A DNA stretch of 64,000 nucleotides, taken from the IMG/VR virus record IMGVR_UViG_3300033182_000678, positions 15,975-79,974 of that record, one strand, 5' to 3'. This DNA is from a virus. The notes under the pieces were generated by a model. That model did not search any database. It saw only the letters and a program-made list of their open reading frames with translations, and was not told the origin of the DNA. Within the stretch, counting starts at the first letter, position 1. Every line of letters starts with the position of its first letter. Made by a program: the position numbers and the translations under genes. Positions 1 through 64,000 of this stretch are shown here, piece by piece.

Positions 1-158
1 CTCTACTGCCTTCTCAAGTTCCTCTGTACCATTCTTATAGTATGAATTACTTGTGAATCCACATTGAAAACAAATATAGGAAGTGAAATGTTCAGTAGAT
101 TCCTCAAAACATTGTTCTTTAGTGAAACAATTTGGACAATTTGTCTTTACTTCTGCCA

Positions 159-1481
159 TTATATTTTCCTCAACTTCGGTAAACCTTTTTCTACTTTCTT
201 CTCTTCTTTTTTCATATTAGGTAATTTAATATCAACTTGTTTTGGAAGTGTATCTAATTGTTGGTCAATAATCTGTTCTAACCTATCTCTCATTTTATCA
301 TGAGTGAATGTTTTTCTATTGATTAACATTAGTTTCTTTCCTTTAACTGCATACTTAGTATAGTTTTTATATACATCTCTAAGTATTTGAGATGCAAGTC
401 CATAATTTACACTAAACCATTCACATGTTTCAATAAAGAATTCTTTTGGAAATGACCTTTCAGGTACCTTTACATACTGACCATTTAATTTTACGGTGTT
501 ATTCTCATCAAGAAAATCTTGTTGACCTGTAGCGACAGGTGCAATAATTGGTTTACCACTAAATGATGCCTCTAATAAAGGTCTACCAAATCCCTCACCA
601 TGTGTGAATGATAAATGTGCCTTTACCTTTGGATGATTATATAGTCCATTCATCTCATCATCAGTTAGGTCACCATGTAGTAACCAAATTTTTGGAAGTA
701 TTTTTGCCTTAACGTCTGATTTAATATAATCAACTTTTTTTCTAATCTCTTCTCTATCAACAACTGAGAATCCTGCACTACTTGTTTTTAAAATAAGTCC
801 TGGTGCATCTTTTCTGTTTTTGAATGATTCTAAAAATACTTTAATCATCATACCAACATCTTTTCTATCTTCACCAAGACCACCTTGTAACCAATGTCCT
901 GTATATAAGAAGTTCCAATCAGTTGTTATCTTATTAAATTCATCAACAAGTTGTTTTGAAAATTCATTTGTTTCTTTATAAATATCTGGGTCTGCACCTT
1001 CAAATAATGTAGTTAGTTGACTATTAACTTTTAATTGACCTATGACATTACCACCTTGGTCTTTTTTGTCATATGATACATTTTTAAAATTAACTGCACT
1101 CCACTCTGATGTTATGATATTAACATCCATACGATTTAAACCCTCAACCCATGGTGCAGGTGGTATTGTGTGTTCAATACCTGCAGTTACTCCGATGTTC
1201 TTTTTTGCAAGTGGTTGAAATTCATTCGGTACACTAATCTGAAGATGTACTTCAGGTTGTCTTTCAATATTTGGTTGTCTTAAAATTCTTTTGTGAATCT
1301 CTTTGTGTATTGGATTATGTTCTTCCAATGCATTCATTGGTGTATTACCCCATCTCATTGATTGTATTCTAACATCATATTTATCTATCTCAATCAATGC
1401 TCTACAAATATCTCTTGTGTGATTACCATATCCACTTCTTGTGGCAACTGGTCCTGTAACTAATACTATTGGTTTACTCAT
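159..1481 (-). CDS. Glycosyltransferase, GT-B fold (GT4-like)
   Basis: N-terminal TRSGYG motif; C-terminal THGEGFGRPLLEA nucleotide-sugar-binding motif (EGFGxxxxEA). Confidence 0.85.
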   Translation of the reverse strand: MSKPIVLVTGPVATRSGYGNHTRDICRALIEIDKYDVRIQSMRWGNTPMNALEEHNPIHKEIHKRILRQPNIERQPEVHLQISVPNEFQPLAKKNIGVTAGIEHTIPPAPWVEGLNRMDVNIITSEWSAVNFKNVSYDKKDQGGNVIGQLKVNSQLTTLFEGADPDIYKETNEFSKQLVDEFNKITTDWNFLYTGHWLQGGLGEDRKDVGMMIKVFLESFKNRKDAPGLILKTSSAGFSVVDREEIRKKVDYIKSDVKAKILPKIWLLHGDLTDDEMNGLYNHPKVKAHLSFTHGEGFGRPLLEASFSGKPIIAPVATGQQDFLDENNTVKLNGQYVKVPERSFPKEFFIETCEWFSVNYGLASQILRDVYKNYTKYAVKGKKLMLINRKTFTHDKMRDRLEQIIDQQLDTLPKQVDIKLPNMKKEEKKVEKGLPKLRKI

Positions 1482-2902
1482 ACTTCATGTACCTCATAAC
1501 TTTTTCTTGGTGTCCATTTTTCCCATGCAGTTTCCATGTGGTCTTTAAATAACTGACACATATGTCTTGTACTCATCATCCCATCATCACTTGTTACAAA
1601 TTCGTGTCCAAGTCTACCTGCTTCAGTTCTCTCTTCAGGTGTCTTATCATACCAATATCTTAATGCATCTGCAACATCAACCCAGTCAACTCTATCATCC
1701 ATAATAAATGGTGTTGGTACTGAACCTTGAACTGAACGAGTTCTCGGCCATACTGGTTTTACCCATTCACCATGAGTTAAGTCTTTGTTGTTCTCCCACT
1801 TTCTCCAATCGTGTAGTGAGTGGATTTCTGAATAATCTTGATAAGTTAGATATTCTCCATTAAGTTTGAATCCACATTGGTCTTGTAATCCACCTGTAAC
1901 ATTTACAATGATTGGTGTTCCACACATTAATGATTCACAAGTTCCTAATCCGAATCCTTCGTTGGATGCAATATTTACGGTAAGGTCAACTGCATTATAT
2001 AAATGTCTCATTCCATCATTGTTTAGTTTTTCCCTTGAGAACACTATATTTAAATCAGGACATAACTCTTCAACAACTGCAGGTAAATCAGTACCATTAT
2101 TATCAACTGGTTCAGTATGTAGGACAAATCCTATCTTCTGTTTTTGTTCTTCAGTTAATCCATCTGCGAATGTTTTGAATGCCATAATTAAATCTGAAGT
2201 CATTTTTCTTCTGATATTTCTATTGATAAAGAGAATAGTAAAGTCTACTTCTTTACCTTTGAATAACTCATTTCTAACTTTGTTTACCTTAAATGTTTCA
2301 TCTTCATCTACAACAGGATAAAAATATTTTTCATTGATTCCATGTGGAACATAAGTAGAATCCCAATCTGTTCTTGGTTTTTTCTGACATACATTTTGAA
2401 CTATGTTGTGTGTTTGTTTAGAAATGTTCATAATCAAATCACAACTTTCATAATAAGGTTCGTTCCACCTTGGATAAGGTAAGTTATCCCAAATATTATA
2501 ATAAAAGATAGGAATCTGTTGTCTTATCTCGTGTTCCATTTGATATAACCAAATCCAAAATCTTGGGTCTGTGTAGTGTAGGATTGCATCTGGTTTTTCA
2601 ATCGCCAGTAACTCTCTCACTAACTCTTGACTTCCATAACCATCAACTGGATATATTTTTAAACTGGCATCCTCAACACCTGTATTTTCTCTCACTGCCT
2701 GATTCATATCTACGATTTTACCTGTATCTGGATGTTTGATTGCTCCACCGACTTGAATCCAATCATATTTATCTATAGTCCCAAAGACTATTTCTCTTGA
2801 CATAGTACCGACACCACTATGCATTCTTAAATCATCTGACAACAATAAGATTTTCTTCTTTTTTGGTTTTGAAGAAACCTTCTGTAGTTTTGGTAATTGC
2901 AT
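1478..2902 (-). CDS. Glycosyltransferase, GT-B fold (GT4-like)
   Basis: KILLLSDD..HSGVG N-terminus; SNEGFGLGTCESLMCGTP motif; 4-nt overlap with the next GT. Confidence 0.85.
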   Translation of the reverse strand: MQLPKLQKVSSKPKKKKILLLSDDLRMHSGVGTMSREIVFGTIDKYDWIQVGGAIKHPDTGKIVDMNQAVRENTGVEDASLKIYPVDGYGSQELVRELLAIEKPDAILHYTDPRFWIWLYQMEHEIRQQIPIFYYNIWDNLPYPRWNEPYYESCDLIMNISKQTHNIVQNVCQKKPRTDWDSTYVPHGINEKYFYPVVDEDETFKVNKVRNELFKGKEVDFTILFINRNIRRKMTSDLIMAFKTFADGLTEEQKQKIGFVLHTEPVDNNGTDLPAVVEELCPDLNIVFSREKLNNDGMRHLYNAVDLTVNIASNEGFGLGTCESLMCGTPIIVNVTGGLQDQCGFKLNGEYLTYQDYSEIHSLHDWRKWENNKDLTHGEWVKPVWPRTRSVQGSVPTPFIMDDRVDWVDVADALRYWYDKTPEERTEAGRLGHEFVTSDDGMMSTRHMCQLFKDHMETAWEKWTPRKSYEVHEV

Positions 2903-2912
2903 CTATAACCTC

Positions 2913-3107
2913 TTAATATTTAGAACCACTTGTTTCTAAGTCACTATTCTTTAGAACTTTTTCCTTAAAATCTTCATCATACACAAATAAATGTAAACTA
3001 CGATTTACTAATTTTTGTAACGAAAAGTCCTCAGAGATAGATTTCTCCTTGAACTTACGATATAACTCATCAATAACTTTTACCGATGTTAATTTGTCTT
3101 CACTCAT
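2913..3107 (-). CDS. Small protein, possibly ribbon-helix-helix DNA-binding
   Basis: 64 aa; LTSVKV strand followed by two helices; TATTTATA motif upstream. Confidence 0.45.
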   Translation of the reverse strand: MSEDKLTSVKVIDELYRKFKEKSISEDFSLQKLVNRSLHLFVYDEDFKEKVLKNSDLETSGSKY

Positions 3108-3170
3108 AATAATCTCTTTTGTTAGTTATCTATATATATCCCGAATATATATGTATATATAAATAGTTTA

Positions 3171-3575
3171 TTAATCAAAAATAATAACCTTTTTATCAAT
3201 TTTTTTAGAATACTTTAGTGCAGAACCTGTACCATTTGTCACCTTTCCATCAGTGCAAAATGCAACTACTTTATCACTATACTCAACTAAATCTTTATTT
3301 CGTTTATGGTAATTACCAACACTATATGGTTTACCATATCTAAATGCACCATATACACAATGTATATTATGTGGTTCATGATATGGTGGAAACTCTGAAT
3401 AATTTATATCAAAGTCAAGTGAGAATTGTTTTGCATATTTATCAGCTCCCTCTCTTGCACCACCACTTACTATTTCTAAATCACTACCAACCTTTTCTTT
3501 TAATTTGAAAATAAAGTCTTTTATTTTTCGTTTGTTGGTGTAAGTTCTACTACCTATGATTGCTACTTTCATCAT
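3171..3575 (-). CDS. SLOG/YspA-like (DUF2493-type) protein
   Basis: MKVAIIGSR, IVSGGAREGAD, RN..LV and GT motifs; start moved to MMKVAIIG. Confidence 0.7.
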   Translation of the reverse strand: MMKVAIIGSRTYTNKRKIKDFIFKLKEKVGSDLEIVSGGAREGADKYAKQFSLDFDINYSEFPPYHEPHNIHCVYGAFRYGKPYSVGNYHKRNKDLVEYSDKVVAFCTDGKVTNGTGSALKYSKKIDKKVIIFD

Positions 3576-4014
3576 CGTTTCTTTTTTGTTTCCTTGGTTT
3601 TTTATCTGGGTCTCTTGATACAAAGTCCCATGTCTTTTTGAAATTTTTTATACCCTCAACTATACCTGTACTTGGGTCACTGTATGTCCAACTGAATCTT
3701 GAGTATTGAATAAAGTTATTTTCATATACATTTCTTGGTATCACATCGTACCAAATAAAAAATACTTGTTTATCAAAAAACTCTGGTCTAATAATTGTCT
3801 TCTGTGGTTTCTTAGTTTCAGTTTCTCTTTGTTTTAAAAACTGACTCAACCTACTTAAATCTATTTTCTCAGTATCTCTATCGTACCAAAAATAAATTGT
3901 GAATTGGTTTTGAACTACTTCATTTCCTACATTGGACAACTCATCTAATACTTCTTGTTCCCATGGTTTGTCAATAAAGTCTGATAACTTTAATCTTAAT
4001 GTTGGTGTAATCAT
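3550..4014 (-). CDS. Hypothetical protein
   Basis: 154-aa ORF packed in the operon; no recognised motif. Confidence 0.6.
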   Translation of the reverse strand: MITPTLRLKLSDFIDKPWEQEVLDELSNVGNEVVQNQFTIYFWYDRDTEKIDLSRLSQFLKQRETETKKPQKTIIRPEFFDKQVFFIWYDVIPRNVYENNFIQYSRFSWTYSDPSTGIVEGIKNFKKTWDFVSRDPDKKPRKQKRNDDESSNHR

Positions 4015-4847
4015 TATAAATCCTTACATAATCTACATTTTTTGTGTTTCTCACACTTTTGATAATCTTTGTCAATAATATTACCATTTTCATCATAACA
4101 CTCAGACATAAATTCATCAAATCTTGTCATAACCTTATTTATACTTGGTTTTCCACTTGCAGGTGTGAATACTTGGATTCTCTTTTGTGGATATGCGATA
4201 TTCTCGTATAATCTTCTCTTTAATATTAAATATTCAACATCTATTTTATCCATTGGAATTTCTGTTTGGTCTGAGAAATATTTCTTGTATAATAATAATT
4301 GATTAGTTTTGTTCTTGTCTGCCTTTTGGTATTTATTCCAACCCATTGTAGCAGTTTTGATATCAATAATCTTCACACGACCTGTAACTTTATTATGTAT
4401 AACCACATCCATGTATCCAATGAAAGTTAGTTTATTATCTAACTTCTGATTTAAGTCTAACTCAATACCAACTAATTCTGTATTCTTCTTAGGAAAGTAA
4501 CTACTCTTTCTTTTTAAGAACTCATCAATGATATTAATACCATCTTGAAAAAATTCTTTCATTTCTTCTAATGAAACATCAAAGTCATCACCATGTTGTT
4601 CCTTAGATTTCTTATAGTTCTCTTCCATTCTGTATTGTAGTATGTCATGTAGTGGTAGAGAATCTGCATATTTGATTGTCTTATTGTAGTAGGCAACTAA
4701 GTATGCCTGTATGGTTTCATGTATGGCAGAACCAAATAAGGTATAAATATTACCATAAAATGTTGTTTGTTTATCTACATAATCAAGTTTCCATGTGTAT
4801 GGACATTTGTCCCACTTGGCGAACTGACTATAACTTATTCTACTCAT
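4014..4847 (-). CDS. PD-(D/E)XK (RecB/Cas4-like) exonuclease
   Basis: ISYSQ..W..CP, FGSAIHE, G.MD....IIDIKT, QLLLY and C-terminal Cys cluster. Confidence 0.8.
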   Translation of the reverse strand: MSRISYSQFAKWDKCPYTWKLDYVDKQTTFYGNIYTLFGSAIHETIQAYLVAYYNKTIKYADSLPLHDILQYRMEENYKKSKEQHGDDFDVSLEEMKEFFQDGINIIDEFLKRKSSYFPKKNTELVGIELDLNQKLDNKLTFIGYMDVVIHNKVTGRVKIIDIKTATMGWNKYQKADKNKTNQLLLYKKYFSDQTEIPMDKIDVEYLILKRRLYENIAYPQKRIQVFTPASGKPSINKVMTRFDEFMSECYDENGNIIDKDYQKCEKHKKCRLCKDL

Positions 4848-4938
4848 CTATAATAGCTCTTCCTTTCATTTCTTCCGTTCATACTACACCTAACAATGTA
4901 TAAATTCTTTCCCCGAAGTTCTTCCTGAATACGATTGA

Positions 4939-5331
4939 TTATTTTGCCCATTTCCCTCTTTGAACTACTTGTGCCATTACACCATAATTGGAAATATCAC
5001 TATAACTATCAATCAATGGTTCACCCTCTACGGCATTTTCAGTATTCCTCATCAATAGAGTTTTAATTCTCTCTACCTTGTCATTTATGCGGAAAAACAA
5101 TCCCAATAATGATAATCTTATGTCTTCTTTAGTTTTGAGTATCGTTCCTACTGCGACATTGGAAGGCCCATAATCAAACTGCTTCTTACAAAATAATTCA
5201 TATTGTTCTCGTTGTATTGCTTTGAACTCACCTGTCATTTCAGGATAAGTTTCTTCCATATACTCTATGACATCCACACTCTTTTTGTTACCCTTAGGCG
5301 TATCCTTGATAACTTTCATATTATTCTCCAA
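4939..5331 (-). CDS. DUF1599-like (nucleotide-modification-associated) protein
   Basis: KQFDYG, R..DK.ER and DS..DISNYG motifs of this all-helical family. Confidence 0.7.
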   Translation of the reverse strand: MENNMKVIKDTPKGNKKSVDVIEYMEETYPEMTGEFKAIQREQYELFCKKQFDYGPSNVAVGTILKTKEDIRLSLLGLFFRINDKVERIKTLLMRNTENAVEGEPLIDSYSDISNYGVMAQVVQRGKWAK

Positions 5332-5344
5332 TTTATCGTATGTT

Positions 5345-5374
5345 AATATACAAAACTTTTACTATATTTGTCAA
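5345..5374 (-). promoter_or_regulatory. Sigma70-type promoter TTGACA-N18-TATATT
   Basis: Perfect -35 and near-consensus -10 upstream of the 5331 gene, followed by a GGAGA Shine-Dalgarno. Confidence 0.55.
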
Positions 5375-5379
5375 GCACT

Positions 5380-5940
5380 TTATACAATTTTATCAACAAT
5401 CCCATATTCTAAACATTGTTCTGAGTCAAAGTAGGAATCATTTCTTCCTGATAACTCCCAAAACCTTGCATCTTTTTTTGTAACTTCACCAAGTAACTCA
5501 TTGATATCTTTTTGTAAATCTTTTAAATGGTCAACACCTTTCATCACATCTGTAGTTTTACCCGCCTCAAATGCTGAACCCTCATGAACCATTACGGTTC
5601 CATGTTTTGTCATTGTTCTTAAACCTGTACCACATGATAATAATACTGATGCAGCACTCATACAAGTTCCAACACAATGTGTATTTACCTTTACATCTAA
5701 TCCTCTAATATAATCCACTAACCCTAACATTGCATAAACATCACCACCATATGAAGAAATGTTCAAATTGATTGGTGTATTTGGATTAACTCTTTGTAGG
5801 TAATCAAGTTTGATAATTGTTGAATATAGTGAATCAATATCAAACTCATAGTTCATGTAGGTGGTATTGGTTTTTGAATTAACACCCCACTCCATTTCCT
5901 TAATATAAAATGATTCTTCATCTCTAAAATTGTTTCCCAT
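5380..5940 (-). CDS. clpP: ClpP-like protease subunit
   Basis: ISSYGGDV, CMSAAS (Ser), MVHE (His), NDSYF (Asp) and YGIVDKI. Confidence 0.85.
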   Translation of the reverse strand: MGNNFRDEESFYIKEMEWGVNSKTNTTYMNYEFDIDSLYSTIIKLDYLQRVNPNTPINLNISSYGGDVYAMLGLVDYIRGLDVKVNTHCVGTCMSAASVLLSCGTGLRTMTKHGTVMVHEGSAFEAGKTTDVMKGVDHLKDLQKDINELLGEVTKKDARFWELSGRNDSYFDSEQCLEYGIVDKIV

Positions 5941-6371
5941 TATTTACTCCATATTGTTTTTAGTTGTTTGTCTTCTACACCAAATTTCATTATGATTGTT
6001 TCTACTTGTTGTGGTGTTAATATTTCCAAGTACTCATCTACTTCCTTTGAACTACATTCAAAATATTCACACAAATATTCCATAACCCAAGTGTTCACTT
6101 TAGACTTATGTTTTGATTTTGTGTATTTAAGAAATGTTCTACCCTTTGGTAATATATCAATATAAAACTGATACACATTCTTAGGAGCCAACTCCCAATA
6201 CTTTTGTATCTCATTCACTACTTGAATCCACTCTGGTTTCATTGATAGAAATCTATGCACCATATAGTTTGAGAATGTTTTTTTATCACCCTCACTTAAT
6301 GTATCCCAATATGTAGGACTCTGTACATTTGTGATTTGTTTTACATGGTCAAATAAAGATTTAGTCTTCAT
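5940..6371 (-). CDS. Probable clamp-loader small subunit (T4 gp62-like)
   Basis: SLFD.., YMVHRFLSM and FLKYTK motifs; size and proximity to the gp44-like gene. Confidence 0.6.
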   Translation of the reverse strand: MKTKSLFDHVKQITNVQSPTYWDTLSEGDKKTFSNYMVHRFLSMKPEWIQVVNEIQKYWELAPKNVYQFYIDILPKGRTFLKYTKSKHKSKVNTWVMEYLCEYFECSSKEVDEYLEILTPQQVETIIMKFGVEDKQLKTIWSK

Positions 6372-7050
6372 TTTTTACTACTTTCCAACCTGACTTTTTA
6401 ATAATATTATCACTTCTACCTTTCCAATAAAAGAACTCACCATCAAATGTAAAAATATCTTTTGTATCATAATAATCTTTATCATGATTTGATAACATAG
6501 ACTCACCTCTTAAATGTAAAGTTTTATCCAACATGATATCCCAACCACTAATAAGTCTCATTCCAAGATGTATATCATCACCATCAGTAAAGTTAGTTCC
6601 CATAACTACTGGTATACATTCTGTAGAACCATAACCATGCATTACTTTTTGTACACCCAACTCTAACATAAACTCTATATCATCTATTGATGTTTCTTCT
6701 GCACCTATCAACAAGTGTTCTATAGAACTACAATTCGGTCTTAGTCCACTTTCTTTTAACATTCTTACCATTGTAGGTATTAATATTAATTTTGTAGGTT
6801 TTAAATTTATCATTTGTTCAAACACATCAGTTGAAAACTTATCACTATATATAGTTCCACCAATTTGTTCCATAGGTCTTGCCATAATATATGACCCAAT
6901 TGTATGTCTTGGTATAAAATCTAATAGTACATCTGATTTATTCAAGTTAAATACTTCTATATTTGAATTGATTGAATGTTGTAAAGATTCTTCACTATGT
7001 AAAACTTCTTTTGGTTTTCCTGTAGAACCTGTTGTATTAAATTTGTTCAT
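6361..7050 (-). CDS. Truncated ANL-family adenylate-forming (AMP-binding) enzyme
   Basis: TTGSTGKPK P-loop, GAE, GYGSTE, YDTKD and GRSDNIIKKSG motifs. Confidence 0.8.
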   Translation of the reverse strand: MNKFNTTGSTGKPKEVLHSEESLQHSINSNIEVFNLNKSDVLLDFIPRHTIGSYIMARPMEQIGGTIYSDKFSTDVFEQMINLKPTKLILIPTMVRMLKESGLRPNCSSIEHLLIGAEETSIDDIEFMLELGVQKVMHGYGSTECIPVVMGTNFTDGDDIHLGMRLISGWDIMLDKTLHLRGESMLSNHDKDYYDTKDIFTFDGEFFYWKGRSDNIIKKSGWKVVKNED

Positions 7051-7489
7051 TTATAACTCTCCCTATTAATTTATTAAAATCTGACCAAAATAGATAACAT
7101 GGTGCATCATCTCTGAAACCAAATCTATTTGGATTATTTTTTTCTATAACTTTATTTTCATGTAACATTTCTGAAATTTTTATTGTTGGTGAATCAAAAG
7201 TGGTTGACCACCAAAGTGTTTTTGTATTTGGATGTAACCTCTTTGTTAACAATAATATTTCTTTTAGTAGAACTTTAGTGAGATTTTTTTTTCTCTCTTG
7301 TTTATAAATATAAAAGTTTCTTGTGTTAATGACATTTTTTTTACACCAAATATTAACTAATCCAAGTGGTCTATCTTCAGTACTAAATTTAAAAAATCTC
7401 ATCCCTTTTTCATAAAAAACTTCAGGATTATCTTCTTGTATCTCTTTAAATTCAGTATACTTTATTTCCTCTACCAATATGCATCGCAT
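7037..7489 (-). CDS. Putative GNAT-fold acyltransferase
   Basis: FYIYKQERKKNLTKVLL resembles the GNAT acyl-CoA-binding motif A; 150 aa. Confidence 0.5.
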   Translation of the reverse strand: MRCILVEEIKYTEFKEIQEDNPEVFYEKGMRFFKFSTEDRPLGLVNIWCKKNVINTRNFYIYKQERKKNLTKVLLKEILLLTKRLHPNTKTLWWSTTFDSPTIKISEMLHENKVIEKNNPNRFGFRDDAPCYLFWSDFNKLIGRVINEQI

Positions 7490-8892
7490 GTTATAACCGA
7501 ATTATTACTTTCACCTGCGTGATATCTATCTTCTGTCTCTAAGTCTAATGAATAATATAAAGACTCTGAAGTTGTTAATGATATTGATGATACTGATTGT
7601 GTTGTGAACCCATTCACTACAAATGTATCATTAACTTTGACATCTCTTATAGGTTTAAATTGATATTTTGAACCACTATAGACCATAATTTGGTCTTCAG
7701 GATTCACTCTTGTTGAATTATTTAATTCATAATAACCCCAACTTGGTGTTACAACCAAACTATTTACTGAACTTGTTGATTCACTAAAGTCACTTATAGA
7801 ACCTGTCCAATTACCTTTATCAATAATAAATTGAGGCCAAGTCAACTTAGCTACTGATGACTGAAATGCAGTGTCTCTTTTTGGATAATTGTTAATCACT
7901 ACACTCTTAACTACATCACCTGAACTAACATCACTAATTCTTTTCACCGAACCATCTGACATTGATACTGGAGTGTTACCCTCAAAATGTCCTGTTTGCC
8001 ATATCCTTACATTATTAGAATCATAAATATTAGTATTTTGTGAACCAATAGTAGTTGAACCACTTGGTTGACCAAACTTTCTGTAGTTGGTTACATAAGT
8101 TTCGTTTCTTGTAAGGTATTTGACACTACCACTTCCAATCAATATAACACTCCTAAAAGCTCTGTACCTATCGTTATCTATTTCAGGTTCAATATATTGT
8201 TCTACATAATCAAAGTTATTGTAAACTTGATTCCTATCTTCTGTAAAATCTGCAAAAGATACACCTACTCCCATATCTTCAGTTGGGTCTTTGATAACAA
8301 CATCAGGTACATTTGTTGGATTACTAAATGATGATGAAATATCCCTACCGAATGCAGGAAAGAAATCTTCACCTAAACTACCTGTTATAAAATTACGAAA
8401 GTTAGTCTTGTTCTCACATAATACATCAACATTATGATAATTTAAATGTCCTTGTCTTAATACATAATGTGTTGAAGATGGTGTTGGGATAATCTCATCC
8501 CATAAATTATACTCATGAGTAAATGTACATCCTGAAGATGACAAACTTGAACTTAGGTGTTGTCTAAAAATATCTAAAGTATCTTCAACTCTTTGTGGTT
8601 CTATATTGAAGTTCAAATAGTCTTCATAAAAAGTACATGTAGTGTGGCCAGAACTTGTAATATGACTGACTAACTCAGGAACATCAAACATTACTTTCAT
8701 TCTACCACTTAACCCAACATTAGTGTTCATCTCTAATAGTTTTATTGAGCCACTTTGTGGTATCCAATCCATTGCATATAACATACCCTCATGTTCACTA
8801 TCCCAATAGGCACTACCAGTAAACAGATTTCCTATCTGTAAACTTTTTTCTTTTAATAAATTTGCGTAATTTTGTCTTTGTGAATCATTCAT
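7471..8892 (-). CDS. Circularly permuted ATP-grasp-like ligase fused to a degenerate C-terminal Hint domain
   Basis: MDW..KLLEMNTN, VVIKDP..GVGV and VEQYIEP; C-terminal GHFEGNTPVSMSDGSVKRISDVSSGDVVKS...YSLDLETEDRYHAG. Confidence 0.6.
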   Translation of the reverse strand: MNDSQRQNYANLLKEKSLQIGNLFTGSAYWDSEHEGMLYAMDWIPQSGSIKLLEMNTNVGLSGRMKVMFDVPELVSHITSSGHTTCTFYEDYLNFNIEPQRVEDTLDIFRQHLSSSLSSSGCTFTHEYNLWDEIIPTPSSTHYVLRQGHLNYHNVDVLCENKTNFRNFITGSLGEDFFPAFGRDISSSFSNPTNVPDVVIKDPTEDMGVGVSFADFTEDRNQVYNNFDYVEQYIEPEIDNDRYRAFRSVILIGSGSVKYLTRNETYVTNYRKFGQPSGSTTIGSQNTNIYDSNNVRIWQTGHFEGNTPVSMSDGSVKRISDVSSGDVVKSVVINNYPKRDTAFQSSVAKLTWPQFIIDKGNWTGSISDFSESTSSVNSLVVTPSWGYYELNNSTRVNPEDQIMVYSGSKYQFKPIRDVKVNDTFVVNGFTTQSVSSISLTTSESLYYSLDLETEDRYHAGESNNSVITCDAYW

Positions 8893-8907
8893 ATCTATAA
8901 ATATTGA

Positions 8908-10320
8908 TTATTTAAGAAAGTTTTCATTTCTTATCCAATCGTAACCCACATATCCCATTTTCTTATGTATATTGATTACTTTGTTACTCCAACCATCAAC
9001 ATATGCTAAATCATATTTTATGTTTTTTTTAATGAGATAATTAGTAATGTAAGTGAACCAGTGTTCTATTAACTTACCATGTTTCCTTGAAGTTCTATAT
9101 TTAGGTAAACATACCCAATACGCACTATAAGAATGGTCTTTAGGTAAGTCCATATCAATGTTCCAACCATGGTCATAAAAAGTAAACTCTCCCATAAACC
9201 ACCAACTCCATTGTATCAATTTACCATCATGAAACATTGCACATAAACTATGTCCATCTTGTATTCTTTTCTTTGCAGTTTCTAAATCCCATAACCAAGT
9301 TTTTCTTGTCTCTTCATTAATCCATTCCATGTTCATTCTATCCCACTCCTTGAGTCCTTGTAGAATTTCCCATGTCCATTTATCAAGTTTCTCAATAGTA
9401 TCAATATCTTCATAAACAACATCACCAATATCTGGTTTTTGAATTTTATGCTGATGTATAGGTCTTATACTAAACCAATAATTCTGATGGTTATCACATA
9501 ACCAACCATTAGATTCATCAATTATACTTTTTCTAAGTTCAGTTTTAAACTTATCATCATTAGAATAATTAAAGTTAATTGAATCAAAGTCAACTTTCTT
9601 ATTATATTTACTCAACACATCTACAAATCTTTCTAATCCCCAACCAAAACATGCAGTCATTTCAGATTCATGTATGTTAAACTTATCAATAAACTTTCTA
9701 CCATGTAGATTAAATGAACCTATCGCTACATGTCTATCCTCATTAGGAATCCATGCTCTAATCTCAATCTTAGAACCACTTTTGATTTGTACTTTTCTTT
9801 TTAACTCTGATTTATCTCCGAAGAATGGGTCTGATGCCACCTCATAAAAATAATCAATACCAAAGTGTTCCAACATTTGTGATGTCAAATGCATTGCCTT
9901 GTTTAAGTTATCCTCACAATATTTCTCAGTACCAACAAACACTATCTCTGATATAGTGAAGTTAAACATTCTTTCTAAATCAGTACATTCCTCTTCTATT
10001 CGTGTACATTTACTTGTCATCACATATGATTTATTCAATATACTTTTACCTTGTAGAAAACTATAACAATGATAACATCCTGTAGGTGAGCATATTCCTT
10101 TTTCTTCACCATGATATGAATTAATTATAGATACTTGATTTGAGAATGATTCCATGTAACCTGTTTTATAGGCATTATCCATTGATAAATGTGATGGTGT
10201 CCATAGTCTTTCAGAATTGAATTCTTCTGACATTTTGTATGTTAGATTCTCTAAACCAACTAAACTCTTAACTATGTCACCACTTATTACTTGTAGTCCA
10301 TCTCCAACTTTAGTATACAT
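8908..10320 (-). CDS. Amino acid:[carrier protein] ligase-like (atypical SerRS, class II aaRS paralog) fused to a GNAT domain
   Basis: SPTGCYHCY, CTRIE, F.ISEIVFVG, ASDPFF, SFNLH and TACFGWGLER; C-terminal VCLPKYR..G and N..INIHKKMGY. Confidence 0.8.
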   Translation of the reverse strand: MYTKVGDGLQVISGDIVKSLVGLENLTYKMSEEFNSERLWTPSHLSMDNAYKTGYMESFSNQVSIINSYHGEEKGICSPTGCYHCYSFLQGKSILNKSYVMTSKCTRIEEECTDLERMFNFTISEIVFVGTEKYCEDNLNKAMHLTSQMLEHFGIDYFYEVASDPFFGDKSELKRKVQIKSGSKIEIRAWIPNEDRHVAIGSFNLHGRKFIDKFNIHESEMTACFGWGLERFVDVLSKYNKKVDFDSINFNYSNDDKFKTELRKSIIDESNGWLCDNHQNYWFSIRPIHQHKIQKPDIGDVVYEDIDTIEKLDKWTWEILQGLKEWDRMNMEWINEETRKTWLWDLETAKKRIQDGHSLCAMFHDGKLIQWSWWFMGEFTFYDHGWNIDMDLPKDHSYSAYWVCLPKYRTSRKHGKLIEHWFTYITNYLIKKNIKYDLAYVDGWSNKVINIHKKMGYVGYDWIRNENFLK

Positions 10321-10559
10321 TACTCACTCGGTTGAATTTGACTCATCATCTTTGATGGAATACTTCCACAATTACCACATGCAAATACTTGAATCGGAAC
10401 TATTGCCTCTTTACCATTTGGACTCATCAATGCAGATATTCTTTTCAAAAAGAACGATTGTATGAAAGATGCATTATTACATTCTTCACATAATATTGTT
10501 TCAGTATCACTAATATCTATTGGTTGTGGTGGGTCTTGGTATTTTCTATCTTTACTCAT
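10320..10559 (-). CDS. Small zinc-ribbon protein
   Basis: CEECNN...CGNCG; 79 aa; coupled to the clamp loader gene. Confidence 0.7.
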   Translation of the reverse strand: MSKDRKYQDPPQPIDISDTETILCEECNNASFIQSFFLKRISALMSPNGKEAIVPIQVFACGNCGSIPSKMMSQIQPSE

Positions 10560-11479
10560 TTTACTACTCCTATTAGTTCAGTAAACATCGCCATAATATT
10601 TATCTCTTTATCCACAACCACTGCATCACTTTGTTGATATTGAGCTAATAATAAAATACACTCCGCCACATGTCCTCTACCCCAATCATCTACGGTATCA
10701 AATAATAATCTGAATAAATCAGAGAAATCTGTTACTTTTGAATCTGCCAATAGTTGTCTTATATTTTTAAACGAATTCTTTTTATCTTGTGTTTTTAGTA
10801 TCTCTAACACTTTAACTTTGTAGTCATTCTGAATACTCATACCCTCATCAATAACTAACTCACCATTCACCACTTGTCTCTGTGCACCATTAATTACTCT
10901 TCTTAAATCAGGAAAACCACTATTAACTATAGTTACAATATCATTAACATCTGCCTTAACTCCCTCTTTAGTTAATATATCAGATAAGTGAACTGCAACT
11001 TGTTTTCTATCTGGTGGTATAATCTGAAATGATTGACACCTTGATTGTATTGGGTCAATGATTCTCTCAACATAATTACAAGTTAAAATAAACCTACAAT
11101 GTTTTGAGAATGTTTCCATTAGATTACGAAGTGCGGCCTGTGATGCAGGTGTAATGTAATCTGCCTCATCAAGTATTACAACTTTCATATTGGAAAACCC
11201 AATAGTAGATGCAAAGTTCTTTACTTTGTCTCTGACCATTTCAAGTTTCCTTTCATCAGATGCATTGATATATAGATAATCACATTCTATATTATTAACG
11301 AGTAGTTTTGCCAAGGTTGTTTTTCCACCTCCTGCACGCCCATATAATAATAAATGTGGTATATCGCCTGATTCAAGATACACTTTCACTTTTGATTTTA
11401 AGTGTTCGTTTCCTATAAATTCATCTAATGTTCGTGGACGATACGATTCCACCCATAAACTATTTTTTATACTATCCAT
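10556..11479 (-). CDS. Clamp-loader AAA+ subunit (T4 gp44/RFC-like)
   Basis: LWVESYRP, GRAGGGKTT, INASD, ILDEAD and SRC motifs. Confidence 0.95.
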   Translation of the reverse strand: MDSIKNSLWVESYRPRTLDEFIGNEHLKSKVKVYLESGDIPHLLLYGRAGGGKTTLAKLLVNNIECDYLYINASDERKLEMVRDKVKNFASTIGFSNMKVVILDEADYITPASQAALRNLMETFSKHCRFILTCNYVERIIDPIQSRCQSFQIIPPDRKQVAVHLSDILTKEGVKADVNDIVTIVNSGFPDLRRVINGAQRQVVNGELVIDEGMSIQNDYKVKVLEILKTQDKKNSFKNIRQLLADSKVTDFSDLFRLLFDTVDDWGRGHVAECILLLAQYQQSDAVVVDKEINIMAMFTELIGVVK

Positions 11480-11547
11480 CTATTTTATTACCCTTTTTAA
11501 TATTATCTATTGCTGGTATAAATTGTAGGTTTTATTTCATCCATTAT

Positions 11548-11579
11548 AACTTTCTCCAAATCCAAATTGGTTCACAAAA
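11548..11579. repeat. 32-nt direct repeat, copy 1 (copy 2 at 11959-11990)
   Basis: aactttctccaaatccaaattggttcacaaaa versus aactttttccaaatccaaattggttcacaaaa; one mismatch. Confidence 0.9.
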
Positions 11580-11976
11580 CTTTTTCCCATTTGTCGTTGG
11601 AGGTCAATTTAAAGGCCCCTATAAATATCTGTGACCATTGGTCGGGCTCTATTAAACTCAACCATAAATGTCCTTCTTCATGTTGATATAAATAATAAGT
11701 GTGTCCTAAGATTGGTGTAAAATTATATTTAGCCTCATAAACTAATTTATTCCACTCATATTCTTTCATCAACTTGATATATTCTTCTTTTATCTCATTA
11801 TATCGGGTTTCAAAATAATGATTAGTTGATACCATATGTTCTTGTTTCCAAGAACTAATATTAGTCGGTTTTATCGCTGGAGCACCAACATTGCTCCCAT
11901 AAGGTAAAATACCAGGATTATCAACTACATTGTCTGATTTCTCCTTTTTTTTATTCACAACTTTTTCCAAATCCAA
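11572..11976 (-). CDS. DUF2452-like protein (start may be GTG at 11958)
   Basis: LPYGSNVGAPAI, F.PI.G.TYYLY, LSLIEP..W and W at the C-terminus. Confidence 0.7.
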   Translation of the reverse strand: MDLEKVVNKKKEKSDNVVDNPGILPYGSNVGAPAIKPTNISSWKQEHMVSTNHYFETRYNEIKEEYIKLMKEYEWNKLVYEAKYNFTPILGHTYYLYQHEEGHLWLSLIEPDQWSQIFIGAFKLTSNDKWEKVL

Positions 11977-13184
11977 ATTGGTTCACAAAATCTTTTATCT
12001 TTAGTCTCTTCTGCCTTTTGTATTGTTGATTCTTGAAACCTCTCATCAGATGCTCGTGCCATTCCTGCACCACCACTATTTGGTCTCTTTGCCATCTCCA
12101 TTCCAATACAACCTTGATATTCTGAATCACTAAAGGTACTTATGAAATCATTCATAGGATTACAAATCTCTACCATATTTTTTTCACCTGCAGTTCGTGC
12201 AAATACATCCGCAATATTCACTAATAGATATCCACCACTCTTGATAGAAGGCCATATTTTTTTTATTGATTTCTGTAGAAAATTTTTATTCCAACTATCA
12301 ATGTCTTTATACCTAACCCAACTTTGTGTATCATCATAACTATATCTCTCAACACTAAAGTAAGGTGGTGATGTGAATACGGTATCAAACATATCTTCAT
12401 ATTCTTTATAATCAACATCTTCGGCAGGTGATTCCAAGAACTGACAATCCTTATCAACCTCAAAGAACATATTTCTATGTGTATTATAGAAATCTTTTTG
12501 TTCCTTGTATATCGGATGGTTTTCTTTTCTTGGGTCTATTCCAAGATAAAATGCTCCTGTCTCACTTGCATAGAATCCTGCAAGTCTATCACCCCAACCC
12601 GCAGAGAAATCTAATATATTTCTACTCTGTAGTTTATCATATAATACTTTTGCAACATTTGGTTTGAATTGAGAACAAATATACTTTCTCAATCCAATCA
12701 TTACACGAAATGCACTCTTATCAATCTTAGGTAACTTCAGAGAGTACGCAGACCCAATCAAGGTAGTCATAAACTTATGACTTTCCCATGTTCTCTGTGG
12801 GCCTGGTGCAATAGTTCCATCAACACTCCACCTATTCTTTTGTTGGAAGTAATTACTTGCGTCATTACCTGTATTGTTTCTTTTGAAGTATTGTTGTTTA
12901 CCTTCAAAAGTTAAATCATATCTATACTTTGTACCCTCACGAGCAAACCATTCTCCTTCAACTAAAATTTCATTATGTCTCATACCTTTTAGTTTCTGAA
13001 GTTGTTTCAATGCGTCATTCTCGGTGATATCCATGTATGGTGGTGGGTAAGACATCGCAACCTTTGCAAGACTTTCTCTTACATCTTGTTTATCAAAGGT
13101 TTTTTTGATGTAGTCCCACTCTTCCTCATCTATGAAGAGATAAGGTTCCATATCATAGAATTTGTCAAAGTACGATAGATACAT
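11955..13184 (-). CDS. DNA amino-methyltransferase (N4-C/N6-A type)
   Basis: SAM-binding LDFSAGWGDRL and catalytic FTSPPYF motifs. Confidence 0.85.
   Translation of the reverse strand: MYLSYFDKFYDMEPYLFIDEEEWDYIKKTFDKQDVRESLAKVAMSYPPPYMDITENDALKQLQKLKGMRHNEILVEGEWFAREGTKYRYDLTFEGKQQYFKRNNTGNDASNYFQQKNRWSVDGTIAPGPQRTWESHKFMTTLIGSAYSLKLPKIDKSAFRVMIGLRKYICSQFKPNVAKVLYDKLQSRNILDFSAGWGDRLAGFYASETGAFYLGIDPRKENHPIYKEQKDFYNTHRNMFFEVDKDCQFLESPAEDVDYKEYEDMFDTVFTSPPYFSVERYSYDDTQSWVRYKDIDSWNKNFLQKSIKKIWPSIKSGGYLLVNIADVFARTAGEKNMVEICNPMNDFISTFSDSEYQGCIGMEMAKRPNSGGAGMARASDERFQESTIQKAEETKDKRFCEPIWIWKKL
11959..11990. repeat. 32-nt direct repeat, copy 2 (3' end of the methyltransferase gene)
   Basis: Matches 11548-11579 with one mismatch. 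Confidence 0.9.
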
Positions 13185-13915
13185 TATGGATTAGTTTGTG
13201 TTGATACTAAATAATACTCGGACTCATAATCATCTATTGAGAAGTTAATCTTAGATATTCCCGCAGATGATACTTTCATAGTTGCATTTTGACACTCTTT
13301 ATTAGCACTTAATATTTTTGAGAACATTTCAGCACTGAATGAAATAGGTTCAATGTCTGAATAGTTATCTACACTAACAGGTATTGTAACTCTATTTGAT
13401 GCAATGTTTGAGAATCCAATTACGATATTTACTTTATCATTGTCTGCAATGATTGTAAATGTTTCAGTTTCAGGTAGTGCACCTTTACCATTAATAAATG
13501 TACTGATGAAATATGAATCTAATTTTAACTCTAATTCAAATTCACTTGGTAAGTTTTTCAATGGTGGTGGTGTTGGTATAACACTTAAGTCACTCAACAT
13601 ATATTTTGATGTTGTTCCATAACTTGAGTCTTTCATCTGTAATGATACAAATTTTCCACCCATATTATCTATAGTGAAATCTACATCGTTACCAACTACT
13701 GAAAGTAGTGATAATAATTGTGAAGTGTTATACACTCCAATTTCACTTGGGTCAAATGCATCAAACTTTTCCATTTTAACACTACCAACAAGTTGTTTGT
13801 CACCTGATATGAATCGTGTTAATAGTGATTTACCATCTGATACAATCTTAGTAGACTTGATTTCTCCACCAAGATGATACTTGTTAATAAATCCAACTAA
13901 TTTACTTTTATCCAT
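13184..13915 (-). CDS. Sliding clamp (T4 gp45/PCNA-like)
   Basis: 243 aa, acidic, beta-rich, ends ..YYLV; lies between PolB and the clamp loader. Confidence 0.75.
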   Translation of the reverse strand: MDKSKLVGFINKYHLGGEIKSTKIVSDGKSLLTRFISGDKQLVGSVKMEKFDAFDPSEIGVYNTSQLLSLLSVVGNDVDFTIDNMGGKFVSLQMKDSSYGTTSKYMLSDLSVIPTPPPLKNLPSEFELELKLDSYFISTFINGKGALPETETFTIIADNDKVNIVIGFSNIASNRVTIPVSVDNYSDIEPISFSAEMFSKILSANKECQNATMKVSSAGISKINFSIDDYESEYYLVSTQTNP

Positions 13916-13973
13916 TTGTTATTCTCCTATTGTTAATAATCTCTATAATACATATATACAAGAAAGTTCAAAA

Positions 13974-16481
13974 TCAAAAAAATCTTTCAATACTTTTTGT
14001 TTTATCTACTACATTGTCCCATGACATTGCCTTGTAGAACATACCAATTTTCTTTGTCATTGCCTGTTCAAACATTCTATCATGGTCAATGTGAGTCTTA
14101 ATTAATTCTAAAATCTGTGGTGGGTCTTCATAACCTTTATATGCAATTGTATCAAACCCAAACTCATTGTTCTTTAGATACACCCATTTAATCTTACTAC
14201 CATTTATAATCTTTTCGTATTTCCTACCCTCATACCAATATTCTAATAATGAATTATAATTGATAGCGGCCTTAACATGAACAGGTGTTCCTTTTTTATA
14301 TGTACTGAATGGTGAATCATCATCTTTCACTTCATACTTTCCAATACCCTTTACACCAATTGGATTCGCCATAACATCATAATGTAAGTTAACCATGTTT
14401 CTTTTAAACAATGATATTCTTTCATCAATCTTTTCCTTTGGAACATCTGCCAATATATCTTCCAATACCTTACTTAATAATTCTTTCATAGCAACTGCAA
14501 AGTTACTACGAACCGTATCCAATCCTTTAACATGAATCTTATTTACCTTACGACCTGCATCATTGATAATTCTTAATCCATATCTTTTCTTTGTAATGAA
14601 CAACCCACTCTTTGCAACTACCTCTTGTTTAATATCAAACACATGGTTTTCTTTCTCTACATTACAGAACTTCTTACCAAAGAAATTATAACTTTCATTT
14701 AGATAATCTTGTACCTCACTACAAATCTCCATAATCCTTTGTGTCATCATTGTATCACTTAGTTTTTGATTAGGAAATCTCTTCTCAACCAATGGAATAG
14801 CAGAGGCAAAAATAGAATCAGTATCTATGTATATCACATAATCATCATCAGTACCGAGTTCTTTATTATAAAAGTGATTCGTTATCTTCTTACTGAACTT
14901 AATTAAGGCTTGACCAGTGAGAGTTGTTGCCTCTGCATTATCCAAATCATAAAATCTAAATACAGGTAATCCCAATACACCATACATGGAATTCAAAATA
15001 ATCTTTTGTATGTATTGTCTTCTATCAAAGTAATCTTCTAATTCTTTATTACCCTCATCATGATACTTCTTAACAAGTTTTCTCATCTCAACTCTTTCGT
15101 TGAACCACTTAGTTAGAAGTGCAGGAATCAATCCTTGTTTATCTGTACGATATAAAACACCATTAGATGCAATACTAATCTCATTGGTTAATAGATAGTT
15201 TTCTAATTCACCATTTGTAAACTTACCAATTTCTTTTTCTTTCTTATCTATCATGGTATATGTTTTTACCAAGTCCTTTTTTAAGAACTCCTCTGCATCC
15301 CAACCCTCAACCTTACCTAACTTAGTCTCAGGTGATATATTTAGACTACGAATCACACTTGGATACATAGATGTAATGTCCAAGTCATAAACCCAATCAT
15401 GTTTACCTGCCTGTGGTTTCTGTACATATGCACCTGCAAACTTATCATCATCAAATGTTTTTGGTCTTGGTGGTTTGTTTGGTGCAACAATACCAAGTTT
15501 TTTCAGATAAACTAATATTGCACCCTCAAGATATCTTGAACTCATAAACACTTCTTCATAAGGTATGTGTCCAAGGTGTGCAATACCTCGTGATATCTCA
15601 ATCAAATTTAATTTCTTATCCAACTCAACTAATATTTTTACATCTCGGATGTTGTAATCAATGAATGTCTGTAAGTCATTTTCATACAAGTCATTAAGTG
15701 TTCCCTCATAATCAACCTTTTTTATACCGACCTCTACTTCACCAATATAATCTAATCTATAACTTGATTGTTGAGAGAATGAAAACTTTCTATATAAAGA
15801 TAGATAGTCTAAACAACTAACTCCTGCAATAACATATCTCTTTTTAACTTCATTGTAATATACTTCTGAGATAGGTGATAACAAGTTTGCCACACTAACA
15901 CCCAATACATTTACTGCCCTATTATATAGATAAGGAATATCAAAGAAGTCTGAGTTCCAACCACTTAATATTGTTGGTTTGATTTCTAAATACTTTTGGA
16001 AAAACTTGTTTAACATTTCGTATTCTGTATCATATACCTCTACAACTTTATTATCTTTTGTATATGATTGAAGTCTTTTCTTTGCATCAAACACATATGT
16101 AAAATATGTTTCTGTCATGAAATCATATAGTGCAATAGAAGTGATTACATTGTTTGCCTTCATCACATCAGGAAAACCATATGTAACCTCTACCTCAATA
16201 TCAAAGAATACTTTTCTATGTCCATCTGAAACTTCATCTGAATCTGTATATTGGTCAACTAAAAATCTTGTTGTTGGTGGGACATCTGATTCATGTAGTG
16301 TTGGGTCATCTTTATCATAATTAAATACTTTCTTTACTCTATCACCATATAGTGAAACATGTTGACCATTTGAATTTTTTACATAGGCATATTTTTTGTA
16401 AGGAACAATAAGATAACCTCTTTTGTCATCAAATACATGCATTCTTTGTTTACGCACATCATACCAAATATTCTGATACAA
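13974..16481 (-). CDS. polB: Family B DNA polymerase (T4 gp43-like)
   Basis: FFDIEV, GWNSDFFD and YN..D exonuclease motifs; DITSMYPS, K..LNSMYG, YIDTDS and KKRY polymerase motifs; TTG start. Confidence 0.97.
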   Translation of the reverse strand: MYQNIWYDVRKQRMHVFDDKRGYLIVPYKKYAYVKNSNGQHVSLYGDRVKKVFNYDKDDPTLHESDVPPTTRFLVDQYTDSDEVSDGHRKVFFDIEVEVTYGFPDVMKANNVITSIALYDFMTETYFTYVFDAKKRLQSYTKDNKVVEVYDTEYEMLNKFFQKYLEIKPTILSGWNSDFFDIPYLYNRAVNVLGVSVANLLSPISEVYYNEVKKRYVIAGVSCLDYLSLYRKFSFSQQSSYRLDYIGEVEVGIKKVDYEGTLNDLYENDLQTFIDYNIRDVKILVELDKKLNLIEISRGIAHLGHIPYEEVFMSSRYLEGAILVYLKKLGIVAPNKPPRPKTFDDDKFAGAYVQKPQAGKHDWVYDLDITSMYPSVIRSLNISPETKLGKVEGWDAEEFLKKDLVKTYTMIDKKEKEIGKFTNGELENYLLTNEISIASNGVLYRTDKQGLIPALLTKWFNERVEMRKLVKKYHDEGNKELEDYFDRRQYIQKIILNSMYGVLGLPVFRFYDLDNAEATTLTGQALIKFSKKITNHFYNKELGTDDDYVIYIDTDSIFASAIPLVEKRFPNQKLSDTMMTQRIMEICSEVQDYLNESYNFFGKKFCNVEKENHVFDIKQEVVAKSGLFITKKRYGLRIINDAGRKVNKIHVKGLDTVRSNFAVAMKELLSKVLEDILADVPKEKIDERISLFKRNMVNLHYDVMANPIGVKGIGKYEVKDDDSPFSTYKKGTPVHVKAAINYNSLLEYWYEGRKYEKIINGSKIKWVYLKNNEFGFDTIAYKGYEDPPQILELIKTHIDHDRMFEQAMTKKIGMFYKAMSWDNVVDKTKSIERFF

Positions 16482-16604
16482 TCTTAGCCTCTCTCTCGTC
16501 TTTTAATCCAAGACTTTTTAACTTTCTCAGATAAATTTTAGAACCTCTTTTGTTTAGTAATAAATAGTATTATTTTTTTTCAATCTTTAAATTATTTTTG
16601 TAAG

Positions 16605-16632
16605 TGGGGGGAAATAAATGATATTCCCCCCA
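16605..16632 (-). terminator. Strong stem-loop after the TonB receptor gene
   Basis: tggggggaa/ttcccccca inverted repeat; weak U-tract. Confidence 0.55.
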
Positions 16633-16641
16633 TAATTACAA

Positions 16642-19383
16642 TTAGAAGTTAATACTCACTCCAATATTTGCATATCTTGGTGTTCCTAAGAATACCTCAG
16701 CGTTATGTGGAGCGTGTACTTTATCACCCCAACTATTGTATTGTGAATTATCAACTGCATCTTGTACAAATACTTCATCAAGAGCATTGAAGATATGACC
16801 TGTTAAGGAAATATCATATCCCTTGATTGGAAGTTTGTATGATGCGTGTAAATCAAGTTTTGAGTAGCCTGGTGCTTCCCAAACTTGAGCTCTGTCTGCA
16901 TCTGAATCACTACCATCGTATTCACGAGCTGATGGTGACCAATCTGCATAGTTTTTGTCGTATGTCTTGTATAGTGCCTGTAGTCTTAGACCTTTTAATG
17001 GTTTAAGAGTAACACCTAAAATATAAGATGTTTGTGGCATATCACCAACATATAGACCATCAAGAGCATATTGATACTCTGTAGTTGTTAATCCAACTAC
17101 TTGACCTTCTTCATTATACTCATTCTCTTGATAAGTACCCTCTGCATCTCCATCAAATTTCCAATTACCAAATGATGCAATTAAATCAAGTTCAACTAAA
17201 TCATTAGGTTTTACTTTGGTTTCAATTTCAATACCTGAGTGTTTTTGATTTACACCTCTTAGGAAGATAATATCAGTATCACCTGATGAACCTTGACCTG
17301 TTGTTACAGATTTTGTAAGGTTTCTATCTTGCCAATCAGTATCATAGGCACTTACTCTAACTCCAAGTTTTTGTGTACCGAAGTTTGCACCAATCTCATT
17401 ATGTAGGAACTTTTCGTTCGCTGGGTCTGATGCTACGGTTCCATCAAAGTAGATAACATTATCTAAGATAGGAGCTTTTTCTACAAGTCCTGTATTTACG
17501 AATAATCCAAGATTATCGTTTACATTAAATAATGCACCACCTTTAACTTGGTAAGTAGTGATTGGGTCTGCAGTTATTACTGCATCCTCAATAGTGAAGT
17601 GGTCTTGATAAGAGTATTCAATACTTGATACTCCACCCATACCATATAGGTTTAGTTTTTCTGTAGTGTAATTACCTTGTACAAATCCACCAATCCAATC
17701 TACGGTTGTTTCATTGAAGTATGCAATCTCGTCACCGAGTCTTACGACTTTACCTTCTTCAAAGTTGTCGTCTGCATAATCAACATAGTAATCACCACCC
17801 AATAAATCACGAACTTCACGAGCGTGTTCTATACGAGCAGTTCTCCAATCAATACCTGTTTGTAATTCTAAATTATCACTAACTACATAGTTTAGTTTAG
17901 AAATCAAACCATAGGTATTTTGACGATTAATAGAGTTTCTTAAGATACCTGTTGAACGATTTTCAGTAATTGAGAAGTTCTCATCAATGTTATCAGAATT
18001 TTGTGCAATCTCAGCATCCCAATCCCATGTCCAAGGTGAACTTGCATACCAAGCATTTCCTTCAATGGCTGGTTTTCTACTGACACTACCATAAGTTCCA
18101 GTACCACCACCAGAACCACCACTCCAATACAATACTGAACTTAGTCTTGTCTTGTCATTGATGGTTAAGAAGTGATTTAAATTCACTAATGGTTTGTGAA
18201 AGAAGTTTTCTCTTTCGTTCAAGAAGTTCTTGTTGAATCTACTTGTTGTGTTCGCTCCATACATATACCAGTATTGTTTACCTGTATATGATGGGTCAAT
18301 AGGTGCGACATTCTGATTGAACAATCTACCAGCTTCAGTAGAGAATTTGTTACCTTCTGCAAATGCATCAGTATCATATCCATCAATACTACCTGCTAAC
18401 TCTTGTGAGTAAGTTGCAATATTCTGTTTGTATAGATTTTGTCCATGTCGTTGTGGAGCACCGATGGCGTATAATTCAAATCGTTGGTCTTCACTTACTG
18501 CATAACTACCACCAAAGTAGTATGCCCAAGCATCAGTCCATGTACCATCTATAATTCCATCACCAGTTTTACGAACAATAGTTCCACTTAAAGCCAACTT
18601 GTCATTTAATAATAGACCAGTATTGTAGTTGAAAGTAGTTTTAAGAAAACCACCATCTCCAGCTTCTTGTTTGAACTTCCCACCTTTTTCAAAAGATGTA
18701 GGGTCGGTTATGATGTTCATAGTTCCACCAATAGAAGGTGTTGCCAAATTAACAGCTGATAGACCTCTCTGAACCTGAATTGAAGATGTAGCATCACCTA
18801 CTCCATCCCAATTAGACCAGTAAACCCATCCGTTCTCCATATCATTTTGGGGAACACCATTTATCATCACTGCAACATTTCTTTGATTAAAACCACGAAT
18901 GTTGATACGAGCATCACCCGCACCACCACCTTGTTGTGTTGCATATACACTTGGTGTAGTGTTAAGAATCATTGGAATGTCTTGTGAACCAAGTCTTACT
19001 TCCATTTCTTCTTTACTAACATTAGTATAGGCCACAGGTGTTGTTTCAGATGCACGAGATGCTAACACCTCAACATCTGATAAGGAAACTACATCAAAAT
19101 CCAATACGAAGTTTAATGTAGTGATACCCTCAACAACTACTGATTTAGTTATTGAAGAGTAACCAATGAAAGAAGCCACTACATCATAGGTTCCATTAGA
19201 AACATCAATAGAAAAAGCACCATCTTTATCTGATACTCCACCTAAATCTGTTCCAAGAACTACAACATTAGCTCCCTCAAGTGGTTTTGAGTCAACATCA
19301 ACAATAGTTCCAACAATAGATTGTGCGAACAATCCTGTCATCAATACCATTGATGCTAATAGATTACGATATTTCATAATCAT
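16642..19383 (-). CDS. TonB-dependent outer-membrane receptor (start probably ATG 19377)
   Basis: Signal peptide, carboxypeptidase-regulatory-like domain (PLEGANVVV..GT), plug (NIRGF, INGVP.ND, IQVQRG), beta-barrel and terminal Phe. Confidence 0.92.
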   Translation of the reverse strand: MIMKYRNLLASMVLMTGLFAQSIVGTIVDVDSKPLEGANVVVLGTDLGGVSDKDGAFSIDVSNGTYDVVASFIGYSSITKSVVVEGITTLNFVLDFDVVSLSDVEVLASRASETTPVAYTNVSKEEMEVRLGSQDIPMILNTTPSVYATQQGGGAGDARINIRGFNQRNVAVMINGVPQNDMENGWVYWSNWDGVGDATSSIQVQRGLSAVNLATPSIGGTMNIITDPTSFEKGGKFKQEAGDGGFLKTTFNYNTGLLLNDKLALSGTIVRKTGDGIIDGTWTDAWAYYFGGSYAVSEDQRFELYAIGAPQRHGQNLYKQNIATYSQELAGSIDGYDTDAFAEGNKFSTEAGRLFNQNVAPIDPSYTGKQYWYMYGANTTSRFNKNFLNERENFFHKPLVNLNHFLTINDKTRLSSVLYWSGGSGGGTGTYGSVSRKPAIEGNAWYASSPWTWDWDAEIAQNSDNIDENFSITENRSTGILRNSINRQNTYGLISKLNYVVSDNLELQTGIDWRTARIEHAREVRDLLGGDYYVDYADDNFEEGKVVRLGDEIAYFNETTVDWIGGFVQGNYTTEKLNLYGMGGVSSIEYSYQDHFTIEDAVITADPITTYQVKGGALFNVNDNLGLFVNTGLVEKAPILDNVIYFDGTVASDPANEKFLHNEIGANFGTQKLGVRVSAYDTDWQDRNLTKSVTTGQGSSGDTDIIFLRGVNQKHSGIEIETKVKPNDLVELDLIASFGNWKFDGDAEGTYQENEYNEEGQVVGLTTTEYQYALDGLYVGDMPQTSYILGVTLKPLKGLRLQALYKTYDKNYADWSPSAREYDGSDSDADRAQVWEAPGYSKLDLHASYKLPIKGYDISLTGHIFNALDEVFVQDAVDNSQYNSWGDKVHAPHNAEVFLGTPRYANIGVSINF

Positions 19384-19407
19384 CTCCTTGTTTGTTTACT
19401 TGTGAAC

Positions 19408-19440
19408 AGCACATTTTTATTCTGGTGTGCTTTCTGCCAG
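19408..19440 (-). promoter_or_regulatory. Candidate H-type pseudoknot in the TonB receptor leader
   Basis: CUGG-cagaa-AGCACA-CCAG-aauaaaaa-UGUGCU; S1 4 bp, S2 6 bp, A-rich L3. Confidence 0.5.
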
Positions 19441-19454
19441 GGTATGTGAAATTT

Positions 19455-21869
19455 TTAACCATTTGCATATTCTTGGTCATCATTATCACCTGCGGTTGGT
19501 GTGATTTCTTCTATATCACAAAAATCACCATCACAGAATTTCTCAACATTTGCCTCTTCTGCTTTAATTACACCGAATGATAACTTACCTAATTTTTTAA
19601 TTTGTTTATTGTATTCTTTTTCATCTATTGCCTCATATGGCATTTGTGGATATGCACCCCAATCATGTCTTGGTAATAGTGATATACCCTTTAGATGATA
19701 TTGGAAATAATTCAATACATTTGGTATTTCATCTCCCTCTGTTTCAGGATTGAATGTTACGGTACAACTTACTTGGTTATCCGCCCAATGTCTTTGTAGG
19801 AATGCTGCTAATGAGAATTGTTCCCATATACTTAAATCTTTAGCAGTTCTAATTCCCTCACCTACATCAACTGGTATCTCAACAACTAATGTGGAATCTT
19901 CTGAACCAAAAGCAGGTTCAATTTTGTAACCTGCTTTTTTCAATGGTTCTACTAAATCCGAATTAATTGATAACCTAATTCTTCTAATGTAAAATCTTGA
20001 TTCAGGATAATGTAAACCTGGTGTTGAACCTGCTAATAATGATACGGTTCCACTTGGTTTTACACTTGTGGTTTTGATTGATTTTGGAATTGCAAACCAA
20101 TCTGAATACATCTTATCCCACTCTTGTATTGTATCATATCCATTCTCCAACCAATTTTTAAACTCATCTAATCCACGATTAGTTACAAACTGAGCTACAC
20201 CACTAACACTACATCCAATTCTTCTGTTTCTCAACATCACTCTGTTTGTGTCAGCCCAATGTGTTCTACCAAGTGTTACAGTCTTGGCATATAGATAAGC
20301 ATATTTAAGTGTTCTCTGATAATCCTCTAACGAATCATGATTACTTGGAAATGTTTCCACTAAACAACATAACTCATATGATTCAAGTGATTGTTCAAGA
20401 CAATTATGGATAAACAAACCAGATGAACACAAATACTTATCATCCAAAGTAGATGTTATCACACCAAAATTATGTGTATCTTCAACGGTCATATCATAAA
20501 CATCTTCATATCCATAAAACTCAACTGATGCAATTTTATGATTCCAAATACCCTGATTGACCATTCCTCTTTTAACATTGGAACAAGAATAACTACAAGT
20601 TTTTCTTTTGGATGCTTGATATTCTGTAAGTGTTTTATGTTCGTTACACACAGGACAATTCCAATTTACCCAAATTGTTCTTTCTTTTCTTTTATCTGAT
20701 ATATGCTTTCTAACACTTTTAGTCATTCCATTTTTAATTGATTCAATCATAAAATCTCTTTGATTATTCCAATTTTCTTTTGATTTTTTACCAATCTTTT
20801 TTAATGTAGATTTTTTATGATGTTTACCATACATACTATTTCTTTCACCAAAATGACCACCATTTTCAAGAGTAGTTTTTTTCATCTTTTCTACATTTAC
20901 AGGGTCATGCATTGGATTTTTATCTAATCTATGTAATCTACTATGTTCCGATTGAGTTATTACATCTAAATTATCCCACCTGTCATTTGTCTTATCAAAA
21001 TCTTTATGATGAATAGCATATTCTTTAGCATCAGGTATGTAACCAAGTTCATATTCTGTAATCAATCTATATTGTCTTATACCACTTGCTCTTTTACCAG
21101 TTCCTCTTATGTTCCTATAACCTTTGTTGTCAAAACTATTAAATGGAAATACCGATTCACCTTCTTGTAAATCTTTAAGTTCTTTATATTCACCATTTCT
21201 CAACATAATTTTATGGTCAGGTGTAGCTAACAAATTAGAACCGTCATCTAATGTTAGTTTCCATATTTCAGTATTTTCTTTTGTTTTCCAAGTTTTAGTT
21301 GATTGTTTAATAACTACTTTACCATTTTTATCAACAGAATAAACTGGATATTGAGTACCAACCAAATCTTTAATTGGAACTGCGTTTCTACCATCAGCTA
21401 CTGCCACTAATGTATCACCAACTACACAAGGATTACCACCAGCTACTCTATGGTCTTTATCATCCCCACCATTCTTCATTCTTGAATAGTGTCTCATGTT
21501 ATCTAACCAAGCCAAACCTGGTTCTCCGTTATCTACGATTCTTTTTGCGATTTCTGTATAATCCATACCGAGTTCTGCAAATACTGAATTGTTTGATGTC
21601 CAACCATATTGGTCTCTATGTGGATTGACTTTGTAATTTTTCAAGTCTAAATACTCTTCTGAGTCAGGGTCACCAAATACAATTTCTGCAGTATTGTGTG
21701 ATACAATAGTTTCATCAATATCATTTTTTGGATTTTTAACAAAGAAGTGATGTTTATCTTCTACTTCAATATCCCACGTCTTTTCTATTTTTCCTTCATC
21801 TATTATATCCATAATAGTAACAAGCTCAAAATCTTCTAAATTAAAATCATTTATACCATATTGATTCAT
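19455..21869 (-). CDS. nrdJ: Class II ribonucleotide reductase, C-terminal part; begins with a split-intein C-half and contains a contiguous HNH intein
   Basis: VSHN|TAEIVFG; NGEPG; GGNP|...|CLEQSLESYELCCL; TSVKPSGTVS; C-terminal FCDGDFC. Confidence 0.93.
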   Translation of the reverse strand: MNQYGINDFNLEDFELVTIMDIIDEGKIEKTWDIEVEDKHHFFVKNPKNDIDETIVSHNTAEIVFGDPDSEEYLDLKNYKVNPHRDQYGWTSNNSVFAELGMDYTEIAKRIVDNGEPGLAWLDNMRHYSRMKNGGDDKDHRVAGGNPCVVGDTLVAVADGRNAVPIKDLVGTQYPVYSVDKNGKVVIKQSTKTWKTKENTEIWKLTLDDGSNLLATPDHKIMLRNGEYKELKDLQEGESVFPFNSFDNKGYRNIRGTGKRASGIRQYRLITEYELGYIPDAKEYAIHHKDFDKTNDRWDNLDVITQSEHSRLHRLDKNPMHDPVNVEKMKKTTLENGGHFGERNSMYGKHHKKSTLKKIGKKSKENWNNQRDFMIESIKNGMTKSVRKHISDKRKERTIWVNWNCPVCNEHKTLTEYQASKRKTCSYSCSNVKRGMVNQGIWNHKIASVEFYGYEDVYDMTVEDTHNFGVITSTLDDKYLCSSGLFIHNCLEQSLESYELCCLVETFPSNHDSLEDYQRTLKYAYLYAKTVTLGRTHWADTNRVMLRNRRIGCSVSGVAQFVTNRGLDEFKNWLENGYDTIQEWDKMYSDWFAIPKSIKTTSVKPSGTVSLLAGSTPGLHYPESRFYIRRIRLSINSDLVEPLKKAGYKIEPAFGSEDSTLVVEIPVDVGEGIRTAKDLSIWEQFSLAAFLQRHWADNQVSCTVTFNPETEGDEIPNVLNYFQYHLKGISLLPRHDWGAYPQMPYEAIDEKEYNKQIKKLGKLSFGVIKAEEANVEKFCDGDFCDIEEITPTAGDNDDQEYANG
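20403..21428 (-). mobile_element. Contiguous intein (342 aa) with HNH endonuclease, NUMOD3-like and Zn-finger motifs
   Basis: Starts CVVGDT, block B ATPDH, IHHKDFDKTNDRWDNL, ends VYDMTVEDTHNF...FIHN; +1 is the Cys of NPCxE. Confidence 0.92.
21693..21869 (-). mobile_element. Split intein C-half (59 aa) of RNR
   Basis: TWDIEVEDKHHFF...IVSHN followed by Thr+1; own AGGAG Shine-Dalgarno. Confidence 0.9.
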
Positions 21870-21880
21870 AATTTTATCTC

Positions 21881-22831
21881 CTAATAAACGTCTAACTTGA
21901 AATCAAATCCAAGTGATTTCACAGCGTTAAATTTTAACTTATTTTTTTCTTTGTCAAATTCAAGTGTATAAGTACTTTTTGTTTCAACAATTAGATTATC
22001 TTTGGGTATATAAAAATCTGGATAATATCGTCTTTTTTTACCATCATAATTATACCATATTTCTGGCATATCTCTCTTTCTATATAAAATATCATTTTCT
22101 TTAAATCCTAATTCAAATAACCTATCTAATGTTTTATTTTCATACCCTTGAATTTTAATTTTCTTTCCCGATGGCATTATATAAAATTTATTAGTGTTAT
22201 AATATCCACGATACCCACTCAATGCCTTTTCTGCAAACTCTGGATTATGCATTGCATTTTCTACACCATACAATTCTAACATTCTGTCTCTAAATTCTTT
22301 AGTTCCAAATTTGAAATAATCTTTTCTACCGTACCTTTCAATAATTGTTTCTTTAACCTTCTTCTTAAACTCATCTGTCTGTGTATAATAATCAACGCCA
22401 TATTCTTTATTTATAAAATCTTTTCTAATTTGTTTATACTCATCAGAATTCACATACGCTGTAGCACCGTATTTTTCTAAATTAGTTTTCATTGTCTTAT
22501 GTTTAATTTCCGGAATTTGTTGTGCATTATTCACACCGTATCTTCTTTGGAAAGTTTTTATCTTCTTCTCCATTATTTCAGTTTCATTACGCTTTTCTTG
22601 TATTTTTTTAATAGAATCTGGAAATTGAAAGGTGTTTTCATATCCATATTTTTCCTTCATCAATTTAGATTGGTGTTTATATCTCATTTTTTTTGCTTTA
22701 TTACTCCACGTACATTTCTTACTACAATAAAATAAACCACTTTCAAGTCTTAGCCTATAATCTCTATTCTTTTTTGTTTCATACTCTACTCCACAAATCC
22801 TACATTTTATTTTTACAATTTCAAGTGCCAT
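21881..22831 (-). CDS. Free-standing putative homing endonuclease (PD-(D/E)XK) between the RNR halves
   Basis: CRICG..CSKKC Zn finger, repeated (K/R)YG motifs, C-terminal YYPDFYIP..NLIVETKS. Confidence 0.75.
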   Translation of the reverse strand: MALEIVKIKCRICGVEYETKKNRDYRLRLESGLFYCSKKCTWSNKAKKMRYKHQSKLMKEKYGYENTFQFPDSIKKIQEKRNETEIMEKKIKTFQRRYGVNNAQQIPEIKHKTMKTNLEKYGATAYVNSDEYKQIRKDFINKEYGVDYYTQTDEFKKKVKETIIERYGRKDYFKFGTKEFRDRMLELYGVENAMHNPEFAEKALSGYRGYYNTNKFYIMPSGKKIKIQGYENKTLDRLFELGFKENDILYRKRDMPEIWYNYDGKKRRYYPDFYIPKDNLIVETKSTYTLEFDKEKNKLKFNAVKSLGFDFKLDVY

Positions 22832-22893
22832 TTTATTTCTCCTACATTCAATAATAAATATAAGAAAAGATAAAAAACATACGTTCCCTGATA

Positions 22894-23178
22894 CTATTTT
22901 TTTGGTTTTACAAGAAAATCTTTATCTCTATTTATATCCTTTACCATCTTCCATTCAAATCCAGTATCTTGATTATACACTAATAAAGTGTGTTTTTCTG
23001 TAGCTTCATATTCTGTACCATTAAGAGTTTTTATTTTAAGAACTTTTTGCTCTCCACTATCAAACGTATTCAATACTCGTTTATAACCATCAGCAGTTAA
23101 AACTTTATCATCCCTCGTTATTTTTTCCATTTGTTTGAAACCATCTTCAGTAAGCACTTCATACCATTTAGGTAAGCA
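22894..23178 (-). mobile_element. Split intein N-half (94 aa) of RNR
   Basis: CLPKWYEVLTEDG block A and ATEKH block B, then stop. Confidence 0.9.
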
Positions 23179-23994
23179 TCTTCTTACATTACCTGCCACA
23201 ACACATTTACCGATTAAATTCATAATATCTACGATGGTTGTGATTGTGATTGGTTCACCACTATTTTTTTCTAATACTTTTCTAATATCATTATGAACTT
23301 CTTCTAAAGGGTCTGGCCCACTTGATACTCCACCAAAACCTTTGATAGGTTCTCCTGCTAATCTGATTTTACTATAATCAAATTCAACTGGTGCCTGACC
23401 ATGAAAATAACTCTCTAATAATAACCTTAAAGATTCTACCCAACCCTCACGAGTATCAGGTATTTCAAACACTTGTGATGTTCTATCTTTATCAATACCC
23501 TTAACTATTATTTCTCCAGCACCTTTTGTATCAAAACCAACACCAACACCTAACATACTTGCATCCATTAAGAAACAAAATGGTTTTGAATAATCTTCTT
23601 TAATGGTTTTTGTTGATACAAATGCACAATTATTTAGTGCTGCATATAAACCTTTTTCTTCGGTGATTGGTGTTCCCATAGCCCACAATCCACGACCTGG
23701 TGGTAAGAATTTCATATTGAAAATTCTATCATACATTTCTTGAGCAGATTTTTGAGCTTGCCAAGGATTCCAACCTAATTGATGTGATTCAATCCAATTC
23801 ATTTGCATTGTATAAGTTCCCTCTACAACTCGTTGTACGGTTTCCCACCAACGCTCATTTTTTCCGTCTTCTTTAATTCTTGAGTATGTTCGCATATAAA
23901 CTAATTCACCTAATCCGTTAAAACCGAATGGTGCTTTTTTTCTTTTGTACTTACTTACAAAATTTTCTGATAACTTAAACTTATGTTCTCCCAT
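22894..23994 (-). CDS. nrdJ: Class II ribonucleotide reductase, N-terminal part fused to a split-intein N-half
   Basis: RTYSR, FLPPGRGLW, LNNCAF, GVGVGFD and VVAGNVRR|CLPK. Confidence 0.93.
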   Translation of the reverse strand: MGEHKFKLSENFVSKYKRKKAPFGFNGLGELVYMRTYSRIKEDGKNERWWETVQRVVEGTYTMQMNWIESHQLGWNPWQAQKSAQEMYDRIFNMKFLPPGRGLWAMGTPITEEKGLYAALNNCAFVSTKTIKEDYSKPFCFLMDASMLGVGVGFDTKGAGEIIVKGIDKDRTSQVFEIPDTREGWVESLRLLLESYFHGQAPVEFDYSKIRLAGEPIKGFGGVSSGPDPLEEVHNDIRKVLEKNSGEPITITTIVDIMNLIGKCVVAGNVRRCLPKWYEVLTEDGFKQMEKITRDDKVLTADGYKRVLNTFDSGEQKVLKIKTLNGTEYEATEKHTLLVYNQDTGFEWKMVKDINRDKDFLVKPKK

Positions 23995-24122
23995 TGTAAC
24001 AAACTCCTTATTGTAAACTTACTTTTTAATTGTCTTCACTATATATGTATTATATATATGGTGGAATACTCCTGAATATATATAAATTTTTTTAATTTTT
24101 TATTAAAAGTTTTTTAGAAGTT

Positions 24123-24593
24123 TTATTCAAACCCATCTGAATCAAAATCCTTCTTCTTTTGAGCCAAGGTTTTTCTAATATACTCATCTGCATTATTCAT
24201 TTTACCTTGTGCATCTCTTCCACCTTGAGTGCTACTTTCATAAATCATAATGTAACCTGTATTGGTATTTATGGTTGCTGGAAAGGTTATTCCATCTGGC
24301 CCAAATCTATTTTTAATAACATGAAAACGACCTGTATTAGCAATCTTATCTTCCACTTTTCTACTCATACTCATAACAAAATCAGCTGTCATAACTTTAC
24401 TATAATCTTCACTAACCTTTTCAGCACCAATCACATCTTCTTCAAGAGCAGAATTGTGTGAATACACATCATTAACGAAAAACATATGCGTATCTACAAC
24501 TGTAATATCAACAGTATATTCTTCACCCACCAATTCAATCAAAACGATTTCATCCATTACAAAATCTTCTGGATTTAAGTTATGCATTTTCAT
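24123..24593 (-). CDS. Split-intein C-half (47 aa, 24453-24593) plus the C-terminal extein of the gp41/DnaB helicase
   Basis: VDITVVDTHMFFVNDVYSHN|SALEED..SEDYSKVMTADF..IKNRFG; AAGGAG Shine-Dalgarno. Confidence 0.9.
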   Translation of the reverse strand: MKMHNLNPEDFVMDEIVLIELVGEEYTVDITVVDTHMFFVNDVYSHNSALEEDVIGAEKVSEDYSKVMTADFVMSMSRKVEDKIANTGRFHVIKNRFGPDGITFPATINTNTGYIMIYESSTQGGRDAQGKMNNADEYIRKTLAQKKKDFDSDGFE

Positions 24594-25560
24594 TTACAAA
24601 CTCCTTACATTTTTTAATCACACCAACCATATCATTTTTATATTCATTATCATTTATCCGCAAAATTTTATATCCTTTACTTTCTAAAATAATATCTCTT
24701 TTAACATCAAGATTTTTATCGTGCCAATACTCACAATCAAATTCAATTATAGAATTTCCACACTTAAAATCCGGCATTATTATTTTATTCGGATAATTAC
24801 TCTCGTGATTTACAAAAAACTGATATTCTTTATTTAATTCAGCAAAATAAGATTTCTTCTTTAACTCATCTTCAAGCTTTTCGTATACTCCCCAAAATAA
24901 TTCTTGTGATATCTTACTATATCCTTTATTAAATAATTTTGATGATGTTTGAGTAATAGCTAATAACCATTCTTTATACTTTTCTTTTCCAGCTTCATAT
25001 CCATACTTTTCAATCATTGTTTCTTCTGTTATTGCCTTTTTCTTGTTGCTTTCTTTATATCTTTCTAAACCTAGCTTTTCACCATACTTTTTTACATAAT
25101 ATTCCAATGAAGAATTATCTTTTATATTTCTACAAATTTCTAACCCTCTTTCTTCACCAAATTCATCAATGTATCTTTGTTTAGATACCAAATAACCATG
25201 ACGGCTATTCCTTTTTTTCCACCTACTATATCCATCTTCTATACCATACCGTTTTTGGTATTCTTCAAGTGATAATCCATTATTCCACTTTTTATTCTTA
25301 AAATTTTCCCTTTGAGTTTTAAGTTTCTTATCTAATCTTTCTTGCCATTTTATTTTACCCAATTCTTCACCATATTTTTCTACACAGGCTTTTAATGAAA
25401 ATGTATTTTTCTTTTTAATCATTTCATTATACCAATCTTTACCATGTTTTTTTATCAATTCTTCTTTTGTTTTACCAAAATTCTTTTTATGATTTTTCCA
25501 CTTACGAAGTCCTTCTTCTTCGCCATACTTTTTTATCCATGCTTGTTTAACTGATGCCAT
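24580..25560 (-). CDS. Free-standing putative homing endonuclease (Vsr/DUF559-like) between the helicase halves
   Basis: Repeated KYGEE.G motifs; C-terminal PDF...IIEFDCEYWH..D..RD..L..KGYKILRI. Confidence 0.8.
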   Translation of the reverse strand: MASVKQAWIKKYGEEEGLRKWKNHKKNFGKTKEELIKKHGKDWYNEMIKKKNTFSLKACVEKYGEELGKIKWQERLDKKLKTQRENFKNKKWNNGLSLEEYQKRYGIEDGYSRWKKRNSRHGYLVSKQRYIDEFGEERGLEICRNIKDNSSLEYYVKKYGEKLGLERYKESNKKKAITEETMIEKYGYEAGKEKYKEWLLAITQTSSKLFNKGYSKISQELFWGVYEKLEDELKKKSYFAELNKEYQFFVNHESNYPNKIIMPDFKCGNSIIEFDCEYWHDKNLDVKRDIILESKGYKILRINDNEYKNDMVGVIKKCKEFVNENA

Positions 25561-25614
25561 TATTGTTCTCCAATATCTTACTCATATATAAATATAACAA
25601 CATCACAAAAATTT

Positions 25615-26934
25615 TCACTTTTTATTCACTTTTTTTGTAAATAATTTATCACCCACTTTCAATCCAGTTGCAATTGATTTCAATTTACCGTACATAACAG
25701 GTAAATCGTGATTAGATGAGATAGTTATTTCTTTACCAGACTTTAATTTAACTTTATATACTGGTTGCTTCTCAACTGGAAAAACTTTTGTTACTTTTTT
25801 ATATCCATCGTGAGTTAAAATTTCATCACCCTCTTTTATTTTTCCAATTTCCATTTTACCATTTTCAGTTTCCACTTTATCAGTTAAAATGTGGCAACGA
25901 TTTGCCTGAGATGCAGTCCATACTGGTATGTTGAACTCTCCTGCCATACCTCTCAACTCTTCATAGATATGTCCTAACTGATGTCTTTTTTCACTAAAAT
26001 GTTGTGTGGATTTCATGATGTCTGCATAATCCACAATCACTAAATCTGGTTTGAGTCCCTGCATTTCACATTGTTGTAAATGTGCAGTAAGTGTATTAAC
26101 ACTTGCAGTTCTTGTTGGATAATATTTTATTATCAACTCACCCTTTAACTTTGAAATCTTGTTTTGTACTTCATCTTTATAATATTGTAAGTTACCTGTT
26201 GGTTGTCCACTTACAATTGTATCATATCTTAACCCTACATATTGTGCATTTAACTCTAATGTATAATGAATTACGGTTTTACCTTGTTTGACTGCATGTG
26301 CACCTAATGCCTGAAGAGTCCATGACTTACCAATACCTGCTGGAGCAACAATAACACCAAGTTCACCACCTGCCAAACCACCATCCATCAAATCATTTAC
26401 ACTATCCCATTGTGTTGGTAAACATTCTCTTGTTTGTTTAGTTAATCTCTCTTCCAAACCTGTAATATAATCATGACCAATGTCTCTTTCTACACCTGCC
26501 TTCATTGCATTATCTATAACACCTTTTATCTCATCATACTTTTGATTATCTAATAACTCAACTGATTCCATGATGGCACTTTTGATAACTTGGTTCTTAC
26601 AGAACTCAAGTGATTTTTCTTTTACAAATTCTAAATCAGGTGATTCACGATGTTGCCATGCACTTCGTAATGAATCAACAATACTCGTCTTTAGTACATC
26701 ATTTTCCACATCATCAATGACAACTTTTAATGCTTCCATTGTCGGTGGGGATTTATACTTTTTAAAATAATCTATTATTGATTTTACAAGAAACTTGTTT
26801 GAATCAGAATCAAAATAACTTACTTCTAAAATGTCACCGATAGTTTTTATAAACTTCGTATCAACTATTAAAGATGTAATAATTTTACTCTGAAAAGATG
26901 TTCCATATTTAATTAAAGATTCACTCATAACCAT
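25615..26934 (-). CDS. Replicative helicase (T4 gp41/DnaB-like), N-terminal part fused to a split-intein N-half (93 aa, 25615-25896)
   Basis: APAGIGKS, YTLE, IVDYAD and TASQANR|CHILTD...SSNH, then stop. Confidence 0.93.
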   Translation of the reverse strand: MVMSESLIKYGTSFQSKIITSLIVDTKFIKTIGDILEVSYFDSDSNKFLVKSIIDYFKKYKSPPTMEALKVVIDDVENDVLKTSIVDSLRSAWQHRESPDLEFVKEKSLEFCKNQVIKSAIMESVELLDNQKYDEIKGVIDNAMKAGVERDIGHDYITGLEERLTKQTRECLPTQWDSVNDLMDGGLAGGELGVIVAPAGIGKSWTLQALGAHAVKQGKTVIHYTLELNAQYVGLRYDTIVSGQPTGNLQYYKDEVQNKISKLKGELIIKYYPTRTASVNTLTAHLQQCEMQGLKPDLVIVDYADIMKSTQHFSEKRHQLGHIYEELRGMAGEFNIPVWTASQANRCHILTDKVETENGKMEIGKIKEGDEILTHDGYKKVTKVFPVEKQPVYKVKLKSGKEITISSNHDLPVMYGKLKSIATGLKVGDKLFTKKVNKK

Positions 26935-26943
26935 TTATAATTA

Positions 26944-28074
26944 TCATTTAGTTTTCGGAAATACACGATTTATTTTATCATTATAGTTTTTTATTTCCTC
27001 GTAGTCTCCACTTTCTGTTCCCATAAATTTTAAAATATTTTCTAAGTCAATTTTTGTTTTGTTTGATACACCATCCATGTACTTTTCAAATAAACTAATA
27101 ACTTTAAACTTATCTTTTTCATGTAGGTTCTTTATACATACTCCATCAGGTGCCCACGCATAGTGAAATGAAATGTCATCAGTATTAGTTATAATACCTA
27201 AGTTTATAAATTGTTCAATGGATTCAAATATGTGAAATATATTATATGTAGATACGGTATATTGTATTCCATAATCTATATTATATTCTTTTAGTTTATT
27301 TATATTCTTTACAAAGTTATCATGTTTAAAACCAACTCTGATATACTCACCTAAATCATATAACCCATCACAAGATACTGCAATGTAAATCGTACCTTTT
27401 TCTTTTATCTTATTCCAATACTCAAGTAATGATTCTTCTTGATATTTTAATGTAGATAAGTTTGTATTGTAATGTAGGTGTAGTTTTAATTCTTTATCAG
27501 TAACAAACTTTAGGATGTCCATGTGTTCAGGCATTATCAAAGGTTCACCACCCGCAAAATATATCTTCTTAAGTTTACCTAAGTGTTTCTTTAGATTCTC
27601 CATAAAGTTATTCTCTACTTTAATAACTTTATTTACATCAGGTGATAATCCACCCAATAACATTTCAGGTTCATACCAAGATGATGAGAAGTCATGACAA
27701 CATGTTCTACATTTAAAATTACATTGATTTGAAAATCTAATATCAATATACTGAAACTCTAATGGAACTTCACCATCAGTAGTTTTTGGTATTTCAAACT
27801 CATTATTACTTGGTTCTAAAAATCCTTGTCGTGCACTATACTCTCCTCTATCTTCTGCTAAATAACAAATATCACATAATTTATTTCTTTCTCCATTCAA
27901 CATATCCATACGAAGTTTTTTCATTTCTTCTGAATTAAATACTTCACCTATGGATTCTCTGTTTAAATTATGTGAGTATATGGTTTCTGCAATACAACAA
28001 GGTTTCACATGACCTGATGGTTGTGCATATAAATGTACAAATGGTAAGGGACAAAATGTTTTACTATTACTCAC
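26944..28074 (-). CDS. Radical SAM protein with N-terminal SPASM/twitch-type domain
   Basis: CPLPF..PCC..C..C, CNFKCRTC, FAGGEPL and YNTN. Confidence 0.9.
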   Translation of the reverse strand: MSNSKTFCPLPFVHLYAQPSGHVKPCCIAETIYSHNLNRESIGEVFNSEEMKKLRMDMLNGERNKLCDICYLAEDRGEYSARQGFLEPSNNEFEIPKTTDGEVPLEFQYIDIRFSNQCNFKCRTCCHDFSSSWYEPEMLLGGLSPDVNKVIKVENNFMENLKKHLGKLKKIYFAGGEPLIMPEHMDILKFVTDKELKLHLHYNTNLSTLKYQEESLLEYWNKIKEKGTIYIAVSCDGLYDLGEYIRVGFKHDNFVKNINKLKEYNIDYGIQYTVSTYNIFHIFESIEQFINLGIITNTDDISFHYAWAPDGVCIKNLHEKDKFKVISLFEKYMDGVSNKTKIDLENILKFMGTESGDYEEIKNYNDKINRVFPKTK

Positions 28075-28256
28075 TCAATGTTCCCATACATATCTTGTAC
28101 TTTCTTATCATAAAATTCTTTTCTCTTTTTCTCACGATATTTTTGACGAGCCTTTGCTCTTATCTCTTCTGCATTTCTTTTGTAATGTTCCATCTGCCAT
28201 CTTCTTTGGGCTTCTCTCTTCTCTTTTGCAGTATGATATTTTCGTTTTCTACCCAT
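28071..28256 (-). CDS. Small basic protein
   Basis: 61 aa, K/R-rich, translationally coupled on both sides. Confidence 0.6.
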   Translation of the reverse strand: MGRKRKYHTAKEKREAQRRWQMEHYKRNAEEIRAKARQKYREKKRKEFYDKKVQDMYGNIE

Positions 28257-28714
28257 TACTCAAACCTTTGTATAGTCCCTTGTATCATTTCAGGTGGCAT
28301 ATTTATTTTTATATCAAATATTTTTTCTAAAAGTAATATCATTTCATTTCTTGTGATAAAGATGGTTTCAAATCGTCCTCCATACTCCTCTTGACAATGT
28401 TTTACAACTGATGGATTTTTTGTTGGTATGTCGTATTTACCCATTAGTATGTGAACTTTTTTATAATCATATAATTTATAATATTTCCAAACCTTGTGTG
28501 GAATTTTTTCACCTATACTCCCTTTTCCATTTTGATTTGTCGGGTCTACATAAAGTATATCACCATTAGGACATTTTATTTCAAAATCAATCTGACTTTT
28601 GTTACCACCACTTTCTTCAATAAAATCTTTTATACCATTATAGTTTAAAATATTACGAAGCCAAGTTTGACCATCTACACCTGATTTGTTTGGTTGATTT
28701 TGTTTATCACCCAT
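28256..28714 (-). CDS. PD-(D/E)XK-like nuclease, possibly degenerate
   Basis: IDFEI...YVDPTNQ..GSIGEKIP resembles the E.K.Q..GS.DEK.P pattern. Confidence 0.5.
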   Translation of the reverse strand: MGDKQNQPNKSGVDGQTWLRNILNYNGIKDFIEESGGNKSQIDFEIKCPNGDILYVDPTNQNGKGSIGEKIPHKVWKYYKLYDYKKVHILMGKYDIPTKNPSVVKHCQEEYGGRFETIFITRNEMILLLEKIFDIKINMPPEMIQGTIQRFE

Positions 28715-29759
28715 GTGTTTTCTCCGCCATAAAATTTAATCTATTAAATGTATTTGCTAACCAACTCGTCAAGTTTGGTAAGGCAGTATACATTTTATCT
28801 TCAAGAAACATTTTTTGAAATTTATGTTTAATCATTCTTTGGATTGGTTGTGATGTGATATTCTGTACTTTTAGTTTACTACTACCACCCATAATACCAT
28901 CATCCAAATCCATTAGTCTTCTGTTCATCAACATTTGTTCTTCTGAATTACAAATGTTTTCACATAACTTTACTTGTTTTCGTTTTTTAGATGCACTCTT
29001 TAATAAATCATTGATGGTATACTTAACATCTTCACTTAACCATGGAAAGTTTTTGAGTAATGTTTTTAACCCTACTCCATGGACACCAGGTATACCATCT
29101 GATTTATCTCCATCTAAAACTCTATACAATAAAAAGTTTTTAGGACTGATACCAAATTCTTCTTTGATTCGTTCTTCATCGTACATCTTCTTTTTTGTAG
29201 GTGAGTAAACTTGAATCCTTTCATCTACTAATTGTAAGAAATCTTTATCAGTAGACATAATAGTAACTTTGTCTTTGAAGACATGTTTACTACAATAACC
29301 AATGACATCATCTGCCTCAATATTATCTATATTGATTATGGTTAAAGGTAGACATTCAAGATACTCAACAACACGATTCAACTGATGAATCATCATCTTT
29401 TGTTCGTCTTCGCGAGTCAAAAAATCATTTGCTCTATTCAAACGATGAGACATTTTTCTTCCCATTTTATATTCAGGAAAGATTTTCCTACGGCGGTTAG
29501 ACCCACCCTTACCATCAAACACGATAATGGTTCGGGTAGGTCTTACCATATTTATAGTGTAACCAATTGACCTTAAAAAACCAACTATTCCACCAATGTG
29601 AACCCCATCATCATTAGTAGTTGGTATTGCTGAAAACACTCTAATAAAAGTGTTCAGACCATCTATTAGTAAAACCGAGTCGTTTGGTTCACCACTATCT
29701 ATTTTACCGCCAGATTTTTTAATCTCCTCAAGTATTGATATGTATTTCTTCTTAATCAC
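28707..29759 (-). CDS. 5'-3' exonuclease/flap endonuclease (T4 RNase H-like)
   Basis: LIDGLN, VFDG, YK..R, EADD, STDKDFLQL and GDKSD.IPGV.GVG; GTG start overlapping the recA stop. Confidence 0.92.
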   Translation of the reverse strand: MIKKKYISILEEIKKSGGKIDSGEPNDSVLLIDGLNTFIRVFSAIPTTNDDGVHIGGIVGFLRSIGYTINMVRPTRTIIVFDGKGGSNRRRKIFPEYKMGRKMSHRLNRANDFLTREDEQKMMIHQLNRVVEYLECLPLTIINIDNIEADDVIGYCSKHVFKDKVTIMSTDKDFLQLVDERIQVYSPTKKKMYDEERIKEEFGISPKNFLLYRVLDGDKSDGIPGVHGVGLKTLLKNFPWLSEDVKYTINDLLKSASKKRKQVKLCENICNSEEQMLMNRRLMDLDDGIMGGSSKLKVQNITSQPIQRMIKHKFQKMFLEDKMYTALPNLTSWLANTFNRLNFMAEKTHG

Positions 29760-30849
29760 CAAGAACCTCATCTGTGAAGGTAACATCATCAATACCAAGT
29801 TTCTCTTTGTATCTTAATATAACCTTATCACAAATGATTTGATATACATACTCTCGTAGTTCATCATTTTCGGTGATTAAATCTTCCCAATCTTTTGATT
29901 GGAATTTATGTTCTTCACCATTTTGGTCTACTAAAGTATACCATGCTCCACCAGTTTTGACTAACTTGTGTTCTTTCAGTACGGTTAACCATGCACCATA
30001 ATTATCTATACCTCTATCAAAGTACATATCATAATCTGCATGTCTCAAAGGTGGGCCTAAACGATTCTTAATAATCTGTGCCCTACACTTCATACCTAAT
30101 ACATTCTTACCTGTATCTTTGATTTGTCCCATATTCTTCAATCTAATTCTTGTAGATGAATGGAATGGTAATGCCTTACCACCACTTGTTGTCCAAGGGT
30201 CTCCAAACATTACTCCGAGTTTTTGTCTTAATTGATTTGTGAATACGAGTGCAATCTTTTCTCTACCAATAAGTTGAGTGATTTTTCTCATCGCCTTACT
30301 GATAATGATTGCCTTGGCAGTTGCCCAACCATCTTTATCAAAGTCTGCCTCTAATTCTACTTTAGTAGATGCGGCGGCGAGTGAGTCAACCAAGATAGTT
30401 ACTAATCTATCTTTGTCACTTTCTCTAACTTTTGTTACTATTTCTTCAATTGCCTCAAAGATATCTTCTACGGTTTCTAAATGTAGATATAACATTTTAT
30501 TTAAATCTAAACCAATAACTTCCATGAACTCTTGAGAAACTGAAGTTTCAGTATCTATATAGACTGCAACTCCACCTTTCTTCTGAGTCTCTGCAAGTAT
30601 GTGTGCACCAAGTAGTGATTTACCACTTGATTCTAATCCATTGATTTCTGTAATTCTACCAACTGCAATACCACCATTAGGTCTGTTGGATATTGCCAAG
30701 TCTAACATTGAAGAACCTGTAGAAATAAATTCTCTAATGTCTGTTGGTGTGGAATCACTTCCATCTAAAAAGTATGCAACTTTATTGTCTTTAAACTTTT
30801 TATTCAGACTACTTGCCAAAGTATCGGCCAATACATCATTTACTGACAT
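29752..30849 (-). CDS. recA: RecA/UvsX recombinase
   Basis: GLESSGKS, YIDTE, VDSLAA, FTNQLR and SGGKALPF. Confidence 0.95.
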   Translation of the reverse strand: MSVNDVLADTLASSLNKKFKDNKVAYFLDGSDSTPTDIREFISTGSSMLDLAISNRPNGGIAVGRITEINGLESSGKSLLGAHILAETQKKGGVAVYIDTETSVSQEFMEVIGLDLNKMLYLHLETVEDIFEAIEEIVTKVRESDKDRLVTILVDSLAAASTKVELEADFDKDGWATAKAIIISKAMRKITQLIGREKIALVFTNQLRQKLGVMFGDPWTTSGGKALPFHSSTRIRLKNMGQIKDTGKNVLGMKCRAQIIKNRLGPPLRHADYDMYFDRGIDNYGAWLTVLKEHKLVKTGGAWYTLVDQNGEEHKFQSKDWEDLITENDELREYVYQIICDKVILRYKEKLGIDDVTFTDEVLGD

Positions 30850-30870
30850 TCATTTTCTCCTAAGTTAATA

Positions 30871-30897
30871 ATGGGAGCCACAATATATGACTCCCAT
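30871..30897 (-). terminator. Stem-loop between the SSB and recA genes
   Basis: atgggag/ctcccat inverted repeat. Confidence 0.5.
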
Positions 30898-30910
30898 ATC
30901 TTGTTATAAT

Positions 30911-31666
30911 TTACGAATTAAATAATTCATCAAAAGCTTCTGAAGTGTCTTTCACTTTAGAAGACTCTAATTCAGAACTTGTTACGGTATCTTGAGTATC
31001 TGATTCACCATCTGATTCCTCTGATGGGTTCAACCATTCATCCAATACACCTGACAAGTCGTCATAAGATAACTCTTGATAAATCTCACGAATGTCTTGT
31101 TGTTCTTTGACTTTCTCTAAGATTTCAGGTTCGTCTGAAATTGGTGTTTGATTAGGTTTTACTCTAATCTTTGTTGTAGGGAAACTAGCTCCTGTTTCCT
31201 CTGCGGATATGAACTCAACTACAACATCACGACCATTAACTGGGTCTGTAATATCACCATAATCAGGGTCAGCGATTACAGAAAGTAATTCTTGGTATAC
31301 GGTTTTACCGAATCCCCAAAATTTTACTCCTTGTTTCTCTTCACCTCTTACGATAACAGGTGCAAAAGTTCTCATTTTTGCCTCTAATTTACGAGCCAAC
31401 TGATAGTCTTCTTTGTTACCACTTCCACGAAGTTTCTGTGCAAACTCTTCAATCGGGTCAGGTCTTCCAAAGGATATTGGTGAAAGATATGAACGATTAT
31501 TGAGATTGTAGTGGAAAAATAACTCAATGAAAGGATTGTCTTTATTGAATGAATAAGGAACGATTCTGATTTGAGTTTTACCAGGTTGTGGTTTCCAAAG
31601 ACTTGATGTTCTGTTGTTTGTTGTTTGAAGTTGATTTAACCTCTTACGAATAGCATTTAAGTCCAT
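30911..31666 (-). CDS. Single-stranded DNA-binding protein (T4 gp32-like)
   Basis: WKP..G..IRIVP, WGFGK.V, D...GRD motifs; acidic tail ending FDELFNS. Confidence 0.85.
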   Translation of the reverse strand: MDLNAIRKRLNQLQTTNNRTSSLWKPQPGKTQIRIVPYSFNKDNPFIELFFHYNLNNRSYLSPISFGRPDPIEEFAQKLRGSGNKEDYQLARKLEAKMRTFAPVIVRGEEKQGVKFWGFGKTVYQELLSVIADPDYGDITDPVNGRDVVVEFISAEETGASFPTTKIRVKPNQTPISDEPEILEKVKEQQDIREIYQELSYDDLSGVLDEWLNPSEESDGESDTQDTVTSSELESSKVKDTSEAFDELFNS

Positions 31667-31781
31667 TGTTTATCTCCTATTTGTTAATTTATTAATTGTT
31701 AATTAGTATTCAAGTATAACCTTGATACAATAATATATATCATATATATTTGTAAAAAACGGATTTATTTTCATTATTTGC

Positions 31782-31853
31782 AAAAAAAATGGTCATCTTG
31801 TTTTTAAGTTTGTAAATAAGGTGGAAACTAAAAATCGTGTGACCATTTTTTTT
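31782..31853 (-). terminator. Long hairpin with U-tract just 3' of the candidate ncRNA
   Basis: aaaaaaaatggtca...tgaccattttttt outer stem, plus an inner tttttaagttt/aaactaaaaa stem. Confidence 0.65.
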
Positions 31854-31860
31854 AAGTTTA

Positions 31861-32269
31861 TGAAATCTATGGGGATGTAGGACTAACGATTACCTACAAC
31901 TTGAAGCTTGGATTTTTTATACCTTGTACCTAACACCCATCAGTTACGATGATTCTTCTCAAGATGGTTAATCTCATTGAAGTGAGTACAACCTCTGTGT
32001 TATTACCTTATCTCTCCAAGATTAGATTATTCGGTCATAAAGTGGGATTTCAGTTTTACCCTTACCCACAACAAGGTCAATAGAATCGTTTCTATTATAG
32101 TTTTATCTTCAAGTACATTAAATGATTGATGTCTCAACTACCGAAATTATTTTAACCTCAGTAGGTTCACCACAAACTCATTTCAGATTACCTTATGGGC
32201 TTCTAAAGTCTACCCATTATTCGGTCAATCCCATACAGAGTTAATTACTCTCTGTACTTTCTGATTTCA
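31861..32269 (-). ncRNA. Candidate large structured non-coding RNA (~410 nt), family unassigned
   Basis: ORF-free gap; end-to-end helix, several nested long-range helices and a duplicated UGACCGAAUAAU...AUAAGGUAAU module. Confidence 0.7.
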
Positions 32270-32346
32270 AATTTTCAAAAAACTAATTTACTTAAGACCA
32301 ATTAAGTAAGTTATGTTTATATATATATTGGAAAAATCCCAAACCG

Positions 32347-32391
32347 TATTTTTTTTTAATTTTTTTTTATTTTTTTTTATTTTTTTATTTT
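32347..32391. repeat. T/A tracts phased at about 10 bp
   Basis: (ttttttttat)n-like run upstream of the candidate ncRNA. Confidence 0.6.
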
Positions 32392-32792
32392 AACCATTCA
32401 TTAACATCAATAATAGAATGAATCTTTGTAGGAATCTTTGTTAATCCATTTTCATTTGTTAATAATAGTGTGTTCTGAAACTCATCCCAATCAACCATAA
32501 ACTTCTTATCTAAGATTCCATTATTCTTTGAACGAATAACTTCATTCAATGCATTGATTGTGTAGAGTGTATTTGATTGTTTCTTTCTATGAAGAGATAT
32601 AGTATCTATTGTTGGTTCTTGAAAGTCTTCATTGAATTCCACATTGTAAGTGCATAACAATTGTGATGGGTCATTTACATCTGTAAAGACATAAACCTTA
32701 TCATATAAAATTTTATTACAAGAAACTATGATATCAATGGATTCATTTAGTTTGTCTTGTTTAGTGAATGTACATAGTAATTGAGTCCTCAT
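32385..32792 (-). CDS. Conserved-looking phage hypothetical protein
   Basis: MRTQLLCTF...HRKKQSNTLYTINALN; start moved to 32792 to avoid overlap. Confidence 0.65.
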   Translation of the reverse strand: MRTQLLCTFTKQDKLNESIDIIVSCNKILYDKVYVFTDVNDPSQLLCTYNVEFNEDFQEPTIDTISLHRKKQSNTLYTINALNEVIRSKNNGILDKKFMVDWDEFQNTLLLTNENGLTKIPTKIHSIIDVNEWLK

Positions 32793-32793
32793 A

Positions 32794-34851
32794 TTATACA
32801 TCACACTTATATTTTTTATCGTATTGTTCGGCCTCTGGTACATCTCTACCGATTTTCTTATTGGCACAATATAACTTTTCTTTCATTACAGGATGTAGAT
32901 TCATTTCCAAGTTAACCACAGGTTCATATCCCAATCCTCTTTGTCTTGGTGCAATAGTAGAAATAGGAACTACATCACCACCTACTTCCGCCTGAAATAC
33001 TAATTGATATTCATCATTATCATCTGGCCCTTGTATAGTTAATTTTTCTTGAACCTCATCATAATCAGTAGTTCCAAATACCTCTTTCATAACTTCTGGG
33101 TCTGCATTAACACCACCCAATGACATTTTTTCCTCACCATCCATAAGGGATTTCAATGGAAACTTTTCTCTAATCGTATTCATTACACCTGATTTATATG
33201 GTTCTTTTACCATGTTCTCTACAAATGATTTATTAAAATCTTTTCCTATTTGTAAATGTTTATCAAGTTCTTCTTTTGCAGATTCATCGTTAATTGGTTC
33301 ACCACCTAAAGTTCTCATCATCATTACTGAGAATTTATCTTGATACTTACCTGTAGTTTTCTTCGCATTGAATCCATTATCAATCATTGCCTGTCTTAAT
33401 TCTTCTTTACTATATGGATGTTTTAAACTCTTCATTGTTTTAACTAATACTTTACAATAATCTTTTGCCTGACCAGTTATCTTAGATAACTTAGCAATAT
33501 ACTCATCATCATTTTCATCTAAATCTTGTATCTTACCATGTTGTTCTTCAGATACATTCTCAAAGAACTTAGATGCATTTTGTGTTGTTTTTTCATTAAA
33601 CTTTTTAGGATTTGCCTCTTCAGGTATATTATCATTTGATTTCTCTAATATTTCTTTCTGTCTCTTTGTTAGTTCTTTATATTCATTACCTTTATCTTTT
33701 CCTGCACTTTTTAATTCTTGTTTCTTTCTTACAATCTCATCATATTCTTTTTTATCTTCAACAACACCCCACTCATCAACTGCATTTACTGATGGTTGTG
33801 ATAAAAATATATCCAAATTCTTTTTCAAACTAACTTCATCTAATACACTACCATCTGGTGTTTTAACTCTCAAATACATATCAGTAGAGAATCCTTTGTT
33901 TCTACCATAGTCTGATAGTCCCATCGCCTCTACATCTCCTTTTAAATCCCATGCACCATTTTCAACTTCCCAATTACCCTCACCATATGTTGCATCTAAT
34001 CTTGATTTTATACCACCACGAACACTTTCAACTGATTGTAACCAATCCTCTGATAATATAGGTTCACTACCCTTTTCATATCTTGGTGGTTTATATGGAA
34101 CTAAAGTTCCATCTTTTAGTTTTTTCATTTGTTGTGGTAATTTTTCATTATGTTTTCTGATTGTGTCCATAAGATTTTTCATCTCATCATCAGTAAGTGT
34201 TGGGCCAATCATAGATAATACCTCTGCAGCTTGTGCCTGTATCTTACCTGCACCTGATGCATTAATCATTGATGTGATAGGTGGTGTAGTTTGATTTACA
34301 TATCTTGAATTAATTAATCTTTCTACAAGTTTAATATATTTCTTTGGAACTTTAGATGGTGAACCAAATATATCATCTGGTAACTTTGTTGGACTCTCAC
34401 CCTCTTTTAATTTTTGTTGTTCAGGTTTAGACTTTTCATATTCCTCATCACTTGGTTCTACATCTTTTTGATAATAATCATTATCAACATCACTTAATGA
34501 CTTATCTTTTTCACTTTTTGGTTGTTCTTTTTCACCTTTTTCGCTATCATCGCCCCCACTTCCACCGACAGGAACTAATTCACCATCTTTTGAAGTGTGA
34601 GTTACTTTATCATCTTTACCATAATTACCAAATCCCATATGTGTTAATCCAAGTTTCTTTGCTTGGTCACTTGTTTTGGATTCAGTAAGATTGTGTATGA
34701 GTTCTATGCGTGCTTCTATGGGCCAGTTAAACTCTTTCAACACATCAAACAATTTAATTAAGTGTTGTTCGTTGTTTAAATTAGGCACCCCATCTCTAAC
34801 ACGATAGGATAATTCGGTTAGTATTTTACTTAGTTCGTTTTTCATCACCAA
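32794..34851 (-). CDS. Large hypothetical protein, possibly head-internal
   Basis: 685 aa, highly charged; LTE motifs near the N-terminus. Confidence 0.6.
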   Translation of the reverse strand: MVMKNELSKILTELSYRVRDGVPNLNNEQHLIKLFDVLKEFNWPIEARIELIHNLTESKTSDQAKKLGLTHMGFGNYGKDDKVTHTSKDGELVPVGGSGGDDSEKGEKEQPKSEKDKSLSDVDNDYYQKDVEPSDEEYEKSKPEQQKLKEGESPTKLPDDIFGSPSKVPKKYIKLVERLINSRYVNQTTPPITSMINASGAGKIQAQAAEVLSMIGPTLTDDEMKNLMDTIRKHNEKLPQQMKKLKDGTLVPYKPPRYEKGSEPILSEDWLQSVESVRGGIKSRLDATYGEGNWEVENGAWDLKGDVEAMGLSDYGRNKGFSTDMYLRVKTPDGSVLDEVSLKKNLDIFLSQPSVNAVDEWGVVEDKKEYDEIVRKKQELKSAGKDKGNEYKELTKRQKEILEKSNDNIPEEANPKKFNEKTTQNASKFFENVSEEQHGKIQDLDENDDEYIAKLSKITGQAKDYCKVLVKTMKSLKHPYSKEELRQAMIDNGFNAKKTTGKYQDKFSVMMMRTLGGEPINDESAKEELDKHLQIGKDFNKSFVENMVKEPYKSGVMNTIREKFPLKSLMDGEEKMSLGGVNADPEVMKEVFGTTDYDEVQEKLTIQGPDDNDEYQLVFQAEVGGDVVPISTIAPRQRGLGYEPVVNLEMNLHPVMKEKLYCANKKIGRDVPEAEQYDKKYKCDV

Positions 34852-35071
34852 ATATTATTGTGATTCCATCCTTTTCTAATCTTCTGTCTTGATGTAGTAA
34901 TTCCATCTCTTCATCTGAGATATGTATTACGGTTGGTTTATTGAAATCAACTTTCTTAATCATTGGATTTGTAACTGCTTCGTTTTCAATCTGCTGTTGT
35001 GTTTTAAAAGGTGGTTTGTCCTTTGCAGTTTGAACTTTACCCAACTCTTGAACTATGTCTGATAGTTTCAT
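34826..35071 (-). CDS. Small protein with N-terminal MKLSDIVQE tag
   Basis: Shares its N-terminal motif with the 61-63 kb genes. Confidence 0.6.
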   Translation of the reverse strand: MKLSDIVQELGKVQTAKDKPPFKTQQQIENEAVTNPMIKKVDFNKPTVIHISDEEMELLHQDRRLEKDGITIIFGDEKRTK

Positions 35072-36339
35072 TTAAATTTCTCCGTTATATCTTTCATTTC
35101 ATGGTAATTACTACCCATTGAAACTCTTGTAGGATACTTTCCATTTTGTTCAAGTATCTTTTTTATTTTGTTTAAGTAATTTAATCCATCTGATAAATCA
35201 AAGTCAAATAAGAATGCATCGTAATTATAAAGAACTAATTTACTTTTATCATCTTGAATCTCAGGTAAAAGTTCTTCCAATATCAACATATTGTTTTCTG
35301 TCTCCATCAATTGAATCATATAATTAAATAATTTATTAGGATTCATATCAGATAGATTCTTCCTACTTATTTCTCTACTATAAATATCAGATTTTATGAT
35401 TTTATTCCCTTTCCAACGACTCCAAAGGTCTTGAACATACTTATCTACTTTACTGAAAAATGGATTATCTTTTATTTCATTTGTGATACCACCATACAAA
35501 TACTTAAATGTTAATGCCTTACCATCATCGTAACTTAATCCATAGGTGTCTGCCAAGTGTTGGTGAACACTACCATTTGGAAACTCATAACCTATTTTAT
35601 CACCAATCAATCTTGGATGATAGGCATCGTAATCAAACTCCACCAATACCCCATTTTTAAATCTACTTACAAACTTCTTTCTACTACCATCTTTTTTATT
35701 TAGTGCTGCAAAGTTCATACCACCAAATCTATTACTTGGACGACCTGTTGAAGTATAGGGATTATATTCTGAATAAACCAATCCATTTGTAGTTTGGATT
35801 CCATTATCCTCTACCTTAGATAAAACTTCTAAGATACTTTGGTCATAATAATCTTTGTCTTCCATGTATCCTAATAAATCCATAGATACCTTTGAGAAAT
35901 ACTCACCATGTTTCACCAATGGAATCACATCATTGATATTCTCTTTATCATAATGTGTTCTGTAATACCAATGGTGTGCATTGGTTAGGTGTTTATCCAT
36001 GTCGTATGGTTCATTTGTTTTCATGTAGTGACGCCAATTCATATCCACTAACCCAAATACCTTATCACATTCAATCATTGAGTTATGTAGGAATGACTTC
36101 ATATCACTCACACATACTTTACTATCCTCAACATCAAGTGTTTCTATAGTTCCGAACTTCTCATTATGATTAACAGGCACAATGTATTCTCGTAGTATTG
36201 TTCTGATATAGAAACAAGATACACGATTCTCTTTAGGATGTTTATTCACATCCGATAACATTTGTAAGTAGATGAAGTTTTGGGTCTTCAATTTATTTTT
36301 TAAAGACTCCCACTTCTCCTTAGAATTTATTATAACCAT
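35068..36339 (-). CDS. Compact family A DNA polymerase-like protein
   Basis: TSTGRPS, motif A EFDYDAYHPRL, motif B K.LTFKYLYG and motif C YNYDAFLFD. Confidence 0.8.
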   Translation of the reverse strand: MVIINSKEKWESLKNKLKTQNFIYLQMLSDVNKHPKENRVSCFYIRTILREYIVPVNHNEKFGTIETLDVEDSKVCVSDMKSFLHNSMIECDKVFGLVDMNWRHYMKTNEPYDMDKHLTNAHHWYYRTHYDKENINDVIPLVKHGEYFSKVSMDLLGYMEDKDYYDQSILEVLSKVEDNGIQTTNGLVYSEYNPYTSTGRPSNRFGGMNFAALNKKDGSRKKFVSRFKNGVLVEFDYDAYHPRLIGDKIGYEFPNGSVHQHLADTYGLSYDDGKALTFKYLYGGITNEIKDNPFFSKVDKYVQDLWSRWKGNKIIKSDIYSREISRKNLSDMNPNKLFNYMIQLMETENNMLILEELLPEIQDDKSKLVLYNYDAFLFDFDLSDGLNYLNKIKKILEQNGKYPTRVSMGSNYHEMKDITEKFK

Positions 36340-37227
36340 TTAACCTATTTTGTATTTCACATAAGTAACTATCTGTTCTGCAATGTTTGTTTTACAATAT
36401 TTATCCATACCCTCAAAACCAGGTGATGAGTTTACTTCACAGATTTTGTATCCACCATTATCAAATAATAAATCAACACCTGCGATATCTAAATCTAACA
36501 ACCTTGATGATTCACCTGCAATCCATTCTATATCTTCTGATATCTGAAATGGAATACCCTCACCACCACGAGTGATGTTTGCTCTAAAATCATCATCAGT
36601 AGATTGCCTCATCATACAACCCACTACTTTACCATTAATTACTAATACTCTTAAATCTTTTCCATAACTATCTTTCACATATTCTTGAATGATAATATCA
36701 TAATTCTCATTGGTGATTTCTGCCATTTTTAATAATTGTTTTAATTGTGTTTTGTTATCTGCCATAAACACACCTGCACCAAATGAACCACTTAATGTTT
36801 TGATAATACAAGGATACCCAATACTCTGTTGAATAAAATCTACATCAATTGGATGTTTCACCAACATAGTTTTAGGAACAGGTAGATTTGATTGTCCAAG
36901 TATTTGTTGAGTGTATAACTTATCTTTAACATTATCTATTGCATAACTTCCATTAATAAGTATCACACCGATTCTCTCTAAATGACGAATAATTGCCTTA
37001 ATGTAATAAGTTGTTCCACTACCTGTTCTTGGAATTACGAAATCTGGTAATTGTCTTGACTTACCTTTTACTCTGATACTCTTTCTATCTTCTCTATCCA
37101 CCAATATATCTACATCTTGTGGATTCACAACATGAATCTTGATATCTTGTTTCTCAAACTCCTCTACTAATCTCTGAGTCTCGTATGACTCATTGATGTC
37201 CTTTTTATATAATATCCATCCCGTCAT
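36340..37227 (-). CDS. rimK: RimK-family ATP-grasp alpha-L-glutamate ligase
   Basis: DKL.T.Q.L....P.PKT, GSFGAGV, QEYV, DLRV, FRAN..RGG, GVD and EVNSSPG. Confidence 0.88.
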   Translation of the reverse strand: MTGWILYKKDINESYETQRLVEEFEKQDIKIHVVNPQDVDILVDREDRKSIRVKGKSRQLPDFVIPRTGSGTTYYIKAIIRHLERIGVILINGSYAIDNVKDKLYTQQILGQSNLPVPKTMLVKHPIDVDFIQQSIGYPCIIKTLSGSFGAGVFMADNKTQLKQLLKMAEITNENYDIIIQEYVKDSYGKDLRVLVINGKVVGCMMRQSTDDDFRANITRGGEGIPFQISEDIEWIAGESSRLLDLDIAGVDLLFDNGGYKICEVNSSPGFEGMDKYCKTNIAEQIVTYVKYKIG

Positions 37228-37928
37228 TAATCTAAATAAATTTCACTCCATAGTTTTGTGGTTTCAGGAAATGTTTTCAACATAATCTCTTTTAATCCTC
37301 TGGCATATTCTTGTATCTCTACTTGTGATGTTGCCTCATCTCGTAGTTCAATAAAATTCATAATACTTTGAAATGATGCTGTCCACCAAACTTTTGTATA
37401 GACTGTTAATGGTAATATACTTCTGGCTTGTTCTTTTGCCATTCCCATATCTAATAGTTGTCTGTAACAAGAGATTGCAACATTCTGTCCCATTTCCCAA
37501 ACTTTTTTTGCATTCTTTTGATTCTCCACTAACCCATCACTTGCCTGTTTGTTATCTTCTGATTGTTTTCTAAATTCTGTTGGTTCATAAAATTCATCAT
37601 AAGGAACATACCTACCACTAATCTCATTCCATGCATGGTCTTTAGTAGGATGATTACTTGTGGTTTCAATACCTACGACATGTTTGTATGCTTGTCTCAT
37701 AACAAATTCAGGTGCCTTAATTATAAACATACAATGTTGATGTCTAAAAGGACTGAAATGTTTATGTTTAATCAAATACTTGGATAGTTTCCTATCTTTC
37801 TCCGTAAATGTTTCACTAAACCCATCAAACGAAACTCTCGCCGCATTTACTGGTGTTAAATCATCACCAAGTGTATCCACTAATTCAATATATCCTTTAT
37901 CCAATATATCAATTTTCATTTTGTTCAC
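37227..37928 (-). CDS. thyX: Flavin-dependent thymidylate synthase
   Basis: NAARVS, H.SPF, NEISGRY, EQAR.ILP and LR...Q.EI. Confidence 0.92.
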   Translation of the reverse strand: MNKMKIDILDKGYIELVDTLGDDLTPVNAARVSFDGFSETFTEKDRKLSKYLIKHKHFSPFRHQHCMFIIKAPEFVMRQAYKHVVGIETTSNHPTKDHAWNEISGRYVPYDEFYEPTEFRKQSEDNKQASDGLVENQKNAKKVWEMGQNVAISCYRQLLDMGMAKEQARSILPLTVYTKVWWTASFQSIMNFIELRDEATSQVEIQEYARGLKEIMLKTFPETTKLWSEIYLD

Positions 37929-38265
37929 TCCTAATTTTAGTTGCAGATATTTCTCCTATTTCTTTAGGTGGTTCATGTTCAATTATATCATAACCCACTC
38001 CTCTACCATAATTTACAGATTCAATATCTGGTATTATCATAACCTTTACTTGTCCAACTCTTATATAGTCTTGTAATTCTAAACTTATATTATCAAATAC
38101 TTCTTCACTCGTATATGGATTATTTTCGTCTGGTATCATATCACGAATACACACCAAAACATTTTTACCAAGTTTTAATCTTTGTTCAATCAACCATTGA
38201 TGACCTTTATGCCATGGTTGCCATCTACCTATAAACATTGAGTATTTCATCAATACACTCCTCAA
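37909..38265 (-). CDS. HxGH-type nucleotidyltransferase (cytidyltransferase-like)
   Basis: FIGRWQPWHKGH and ISATKIR. Confidence 0.8.
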   Translation of the reverse strand: MRSVLMKYSMFIGRWQPWHKGHQWLIEQRLKLGKNVLVCIRDMIPDENNPYTSEEVFDNISLELQDYIRVGQVKVMIIPDIESVNYGRGVGYDIIEHEPPKEIGEISATKIRSEQNEN

Positions 38266-38641
38266 TTGGTTTGTCTGTATTTATTTCTGTAAAATTTTCT
38301 GTTGGTGGTTCAAAAGTATCAACATGATATTCCTCTCGTAATGTTCTTGTTGAATTAAGATAAAATACATCTCCAAATCTCAAATCACGATAAGGTGAAA
38401 CTAACGATACCAATACACAATAACCCTTACTCTCCATGACCTTTGCCATATTAATTGCAAACTTAATGTTCTTTCTACGACCTTTTTCTGAATAATCTTT
38501 ATTATCTAAAATATCTCTTAAATCATCACCATCAATTTGAAATGTCTTTTCACAATACCCCATTGAAACAAGAGTTTCTGAAAGTTCGTTACTTAGTGTT
38601 GTTTTACCAGAACCTGGTTGACCTGTAAACCATAGAATCAT
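38225..38641 (-). CDS. cysC: Adenylylsulfate (APS) kinase-like protein
   Basis: WFTGQPGSGKTT, DGDDLR, YS..GR..N, VSPY and FEPP. Confidence 0.8.
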   Translation of the reverse strand: MILWFTGQPGSGKTTLSNELSETLVSMGYCEKTFQIDGDDLRDILDNKDYSEKGRRKNIKFAINMAKVMESKGYCVLVSLVSPYRDLRFGDVFYLNSTRTLREEYHVDTFEPPTENFTEINTDKPIEECIDEILNVYR

Positions 38642-38696
38642 TATAACCTCATTAATTTACTAATAAATATATTAATTATTTCTCAAAATAGATTTT

Positions 38697-41507
38697 TTAT
38701 GATTTATATTTGATTATTCCAGAACTATTAGTATATGTTCTACCAGTTTGCATTGCTTTTAATACATTGTCTTCATATTCTTTACCAGGATTAGTAACGG
38801 TAGTGTTTCCCTTTACAGATTTTGCAGAGTACTCATTGTTTTTACTCTTTAATTTTTTTGCAAGGTCTTTATATGCGTCATCTATACTACCAAAACCATC
38901 GTAATTTTTAATTTCAATTGATTCGTCATTATTATATTTTCTTCTTTGTCTTAATGCTTGAATATTAACTTGCATAATTGCCTCAAGTTTTGTGAACCAA
39001 CCACCAGGTGTAATATCATGTCCGATTTTTGTTATCATGAAGTGAGTTGCCTGACGATATATTTTTGGTAAATAATCCACTACAAATAAGTTACCTATTC
39101 TTAAACCACCAGTACCATCAATCGTTAAACTTAATCTTATTGGTATAGGTATTGTTGAAGAATAATATTTACCTGCCTCACGAACTGAACCTTGTGCCTC
39201 ATTAATTTTAAATAGAAAAACTTTTTCAAAGTATTCATCCATCTCACCACCTGTATCATATAATTTACTGATTTCTAAAGTTGGCCAATATAAGTATTTA
39301 CCTTCTTCTTTTAACTCTTTTGCAATCTCTTCTATCTCACCTGAATACTTATCATTTACTTTTTGAATCTTTTTTATTTTTTTTCTTGTAGATTTATCCA
39401 CTTCATCTACTAATCTAAAGTTAAAACCTTGTCCTGAAGTACTCATAAGTGGGTTAGGTTCAGATGTTGGTTTTATATTACCAGATTCACCATATTTGCT
39501 AATTGTTGAACCAGGTGTTAAGTTTTGTTCAATTGCAAAAACAATTTCTTTCATAACTTCGTCAGGTGTTGATTTTTTTTGAAGATTTTTAGTTCCTGTT
39601 GTATTAAATAATAATCCAAGTGCACGAACACCCAAATCATCCATACCATGTGGTGGTGAACCACTATTGTTTTCAATATTTGCCTGACCACCATAAACCG
39701 CCTGAACTGCCATTTGTGAATTCATCTTTACATCTAAACTAAAATCTTTCACTATTGACTTATCACTATAGAGTGGCATTAAGAACATTTTATTAGGATT
39801 TGTCTTACCTTTTTCATAGTTTAAGTAATCACCTATATTTTGTGAAGAATTACTAACTAAGTCTCTGTATCCTGTATCATAATCCAAATCAGTTGGTACT
39901 CCTGTAGACCCATGATACTCAACCATTCCAATTCTACCAGTATCAAAGTCATCATTAACCACATCAAATGACCAAAAGTTTCCATATAATGATGAGACTG
40001 CACTCCAAAAACTTTTCAGTCCTTGTTCTATACTTGTGATACCTGTAAAATGTTGTGTAAGAAATCCTGTAGGGAAAACCATATTTCTAATAACACCCGC
40101 ACCTGTTAGTGAATGGATTTTTAGGTGTTCTGATTGTTTTTTAAGCTCTTCATCTATTTTATACTCAAATGATGGAAAGTGTTTATCTATAGTTTTAAAT
40201 AATCCTATCACTTCTTTTTTACTGTCTGGTGGGTCTTGTTCAAATGTATTTTTACCAGGTAGAATACAGGTTGTTAATCCATGTGATACTAAAAATGGAT
40301 GTGATTTACAAAGATTATTATACTCTTTATATGTTCCATCACCATCCTCATCAAGAAAAGAAGTACTTCTAATTGATGTTCTAAATTTATCATCATATGG
40401 TTGGTCAACATCTTTACCAAATGAGTTTGCAGGTGTTTGTTTACTCATGAGTGAAAAATAATGATTCAAAACAATATCTTCAAACCAACCCCAACTCACA
40501 TATCCTCTTACAGGGCCACCCCATCTAAGTAAATCAATACCACTCCAATTAGTTACATGAAGTGCACCATTTTTATATTTGTAAGAAAATTCATCCTTAA
40601 CTGCCTTTTGTGAAGTATTTACGGTATAATCTTCAACTACCTTATCTAAATTTTCTATTACGGATTCAAATGCACTAAAGTTTCTTTCAAATCTTGTTAT
40701 TGTTTCTTTACTTACATTTTCACTCTTTGATGTAGATTCTGCGATTCTTCCTATAATATCATCAACACCACCTTTTTGTATGTGTTGACCTAATACATTA
40801 ATACCTTGAGATGCAATATCAAAACTACACTCATATATACCTGATGAATTTATATTGAATGAAAAGTTAACTATAACACCCAACATTCCATTATAATTAC
40901 CACTTGAAGTTTCATTAATTCTTGTTAATTGAGATTGCATATTAACAAATGAACTGAAATCTGTTTTTTCATATGATACACCAGTATCTATTTCTTCTGT
41001 TGAGTATCCAAATTCTAAAAATATTAAATTACCATGTTTTAAAAAACCCTCTTGTAATACTTCAAATTCTCTTGGGTTAGGAACTTGAAAACTTACGGTA
41101 GCTTTATTCATAAAAAAGTTTTTTGTATCAACACTAATATTTGTAATACCAGAAGCACCTCTAAATATTTCGTTTTTATCAAGTGTATAGATATTTCCTT
41201 TATTACTTCGTGATTTTAATGGATTTTGTGTTGAGATATTTTCTTGTATTATGGTTCCATCTTTATATGCAGAACTTAATCTCATCAAACCTAATTCTTC
41301 TAATGCCTTACCTTGGTCATCCAATACGAATCTTGGTGTAGTACATCTTGCCCACACTCCTTTTGTAATCATTGTTCCCCATGGTGAATCATTACTATTA
41401 TAGTCTGTGGTTTCAAGCATACCATTGACTTTGTTTTTTGATATGCGTTCCATTTTTTTTAAAAGGTTTTTTTGGACGAAGGGTGCTATGTTGGTTCTAA
41501 ATCTCAT
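38697..41507 (-). CDS. Large baseplate/tail-hub structural protein
   Basis: FLEFGY, NF.F....YEC, LSLTIDG.GGL..GNLF and FMITKIGHDI...W.T.L; position after the LysM gene. Confidence 0.6.
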   Translation of the reverse strand: MRFRTNIAPFVQKNLLKKMERISKNKVNGMLETTDYNSNDSPWGTMITKGVWARCTTPRFVLDDQGKALEELGLMRLSSAYKDGTIIQENISTQNPLKSRSNKGNIYTLDKNEIFRGASGITNISVDTKNFFMNKATVSFQVPNPREFEVLQEGFLKHGNLIFLEFGYSTEEIDTGVSYEKTDFSSFVNMQSQLTRINETSSGNYNGMLGVIVNFSFNINSSGIYECSFDIASQGINVLGQHIQKGGVDDIIGRIAESTSKSENVSKETITRFERNFSAFESVIENLDKVVEDYTVNTSQKAVKDEFSYKYKNGALHVTNWSGIDLLRWGGPVRGYVSWGWFEDIVLNHYFSLMSKQTPANSFGKDVDQPYDDKFRTSIRSTSFLDEDGDGTYKEYNNLCKSHPFLVSHGLTTCILPGKNTFEQDPPDSKKEVIGLFKTIDKHFPSFEYKIDEELKKQSEHLKIHSLTGAGVIRNMVFPTGFLTQHFTGITSIEQGLKSFWSAVSSLYGNFWSFDVVNDDFDTGRIGMVEYHGSTGVPTDLDYDTGYRDLVSNSSQNIGDYLNYEKGKTNPNKMFLMPLYSDKSIVKDFSLDVKMNSQMAVQAVYGGQANIENNSGSPPHGMDDLGVRALGLLFNTTGTKNLQKKSTPDEVMKEIVFAIEQNLTPGSTISKYGESGNIKPTSEPNPLMSTSGQGFNFRLVDEVDKSTRKKIKKIQKVNDKYSGEIEEIAKELKEEGKYLYWPTLEISKLYDTGGEMDEYFEKVFLFKINEAQGSVREAGKYYSSTIPIPIRLSLTIDGTGGLRIGNLFVVDYLPKIYRQATHFMITKIGHDITPGGWFTKLEAIMQVNIQALRQRRKYNNDESIEIKNYDGFGSIDDAYKDLAKKLKSKNNEYSAKSVKGNTTVTNPGKEYEDNVLKAMQTGRTYTNSSGIIKYKS

Positions 41508-41799
41508 TTAATCTATTTAATTCACTTATTAGTTCATCTATTTCAGTAGGAATAAATAGTTCTTGACCAGCGATGGGATAAATACTATCAGTAAATTTAT
41601 TTCTTCTTGCAATAATCCAATATTTGTCCACATCACCATAATAATCAAATGCAAGTTTAGTTAAGTTATCACCATACTTTGCGATAATTCTAATATCGGA
41701 ATCTTGTTCCTCAACTATTGGATACTTAGTTCTACTTAAATACCGAACTCCTGTATCTTTATCTTTTCTGATTGTTTGAAATCTATATCTTCTCATCAC
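41497..41799 (-). CDS. LysM-type baseplate wedge protein
   Basis: GDNLTKLAFDYYGD..YWIIA..N......GQELFIP. Confidence 0.8.
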   Translation of the reverse strand: MMRRYRFQTIRKDKDTGVRYLSRTKYPIVEEQDSDIRIIAKYGDNLTKLAFDYYGDVDKYWIIARRNKFTDSIYPIAGQELFIPTEIDELISELNRLNEI

Positions 41800-41805
41800 T
41801 TAATC

Positions 41806-44187
41806 CTAAAATGGTAAATCTTCTAATGGTAAATCTGCAGCAATATCTTCATCATCTGATGGAATTGGAATAGTAGGTCTTGGTGGTGGAGGCGGTGGCC
41901 CTGCTTTAGATTTTCCTTGTCCTAACCAAGTACCATAACTTACTTTACTACCATCAATATCTATTCCTTGTCTATCTGGATATTTTACTGAAGAGTTTTT
42001 AGGGTCTTCACTTCCAAATATACCAAACTTGTCTGAACCTACTCCACTATCTTTTAACCATGGAATATCATAATGTTTACCAAGTGTTTGTGGTATCTTC
42101 TTACCAAGATAAACAAACTCAAGTGATACATCTGCAACATGTGGATATTGAACTCCATCAGATATCTCCCATGACATTGTGTTATTGATTTGTACATTTA
42201 CACTACTGAAGTAACCAGGTGTATTGTTAAATAAATCACCAATGGTTAAATAAACATATGGTGCAACTGGTCTAACTTCTTTATCATCTGTTAAAAATTG
42301 TTTGAATGATGGTGTGGTTAATCCCTTGAGTGCATTTAACTTTTCCCATATAATAGGTACATCATTTCTTTTTAGTGCTGCGACTTTGAAGTTAAAAGAT
42401 ATGTTTCTTGTGTATCCTTGATAAATATGAACTTGGTCTGGTCTACCAATATATCTTTCTTGTGAATATTCTGCACTTGAGTTATCTGCAATATCTTCAA
42501 TGTATGCAGGGAATATAATCCACTTACCATTAACTGCATCTCTAATTCTAAATTTAATTAAATCTTTTGGAAAATCTTTATCATTTAATACTTTTTTAAT
42601 CTGTCCAAACTGACCTTGATATGGAACTTGTAAATCACCATCATCATGAATACTAACACCTAATTTACTAACACCGATTGCACCATCACTATTTTTGATA
42701 TATTTCCTAAGTTCTAATGTTCCTTTACTACCACCATTTTCTCTTGATGATAGATAATCAACACCACTCTTTACAGCCTTTGATGTTTCCTTATCTGTTT
42801 TAGTTGTGTCTTCAAGTGGTCTTGAATTAGATTTAAACTTTTTCTCATTTACTACCTTTTCATATCTTGGTGCATCACCCAATGGGTTTGCAAATAAACT
42901 ACCAAGAAAACCATCACCTAAAGGTTCATTATGTCTTGGTTCATGGAATATTCCTGTTGAACTTAAAGGTGTTGATAATGGATTGAAATTCTTTGTTTCT
43001 TTTCTTGGATTTAATCTTTGTAGTACGAATTGTTTTACATTCCAAACTAATCCTTGTGGTGATAATAAAAATTTACCAATTCTTTCCGCATCAGTTATCA
43101 TTCTATTGGTATAAGTAATAACTCCACCTCTGAATAATCCCTCATCAAATGCTGCACTACTTTCACCAGCACCAAAATCTCTTTCACCAATCTCTCTAAT
43201 CACAAATGGTTGTTGGAATGAAAATCCACTTTCGTCTCTCAATCCTTTGTTACCATTGAACTTATCATACATCTTTGTTAAAAATGTTTGAGATGCAATA
43301 GTTTCACCAACATATTGTCCAAATGGTAATTCAATATTACTTTTTACTCCTGAGACTGCAGAAACGGTTCCAATTTGTATTTGTTGTCCTTGACCAACTT
43401 TAATTGAACCTGCATTACCTTGGTCTATACTTGTTAAATTTACATCTAACATATTTCCAAGTTTTGTTTCTGAGGCTATTGTAAAATATGTTTCATTATG
43501 ACCATCGTGTGCCAATGGTGGTTCCGAATCTCTTCTTGGCCCATGAACTCCACCGAAATTAGTATCATAATTTTTAACACCTGCATTACTAAAAATTTTT
43601 ATTTCTTCATGATTTTGTGGATTATTCTTTGACCCAACTTTATCATCAAAAATACTTGAACCTTCAATATATTCTGTTGGGTCTTTCTCTTTTCTATTTA
43701 GAGTAAATCCTGTTGCATGAGTATCTTTAAAGAAGTTAACAGGACCAGGAAAGTTAACACCAATACTATATTTTGTACCAGTATTTGTAAACTCGGTTCC
43801 ATCTTTACTGATACCAATAAATTCTGTTGGGTCTTTCTCTTTTCTATATAGAGTAAATCCTGTTGCATTGTTATTATGAAAATAATCAACTGGTCCTGGA
43901 AATCCATCCAACTTAATACTTGATTGTGTGAAAAATTCTGTTGGGTCTTGTTCTTGTCTACCGATTGTGAATCCTGTTGCATTGGTATCTTTCATAAAGT
44001 TAACAGGACCTGGCCACCCATCAAGTCCAACTGAAGACTCCACTACATATTCTGTTGGGTCTCCAAAGTTTCTATTAGGTGTGAATCCTGTTGCATTATC
44101 CTCTCCAAAGTATTCACCATGTTTTGTTCCTATCTTTGAATAATCAAAAGAACTTAAATCTGTTTTTAATTTATCTAATAAACTCAT
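41806..44187 (-). CDS. Baseplate/tail-tube initiator-like protein with N-terminal repeats
   Basis: C-terminal FPAYI, YIGR....Y.GYTRNISFNF, P.VYLTIGD and WE; four ATGFT..DPTE repeats. Confidence 0.6.
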   Translation of the reverse strand: MSLLDKLKTDLSSFDYSKIGTKHGEYFGEDNATGFTPNRNFGDPTEYVVESSVGLDGWPGPVNFMKDTNATGFTIGRQEQDPTEFFTQSSIKLDGFPGPVDYFHNNNATGFTLYRKEKDPTEFIGISKDGTEFTNTGTKYSIGVNFPGPVNFFKDTHATGFTLNRKEKDPTEYIEGSSIFDDKVGSKNNPQNHEEIKIFSNAGVKNYDTNFGGVHGPRRDSEPPLAHDGHNETYFTIASETKLGNMLDVNLTSIDQGNAGSIKVGQGQQIQIGTVSAVSGVKSNIELPFGQYVGETIASQTFLTKMYDKFNGNKGLRDESGFSFQQPFVIREIGERDFGAGESSAAFDEGLFRGGVITYTNRMITDAERIGKFLLSPQGLVWNVKQFVLQRLNPRKETKNFNPLSTPLSSTGIFHEPRHNEPLGDGFLGSLFANPLGDAPRYEKVVNEKKFKSNSRPLEDTTKTDKETSKAVKSGVDYLSSRENGGSKGTLELRKYIKNSDGAIGVSKLGVSIHDDGDLQVPYQGQFGQIKKVLNDKDFPKDLIKFRIRDAVNGKWIIFPAYIEDIADNSSAEYSQERYIGRPDQVHIYQGYTRNISFNFKVAALKRNDVPIIWEKLNALKGLTTPSFKQFLTDDKEVRPVAPYVYLTIGDLFNNTPGYFSSVNVQINNTMSWEISDGVQYPHVADVSLEFVYLGKKIPQTLGKHYDIPWLKDSGVGSDKFGIFGSEDPKNSSVKYPDRQGIDIDGSKVSYGTWLGQGKSKAGPPPPPPRPTIPIPSDDEDIAADLPLEDLPF
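43660..44115 (-). repeat. Four ~40-aa repeats (GPV.F.D..ATGFT..R...DPTE)
   Basis: Visible in both protein and DNA (attctgttgggtct and atcctgttgcat recur). Confidence 0.85.
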
Positions 44188-46556
44188 TATAAATTCCCAC
44201 CAAGGTCATTAATTGCCATTGTTTGTTTTTCTAACTTTCTATCTATTTGTTCCAATACACCTAACATTCCTTTTTGTGTTTCTGTACTTTCTGAAGTTAC
44301 ACCTTCTGCAACTTTTCTTCCTGCCATCTCACCTAATAAACCACCAACCATACCACCGATTGCAGTTCCGATACCTGGTACTATAGAACCAATTGCTGCA
44401 CCTGCTGCGGCTCCTGCGATAGCTCCACTTGTACTTCCAACTGCAGACGCTTTTTCTCTTGTGGTTTGTGCATTTGCAAATTCCATCATACCTAATCCAA
44501 GTGCAAGTGGTGCAAATCTTCTCATTCCTGTTTTCATTCCACTTTTTGCAAGTCTACCTAATCTTGAACTATTATTAGTAATACCATACATTTTGTTTCT
44601 TTGTGCAACATTACCAAAAATTTGTCTATTAACAGGGTCTCTCATATCAGGTAAACCACCTTTAGTTAATCTACCTACACCACCTGGTAATGCAGCTCCA
44701 CCCATTTTACCACCACCCATTGGTAACATCATACCTTGTTGACCTGATGGTAAACTACCCATATTACCTGATATTCTACCACCATAAAGAGCTCTCGTGT
44801 TTAGATTTGTCGCAATCGTGTTGCCTTTTGTTGCAGCTGCTCCTCCAAATAATGCTCTGATAAATCTAACTCCGAATATTGTACCTAAAGTACCTAATAT
44901 ATATGGAAGTATCTTTGCTAATTTATCCATTGCATCGTTCTTAAAACTAAGACTACCACCTTGAGTTAATTTTTGTAATTCTGATACCTCTACTCCAATG
45001 GCTGCTGCAAGTTTCTGTCTTTGAATAACATTCATTTGTTGAATTTGTTGTTCACTTCCAACTTGTCTTATGATTTCTTTTTGTAAGGCCTCCATATCAC
45101 CCATGAGTGCAAGTTCACGAGCTTTGTTAAGATTTAATTGTCTACCGATTAATAATGAGGCTTCTAATTCACTCTCAATACTACTTTCAAAATCTAATAA
45201 TGAGTCTGCAATCTTTGCAGTAGTACTTAAACTTAATCCAAGTTTACGAGCTTCTATCGCAGCTCTTGCCATGTTCATTCCACCATCTTGTGAGAACTTT
45301 GCAATCAACTCATGGTTGTCTGCCATATCCTTAATAACATCTTGTGGTACGACACCTGCCATTCTAGCTTGAGATGCTATTGATTGTTGTTGTGCAAGTG
45401 CACTCTCTACAGATAGTCCTGATATTATGGACATTTGTTTTGCAAGTGTTATGGAATCTTCTGCTGCGACTCCAAAGAAGACTTTCATTTTAAATGTATT
45501 TAATGCACTTTCTAAACTAAACTTAGTTACATCACCAAAATTATTTCTAAATGCTTCAAATCCTGGTAGAAAACTTTTAAGGAACTCAGGACCTGTTAAT
45601 GCAAAAAGTCCTTGTTGAATTTTTTTCATAAATAGTACTGCCGCTCCAGCGATTATACCACCACCAACAACTTTACCTAATAAACCACCACCTTTAAACC
45701 CAACGGCTTTCATTGCAGGTTCTGTAAATACTCTTGATAATGCCTTACGAATATCTCTTGTACCTCTACCACTTTTGAATGAATCTGCTAATTGTTGTGC
45801 GGGTGATAATTTACTTAAATCTTTTTTGTAAGCACTTTGGAAATTTTTGAAAGCGTCTGGGTCCATAAATGCAGCCTCCTGCATTTCTTGTGGTAAGCTT
45901 CTCACAAACATTTTAAATCTATCTAAATCTAATATATCACTTGGGCTAAGTTCACCCTTTCTAAATGTATCGGTAAAGAAACTACCTACTGCCTCACCAC
46001 CTGCACCTGCAATTGAAAATATAGATTGTGATGCATTACCAAATCCTTTTCGTAAACTATCACTAATCTCTTGACCTAAGTTATCCAATCCAAGTGCAGT
46101 AGATAAAAAGTTACCAAAGAGTGGTATTGATTGTACACCAGTTGTAATACTATCACCAAATTTCTTTGCAGCGTTTGCCGATGCATTGATTGAATTATTT
46201 ATGGATTTTTGGATTCTTTGTTCTTGTTTTAAGACTTGAAGGATTTTCTTTCTATTACCTAATCCTTCTTTTGCATATTGTGCAGATAATTCATCTAAGT
46301 CTTTTGTTTCAAAACTTTCTTTGTGTATATTTTTACGATTACCTAATATTTCTCTTGTGATATCATTGGTTTTCTTTAAGGTGTCAAGTTGACCATCCGA
46401 CATCTTTTTTGCATCTGAGAAAGTTGCTGCAAGTCTTTTGGCGTAGTTAATTATATCAGGAAATTCTTTGGACATTTCCTTGATGAAATCTTGAGTTTCT
46501 TTTACCGAACTCTTTATGTCTTCAAAGTTCTTTTTCTCTTTGTCTGAATTTGCCAT
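44187..46556 (-). CDS. Tape measure protein
   Basis: Helical, A/G-rich; LLDFESSIESELEA..L.G..LNL.KAR; C-terminal glycine zipper; follows the tail chaperone. Confidence 0.8.
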   Translation of the reverse strand: MANSDKEKKNFEDIKSSVKETQDFIKEMSKEFPDIINYAKRLAATFSDAKKMSDGQLDTLKKTNDITREILGNRKNIHKESFETKDLDELSAQYAKEGLGNRKKILQVLKQEQRIQKSINNSINASANAAKKFGDSITTGVQSIPLFGNFLSTALGLDNLGQEISDSLRKGFGNASQSIFSIAGAGGEAVGSFFTDTFRKGELSPSDILDLDRFKMFVRSLPQEMQEAAFMDPDAFKNFQSAYKKDLSKLSPAQQLADSFKSGRGTRDIRKALSRVFTEPAMKAVGFKGGGLLGKVVGGGIIAGAAVLFMKKIQQGLFALTGPEFLKSFLPGFEAFRNNFGDVTKFSLESALNTFKMKVFFGVAAEDSITLAKQMSIISGLSVESALAQQQSIASQARMAGVVPQDVIKDMADNHELIAKFSQDGGMNMARAAIEARKLGLSLSTTAKIADSLLDFESSIESELEASLLIGRQLNLNKARELALMGDMEALQKEIIRQVGSEQQIQQMNVIQRQKLAAAIGVEVSELQKLTQGGSLSFKNDAMDKLAKILPYILGTLGTIFGVRFIRALFGGAAATKGNTIATNLNTRALYGGRISGNMGSLPSGQQGMMLPMGGGKMGGAALPGGVGRLTKGGLPDMRDPVNRQIFGNVAQRNKMYGITNNSSRLGRLAKSGMKTGMRRFAPLALGLGMMEFANAQTTREKASAVGSTSGAIAGAAAGAAIGSIVPGIGTAIGGMVGGLLGEMAGRKVAEGVTSESTETQKGMLGVLEQIDRKLEKQTMAINDLGGNL

Positions 46557-46598
46557 AGGTTCTCAGTTTAAATTAGTATAACCGATTATTTATTTAAA

Positions 46599-46853
46599 TT
46601 ATTTTAATAAGTCTGTATCAAATCCTAAATCTTCCATATCTGATACCCAATTTGGGTCTTCCATCTTCTTATCAAGATACTTCTCTAATTGTTGGTCAAT
46701 TTTGTTTATTTGGATTAGACTCTTTTTGATTACAGGGTCTTTTGAAATCTTTTTGATAACATCCTTCGTGGCTCTCTTCGTTCCAATCGCTTTGAACAAC
46801 GACCCAATAAATTCTCTTATCACTTTTTTTTCTTTGATTACTATTTTAGACAT
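46599..46853 (-). CDS. Hypothetical protein
   Basis: 84 aa, with AGGAG Shine-Dalgarno and the TATTTATTA motif upstream. Confidence 0.65.
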   Translation of the reverse strand: MSKIVIKEKKVIREFIGSLFKAIGTKRATKDVIKKISKDPVIKKSLIQINKIDQQLEKYLDKKMEDPNWVSDMEDLGFDTDLLK

Positions 46854-46926
46854 TTTGACTCCTGTTTAATCATTAATAAATATCAAGAATCATTATTTTT
46901 TGAACTGAGGCATCTGAACTCCACCA

Positions 46927-47122
46927 TCACCCTTTTTGAGCCTTTTCTATTTCTTTTTTCTGTTCATCTACAGCCTTAACGATTTGTTGAATGTAGAATC
47001 TTCGGAGCGGAATGGGCATATTATAGACTTCTTGGTGGGTAAAACCACCTTGACCATAGTATGATAGGCTGAAGACTTCTTCGTGGATTGCCGGCCTGTT
47101 ACTCGCCGGCTGGCCAAAAAAA
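46927..47122 (-). CDS. Tail assembly chaperone extension (GT-like), probably reached by frameshift
   Basis: FFG...GGFT..EVYNMPI.LRRFY; overlaps the end of the chaperone gene at a T7 run; no convincing own start. Confidence 0.6.
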
Positions 47123-47869
47123 GTCAATCCCAAGAGAGAGTGGTATTCTATGTGTTTTACCAACTTTACTCTTGTAGTTAATACTGATATCTACATCAGG
47201 TTGAATTGACTTGACATACTTTCTCCATTCACGAGTATCTAATGATAAGAATTGATTATCAACAAAGTTATCAATTTCCTTTTGGTCTGTATTACCATCA
47301 ACTGAAACGATTTGGTGTTTCATACGAAGAGATAACTCATTACTTACACCTGTAAGATTAGTTGCCTTTTCATATCCTTGTAGTAACAAATCAATTTCAA
47401 CTTCATCTTTATGAGTTAGTAATTTAAACTCAATAGTTCTATTTGAGTTTGGTAGAGTATATGAAAATTTATTCTCACCTTTAAATACTGACTCATCAAA
47501 CTTTACATTTTCAAGTTTTGTTAAATCTATTTCAGTTTCAACTTGTTCACCTGTGTCTGGGTCTGTTAATGTTACAGGATAGTCTTTACCATATCCTAAA
47601 ACACGAGTCCCAACCATTATTGCATTTTTATCACCAAGTAATAAATCATCTAATTTAACTCCTGGTGTTGCAATAACACTTTCTAATAATCTATCAATCA
47701 CAACACCTTGTTGTATAAGATTCTGTGATGTTAAGATGTCTTCTTCTTTTGCTGTCATGTATTTTACATCAACCACTCCCTTACTTAATGGACTATCTTT
47801 GGGATACAATAATCCCTTGGATGGTAAAGATAGAACCTCAGTAGGAAATGCGTACTGATTTTCTGCCAT
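47099..47869 (-). CDS. Tail/baseplate assembly chaperone (gp26-like)
   Basis: LPSKG..Y, MTAKEEDIL, D..AI....R..GYG and FFWP end; lies between the tube and tape measure genes. Confidence 0.75.
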   Translation of the reverse strand: MAENQYAFPTEVLSLPSKGLLYPKDSPLSKGVVDVKYMTAKEEDILTSQNLIQQGVVIDRLLESVIATPGVKLDDLLLGDKNAIMVGTRVLGYGKDYPVTLTDPDTGEQVETEIDLTKLENVKFDESVFKGENKFSYTLPNSNRTIEFKLLTHKDEVEIDLLLQGYEKATNLTGVSNELSLRMKHQIVSVDGNTDQKEIDNFVDNQFLSLDTREWRKYVKSIQPDVDISINYKSKVGKTHRIPLSLGIDFFWPAGE

Positions 47870-47931
47870 GTTTATCTCCTATGAATTGAATTTAAAACCA
47901 TATATTTATAACTATTTTTGGAATTTAAAAT

Positions 47932-48165
47932 CTAATTTATTTTTTTATTTCCAAGAACTTTTTCTGCTCCTGCGATTCCGAAACTACCTAAAGTAGTGAA
48001 TAGGAATGAGTTATACACAACATCATTGATAACTAAATCTTTACCCATGATACCTGTAATAACATCCGCCATTGCAAAGATAACCATTATTGTAAACGCA
48101 CCGAAACCAATGATTGATTTCTCGTTATAATCGTTGTCGTCCTTGAATATTTCCCACATTTTCAT
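47932..48165 (-). CDS. Small two-TM membrane protein (holin-like)
   Basis: Two hydrophobic segments in 77 aa; basic C-terminus. Confidence 0.5.
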   Translation of the reverse strand: MKMWEIFKDDNDYNEKSIIGFGAFTIMVIFAMADVITGIMGKDLVINDVVYNSFLFTTLGSFGIAGAEKVLGNKKIN

Positions 48166-48178
48166 ATATCTCCGATTG

Positions 48179-48670
48179 TTAGAATTGTAGTATTGCGTAA
48201 TCGTAACGAAGTGTTAGAGAGATATCTGCAACATCTGTTCCATTTGCGAAGTCTAAATCATTAAAGTTCGCAGATTGAATCATTGCACCTTTCAATACCC
48301 ATTCTTCAACTTTATCACCAACTGGTCCTAACATATTGAAAGTAATATCTTTCTTGTAGAAATCAGAATATCCATCACGACCTGTTACGGATTCATGATG
48401 TAGTCTTACCCATTCCATTACTGCTTGTGCACCACTTGGAACGATTGGGTCATAGAGAGTTATTTCTAAGGTCTCCCATGCACCTTTACCTTTTACATAT
48501 CTTTTAACATTGATATGTTCTAATACGATTTCTTCAAAAGTTATTGTTGGTCTGTTTGCAGTCTTTACAAGATATGCAGGTATTCCATCAATATACATGA
48601 TAAACCTATTTTTTGTTTTAGGTTCAAACGGGGTATAAAAAATTTCATTTGGGTCAATTAGTTCTGCCAT
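48179..48670 (-). CDS. Tail tube protein (T4 gp19-like)
   Basis: EPK..NRF, W....ITLYD, YKKD....LGP.G..VE.W.LKGA and L.YD. Confidence 0.9.
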   Translation of the reverse strand: MAELIDPNEIFYTPFEPKTKNRFIMYIDGIPAYLVKTANRPTITFEEIVLEHINVKRYVKGKGAWETLEITLYDPIVPSGAQAVMEWVRLHHESVTGRDGYSDFYKKDITFNMLGPVGDKVEEWVLKGAMIQSANFNDLDFANGTDVADISLTLRYDYAILQF

Positions 48671-48792
48671 TTTCTTTCTCCTATTAGGCCAGTTTTACTT
48701 ATTACATTAATAAATATAAGGAAAGTGAAAAAAGTGTATTACTATAATATTATATTTTTAGAAGTTTTTTTGAAGTTTTTTCAAAAAAAAGC

Positions 48793-48821
48793 TTGACACT
48801 AATGTTAGAAATGGTTATATT
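48793..48821 (+). promoter_or_regulatory. Sigma70-type promoter TTGACA-N17-TATATT, antisense to the tail operon
   Basis: Perfect -35, 17-nt spacer, preceded by an A-tract. Confidence 0.6.
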
Positions 48822-48943
48822 ATAGTATGATATTTTGAAAGCGATCCTGTTAATAAAGAAAGTGAAAGGAAATGATGTAAAATGAATTAATTCAGTAAAT
48901 AGTTAGGTGTTAATATCGTAATCGTTCAGAACCTAACAGAAAC

Positions 48944-48978
48944 AAAAAAAAACCCCAATCGTAAGACTGGGGTTTTTT
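48944..48978. terminator. Bidirectional intrinsic terminator
   Basis: aaaaaaaaacccca-atcgtaagac-tggggtttttt. Confidence 0.8.
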
Positions 48979-49004
48979 ATTATAAGTTACTTTATAAGTT
49001 AAAC

Positions 49005-51362
49005 TTACTCAGGAAATGTTGCTCCTGTTGGTTGTACTACAAAGTCAAGTACAATGAACTCAGCAGTTCTTGTAGGTTGGATAAATATTTGACCTACTAA
49101 CTGATTTCTATCAACAACATCTGGTGTGTTGTTTGAATTGTCCATTACTACTCTAAATGCAGTTAAACCACTATTTGCTTGTACTTGTTCTAAGAACGGA
49201 TTCACAATACCTAAGAAACGATTTCTTGTGGCTGCTGTGTTTTGTTCAAAGACTAAGTATCTTGAAGAAGAAGCAATGAACTTACGAAGTCTAATTAATA
49301 GTCTTCTTACATTGATTCTATCAAGAGCACTTGGTTTTCCTTGAAGTGTTTTTTGTCCAAACACCACTACACCTTGTGCAGGGAATGAAGCGATTGGATT
49401 GATTCTGTTTTCATAAAGGTCATCCCTTTCTGAATGAGTCAATCTTGTTTTTGCCTCTAATACCCCAAACTGACCTAAACCACCACGATTTAGACCTGCT
49501 GGTGCAAACCATTCATGAGATACTCTATCAGTATTTGCAATTACCGCTGGTAACACAACTGATGGTGGAACCCATGTTGGTTTGTTAGTATTGATATCTT
49601 GGATTTTAACCCATGGATAATAAGTTGCTGCGTAGTTAGTATCTAACGCTTTAATATCCTCAATAGCATTATCTACTGAACGACCCCATCTTGAACCATC
49701 CATTACATAGAATGCATCTGCTCTCGCTTCTGCAACATCTATAGCTTTGTTAGTTACTGATGGGTGATACTCATGGATAATACCAGGTGTCACTATCATA
49801 TTGATATCAAACTCGTCTGGATTTGAGATTGCGTTTAGTGCTCGTGTATAAGCTACTGAACCACTTGATGTTGAAAGTTGACAATCAAATCCTTGTGTGT
49901 TTGTTGCTGAAATGTCGTTCCCTACATTCTTTTGTTTTGCAGGATTACATCCATCAAAACCACCTTGAAATGGAACAACGAATTTTCTTTGTTTGACATG
50001 AGATAGTGCCAATGTTACTTTTTCACTTGCATCTGAGAAAGTTGTACCTAATGCTGATGCATCTGCATGACCATTTTGGTCTTCCAAACTCATCGTTACA
50101 TTATTACCAGTTCCTGATGATGCTGGTAAAGGTTGTAAGTATTGTTTACTATCTTCATTACTGAAATCAAATCCATAGAACACATTTGAACTAAAGTCAC
50201 CTCTTTCATTTAACTGATTTGACTTGAAGACTGCACTTGGTACACTTTGTGAACCTGATAAAGAAGTTGCTGCAGAAACTGGTAAAGTTAATTTACCAAA
50301 TCCCATAGGAACTATTTCTTTTGAAATACCTTCAAGATTACCAAAATCTGATAAGTAGATGTATTTTGATTTGTTTGGATAATCACCATTATAGGTTAAT
50401 TTACCTTGTGAATCAATAGTTACATATCTATCACCGATTGCTCTTGGTAAGTAGTTAACTGAATTCTCATCAAAATTTAGGTTTTGAAAAGATTCTAAAA
50501 TTGTTCCATCAGCTGATTCACCAGGATTATTAATCTGAACACTTAAAGTAAATGAACCATAATCACTACCTGGTACATCTGCTGGTACTTTAATATCGGA
50601 TATACCGATTTTGTAAAGATGATTAACATTTGAACCATGTGAACGAGTATTAACTTTAAATAAGTCTGTTCTTGCACTATTAAGTAATTGTGATTGAATA
50701 GCTGGTGTTGTTGCGACTGCATAATCATGTGTGAAGTCATCACTACCACTAACAAGACTCATACTTACGAATGGTGCAGTATGTCTACCATTATTAGTGA
50801 TTGTGTTATTAAACAATGATGAAAGGTAAACTTTTTTATCAACCGTTGTACCTGATACTTGTGGGTCTGTACTGAATACTTTATCAATATAGTTTGCAGA
50901 ACCACTATCAAGACTGAATGTGATTGAAGTTCCCTTAAGTGTTAAAGTTGCATCGTTTGAACCATGTGTTTGTGCTAAGGATGCACTTCCTGGCCCAGCA
51001 ATACTATAAGAATCTGGGTCTGAAGCACCTCTTGATGGTTTCAAAACTGCAACGATACTACCACTTTGTGCAATACCGACAAAATCGTTTTGATATCCAC
51101 CTAATCCAAGAACACGAACAATAGTAACAGAACCTGCAGATTTTAGATATTCTCTAACAGCATAAGGTGTGTAGTAAGATTTGTTAAGTCCACCAAATAA
51201 ATCTTCATACTCTTGGAAATTACTTACCGTAGTTGGTACAAAAGCAGGCCCTCTTGATGTTGGCCCGATAAATGCTCCACCTATTTCAGAAATCCCTTGT
51301 GGTAAGAAAGATAAATCTTTTTCTCGCGTAAATACACCTGGACTTACTATTCTTTCTGCCAT
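49005..51362 (-). CDS. Tail sheath protein (T4 gp18-like)
   Basis: SPGVFTRE.D, YYPW, WFAPAG..RG, GQKT, RINVRRL and P...AEFI. Confidence 0.95.
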   Translation of the reverse strand: MAERIVSPGVFTREKDLSFLPQGISEIGGAFIGPTSRGPAFVPTTVSNFQEYEDLFGGLNKSYYTPYAVREYLKSAGSVTIVRVLGLGGYQNDFVGIAQSGSIVAVLKPSRGASDPDSYSIAGPGSASLAQTHGSNDATLTLKGTSITFSLDSGSANYIDKVFSTDPQVSGTTVDKKVYLSSLFNNTITNNGRHTAPFVSMSLVSGSDDFTHDYAVATTPAIQSQLLNSARTDLFKVNTRSHGSNVNHLYKIGISDIKVPADVPGSDYGSFTLSVQINNPGESADGTILESFQNLNFDENSVNYLPRAIGDRYVTIDSQGKLTYNGDYPNKSKYIYLSDFGNLEGISKEIVPMGFGKLTLPVSAATSLSGSQSVPSAVFKSNQLNERGDFSSNVFYGFDFSNEDSKQYLQPLPASSGTGNNVTMSLEDQNGHADASALGTTFSDASEKVTLALSHVKQRKFVVPFQGGFDGCNPAKQKNVGNDISATNTQGFDCQLSTSSGSVAYTRALNAISNPDEFDINMIVTPGIIHEYHPSVTNKAIDVAEARADAFYVMDGSRWGRSVDNAIEDIKALDTNYAATYYPWVKIQDINTNKPTWVPPSVVLPAVIANTDRVSHEWFAPAGLNRGGLGQFGVLEAKTRLTHSERDDLYENRINPIASFPAQGVVVFGQKTLQGKPSALDRINVRRLLIRLRKFIASSSRYLVFEQNTAATRNRFLGIVNPFLEQVQANSGLTAFRVVMDNSNNTPDVVDRNQLVGQIFIQPTRTAEFIVLDFVVQPTGATFPE

Positions 51363-51396
51363 TTGTTTTCTCCCTTGTGATTACAATTAAGTAATC

Positions 51397-51678
51397 TTAT
51401 TTATTTTCGGTTGGTGTAAAAACACCTGTTTCTGGGTCAAGATTACCTGGCCCATATTTTTCATTTAACGAATTTACTAAGGAAGATTCTGTTTTTTGAA
51501 TTTCTACATATTGTGCCTCTAACTCTAACTTTTGGTCATGAAGTCTTTCTTGTTGTTGGTCTAACAACATTCTTTGAACTTCTAACTGACCTAAAGATAG
51601 TTGAGTAGTAGCATAATTGTCTCTTAAGTCTCTCAAAGATTTTAATTCTTCTTCAGTAAATTTAATTTCATTCGCCAT
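51397..51678 (-). CDS. Small coiled-coil protein
   Basis: Heptad pattern; L.EKYG.G.LD.ETG.F. Confidence 0.65.
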   Translation of the reverse strand: MANEIKFTEEELKSLRDLRDNYATTQLSLGQLEVQRMLLDQQQERLHDQKLELEAQYVEIQKTESSLVNSLNEKYGPGNLDPETGVFTPTENK

Positions 51679-51755
51679 CTTTATAACTCCTTTTAAGTTT
51701 ATATATAAATATAATTTAGAAATCTCAAAATAGATTTAAAACTAATTTTTTTTGA

Positions 51756-52295
51756 TTATTTGTTCAAACAATCACAATTTTTTTCAATATCTTCTATCTT
51801 TTTATTTAATTCTTTGATACTTTCTATTAATAATGGAACGATTTTTTCATATTTGACTGCTAAGTATCCATTATCTCTTTCGGTTACGACTTCTGGTAGA
51901 ACTTCTTGAATTTCCTGTGCGATTACTCCGACATCGTGTCCTTCGTATGTATCTTGTTTATCATTCCAATCAAATTCATAACCACCTATTTTATCAATCT
52001 TTTCTAATGGATTTTCTATACGAATAATATTGTCTTTAAGTCTTTTGTCTGATGAATAGAATGCAATAACATCACCTGTTGCTCTTGCATTTCCTGTAAT
52101 ATCTAAATTACTTCCGTCATAAGTTAAACCAGATTCTGCTTGAATTGCAGATGTTCCATTACCTGTAAGAACTCCATTTGATGTTAATGATGTAGCACCT
52201 GTTCCACCCTCAGATACGGGTAGAGCAGTTCCTAATGTTAAAGATGATAGCGATGCTGCACTACCACTTATGATAAGTTTTTTCCAACTTGGCAT
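51756..52295 (-). CDS. Short tail fibre/spike with intramolecular chaperone (peptidase S74) domain
   Basis: SSDKRLKDNI, GVIAQE, V.Y.KIVPLLIE.IKEL. Confidence 0.85.
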   Translation of the reverse strand: MPSWKKLIISGSAASLSSLTLGTALPVSEGGTGATSLTSNGVLTGNGTSAIQAESGLTYDGSNLDITGNARATGDVIAFYSSDKRLKDNIIRIENPLEKIDKIGGYEFDWNDKQDTYEGHDVGVIAQEIQEVLPEVVTERDNGYLAVKYEKIVPLLIESIKELNKKIEDIEKNCDCLNK

Positions 52296-52365
52296 CTATT
52301 TTATCTCCTTATGGTTGGTTACCTATTTGGCCCACTTCCTTGATTGCCACATCAAGGCCAATAAG

Positions 52366-52548
52366 TTATTCATTAATTACTTTACTATATTCTTTTTGTA
52401 GTTTTTCAACTACCTGAACTGCCTCTGATAATCTCTTACCAGGTATCATTCCTTCTTGAATCAAGAATAAAAGAAATTCAATTTCCTTTTTAGAAAAGAC
52501 GAGAGTATCTTTTTGTACTCCCGTCTTTTCAGTTTTAACTATTCCCAT
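52366..52548 (-). CDS. Small hypothetical protein
   Basis: 60-aa ORF between tail fibre genes. Confidence 0.55.
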   Translation of the reverse strand: MGIVKTEKTGVQKDTLVFSKKEIEFLLFLIQEGMIPGKRLSEAVQVVEKLQKEYSKVINE

Positions 52549-52566
52549 TATAAACCTTTATCGTTG

Positions 52567-53991
52567 TTATGACCAAATATAGATATCTCCTGTATCAGTC
52601 TCTATATGCATCATACCGATTCTATTTGTATCTGCGGCTCCAAAGTCTTGTGGATTACTACCAACTGCTGGTGCTGAAGTTGAACCACTCACCGAAACAA
52701 TGTATTGTCTTGGTGTTGCACTTGTTGCACTTTGTGCAGTATCATCAGCTTTTGTTAATCCCCAACGAGATGCACTATCGTCATAGAATAATGCACTACC
52801 ACTATATCCACTATGAGTCTGAACTACGATACCACCATCTCCACTATCAGAACCACTATTTAGTAGGATGAATTTATCCTCAACTAATAAGTTTGTCACA
52901 TTTTGTGAAGTTTGTGTACCTTGAACGGTTAGATTACCATCTATAATAACACCACCACTAAATGTTGCAGTATCACTTGATTGATTACCGATTGTGAAAT
53001 CTCCACCTAAATCAGTATTCAATGCAGTTGCTAAATTACTACCACCTGCGGTGTAGAATGTGTGAATCTGGTCTGCGGTTGCAAGTGCCGTTCCACCATC
53101 TGCGATTGCTTCAGTTTTGGCAGATATAGTTCTAGCAGCACTTCCATCAAATGTAGTTCCACTATTTAATTGTATTGTAGTATCATCTACTGTTAAATCA
53201 TTTAAGTCACTTCCAAGTGAAACTCCACTAATTGTTGAGTTAGCTAGTTTTGCATTTGCGATTGAACCTGCTAACATATCGTTTTCAACTGATGAGGTTG
53301 CAATTGTTAATGCACCACCTGCTGCGATTGTTGCATCACCTGATACATTTCCAAAAATTGTGTCTTCAAAATTACTAAATGTTATCTTTTTCTCAGTTCC
53401 GTTATCTGAATACAATAAGTAATCTTCAGTTTGGTGTACTGTAGTTCCTGTATCTAATCCGTCAATATCTAAACCTGTCGCTGTTACTCCAGTTAAACCT
53501 GTACCATCACCAACAAAAGAACCTGTGAAAGAACCTGTAATGTGAGATGATGAGACTGCAGAATCATTAATTAATGTATCTACGGTTGCATTACCTGTGT
53601 TAAGTGTTGAAGTTCCAATATCAATATTACCAAAACTACTTGATATAGCCCCAACACCTAATGTACCAACAGCTGTTATTTGTGTTTGTGAAGCATCAAC
53701 ATTGATTGCTAATGTTCCATCGCCTGTTACAGCGGTAAGACCAGTTCCTGCAACATCAGATGCTGCTTCAACTGCTGGCCCACCTTCACCACCAACGATG
53801 ATACTTCCATTTGTTGTTAAGGCAAGTGCACCAACTGCATCAGTTCCACTATCTTGTGAAATTAGAACTGCCTTATCTGTTAAAGATGTCGCACCAATAC
53901 CACCTTGTGCTACTGGTAGTGCAGTATCTAAAGTCAAAGAAGAGAGTTCCGCAGAAGACCCACTTACGATTACTTTTTTCCAACTTGCCAT
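52567..53991 (-). CDS. Tail fibre-like structural protein
   Basis: S/T/G/A-rich; N-terminus paralogous to the 52295 gene (M.SWKK.I.SGS..LSSLTL.TALPV..GG.GATSLT). Confidence 0.75.
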   Translation of the reverse strand: MASWKKVIVSGSSAELSSLTLDTALPVAQGGIGATSLTDKAVLISQDSGTDAVGALALTTNGSIIVGGEGGPAVEAASDVAGTGLTAVTGDGTLAINVDASQTQITAVGTLGVGAISSSFGNIDIGTSTLNTGNATVDTLINDSAVSSSHITGSFTGSFVGDGTGLTGVTATGLDIDGLDTGTTVHQTEDYLLYSDNGTEKKITFSNFEDTIFGNVSGDATIAAGGALTIATSSVENDMLAGSIANAKLANSTISGVSLGSDLNDLTVDDTTIQLNSGTTFDGSAARTISAKTEAIADGGTALATADQIHTFYTAGGSNLATALNTDLGGDFTIGNQSSDTATFSGGVIIDGNLTVQGTQTSQNVTNLLVEDKFILLNSGSDSGDGGIVVQTHSGYSGSALFYDDSASRWGLTKADDTAQSATSATPRQYIVSVSGSTSAPAVGSNPQDFGAADTNRIGMMHIETDTGDIYIWS

Positions 53992-54045
53992 TTTATTTCT
54001 CCTTAAAGAGTTTTTTCAACTCTATTTTGTTACTTATAAATATCA

Positions 54046-54564
54046 TTATGTTGCAAAACCAAGGTAAAAATCACTTCCACTATATGCAATAGCTCCTTCT
54101 TGAGCTGTTGGTAGTGGTGAATTTGTACCCAATACTAAGGTTCCACTATTATCTACTTTAAACATAGTGTTACCACTTGAATTCTTTAATACCATTAAAT
54201 CATTGGATGATGATGGTTCTCCAAAAAATGTTGAACCACTATAAACACTTAACGAACCATCAGGTGACTCAACTTTAATTCCTTTTCTATCAACTTGAAT
54301 TTTTTGTTTAATTCTGTCGTTTGGTAAACCAATTTCCAAAGATAAACCCTCTGTATCAAGTGCCAACTTACCAACTGATTGATTATTGGAATTACTAAAA
54401 TTTATTGAACTTGATAAGATATACAACTCTCTCCAAGGTAATTGTGATGAACCTAAATCATAAGTATTTGCTGTATCTGGTATCAAAGAACCACTTACTA
54501 TATCAAAACTTGCAGTAGGTACATTTAATAAACTACTTAGTTGTTTGGATTTAATGTTTGCCAT
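54046..54564 (-). CDS. Virion structural protein (fibre-like)
   Basis: LIPD...YDLGS...WRELY motif; SGS repeats. Confidence 0.65.
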   Translation of the reverse strand: MANIKSKQLSSLLNVPTASFDIVSGSLIPDTANTYDLGSSQLPWRELYILSSSINFSNSNNQSVGKLALDTEGLSLEIGLPNDRIKQKIQVDRKGIKVESPDGSLSVYSGSTFFGEPSSSNDLMVLKNSSGNTMFKVDNSGTLVLGTNSPLPTAQEGAIAYSGSDFYLGFAT

Positions 54565-54818
54565 TGTCTCTCATCTTTTCTCTCTTCCCACCACATTGAT
54601 ATAGATTTTGAAATCTTCTTTTTGTGTTGAGTAGATTTTGGTTGTTTCATCTTCTCAATAGTCTGAATAGTTAATTTTCTATCTGATTGTGCACATGATT
54701 TACATACTGAATTATTACCAACTGCTCTATCAAATGAGTCCTTTCTTGTGTAGGTTAACATCTTCCCACAATCAGGACAAGGACGATTCTTTCTATTCTT
54801 CCAACTACGCTTTCGCAT
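54537..54818 (-). CDS. Zn-finger plus NUMOD3-like DNA-binding protein (homing endonuclease remnant)
   Basis: CPDC..CKSC and KSTQHKKKISKS. Confidence 0.6.
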   Translation of the reverse strand: MRKRSWKNRKNRPCPDCGKMLTYTRKDSFDRAVGNNSVCKSCAQSDRKLTIQTIEKMKQPKSTQHKKKISKSISMWWEERKDERQWQTLNPNN

Positions 54819-54861
54819 TTCTTCTTCTCGTTTCTTGGTTTGTTGCTTTGTATATTACCAT
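54805..54861 (-). pseudogene. Remnant GIY-YIG endonuclease N-terminus (MVIYKATNQET...)
   Basis: 18-codon ORF with the M.IYK.TN start, in a different frame from the NUMOD3 ORF. Confidence 0.5.
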
Positions 54862-54900
54862 ACATATAAATATCAAAAAATGGTAAAAGAAAAGTGGGAT

Positions 54901-56472
54901 TTACGAATTAAATTTGCCTTGGGCGATTATTTCGTCATCACTTTCTAAACTATAACCGATTGACGATGTATCAACATGTAATTCAAATGTACTACCATTC
55001 TTTTGGAATATTGATAATGCATCATGTTCCATATATTGTCCATTGATAAAGAATACAAAATCATTTTCTGATGTCGCTGTTAATCCACTTGGAGCAGATG
55101 CAGTAACTGCCGAGAAACTTGCAGTTGCACTTGATATTGAGTTTGCCTTCTTTACAAAAGATTTTCTAATGTAGGTATCAAAAGTAGAGACTTCTGAACC
55201 AGCAGCAGTTATACTACTACCATTCAATATTAAACTACCAGTTATATCTACTGAACCTGTGAATCTTTGATTATCGGTTAAGGTGTCACCAAAAACATTT
55301 TCACCATTTGCAAAACTTTGAGTCATATACATAATAGATGAACTTACAATATAGTTCTCTGCAAAAATATTACCCTTTACATGCCAATCCTTATCTACTT
55401 GTGCAGTTCCATCTGCTCTCTGAGATATGGTGAATGATGTTTCACCGACATGGATTGCACTTGATGCAGAAACATCATTAAACGTAACATTAGATGTAGT
55501 ACCAACATCTTGACCAATTGATATGGTTCCAAGTGCTGCACTATCACCAGTAAAGTTAGTAACTCCTGTCATGGTTACACCAGTTCCACCTTGTAATGTT
55601 AGTGCATTGGTTAATATTGTTTTTGAGACTTTGTTGGCCTGTGATACCGTGATACTCTGAACACCTTCTTCAGGTTTAATTAAACTTGCCAACTGAACAT
55701 CTACATCGTCTTTTAATATGATTTGTTTTGGTGTTAAATATTTTTTAGTAGTGACATATTTGTTAAATGACTCTGGTATAATGTATCCATACATCTGAAC
55801 ATTAAATGTAGTTTTAATTAATCTTTCTATATCTATTTCGGTTGCATCTGAGAAACTTTCAATTGTGGTTCTGAATCTCATCTTACCAGGTTCACCCCAA
55901 TATGCACCATCTGAATAATTAATCTTTTCAACAATACGATTCATTTGTTCAATGTATGAAGTCCAAATTGTGAACTCGTATGATAGTGTTACATAGTCGG
56001 GTATCACTACATTGTATAATTCTTTATTATGAAATAATCCTTGTTGTACAGAAAATCTATCATATCTTTGTTGTTTTGAATATTTTTGTTCAAAGGTGTA
56101 GAAGTGGTTAGGATTGTTTGCATCTAACTTATCTACAGGTATATTTTCATTTTTCTCAATACCTGTCCTTTTAAATACAATCAAAGGTACGATGATTTGT
56201 CTTTTTTTGTCTCTTAGAAATCCTTGTTTCTGAATACTTACCCATCTCTCTGGTGATGCATATAAACATGGAACTTTTACGGTTTCTTTATTTTCAGTTA
56301 CAGAAGGTTGGATAACTTCATTGAAATAGTACATAATTGCACTATCCATATCCATGATACCAACTGATATATTTTTTACGGTATCTTTTGCATTAGGTGA
56401 ACTACGACTTAATTGTTCACCTCTATTAAAGCTAAGTCTCTGACTTCTTGGTATTGGTTTTTGTCTCGCCAT
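54901..56472 (-). CDS. Tail terminator/sheath stabiliser (gp15-like) with a C-terminal fibre-like extension
   Basis: VP..YASPERW and PDYV.L.YEF.IWT..EQMN.IVE; S/T-rich C-terminal half. Confidence 0.65.
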   Translation of the reverse strand: MARQKPIPRSQRLSFNRGEQLSRSSPNAKDTVKNISVGIMDMDSAIMYYFNEVIQPSVTENKETVKVPCLYASPERWVSIQKQGFLRDKKRQIIVPLIVFKRTGIEKNENIPVDKLDANNPNHFYTFEQKYSKQQRYDRFSVQQGLFHNKELYNVVIPDYVTLSYEFTIWTSYIEQMNRIVEKINYSDGAYWGEPGKMRFRTTIESFSDATEIDIERLIKTTFNVQMYGYIIPESFNKYVTTKKYLTPKQIILKDDVDVQLASLIKPEEGVQSITVSQANKVSKTILTNALTLQGGTGVTMTGVTNFTGDSAALGTISIGQDVGTTSNVTFNDVSASSAIHVGETSFTISQRADGTAQVDKDWHVKGNIFAENYIVSSSIMYMTQSFANGENVFGDTLTDNQRFTGSVDITGSLILNGSSITAAGSEVSTFDTYIRKSFVKKANSISSATASFSAVTASAPSGLTATSENDFVFFINGQYMEHDALSIFQKNGSTFELHVDTSSIGYSLESDDEIIAQGKFNS

Positions 56473-56957
56473 TATATACTTCTAAATTCTTCTATGTTTA
56501 AGGTTGGTAATCTTACTAAGTGTGCGTTTGCCACTATTGAAAAGTTTCTATTATAATCACCACCTATTAACTGATTCTCATTAAAACTATTTATTTCAAA
56601 ATATCCTTCATTCCAACTAATAATATCACCGATATCTGGTCTAAACTTTATCTCTACCAAATAATCTCTTTGAAATGCAAATGTTGCATTTTGTCTATTG
56701 TCAGGCCCGAAGTCATCTGTTTCAAAATTTAAATCTTCTGCATCTATGATACAATTCAATTTGACACCTGGTCTATATACTTTACCACTTGATGCCTCAC
56801 CATACATATTTGTGGATGTGTCTTCGGCAGACACTCTGTATACATAAACCACTTGGTCTATGATACCACATTTATCTTTTTTTGGGTCTCCAACAAGTTC
56901 ACGATTAAACCTGTCAATTATATCCATGTCTCTTTGTGGATAATATCTACTTGGCAT
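56472..56957 (-). CDS. Head completion/neck protein (gp14-like)
   Basis: N.YGE and P.IGD.I.W...YFEI. Confidence 0.65.
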   Translation of the reverse strand: MPSRYYPQRDMDIIDRFNRELVGDPKKDKCGIIDQVVYVYRVSAEDTSTNMYGEASSGKVYRPGVKLNCIIDAEDLNFETDDFGPDNRQNATFAFQRDYLVEIKFRPDIGDIISWNEGYFEINSFNENQLIGGDYNRNFSIVANAHLVRLPTLNIEEFRSI

Positions 56958-57011
56958 TATACTCGTATCCTTTTAAGTTTGTATCCATTTCGTTTAACCC
57001 ACTTCATAATT

Positions 57012-58166
57012 CTAGCCAATATATACCGGATACGGGACTTTTTTAAGTGTCTCTTGTTGGAAGTCACTTTCATCTCTCTGTGCTTCTAACAATGCCTTAC
57101 GACTTGTTTGTTCAAGTGTTTCTCTCAATTGTTCCATTAAAACTTCTTTTTCTGAAGTTGCCTCAGCTCTTAATGTATCACCATCAAGTGAAACTTCAGA
57201 ATTAGGAATAGGAATTGTACCATATTTAGAACGAATCATTCCTAATAATTCTTTTGCTAATGCATATCCATATTTACGAATCCATTGTCTACCAACATCA
57301 TTGATTTTGTTGTATTCCATGTTATCATATCTAACATTTGAGTAATCAGATACAACATCTGCCGAACCACTATAACGAGTTCTTAAAGGATTGTCTCTTT
57401 CTGATGTTAGTGAGTACTCAACCCATAGAGAACCACTTGATATAGGTGTAGGAAACACTCTCATTTGATTATTACGAATTTCAAATGAATATCCTGATTT
57501 TCTAATTTGGTCGTTAAACTCAATGGCCTGTATTCTCAATAAATCTGCATATATTGGTTGTAATACGAATGTAATTGCAGGTGACATACTTCCAAACCCA
57601 AATCCATCCAGCATATTCATTGTTCCGAATCCTGTCATTGCATATGGGTCAAAATATCTTGAAACTGCAGGTGATGATTCATAAAATACTCTTTTAACCT
57701 CAATTGATGCACCACTTTCACTTGCCTCACCAATAACATTGTTTAAATCATAGACTTGACTGCCTGAATTAACAGAAACTGCAGTTCTTTTTACTTCTAC
57801 CGTACCACCAACTCCAGCTTCTTGTCCATATTCCTCTGAAATAAAGATATTTTCACTTAAAGTTGATTTTACTCGTTTGTGTGTGAAGTTTGAACTTGTT
57901 ACTTGTCCTCTTAGGTGTAATAAATTGTCACGAATGTTAAATTGATTGACTTGTGCACTATATTCTGTGATTGCTTCCTCAAGACATGCATAAAATTGTG
58001 TATCTTGAAGTTCAACTGCAGTTATTGGGTATCCTAATCGTTTTGCACACCAACTAGCAAATTGTGGTGCCTCTGATTGGAATTCTGAATCATTATCATA
58101 AAAACCAAAAGGTGTAGAACCACTTGCTGCTGAACCACTACCTGGCCATATTGCTTCTTGAGCCAT
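57012..58166 (-). CDS. Neck protein (gp13-like)
   Basis: LG.P...VEL...Q...C.EEA and WIRKY..AL.KE.LG.IRSKY; follows the capsid gene. Confidence 0.8.
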   Translation of the reverse strand: MAQEAIWPGSGSAASGSTPFGFYDNDSEFQSEAPQFASWCAKRLGYPITAVELQDTQFYACLEEAITEYSAQVNQFNIRDNLLHLRGQVTSSNFTHKRVKSTLSENIFISEEYGQEAGVGGTVEVKRTAVSVNSGSQVYDLNNVIGEASESGASIEVKRVFYESSPAVSRYFDPYAMTGFGTMNMLDGFGFGSMSPAITFVLQPIYADLLRIQAIEFNDQIRKSGYSFEIRNNQMRVFPTPISSGSLWVEYSLTSERDNPLRTRYSGSADVVSDYSNVRYDNMEYNKINDVGRQWIRKYGYALAKELLGMIRSKYGTIPIPNSEVSLDGDTLRAEATSEKEVLMEQLRETLEQTSRKALLEAQRDESDFQQETLKKVPYPVYIG

Positions 58167-58216
58167 TGAATTTCTCCTAAAGATGTAATATTACACTAAT
58201 AAATATCAATTGCAAC

Positions 58217-58253
58217 AAAAAAGGGTAACCAAATAAATGATTACCCTATTTTT
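58217..58253 (-). terminator. Intrinsic terminator after the major capsid gene
   Basis: agggtaa/ttaccct stem followed by a U-tract on the minus strand. Confidence 0.8.
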
Positions 58254-58285
58254 GTATCAATCTAAGTTAATAATTAAATACTAAC

Positions 58286-59938
58286 TTACACATAGTTTAC
58301 ATCAGCAACTACGACCTTACCATAGAATTCGCTTCTAACGATTTTCTTAGCATATCTTGTCATCACGCCTTTTCTTGGTGTGAAGTTTTTAGGGTCGTAT
58401 ACCAATGGTGTCATGATAAGTGGTACATATGGAGCATACACAGCACCTGTTTCTAAGAAGTTACTTCCACGGAAACCAACAAGAATGTTGTTTTCTAACA
58501 TGTAAGGGTTCTTATAAACGGTGTATCTGTTGTTCAATGCACCTACTTTTTGTACACCCATTGCAAACTTGTTTGAAGTTGCATCACCATCTGTGTCTGC
58601 TGCGTATCCAGGAATTGACTCTATGATAGTTGCTGTTTCAGGTGAAACCACGATGAAGTTAGCACCACCTCTTAGAGTTTTCTGATGGATTGCGTTAGAT
58701 ACAGCTTGTATTTTGTTTCCAAGTGTTTGGAACCAAAGTCCTTTAGTGTATGCGTTAGACTCACCACTTGATTGTGAGAACAATGAAGTAGATGAATCAT
58801 ATTCATATCCAACTCTTGCTGACCATCTTTCTGTTTTTGCAGAAGCATTAGCCATCAACATGTCAAGAATTTCCAAATCAATTTCCATTGAAATGTACTC
58901 AGAAAGAAGAGCAGTTAACTCAGCTTCCGCATCAACACTATGGTACGCGTTCAAGTCTTGAGCAAGTTCTGGTGTCCAGACTGCTTTTAACTTACGAGTT
59001 TTCGCAATGATTGGTATGCTCTTTAACGCAATGTCTAATTCTGGTATATCAATATCAGTTTCAGGATTTGCGTCTATTTGAGTTCTTGTTGCCTCAAAGT
59101 CTGTTCTGTTATAGTTAGTAGAAGAAACTTTGTGGTATTTAACTACCAAATCACCAGGTGCACCGGCGGTAGATTTTCTAACCACAAAAGTTACTGTGCT
59201 AGCACTTGAACTATATTTAGTGTATGCAGGAAAGAATTCATCAAATCCTGAACCACTAATTGTGAAGGCTCTTACACCATCAGTATCAGGACTTGTAAGT
59301 GCATCAGTATGGACTGCAATTTTAATCAATCCATTATCTGCATACTGACCAGTTGATACTGAAGCAGATAAATCTGGTTCAAAATCAACATCACTCCATG
59401 CACAAGAACCACTTGTGTAAGTACCACTTGCGGCAGTTGTGCCAATAGATTGTGCAGCGGAACTCTGGTCATTGATTGAATACCCGAATTTACCTGCACC
59501 ATATAAACCGCCACTTGCGTCACCTGAACCTGATGTGTTACCATACACATCTGAGTTTTCAGTATGGTTAGCTGTTTGAGCTGTACCATATTTGAAGTCA
59601 AGATAGAAAATAAGACCAGAAGGTAAGTTCATTGGTTGAACAGAAACAAATTCCTGTGCAGCCAACTCACCAAAGATTCTACGAACTAATGGAAGTGCAA
59701 CACCACTCCACTCTTCAGAGTTTGCAGATGTACCAGTTCTTGAAGCCTCATCAATTAACTGACGAGCTTGGTTTTCAAGAAGAACTGCCATTCCATTTAC
59801 TTTATGGTCTTGGTCAAGGCCTTCTAAAAGACCTGTTGGTTCCCATTTCTTAACTAATTTACGAGTTTGTTCAAGTAGTTGTCTTTGTGGATTATATCCA
59901 TCCATTAAAGACTCTACTGATTTAAAATTGTCACTCAT
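58286..59938 (-). CDS. Major capsid protein (T4 gp23-like)
   Basis: LLENQ, VQPM..P.GLIF, TRKLKA.WT.E.AQDL.A.H, YAPYVPL and MTRY. Confidence 0.97.
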   Translation of the reverse strand: MSDNFKSVESLMDGYNPQRQLLEQTRKLVKKWEPTGLLEGLDQDHKVNGMAVLLENQARQLIDEASRTGTSANSEEWSGVALPLVRRIFGELAAQEFVSVQPMNLPSGLIFYLDFKYGTAQTANHTENSDVYGNTSGSGDASGGLYGAGKFGYSINDQSSAAQSIGTTAASGTYTSGSCAWSDVDFEPDLSASVSTGQYADNGLIKIAVHTDALTSPDTDGVRAFTISGSGFDEFFPAYTKYSSSASTVTFVVRKSTAGAPGDLVVKYHKVSSTNYNRTDFEATRTQIDANPETDIDIPELDIALKSIPIIAKTRKLKAVWTPELAQDLNAYHSVDAEAELTALLSEYISMEIDLEILDMLMANASAKTERWSARVGYEYDSSTSLFSQSSGESNAYTKGLWFQTLGNKIQAVSNAIHQKTLRGGANFIVVSPETATIIESIPGYAADTDGDATSNKFAMGVQKVGALNNRYTVYKNPYMLENNILVGFRGSNFLETGAVYAPYVPLIMTPLVYDPKNFTPRKGVMTRYAKKIVRSEFYGKVVVADVNYV

Positions 59939-59953
59939 CTTTTAGTCTCCCGA

Positions 59954-61021
59954 TTAAAGTATGTTTGCCAATTTTTTGAAACGATTCTTTAACTCTGAAC
60001 CTTCAGTCAAAACTTCATCGTTTTGTGGTTTAGTAGAAGCAACGGCTTTTGAACTTGAACCTTTAGATTCCTTAATAGGTTTTCTATTTTGGAAAGATTC
60101 AGCAAGTGTAGAGTAAACTAACTTGATTTCTCTAAGGTTTTTAGTTCTATCAAAAGTTTCAACAACTTTTAATTTTTGTTCGTTACTTAGACCAAACGCT
60201 CTGAATAGTTTGTTTGAGAATAAGAGTTTCGCATTCAACAAATTGACTTCGTTTAATTTTTCACGAAGATATTTTACAACATCTCTGTGTTCTTTCAATT
60301 CGTTTTGAAGTGTAGCAATTTCATCCACTTTATCATCTTCATCTTCTTCTTCAGAAAGAGCCTTTAATACTTCTTCTAAATCAATATCTTCCTCAACTTC
60401 AGTTTCTTCTGAAACTTCTTCTGATTCTTCTATTTCATCAACAGATTCAGTATGTTTTGCTTTTCCTACGTTTCCGATATCAGAAGATACATCGTTTTCT
60501 TCAATTTCCTCACCCTCTTCAACTGCGTCTTCTTCAGTTACTTCTTCAGATTCTTCAATTTCTTCGGATTCGTCCACTTTTTCTTCTTCATCTTCTTCTT
60601 CTTTTAATTCAGATTCCAACTCAGCTAATACAGCCTCAAGGTCAAGGTCGTCATCTTCGTCCTCATCCTCATATGAGACTTCATCATCTGCTGGTTCTTC
60701 ATCTTCACCCTCGTATGCGACTTCATCATCTACTGGCTCTTCTTCATCACCCTCTTCTTCAGAGTGCATTTCATCGTCAGCAGGTTCTTCGTCATGACCT
60801 TCACCTTCTTCATGTGAAGTTTCATCATCTGCAATGTCATCGTCTGCAACTTCATCATCTTCAGATTCTTCTTCATTAGAAAGTTCAGCTTCAATCTTAC
60901 GAGATAGCATAGATTTTAATCGTGGTGTAAATGCTTCTTCAAGTGCTATCTTTGCATTTGCAAGTGCAGTTTCACGAACAGCTTTTGCATCAGCGATAGC
61001 TTCTTTTAGTAAATCATCCAT
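59954..61021 (-). CDS. Prohead scaffold/core protein
   Basis: Very acidic; LNE.NLLNAKLL; directly upstream of the capsid gene. Confidence 0.8.
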   Translation of the reverse strand: MDDLLKEAIADAKAVRETALANAKIALEEAFTPRLKSMLSRKIEAELSNEEESEDDEVADDDIADDETSHEEGEGHDEEPADDEMHSEEEGDEEEPVDDEVAYEGEDEEPADDEVSYEDEDEDDDLDLEAVLAELESELKEEEDEEEKVDESEEIEESEEVTEEDAVEEGEEIEENDVSSDIGNVGKAKHTESVDEIEESEEVSEETEVEEDIDLEEVLKALSEEEDEDDKVDEIATLQNELKEHRDVVKYLREKLNEVNLLNAKLLFSNKLFRAFGLSNEQKLKVVETFDRTKNLREIKLVYSTLAESFQNRKPIKESKGSSSKAVASTKPQNDEVLTEGSELKNRFKKLANIL

Positions 61022-61173
61022 TTTGTAATCTCCAAGGAATTAATATAGTTATTGGGAACTATAATTGAATTAAATTGGTGACACTATATGATGTGCGAAA
61101 TGCACGATAGTGTATTTTATTTCTTAATAAATATCAAGAAAGGTAATAAAAATCACACAAAGTGTGTATTTTT

Positions 61174-61371
61174 TTAATCTTTTTCTTTTAAGGTCTTGTA
61201 GTAATTTCTCAAGATAGCTTTCTTCTTTTTCTCTCTTTTGATATCTGATGGTTTACGATAGAAACTTCTATCTTTCAACTCTAACATCATTCCACTATCT
61301 TTAACTCTTTTTTTGAAGATTTTAATTGCCTTCTCTACACTCTGACCTTTACGAATTGTAACTTTTATCAA
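61174..61371 (-). CDS. rpsU: Ribosomal protein bS21 homolog
   Basis: V..EKAIK.FKK.V...G...EL..R.FY.KPS..KR.KKKKA. Confidence 0.9.
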   Translation of the reverse strand: MIKVTIRKGQSVEKAIKIFKKRVKDSGMMLELKDRSFYRKPSDIKREKKKKAILRNYYKTLKEKD

Positions 61372-61382
61372 ATAAACCTCAC

Positions 61383-62015
61383 TTAGTCTTTTTCGTTTTT
61401 TGCTTTGTAGTTTGCATCAACATAATTAAAGAACTTTTTCTTTTCTTCGTCTGAACCCAATTCATCTGGTGATGAGATTCCAAACTTTTTCATTGCTTTT
61501 TGGAAGAATTTCTCGTATTCTCCATCCTTTTCAGATACCACACCATCTGCATCGTGTGTCTCAACTTCAGGTATATCATAATAACGATTCAAAATGTTAC
61601 CCATATCTTCATATAATGTTGCGAGTCTTTCACGAACAGCCTGTGCTTCACTTGAAATCTTTCCAAATTGTTTTGAAAAGTTTGTTAATTCTTTCATGTT
61701 ACGATTTACCGTAACTTTATCAAACCAATCTTCAGTTTCACTTAAAGTATGGTTTTTAGTTAATTGTGCAATTTGAGATAATTTTTCTGCAGTCTCTCTT
61801 AAATCATCTTTCATATATAGTGATTTACCAATTTCATTGTATTGAGAAAGTGCTTCCATTACTTGTTTTGCATCAACTCTTTCTTCCTCTACTTCACCAT
61901 ATTTTTCTTCAACGATTGAAGTAAGAGAAATCCCATCTCTATTGATAGATGGTGTTGAAACCATTCCACCAACGAGTGAAAAATTTTCTTCTATTAAGTC
62001 TTTTAATTTTGCCAT
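61383..62015 (-). CDS. Hypothetical head-associated protein
   Basis: MAKLKDLIEE N-terminus; C-terminal Y..FF...MKKFG..SP..L..EEKKKFF..VD. Confidence 0.65.
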   Translation of the reverse strand: MAKLKDLIEENFSLVGGMVSTPSINRDGISLTSIVEEKYGEVEEERVDAKQVMEALSQYNEIGKSLYMKDDLRETAEKLSQIAQLTKNHTLSETEDWFDKVTVNRNMKELTNFSKQFGKISSEAQAVRERLATLYEDMGNILNRYYDIPEVETHDADGVVSEKDGEYEKFFQKAMKKFGISSPDELGSDEEKKKFFNYVDANYKAKNEKD

Positions 62016-62046
62016 TTTGAATCTCCTTATTCCCTAATAAATATCA

Positions 62047-62472
62047 TTATCTTCTCTTTTTTCCATCAAGATAACTACGAAATCTTTTTTCTACTTTTGT
62101 CCATAATACACCCAACATATCTCTAACACCCATACTGGTATCACCTGCTGGACCTGTTTTAATACCACGAATTAAATCCATAGCATCATACTTACCACTT
62201 TTCACACCATCCATCATCATTTTGATAGATTGTTGAGATGCCTTGTTGAAAAACTTACCCATTTCTTTTATATCTTTTTCAACAAACTTTTTTGCTTCAG
62301 ATGTTGAATATCCCATTGTAGGAATATTTTTAATACCACCACCTGACATTGAACCAGGAACATAACTCTCATCTCCCTCTAATAGTTCAAACAACTCAAT
62401 TAAGTCGTCAGGATTTTCGTATAAACGATAGTCTTTCCACTTCGCCCACATTCTTGGTGTCATACTACTCAT
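62047..62472 (-). CDS. Hypothetical protein
   Basis: 141-aa ORF coupled to its neighbours. Confidence 0.6.
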   Translation of the reverse strand: MSSMTPRMWAKWKDYRLYENPDDLIELFELLEGDESYVPGSMSGGGIKNIPTMGYSTSEAKKFVEKDIKEMGKFFNKASQQSIKMMMDGVKSGKYDAMDLIRGIKTGPAGDTSMGVRDMLGVLWTKVEKRFRSYLDGKKRR

Positions 62473-62762
62473 TAAAACGCTCCATATACATCTTCAAAAT
62501 TACTAAATTGTCTTTTCGCTTTATCAAATAATTCTTTATCTAATCTAGCTCTCGCATGTATTAAATCAGTTATATCTCTAAAATAATCATGTAATTTATC
62601 AATATGGTCATACATTTCTACTAATTTTTTATGACCGATTAACTTTGCAAGATATCTTCTGGCTGCGGTATGTGCGTTTCTATCGGTTAGTTTCGCAAGT
62701 TTATCAATGTCTACTTGTTTAACTTCTTTCTTTTCTTGTAATATGTTTTTTAATTTAATCAT
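62472..62762 (-). CDS. Small protein with MIKLKNILQE tag
   Basis: Shared N-terminal motif. Confidence 0.6.
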   Translation of the reverse strand: MIKLKNILQEKKEVKQVDIDKLAKLTDRNAHTAARRYLAKLIGHKKLVEMYDHIDKLHDYFRDITDLIHARARLDKELFDKAKRQFSNFEDVYGAF

Positions 62763-63079
62763 TATTTTCTATCTAAAATTTCTTTCATTTGGAATGCCTT
62801 CAATATAATGTATTGAATATTATCAAGTGTTAATTTATCATTTTGTGTTCTAACACTTTTTTTCAAATCTTTTATACCGAACTCTAAGTGTCTCATTTGT
62901 CCATTTATTTCTGAATAAGCTCCTCTTGAGATTGGTTTGTTTTTTAAATCATCTCTGAAATAAAGTTCAACTTTTTTTTCAGTTATCACTTCCTCATTCA
63001 CTTGTTCTTTGGTGGAACAACACCCACCACCACAATGACACTCTTCTTCTTTTAATATATCTGTTAATTTAATCATCAT
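62762..63079 (-). CDS. Small protein with MIKLTDILKE tag
   Basis: Shared N-terminal motif; CHCGGGCC. Confidence 0.6.
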   Translation of the reverse strand: MMIKLTDILKEEECHCGGGCCSTKEQVNEEVITEKKVELYFRDDLKNKPISRGAYSEINGQMRHLEFGIKDLKKSVRTQNDKLTLDNIQYIILKAFQMKEILDRK

Positions 63080-63084
63080 TATTC

Positions 63085-63999
63085 CTATAAAGTTGTATAC
63101 AAACCTGTATATTTCTCAAATACTTTTGCCAATTGGTCTGCGTAAATTCCATTAAATTTTTTCTTAACTTTATATTTACCAGCTCTCAATGAACCAAATT
63201 CTATATTGTATAAATCTCTACCTCTATCTAATTCAATACGAACTTTATTTATACCATCTTTTGCTTTTGGTAATGAAAACTGTAATGATTTATTATCACC
63301 TGTAAAATTCTTTGCTCCGGTCATTACAATAAACTTATTTCCACCTAATTGTTGTAGTATTGTTTTTGCTACTTGTGATGTTTCGTTTAGTTTTGCTTCA
63401 TTTACGGATTCTATTTGTTGAGTTTTTATTTTATTAATTCTCCAAGCTTTATCCAATAATCTTTTAATCCAATCCATAGATGAACCTTTTTTCTCATCAC
63501 CAACAATAATCCATTTTTTACCACTACCTCTTACTTTAATTTTATGTATTCTTTGCATTTGTGGACTTGCCCACTTTTTAAATTCATTAGGATTGTTTTT
63601 ACCTATATCTAATTTAAGCATCCAATCAGTTGCTTCATTTACGGATTCTTTCAAGTTAATTTTAAAATTAATTTCTCTCTTATTTGCATCATACTGCTTC
63701 ATAACTTGTCTTTCTATTTCATCATATTTATCAGAATCTTTAGCAGAATTACCTCTATCAATTTTTAATTTTTTAGCTATCATTTGTACTACATCATCAG
63801 AGCCTTTCGTTCTCATTCTTGGGCCATACATTTTTACTTTGAATGATTTTTTTATACTTCCTTCATTTACGGATAGTGGTGATTTTTTATAGTATTTACC
63901 TTTTTTGAATTTATATCCGTTTCTCTTATCAACAGAACCAATGAATGCATCTTTGTAATAAAATTCAACATAATTCATTCCTTTTGATTTTGCAACTTT
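63085..63999 (-). CDS. Modular protein with (E)SVNE linkers, probably truncated by the window edge
   Basis: Frame is open to the window end; three SVNE linkers; last module AKTILQQLGG..F..MTGAK. Confidence 0.65.
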   Translation of the reverse strand, partial: KVAKSKGMNYVEFYYKDAFIGSVDKRNGYKFKKGKYYKKSPLSVNEGSIKKSFKVKMYGPRMRTKGSDDVVQMIAKKLKIDRGNSAKDSDKYDEIERQVMKQYDANKREINFKINLKESVNEATDWMLKLDIGKNNPNEFKKWASPQMQRIHKIKVRGSGKKWIIVGDEKKGSSMDWIKRLLDKAWRINKIKTQQIESVNEAKLNETSQVAKTILQQLGGNKFIVMTGAKNFTGDNKSLQFSLPKAKDGINKVRIELDRGRDLYNIEFGSLRAGKYKVKKKFNGIYADQLAKVFEKYTGLYTTL

Positions 64000-64000
64000 A

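What the first reader, a model, noticed from the sequence alone, without database searches (positions are those of the whole stretch)
31861..32269. ~410-nt highly nested structured RNA upstream of the SSB gene
Seen, in the largest ORF-free gap and read on the minus strand: terminal helix UGAAAUC/GAUUUCA (32263-69 with 31861-67); UAUGGGAU/AUCCCCAUA; long-range ACUUGAAG/CUUCAAGU (32107-14 with 31899-906), ACCUUGU/ACAAGGU (32071-77 with 31921-27) and UAACAC/GUGUUA; local hairpins UACAGAG/CUCUGUA, AAUAGA/UCUAUU, GUGGG/CCCAC and GUAGG/CCUAC. The helices are essentially mutually nested. A module UGACCGAAUAAU-[stem]-AUAAGGUAAU occurs twice (32187-32227 and 32002-32037) with different but paired inner stems. 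Known: GAA/UAA internal loops are tertiary-contact motifs of large RNAs, and phages carry large ncRNAs such as GOLLD and ROOL. I see no tRNA, tmRNA, RNase P or intron signature. Inference: a stand-alone large ncRNA with its own terminator, possibly a new class or a compact GOLLD/ROOL relative.
Basis: partly seen in the sequence, partly recalled or inferred. Interest (0 to 1): 0.85.

Follow-up and report, generated by a model that had tools for sequence, protein, structure and literature searches.

The report
Fused double manA phage RNA
The flagged 410-base gap in this uncultured marine phage encodes a real, intricately folded non-coding RNA, but it is not a new class: it is two copies of the known "manA" RNA (reported in 2026 to build RNA-only cages in vitro) fused into one interlocked chain, a form that is not in Rfam or in the papers I could search.

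Summary

The RNA is not a new class and not a GOLLD/ROOL relative. Rfam's manA model (RF01745) matches the 3' half at 70.3 bits (cut-off 55.2). It matches the 5' half, searched alone, at 31.3 bits (E 1e-6).

The two manA cores share one closing helix (GGGAU/AUCCC). A pseudoknot and a loop-loop pair also covary. I infer that the loop-loop pair corresponds to the L8-L9' cage contact of the 2026 cryo-EM preprint.

The element appears to be its own transcription unit:
- a promoter-like motif lies upstream of it;
- a conserved two-tier terminator hairpin follows it;
- a second promoter-like motif lies between that hairpin and the gp32-like SSB gene.

This favours a free-standing RNA over a riboswitch. 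Its biological role is unknown.

This scan has already found the same fused form on other DNA (e1-5833224, e1-5366135, e1-5366153). Verdict: a new variant of a known kind, of moderate interest.

The parts
32311..32348 (-). Promoter-like motif upstream of the RNA (TACGGTTTGGGATTTTT ... ATATATATAAACAT)
   Evidence: The same two-part motif (TACATTTT.. then TATATTAWTGTATC-like) recurs upstream of the RNA and again upstream of the SSB gene in the homologous loci (by eye). The -10-like word is enriched in the window, 26 matches against 11.65 expected, several in intergenic gaps on the minus strand. Inference; no transcription start was mapped.
32288..32310 (-). 5' hairpin CUUACUUAA-UUGGUC-UUAAGUAA ahead of the RNA
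   Evidence: Homologues keep a hairpin here with compensatory changes, for example UUACUUGA/UCAAGUAA and AUACUCGA/UCGGGUAU. Other clades have GUAUC...GAUAC hairpins (by eye).
32270..32283 (-). Nearly invariant leader GUUUUUUGA(A/C)AAUU
   Evidence: Invariant or near-invariant columns 8-21 of alignment A2. Role unknown.
31861..32269 (-). Whole fused double manA RNA, closed by terminal helix UGAAAUC/GAUUUCA
   Evidence: Full-length homologues in 41 IMG/VR loci, 30 distinct. Covariation. Terminal helix.
32042..32256 (-). manA-like unit 1: hairpin A1, P1 5' strand GGGAU, GAAUAA/UAAGG module, three-hairpin junction with GUGGUG loop, P8-like hairpin AAUAGA/UCUAUU, P9-like hairpin GUGGG/CCCAC
   Evidence: Searched alone it matches RF01745 at 31.3 bits, E 1.2e-6, below the cut-off of 55.2. 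The equivalent unit in a homologous contig scores 39.9 bits, E 2.3e-10.
31872..32070 (-). manA-like unit 2: the Rfam manA hit (second module, second three-hairpin junction, hairpin GUAGG/CCUAC, P1 3' strand AUCCC)
   Evidence: RF01745 at 70.3 bits, cut-off 55.2, E 1e-17.
32107..32114 (-). 5' strand of long-range helix L1 (ACUUGAAG), pairing with 31899-31906
   Evidence: 85.5% of cells paired, 6 of 8 pairs with compensatory changes. In the Rfam alignments these strands sit where each unit's P8 outer stem should be.
32071..32077 (-). 5' strand of long-range helix L2 (ACCUUGU), pairing with 31921-31927
   Evidence: 94.5% paired, 5 of 7 pairs compensatory. Also predicted by RNAalifold.
32015..32020 (-). 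Pseudoknot: loop of module 2 (CUUGGA) pairing with UCCAAG at 31907-31912
   Evidence: 6 bp in all 31 sequences, in six sequence variants. 100% paired, 3 pairs compensatory, slid controls 21-41%.
32085..32090 (-). Loop-loop pair: P8-like loop AACGAU with AUCGUU at 31885-31890 in the last hairpin's loop
   Evidence: Variants AACGAUU/AAUCGUU, GAUGAUU/AAUCAUU, GCGA/UCGC, AACC/GGUU and GUAGCC/GGCUGU. 5 of 6 pairs with compensatory changes, 73% paired on the uncorrected alignment.
31782..31853 (-). Two-tier terminator-like hairpin with U-run: variable outer stem, near-invariant inner stem UUUUUAGUUU/AAACUUAAAAA, and a loop starting CCAC
   Evidence: RNAalifold on 21 homologues gives 17 pairs, 6 compensatory. 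The word ATTTTTAGTTTCCAC occurs exactly once in the window, and once in each of 47 fetched loci, all of them loci that carry the RNA or refetches of such loci. An RNA-library contig identical to the window reaches 31839.
31710..31756 (-). Second promoter-like motif and 5' hairpin (UCAAG/CUUGA) of the SSB transcript
   Evidence: Consensus scan TTTACA-18-TATTGT. Exact match to the -10-like word at 31725-31737. Conserved in homologues.
30911..31666 (-). gp32-like single-strand DNA-binding protein gene (251 aa), downstream neighbour
   Evidence: PHROG 1192 and 224, single strand DNA binding protein, E 2e-18. Followed by a UvsX-like recombinase, an exonuclease and a DnaB-like helicase.

Best explanation
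Summary. The element is a non-coding RNA gene of about 410 nt. It would be about 530 nt if the 5' hairpin and terminator hairpin are part of the transcript. It belongs to an uncultured marine myovirus whose nearest cultured relative is Microcystis phage Mel-JY01.

What is shown.
- The RNA consists of two manA-type cores fused head to tail.
- One P1 helix (GGGAU/AUCCC) closes both cores.
- The two strands of each unit's long P8-type helix pair with the other unit's strands instead of with each other. These pairings are helices L1 and L2, and they lock the halves into one nested fold.
- A pseudoknot (loop of module 2 with the P8-region strand) is supported by covariation.
- A loop-loop pair between unit 1's P8-like hairpin and unit 2's last hairpin is also supported.

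What is inferred.
- The RNA is transcribed from its own promoter and ended by its own conserved terminator hairpin. It would then act as a free-standing, stable, self-associating structural RNA rather than as a switch for the SSB gene.
- It behaves as a covalent 'dimer' of the manA protomer. Single manA protomers form pentamer-based cages in vitro through L5-L7' and L8-L9' kissing loops (Ren et al. 2026 preprint).
- What it does for the phage is not known.

My confidence in the family identity and the fold is about 0.9. My confidence in 'free-standing, self-associating RNA' is about 0.45.
For: Identity.
- RF01745 matches the 3' unit at 70.3 bits.
- The 5' unit alone matches at 31.3 bits, E 1.2e-6. 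Every manA element aligns in order: H1, P1 5' strand, module, junction with GUGGUG loop, P8-like hairpin, P9-like hairpin.
- Both units are also hit separately in three homologous contigs.

Fold.
- 110 pairs, 90.2% paired against about 42% in slid controls, 81 pairs with compensatory change.
- An independent RNAalifold consensus gives 76 pairs, 57 compensatory, including long-range P1 and L2.
- The pseudoknot and the loop-loop pair covary.

Separate transcription unit.
- The same promoter-like motif appears upstream of the RNA and again between the terminator and the SSB gene.
- The hairpin plus U-run covaries.
- A divergent double manA sits beside eight tRNA genes, not beside an SSB gene (L006).
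- SSB relatives at 70-75% identity, and phage Mel-JY01, lack the RNA.
- No conserved sequence upstream can compete with the terminator stem, because that stem varies between clades.

Presence in RNA libraries.
- 14 metatranscriptome runs hold part of the stretch.
- In four runs from four studies, contigs lie on 31839-32230.

Self-assembly of manA.
- Read in the preprint 10.64898/2026.07.01.735769.
- In the Rfam consensus the P8 loop (aCUgu) and the P9 loop (acAgu) are complementary (by eye).
- The window's covarying AACGAU/AUCGUU pair lies at those same model positions.
Against: - No transcript ends were mapped. Promoter and terminator are inferred from motifs and covariation only.
- The RNA-library evidence consists of assembled contigs, mostly from relatives about 90% identical to the window. 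The tool warns that DNA can be present in such libraries.
- The element always lies upstream of, and co-oriented with, the SSB gene in 41 loci. That also fits a cis-regulatory role, which is how Rfam types manA.
- My mapping of the preprint's loop numbers (L5 to L9) onto the Rfam helices is an inference; I could not see the figures.
- Cage formation has been shown only in vitro, for RNAs under 200 nt, in a preprint.
- Covariation cannot tell whether the loop-loop pair forms within one molecule or between molecules.
- The 5' unit is below Rfam's gathering score.
Confidence: 0.6

Rival explanations
1. A cis-acting riboswitch or attenuator for the SSB gene. Two manA aptamers in one fold would sense a metabolite and set read-through of the hairpin plus U-run at 31853-31782 into the gp32-like gene.
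For: - Rfam types manA as Cis-reg, and Weinberg et al. 2010 rated it a probable riboswitch because it lies upstream of non-homologous genes and has a complex junction.
- The element is upstream of, and co-oriented with, the SSB gene in all 41 loci.
- A terminator-like hairpin lies between the element and the gene.
- Two aptamer-like cores recall cooperative tandem aptamers. This last point is my own knowledge and was not tested.
Against: - A second promoter-like motif and a 5' hairpin lie between the terminator and the SSB start codon.
- The terminator's outer stem differs between clades while the RNA core stays the same, so no conserved antiterminator pairing exists.
- The terminal helix and the terminator do not overlap.
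- The same RNA type occurs next to tRNA arrays (L006), and rows of the original manA alignment are flanked by tRNA genes.
- Close SSB relatives manage without the RNA.
- I found no validated ligand for manA in the papers I searched.
Confidence: 0.2
2. Two separate manA RNAs in tandem that are cut apart or fold independently. The long-range helices would be incidental.
For: Infernal can align each half to the full manA model. The middle hairpin (GUGGG/CCCAC) serves as the last hairpin of unit 1 and as the first hairpin of unit 2.
Against: - P1, L1 and L2 join the two halves and keep pairing through compensatory changes: P1 100%, L1 85.5%, L2 94.5%. RNAalifold finds P1 and L2 on its own.
- Unit 1 has no P1 3' strand of its own, and unit 2 has no P1 5' strand and no P8 hairpin.
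- A terminal helix encloses both units.
Confidence: 0.04
3. An RNA tied to the replication and recombination module itself. It could be a decoy or operator that binds the gp32-like SSB or a RegA-like repressor, or a primer or R-loop RNA for an origin next to the SSB, UvsX and helicase genes.
For: - The RNA lies at the head of a gene run encoding SSB, a UvsX-like recombinase, an exonuclease and a helicase.
- The terminator hairpin has a near-invariant interior and a CCAC loop start, more conserved than termination needs, as a protein or RNA docking site would be.
- T4 gene 32 is autoregulated through an RNA structure in its leader. This is my own knowledge.
Against: - Related double manA RNAs lie in tRNA clusters, away from any SSB gene (scan notes).
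- The SSB leader has its own hairpin and an AU-rich stretch downstream of the terminator.
- Nothing in the sequence points to an origin.
- No test of protein binding was possible.
Confidence: 0.1

Closest known systems
manA RNA motif (Rfam RF01745; Weinberg et al. 2010, PMC2864571; cryo-EM assemblies in Ren et al. 2026 preprint, 10.64898/2026.07.01.735769)
   Same: - The GAAUAA/UAAGG internal-loop module.
- A three-hairpin junction with a GUGGUG-type first loop.
- A GGGAU/AUCCC closing helix.
- A GUrGGUAA...AAUCCyAC last hairpin.
- Complementary P8 and P9 loops.
- Occurrence in marine phages.
- The 3' half passes Rfam's cut-off.
   Different: - There are two cores in one chain of about 410 nt, instead of one core of about 190 nt.
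- One P1 helix spans both cores.
- The P8 outer-stem strands are exchanged between the units.
- Unit 2 has no P8 hairpin.
- The Rfam model sees only half of the RNA, and several homologues fall below its cut-off.
- It has its own terminator and a promoter-like motif, so it does not look like a 5' UTR element.
- I found no mention of a fused or tandem form in the 2010 paper, its tables or the 2026 preprint.
Strand-exchanged dimer of the EGFOA RNA (RF02955) in the same 2026 preprint
   Same: Two copies of a small RNA fold are linked by an exchange of helix strands rather than only by loop contacts.
   Different: - That dimer forms between two separate molecules through the 3'-terminal strand.
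- It involves an unrelated RNA family and was seen in vitro.
- Here the exchange is built into a single chain and is fixed by evolution.
Tandem or cooperative riboswitch aptamers (for example glycine, or PRPP/guanine tandem arrangements, PMC5912903)
   Same: Two related ligand-type domains lie in one transcript upstream of a gene.
   Different: - Here the units are interlocked by shared helices rather than placed side by side.
- No ligand is known.
- The expression-platform logic is not evident.
GOLLD and ROOL large phage-associated ncRNAs
   Same: They are large, ornate, phage-associated RNAs, often near tRNA genes.
   Different: There is no match to either Rfam family at E up to 10 in the region. 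The conserved modules here are those of manA.

Membership tests
manA RNA (RF01745) | Covariance-model score at or above Rfam's gathering score (55.2 bits) | tested here: met
   The 3' unit, 31872-32070, scores 70.3 bits. The 5' unit alone scores 31.3 bits, E 1.2e-6, which is significant but below the cut-off.
manA RNA (RF01745) | Internal-loop module CUGAAUAA ... UAAgG around a short hairpin | tested here: met
   Present twice, at 32227-32187 and 32037-32002. It aligns to model positions of about 43-72 in both units. The flanking pairs are 100% kept.
manA RNA (RF01745) | Closed three-hairpin junction whose first loop is GUGGUG-like | tested here: met
   Unit 1 is closed by AAAUGA/UCAUUU and has the loop GUGGUG. 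Unit 2 is closed by UAACAC/GUGUUA and has the loop GUUGUA. Both closing helices covary.
manA RNA (RF01745) | P1 helix GGGaG/CuCCC enclosing one core | tested here: inconclusive
   GGGAU/AUCCC is present, 100% paired and covarying. However, it encloses both cores, and the Rfam alignment of the 3' unit deletes it.
manA RNA (RF01745) | Long P8-type hairpin followed by a GugGGUA...AAUCCcaC hairpin in each core | tested here: not met
   Unit 1 has both hairpins. Unit 2 has the last hairpin but no P8 hairpin. The P8 outer-stem strands pair across the units as L1 and L2. This is the feature that makes the RNA a variant rather than a plain member.
manA RNA (RF01745) | Location in a 5' UTR (Rfam type Cis-reg) | tested here: inconclusive
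   It is upstream of, and co-oriented with, the SSB gene. It is separated from that gene by a hairpin plus U-run and a second promoter-like motif. No ends were mapped.
manA RNA (RF01745) | Homo-oligomeric closed assemblies through kissing loops (Ren et al. 2026) | not testable with these tools
   Only sequence-level hints are available. The P8-like and last-hairpin loops are complementary and covary. The unit 2 loops GUUGU and GUAAC are complementary but almost invariant.
GOLLD / ROOL | Match to the Rfam covariance models | tested here: not met
   No match at E up to 10 in 31600-32500, and none at the gathering score anywhere in the window.

The most novel reading that the evidence does not exclude
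The fused, strand-exchanged double manA would be a natural covalent dimer of a cage-forming RNA. In infected cells it would assemble through the covarying P8-loop/P9-loop contact, and the other conserved loops, into RNA-only shells or lattices with a geometry different from single manA. This would give the first evidence that RNA cages are physiological phage structures and not only in vitro assemblies. The near-invariant terminator hairpin could act as a docking arm.
Probability: 0.2. Interest if true: 0.85.

Novelty: new variant of a known kind. Interest (0 to 1): 0.55.

Why it matters
manA has been an orphan 'riboswitch candidate' since 2010. A 2026 preprint reports that single manA RNAs build 8-, 10- and 60-subunit RNA-only cages in vitro.

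In this fused form the exchanged helices, and a loop-loop pair at the positions I map to the cage's L8-L9' contact, have been kept by compensatory mutation across many phages. That argues that manA-manA contacts are under selection in nature.

The fused form also offers a defined two-core construct for structural work. It shows that the Rfam model covers only half of this RNA and misses several members of the family.

The evidence for a separate promoter and terminator adds weight to the view that manA RNAs are free-standing RNAs rather than gene switches.

It is not a new class of RNA, and this scan has met the same fused form before on other DNA.

Tried and rejected
- **blastn against cultured phages.** A search of 31700-32400 against 50,697 phage records found nothing. 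The family is known only from uncultured contigs.
- **Locus L010.** It came from the double-module pattern scan and is a chance match to a CTGACCGAAT repeat, not a manA RNA.
- **Unit 1 GUGGUG loop pairing with ACCAU in unit 2's middle hairpin loop.** They are complementary in most clades, but there is no covariation and the match is lost in the L007 clade. I make no claim.
- **A pseudoknot for module 1 like that of module 2.** No partner was found; own-sequence and cross-sequence complementarity are equal.
- **Loop of hairpin A1 pairing with GUUAAU in the last hairpin's loop.** This is not kept in clades where the A1 loop changes (by eye).
- **TTGACA/TTGAAA in the conserved leader as a -35 box.** The matching -10 would fall inside hairpin A1 and would cut off helices that covary, so I rejected it.
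- **Antiterminator pairing.** UGACC of the module could pair with GGUCA of the window's terminator, but terminator stems differ between clades, so I rejected it.
- **Parts of the stretch without RNA-library contigs.** The spacer and the upstream gene had none. Contig depth was not used to rank expression.
- **Literature searches.** They gave no experimental function for manA and no description of a fused form. Hits in two reviews were false matches to words such as 'manage'.
- **A covariance model of the whole element.** It was not built, because the element exceeds the 400-column and calibration limits of the tool.

Full report
**What is in the sequence**

Read on the minus strand, the gap between the 160-aa ORF (32867-32385) and the gp32-like SSB gene (31666-30911) contains no ORF of 40 aa or more on that strand. 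On its own the sequence folds only moderately better than shuffles (-100.1 kcal/mol, z = -2.31). Single-sequence folding is therefore not the argument; covariation is.

**Family identity**

- An Rfam scan of the whole window gives one hit: manA RNA (RF01745) at 31872-32070, minus strand, 70.3 bits against a gathering score of 55.2 (E 1e-17 in the regional scan).
- No GOLLD, ROOL or other family reaches E 10 in the region.
- The hit covers only the 3' half, and it deletes the model's closing helix GGGaG/CuCCC.
- When the 5' half is searched alone (32040-32300), it also matches the full manA model, at 31.3 bits, E 1.2e-6. The elements align in order:
  - hairpin UACAGAG/CUCUGUA as the first hairpin;
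  - GGGAU as the P1 5' strand;
  - the first GAAUAA/UAAGG module;
  - a three-hairpin junction with the family's GUGGUG loop;
  - AAUAGA/UCUAUU as the inner part of the long P8-type hairpin;
  - GUGGG...CCCAC as the last, GugGGUA...AAUCCcaC-type hairpin.
- In three homologous contigs both halves are hit separately, for example 61.2 and 39.9 bits (E 2.3e-10) in one of them.

**Homologues and covariation**

- A scan of IMG/VR with the SSB protein returned 80 loci, and a double-module DNA pattern returned 15.
- nhmmer found the whole element of about 440 nt in 41 loci, giving 30 distinct sequences. All with enough flank lie upstream of the SSB gene.
- On the 31-sequence alignment A2 I tested a structure of 110 pairs in 21 helices:
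  - 90.2% of cells are standard pairs, against 39-45% when partners are slid by 1-3 columns;
  - 81 pairs show changes on both sides, against 26-37 in the slid controls;
  - the covariation score is 0.508 against about 0.11;
  - no shuffle out of 500 reached the observed values.
- RNAalifold, which did not know my structure, recovers 76 pairs, 57 of them with compensatory changes. These include the long-range P1 (GGGAU/AUCCC) and L2 (ACCUUGU/ACAAGGU).
- The terminal helix looked weak on MAFFT columns, but per-sequence realignment shows it with covarying variants.

**Architecture**

The two Rfam alignments combined with the covariation give the following picture.

- P1 is formed by the 5' strand of unit 1 and the 3' strand of unit 2, and it closes both cores.
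- In a single manA the long P8-type hairpin has an outer stem made of two adjacent strands. Here the two outer-stem strands of unit 1 are ACUUGAAG and ACCUUGU. They pair with the corresponding strands of unit 2, CUUCAAGU and ACAAGGU.
Unit 2 has no P8 hairpin of its own.
- The result is a strand-exchanged, covalently joined pair of cores.

A scan for covarying pairs among unpaired columns and per-sequence loop comparisons added two tertiary pairings.

- **Pseudoknot.** The loop of module 2 (CUUGGA, 32020-32015) pairs with UCCAAG (31912-31907). It is 6 bp in all 31 sequences, in six variants, 100% paired with three compensatory pairs.
- **Loop-loop pair.** The P8-like loop AACGAU (32090-32085) pairs with AUCGUU (31890-31885) in the last hairpin's loop. 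Variants include GAUGAUU/AAUCAUU, GCGA/UCGC and AACC/GGUU. Five of six pairs have compensatory changes.

**Link to what is known**

- manA was described in 2010 as a probable riboswitch of marine phages and a few gamma-proteobacteria, with no ligand. Later phage papers only repeat this.
- Notes from this scan pointed me to a July 2026 preprint, which I read.
  - Single manA RNAs under 200 nt form a 60-subunit icosahedral cage, decamers and octamers in vitro.
  - These are built from pentamers held by intermolecular kissing loops: L5-L7' and L8-L9' in one variant; L6-P6' GNRA-receptor, L5-L7' and L3-L8' in another.
  - The preprint does not mention tandem or fused forms or any in vivo role.
- In the Rfam consensus the P8 loop (aCUgu) and the last hairpin's loop (acAgu) are reverse complements. 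The first and third junction loops (GUGGUG, ACCA) are complementary. The middle junction loop is a GNRA (by eye). I therefore map the preprint's L5-L9 to these loops; this mapping is my inference.
- On that mapping, the covarying AACGAU/AUCGUU pair of the fused RNA is the L8-L9 contact, between unit 1 and unit 2. Covariation cannot say whether it forms within one chain or between chains.

**Transcription unit**

- Downstream of the fold lies a hairpin and U-run (31853-31782). Its outer stem changes completely between clades while staying paired. Its inner stem, and a loop that starts CCAC, are almost invariant.
- Its signature word occurs exactly once in the window. It occurs once in each of 47 fetched loci, all of which carry the RNA or are refetches of such loci, and in none of the SSB loci that lack the RNA.
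- Between this hairpin and the SSB start codon there is a promoter-like motif, a 5' hairpin, an AU-rich leader and a Shine-Dalgarno sequence. A very similar promoter-like motif and 5' hairpin precede the RNA. The -10-like word is enriched in the window (26 matches against 11.65 expected).
- A divergent double manA (L006) sits next to eight tRNA genes rather than an SSB gene. Some rows of the original 2010 alignment are also flanked by tRNAs.
- SSB relatives at 70-75% identity, and the nearest cultured phage, Microcystis phage Mel-JY01 (56% UvsX identity), have no such RNA.
- Fourteen metatranscriptome runs hold part of the stretch. In four runs from four studies, contigs lie on 31839-32230, mostly from relatives about 90% identical. 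This shows presence in RNA libraries, not proven transcription.
- Together these points favour a separately transcribed, free-standing RNA over a switch for the SSB gene. No ends were mapped.

**Verdict**

- The 'new class / GOLLD-ROOL relative' reading is not supported.
- The RNA is a manA-family member of an undescribed fused, strand-exchanged double form, so it is a new variant of a known kind.
- Rfam's model sees only half of it and misses several homologues (L012, L007, L048 and L033 are below the cut-off).
- This scan has already reported the same kind of RNA on other DNA, so this window adds an independent, well-supported instance rather than a first sighting.
- Function in infection remains unknown. 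My best reading is a stable, self-associating structural RNA (about 0.45). The alternatives are a riboswitch or attenuator for the SSB gene (about 0.2) and a replication-module-specific role (about 0.1).

Noticed in passing
window 31782-31853 (-): The terminator-like hairpin after the RNA is far more conserved than termination needs. The inner stem UUUUUAGUUU/AAACUUAAAAA is near-invariant, and so is a loop starting CCAC, which is complementary to the invariant GUGG of unit 1's GUGGUG loop. Both are invariant, so no covariation test is possible. It may be a docking arm or a protein site.
   Followed up: partly
window 32311-32348 and 31710-31756 (-): The same two-part promoter-like motif (TACATTTT-like, then TATATTAWTGTATC-like), followed by a 5' hairpin, occurs upstream of the RNA and upstream of the SSB gene. 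The -10-like word also lies in several other minus-strand intergenic gaps (about 3150, 13950, 25590, 51705, 54865). It is probably a phage promoter class.
   Followed up: partly
window 31667-31725 (-): The SSB leader has a conserved hairpin UCAAG/CUUGA followed by a long AU-rich unstructured stretch before the Shine-Dalgarno sequence. This is reminiscent of the T4 gene 32 translational operator (my own knowledge). Not tested.
   Followed up: no
window 32349-32386 (-): A long run of A-tracts (A7-9 separated by single T or TT) lies directly after the stop codon of the upstream 160-aa ORF. It is conserved in many homologous loci just before the promoter-like motif.
   Followed up: no
L006:3375-3690 (+), with tRNAs at L006:1685-2933: A divergent double manA lies downstream of an array of eight tRNA genes in a 62.7-kb viral contig, not next to an SSB gene. 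Both halves hit RF01745 at 29.2 and 20.3 bits.
   Followed up: partly
L092:2240-2440, L005 and L002 (downstream of the RNA): In one clade an extra segment of about 60-70 nt lies between the RNA and the SSB promoter region, and a different terminator (GGUGGUGAG...CUCACCACC plus U-run) takes the place of the usual conserved hairpin.
   Followed up: no
window 32385-32867 and 32794-34851 (-): The two ORFs upstream of the RNA (160 aa and 685 aa) match no PHROG family at E 0.001.
   Followed up: no
L010:9000-9270 (-): An unrelated viral contig carries several copies of CTGACCGAAT(N) within about 250 nt. It matched the double-module pattern by chance and is some other short repeat.
   Followed up: no
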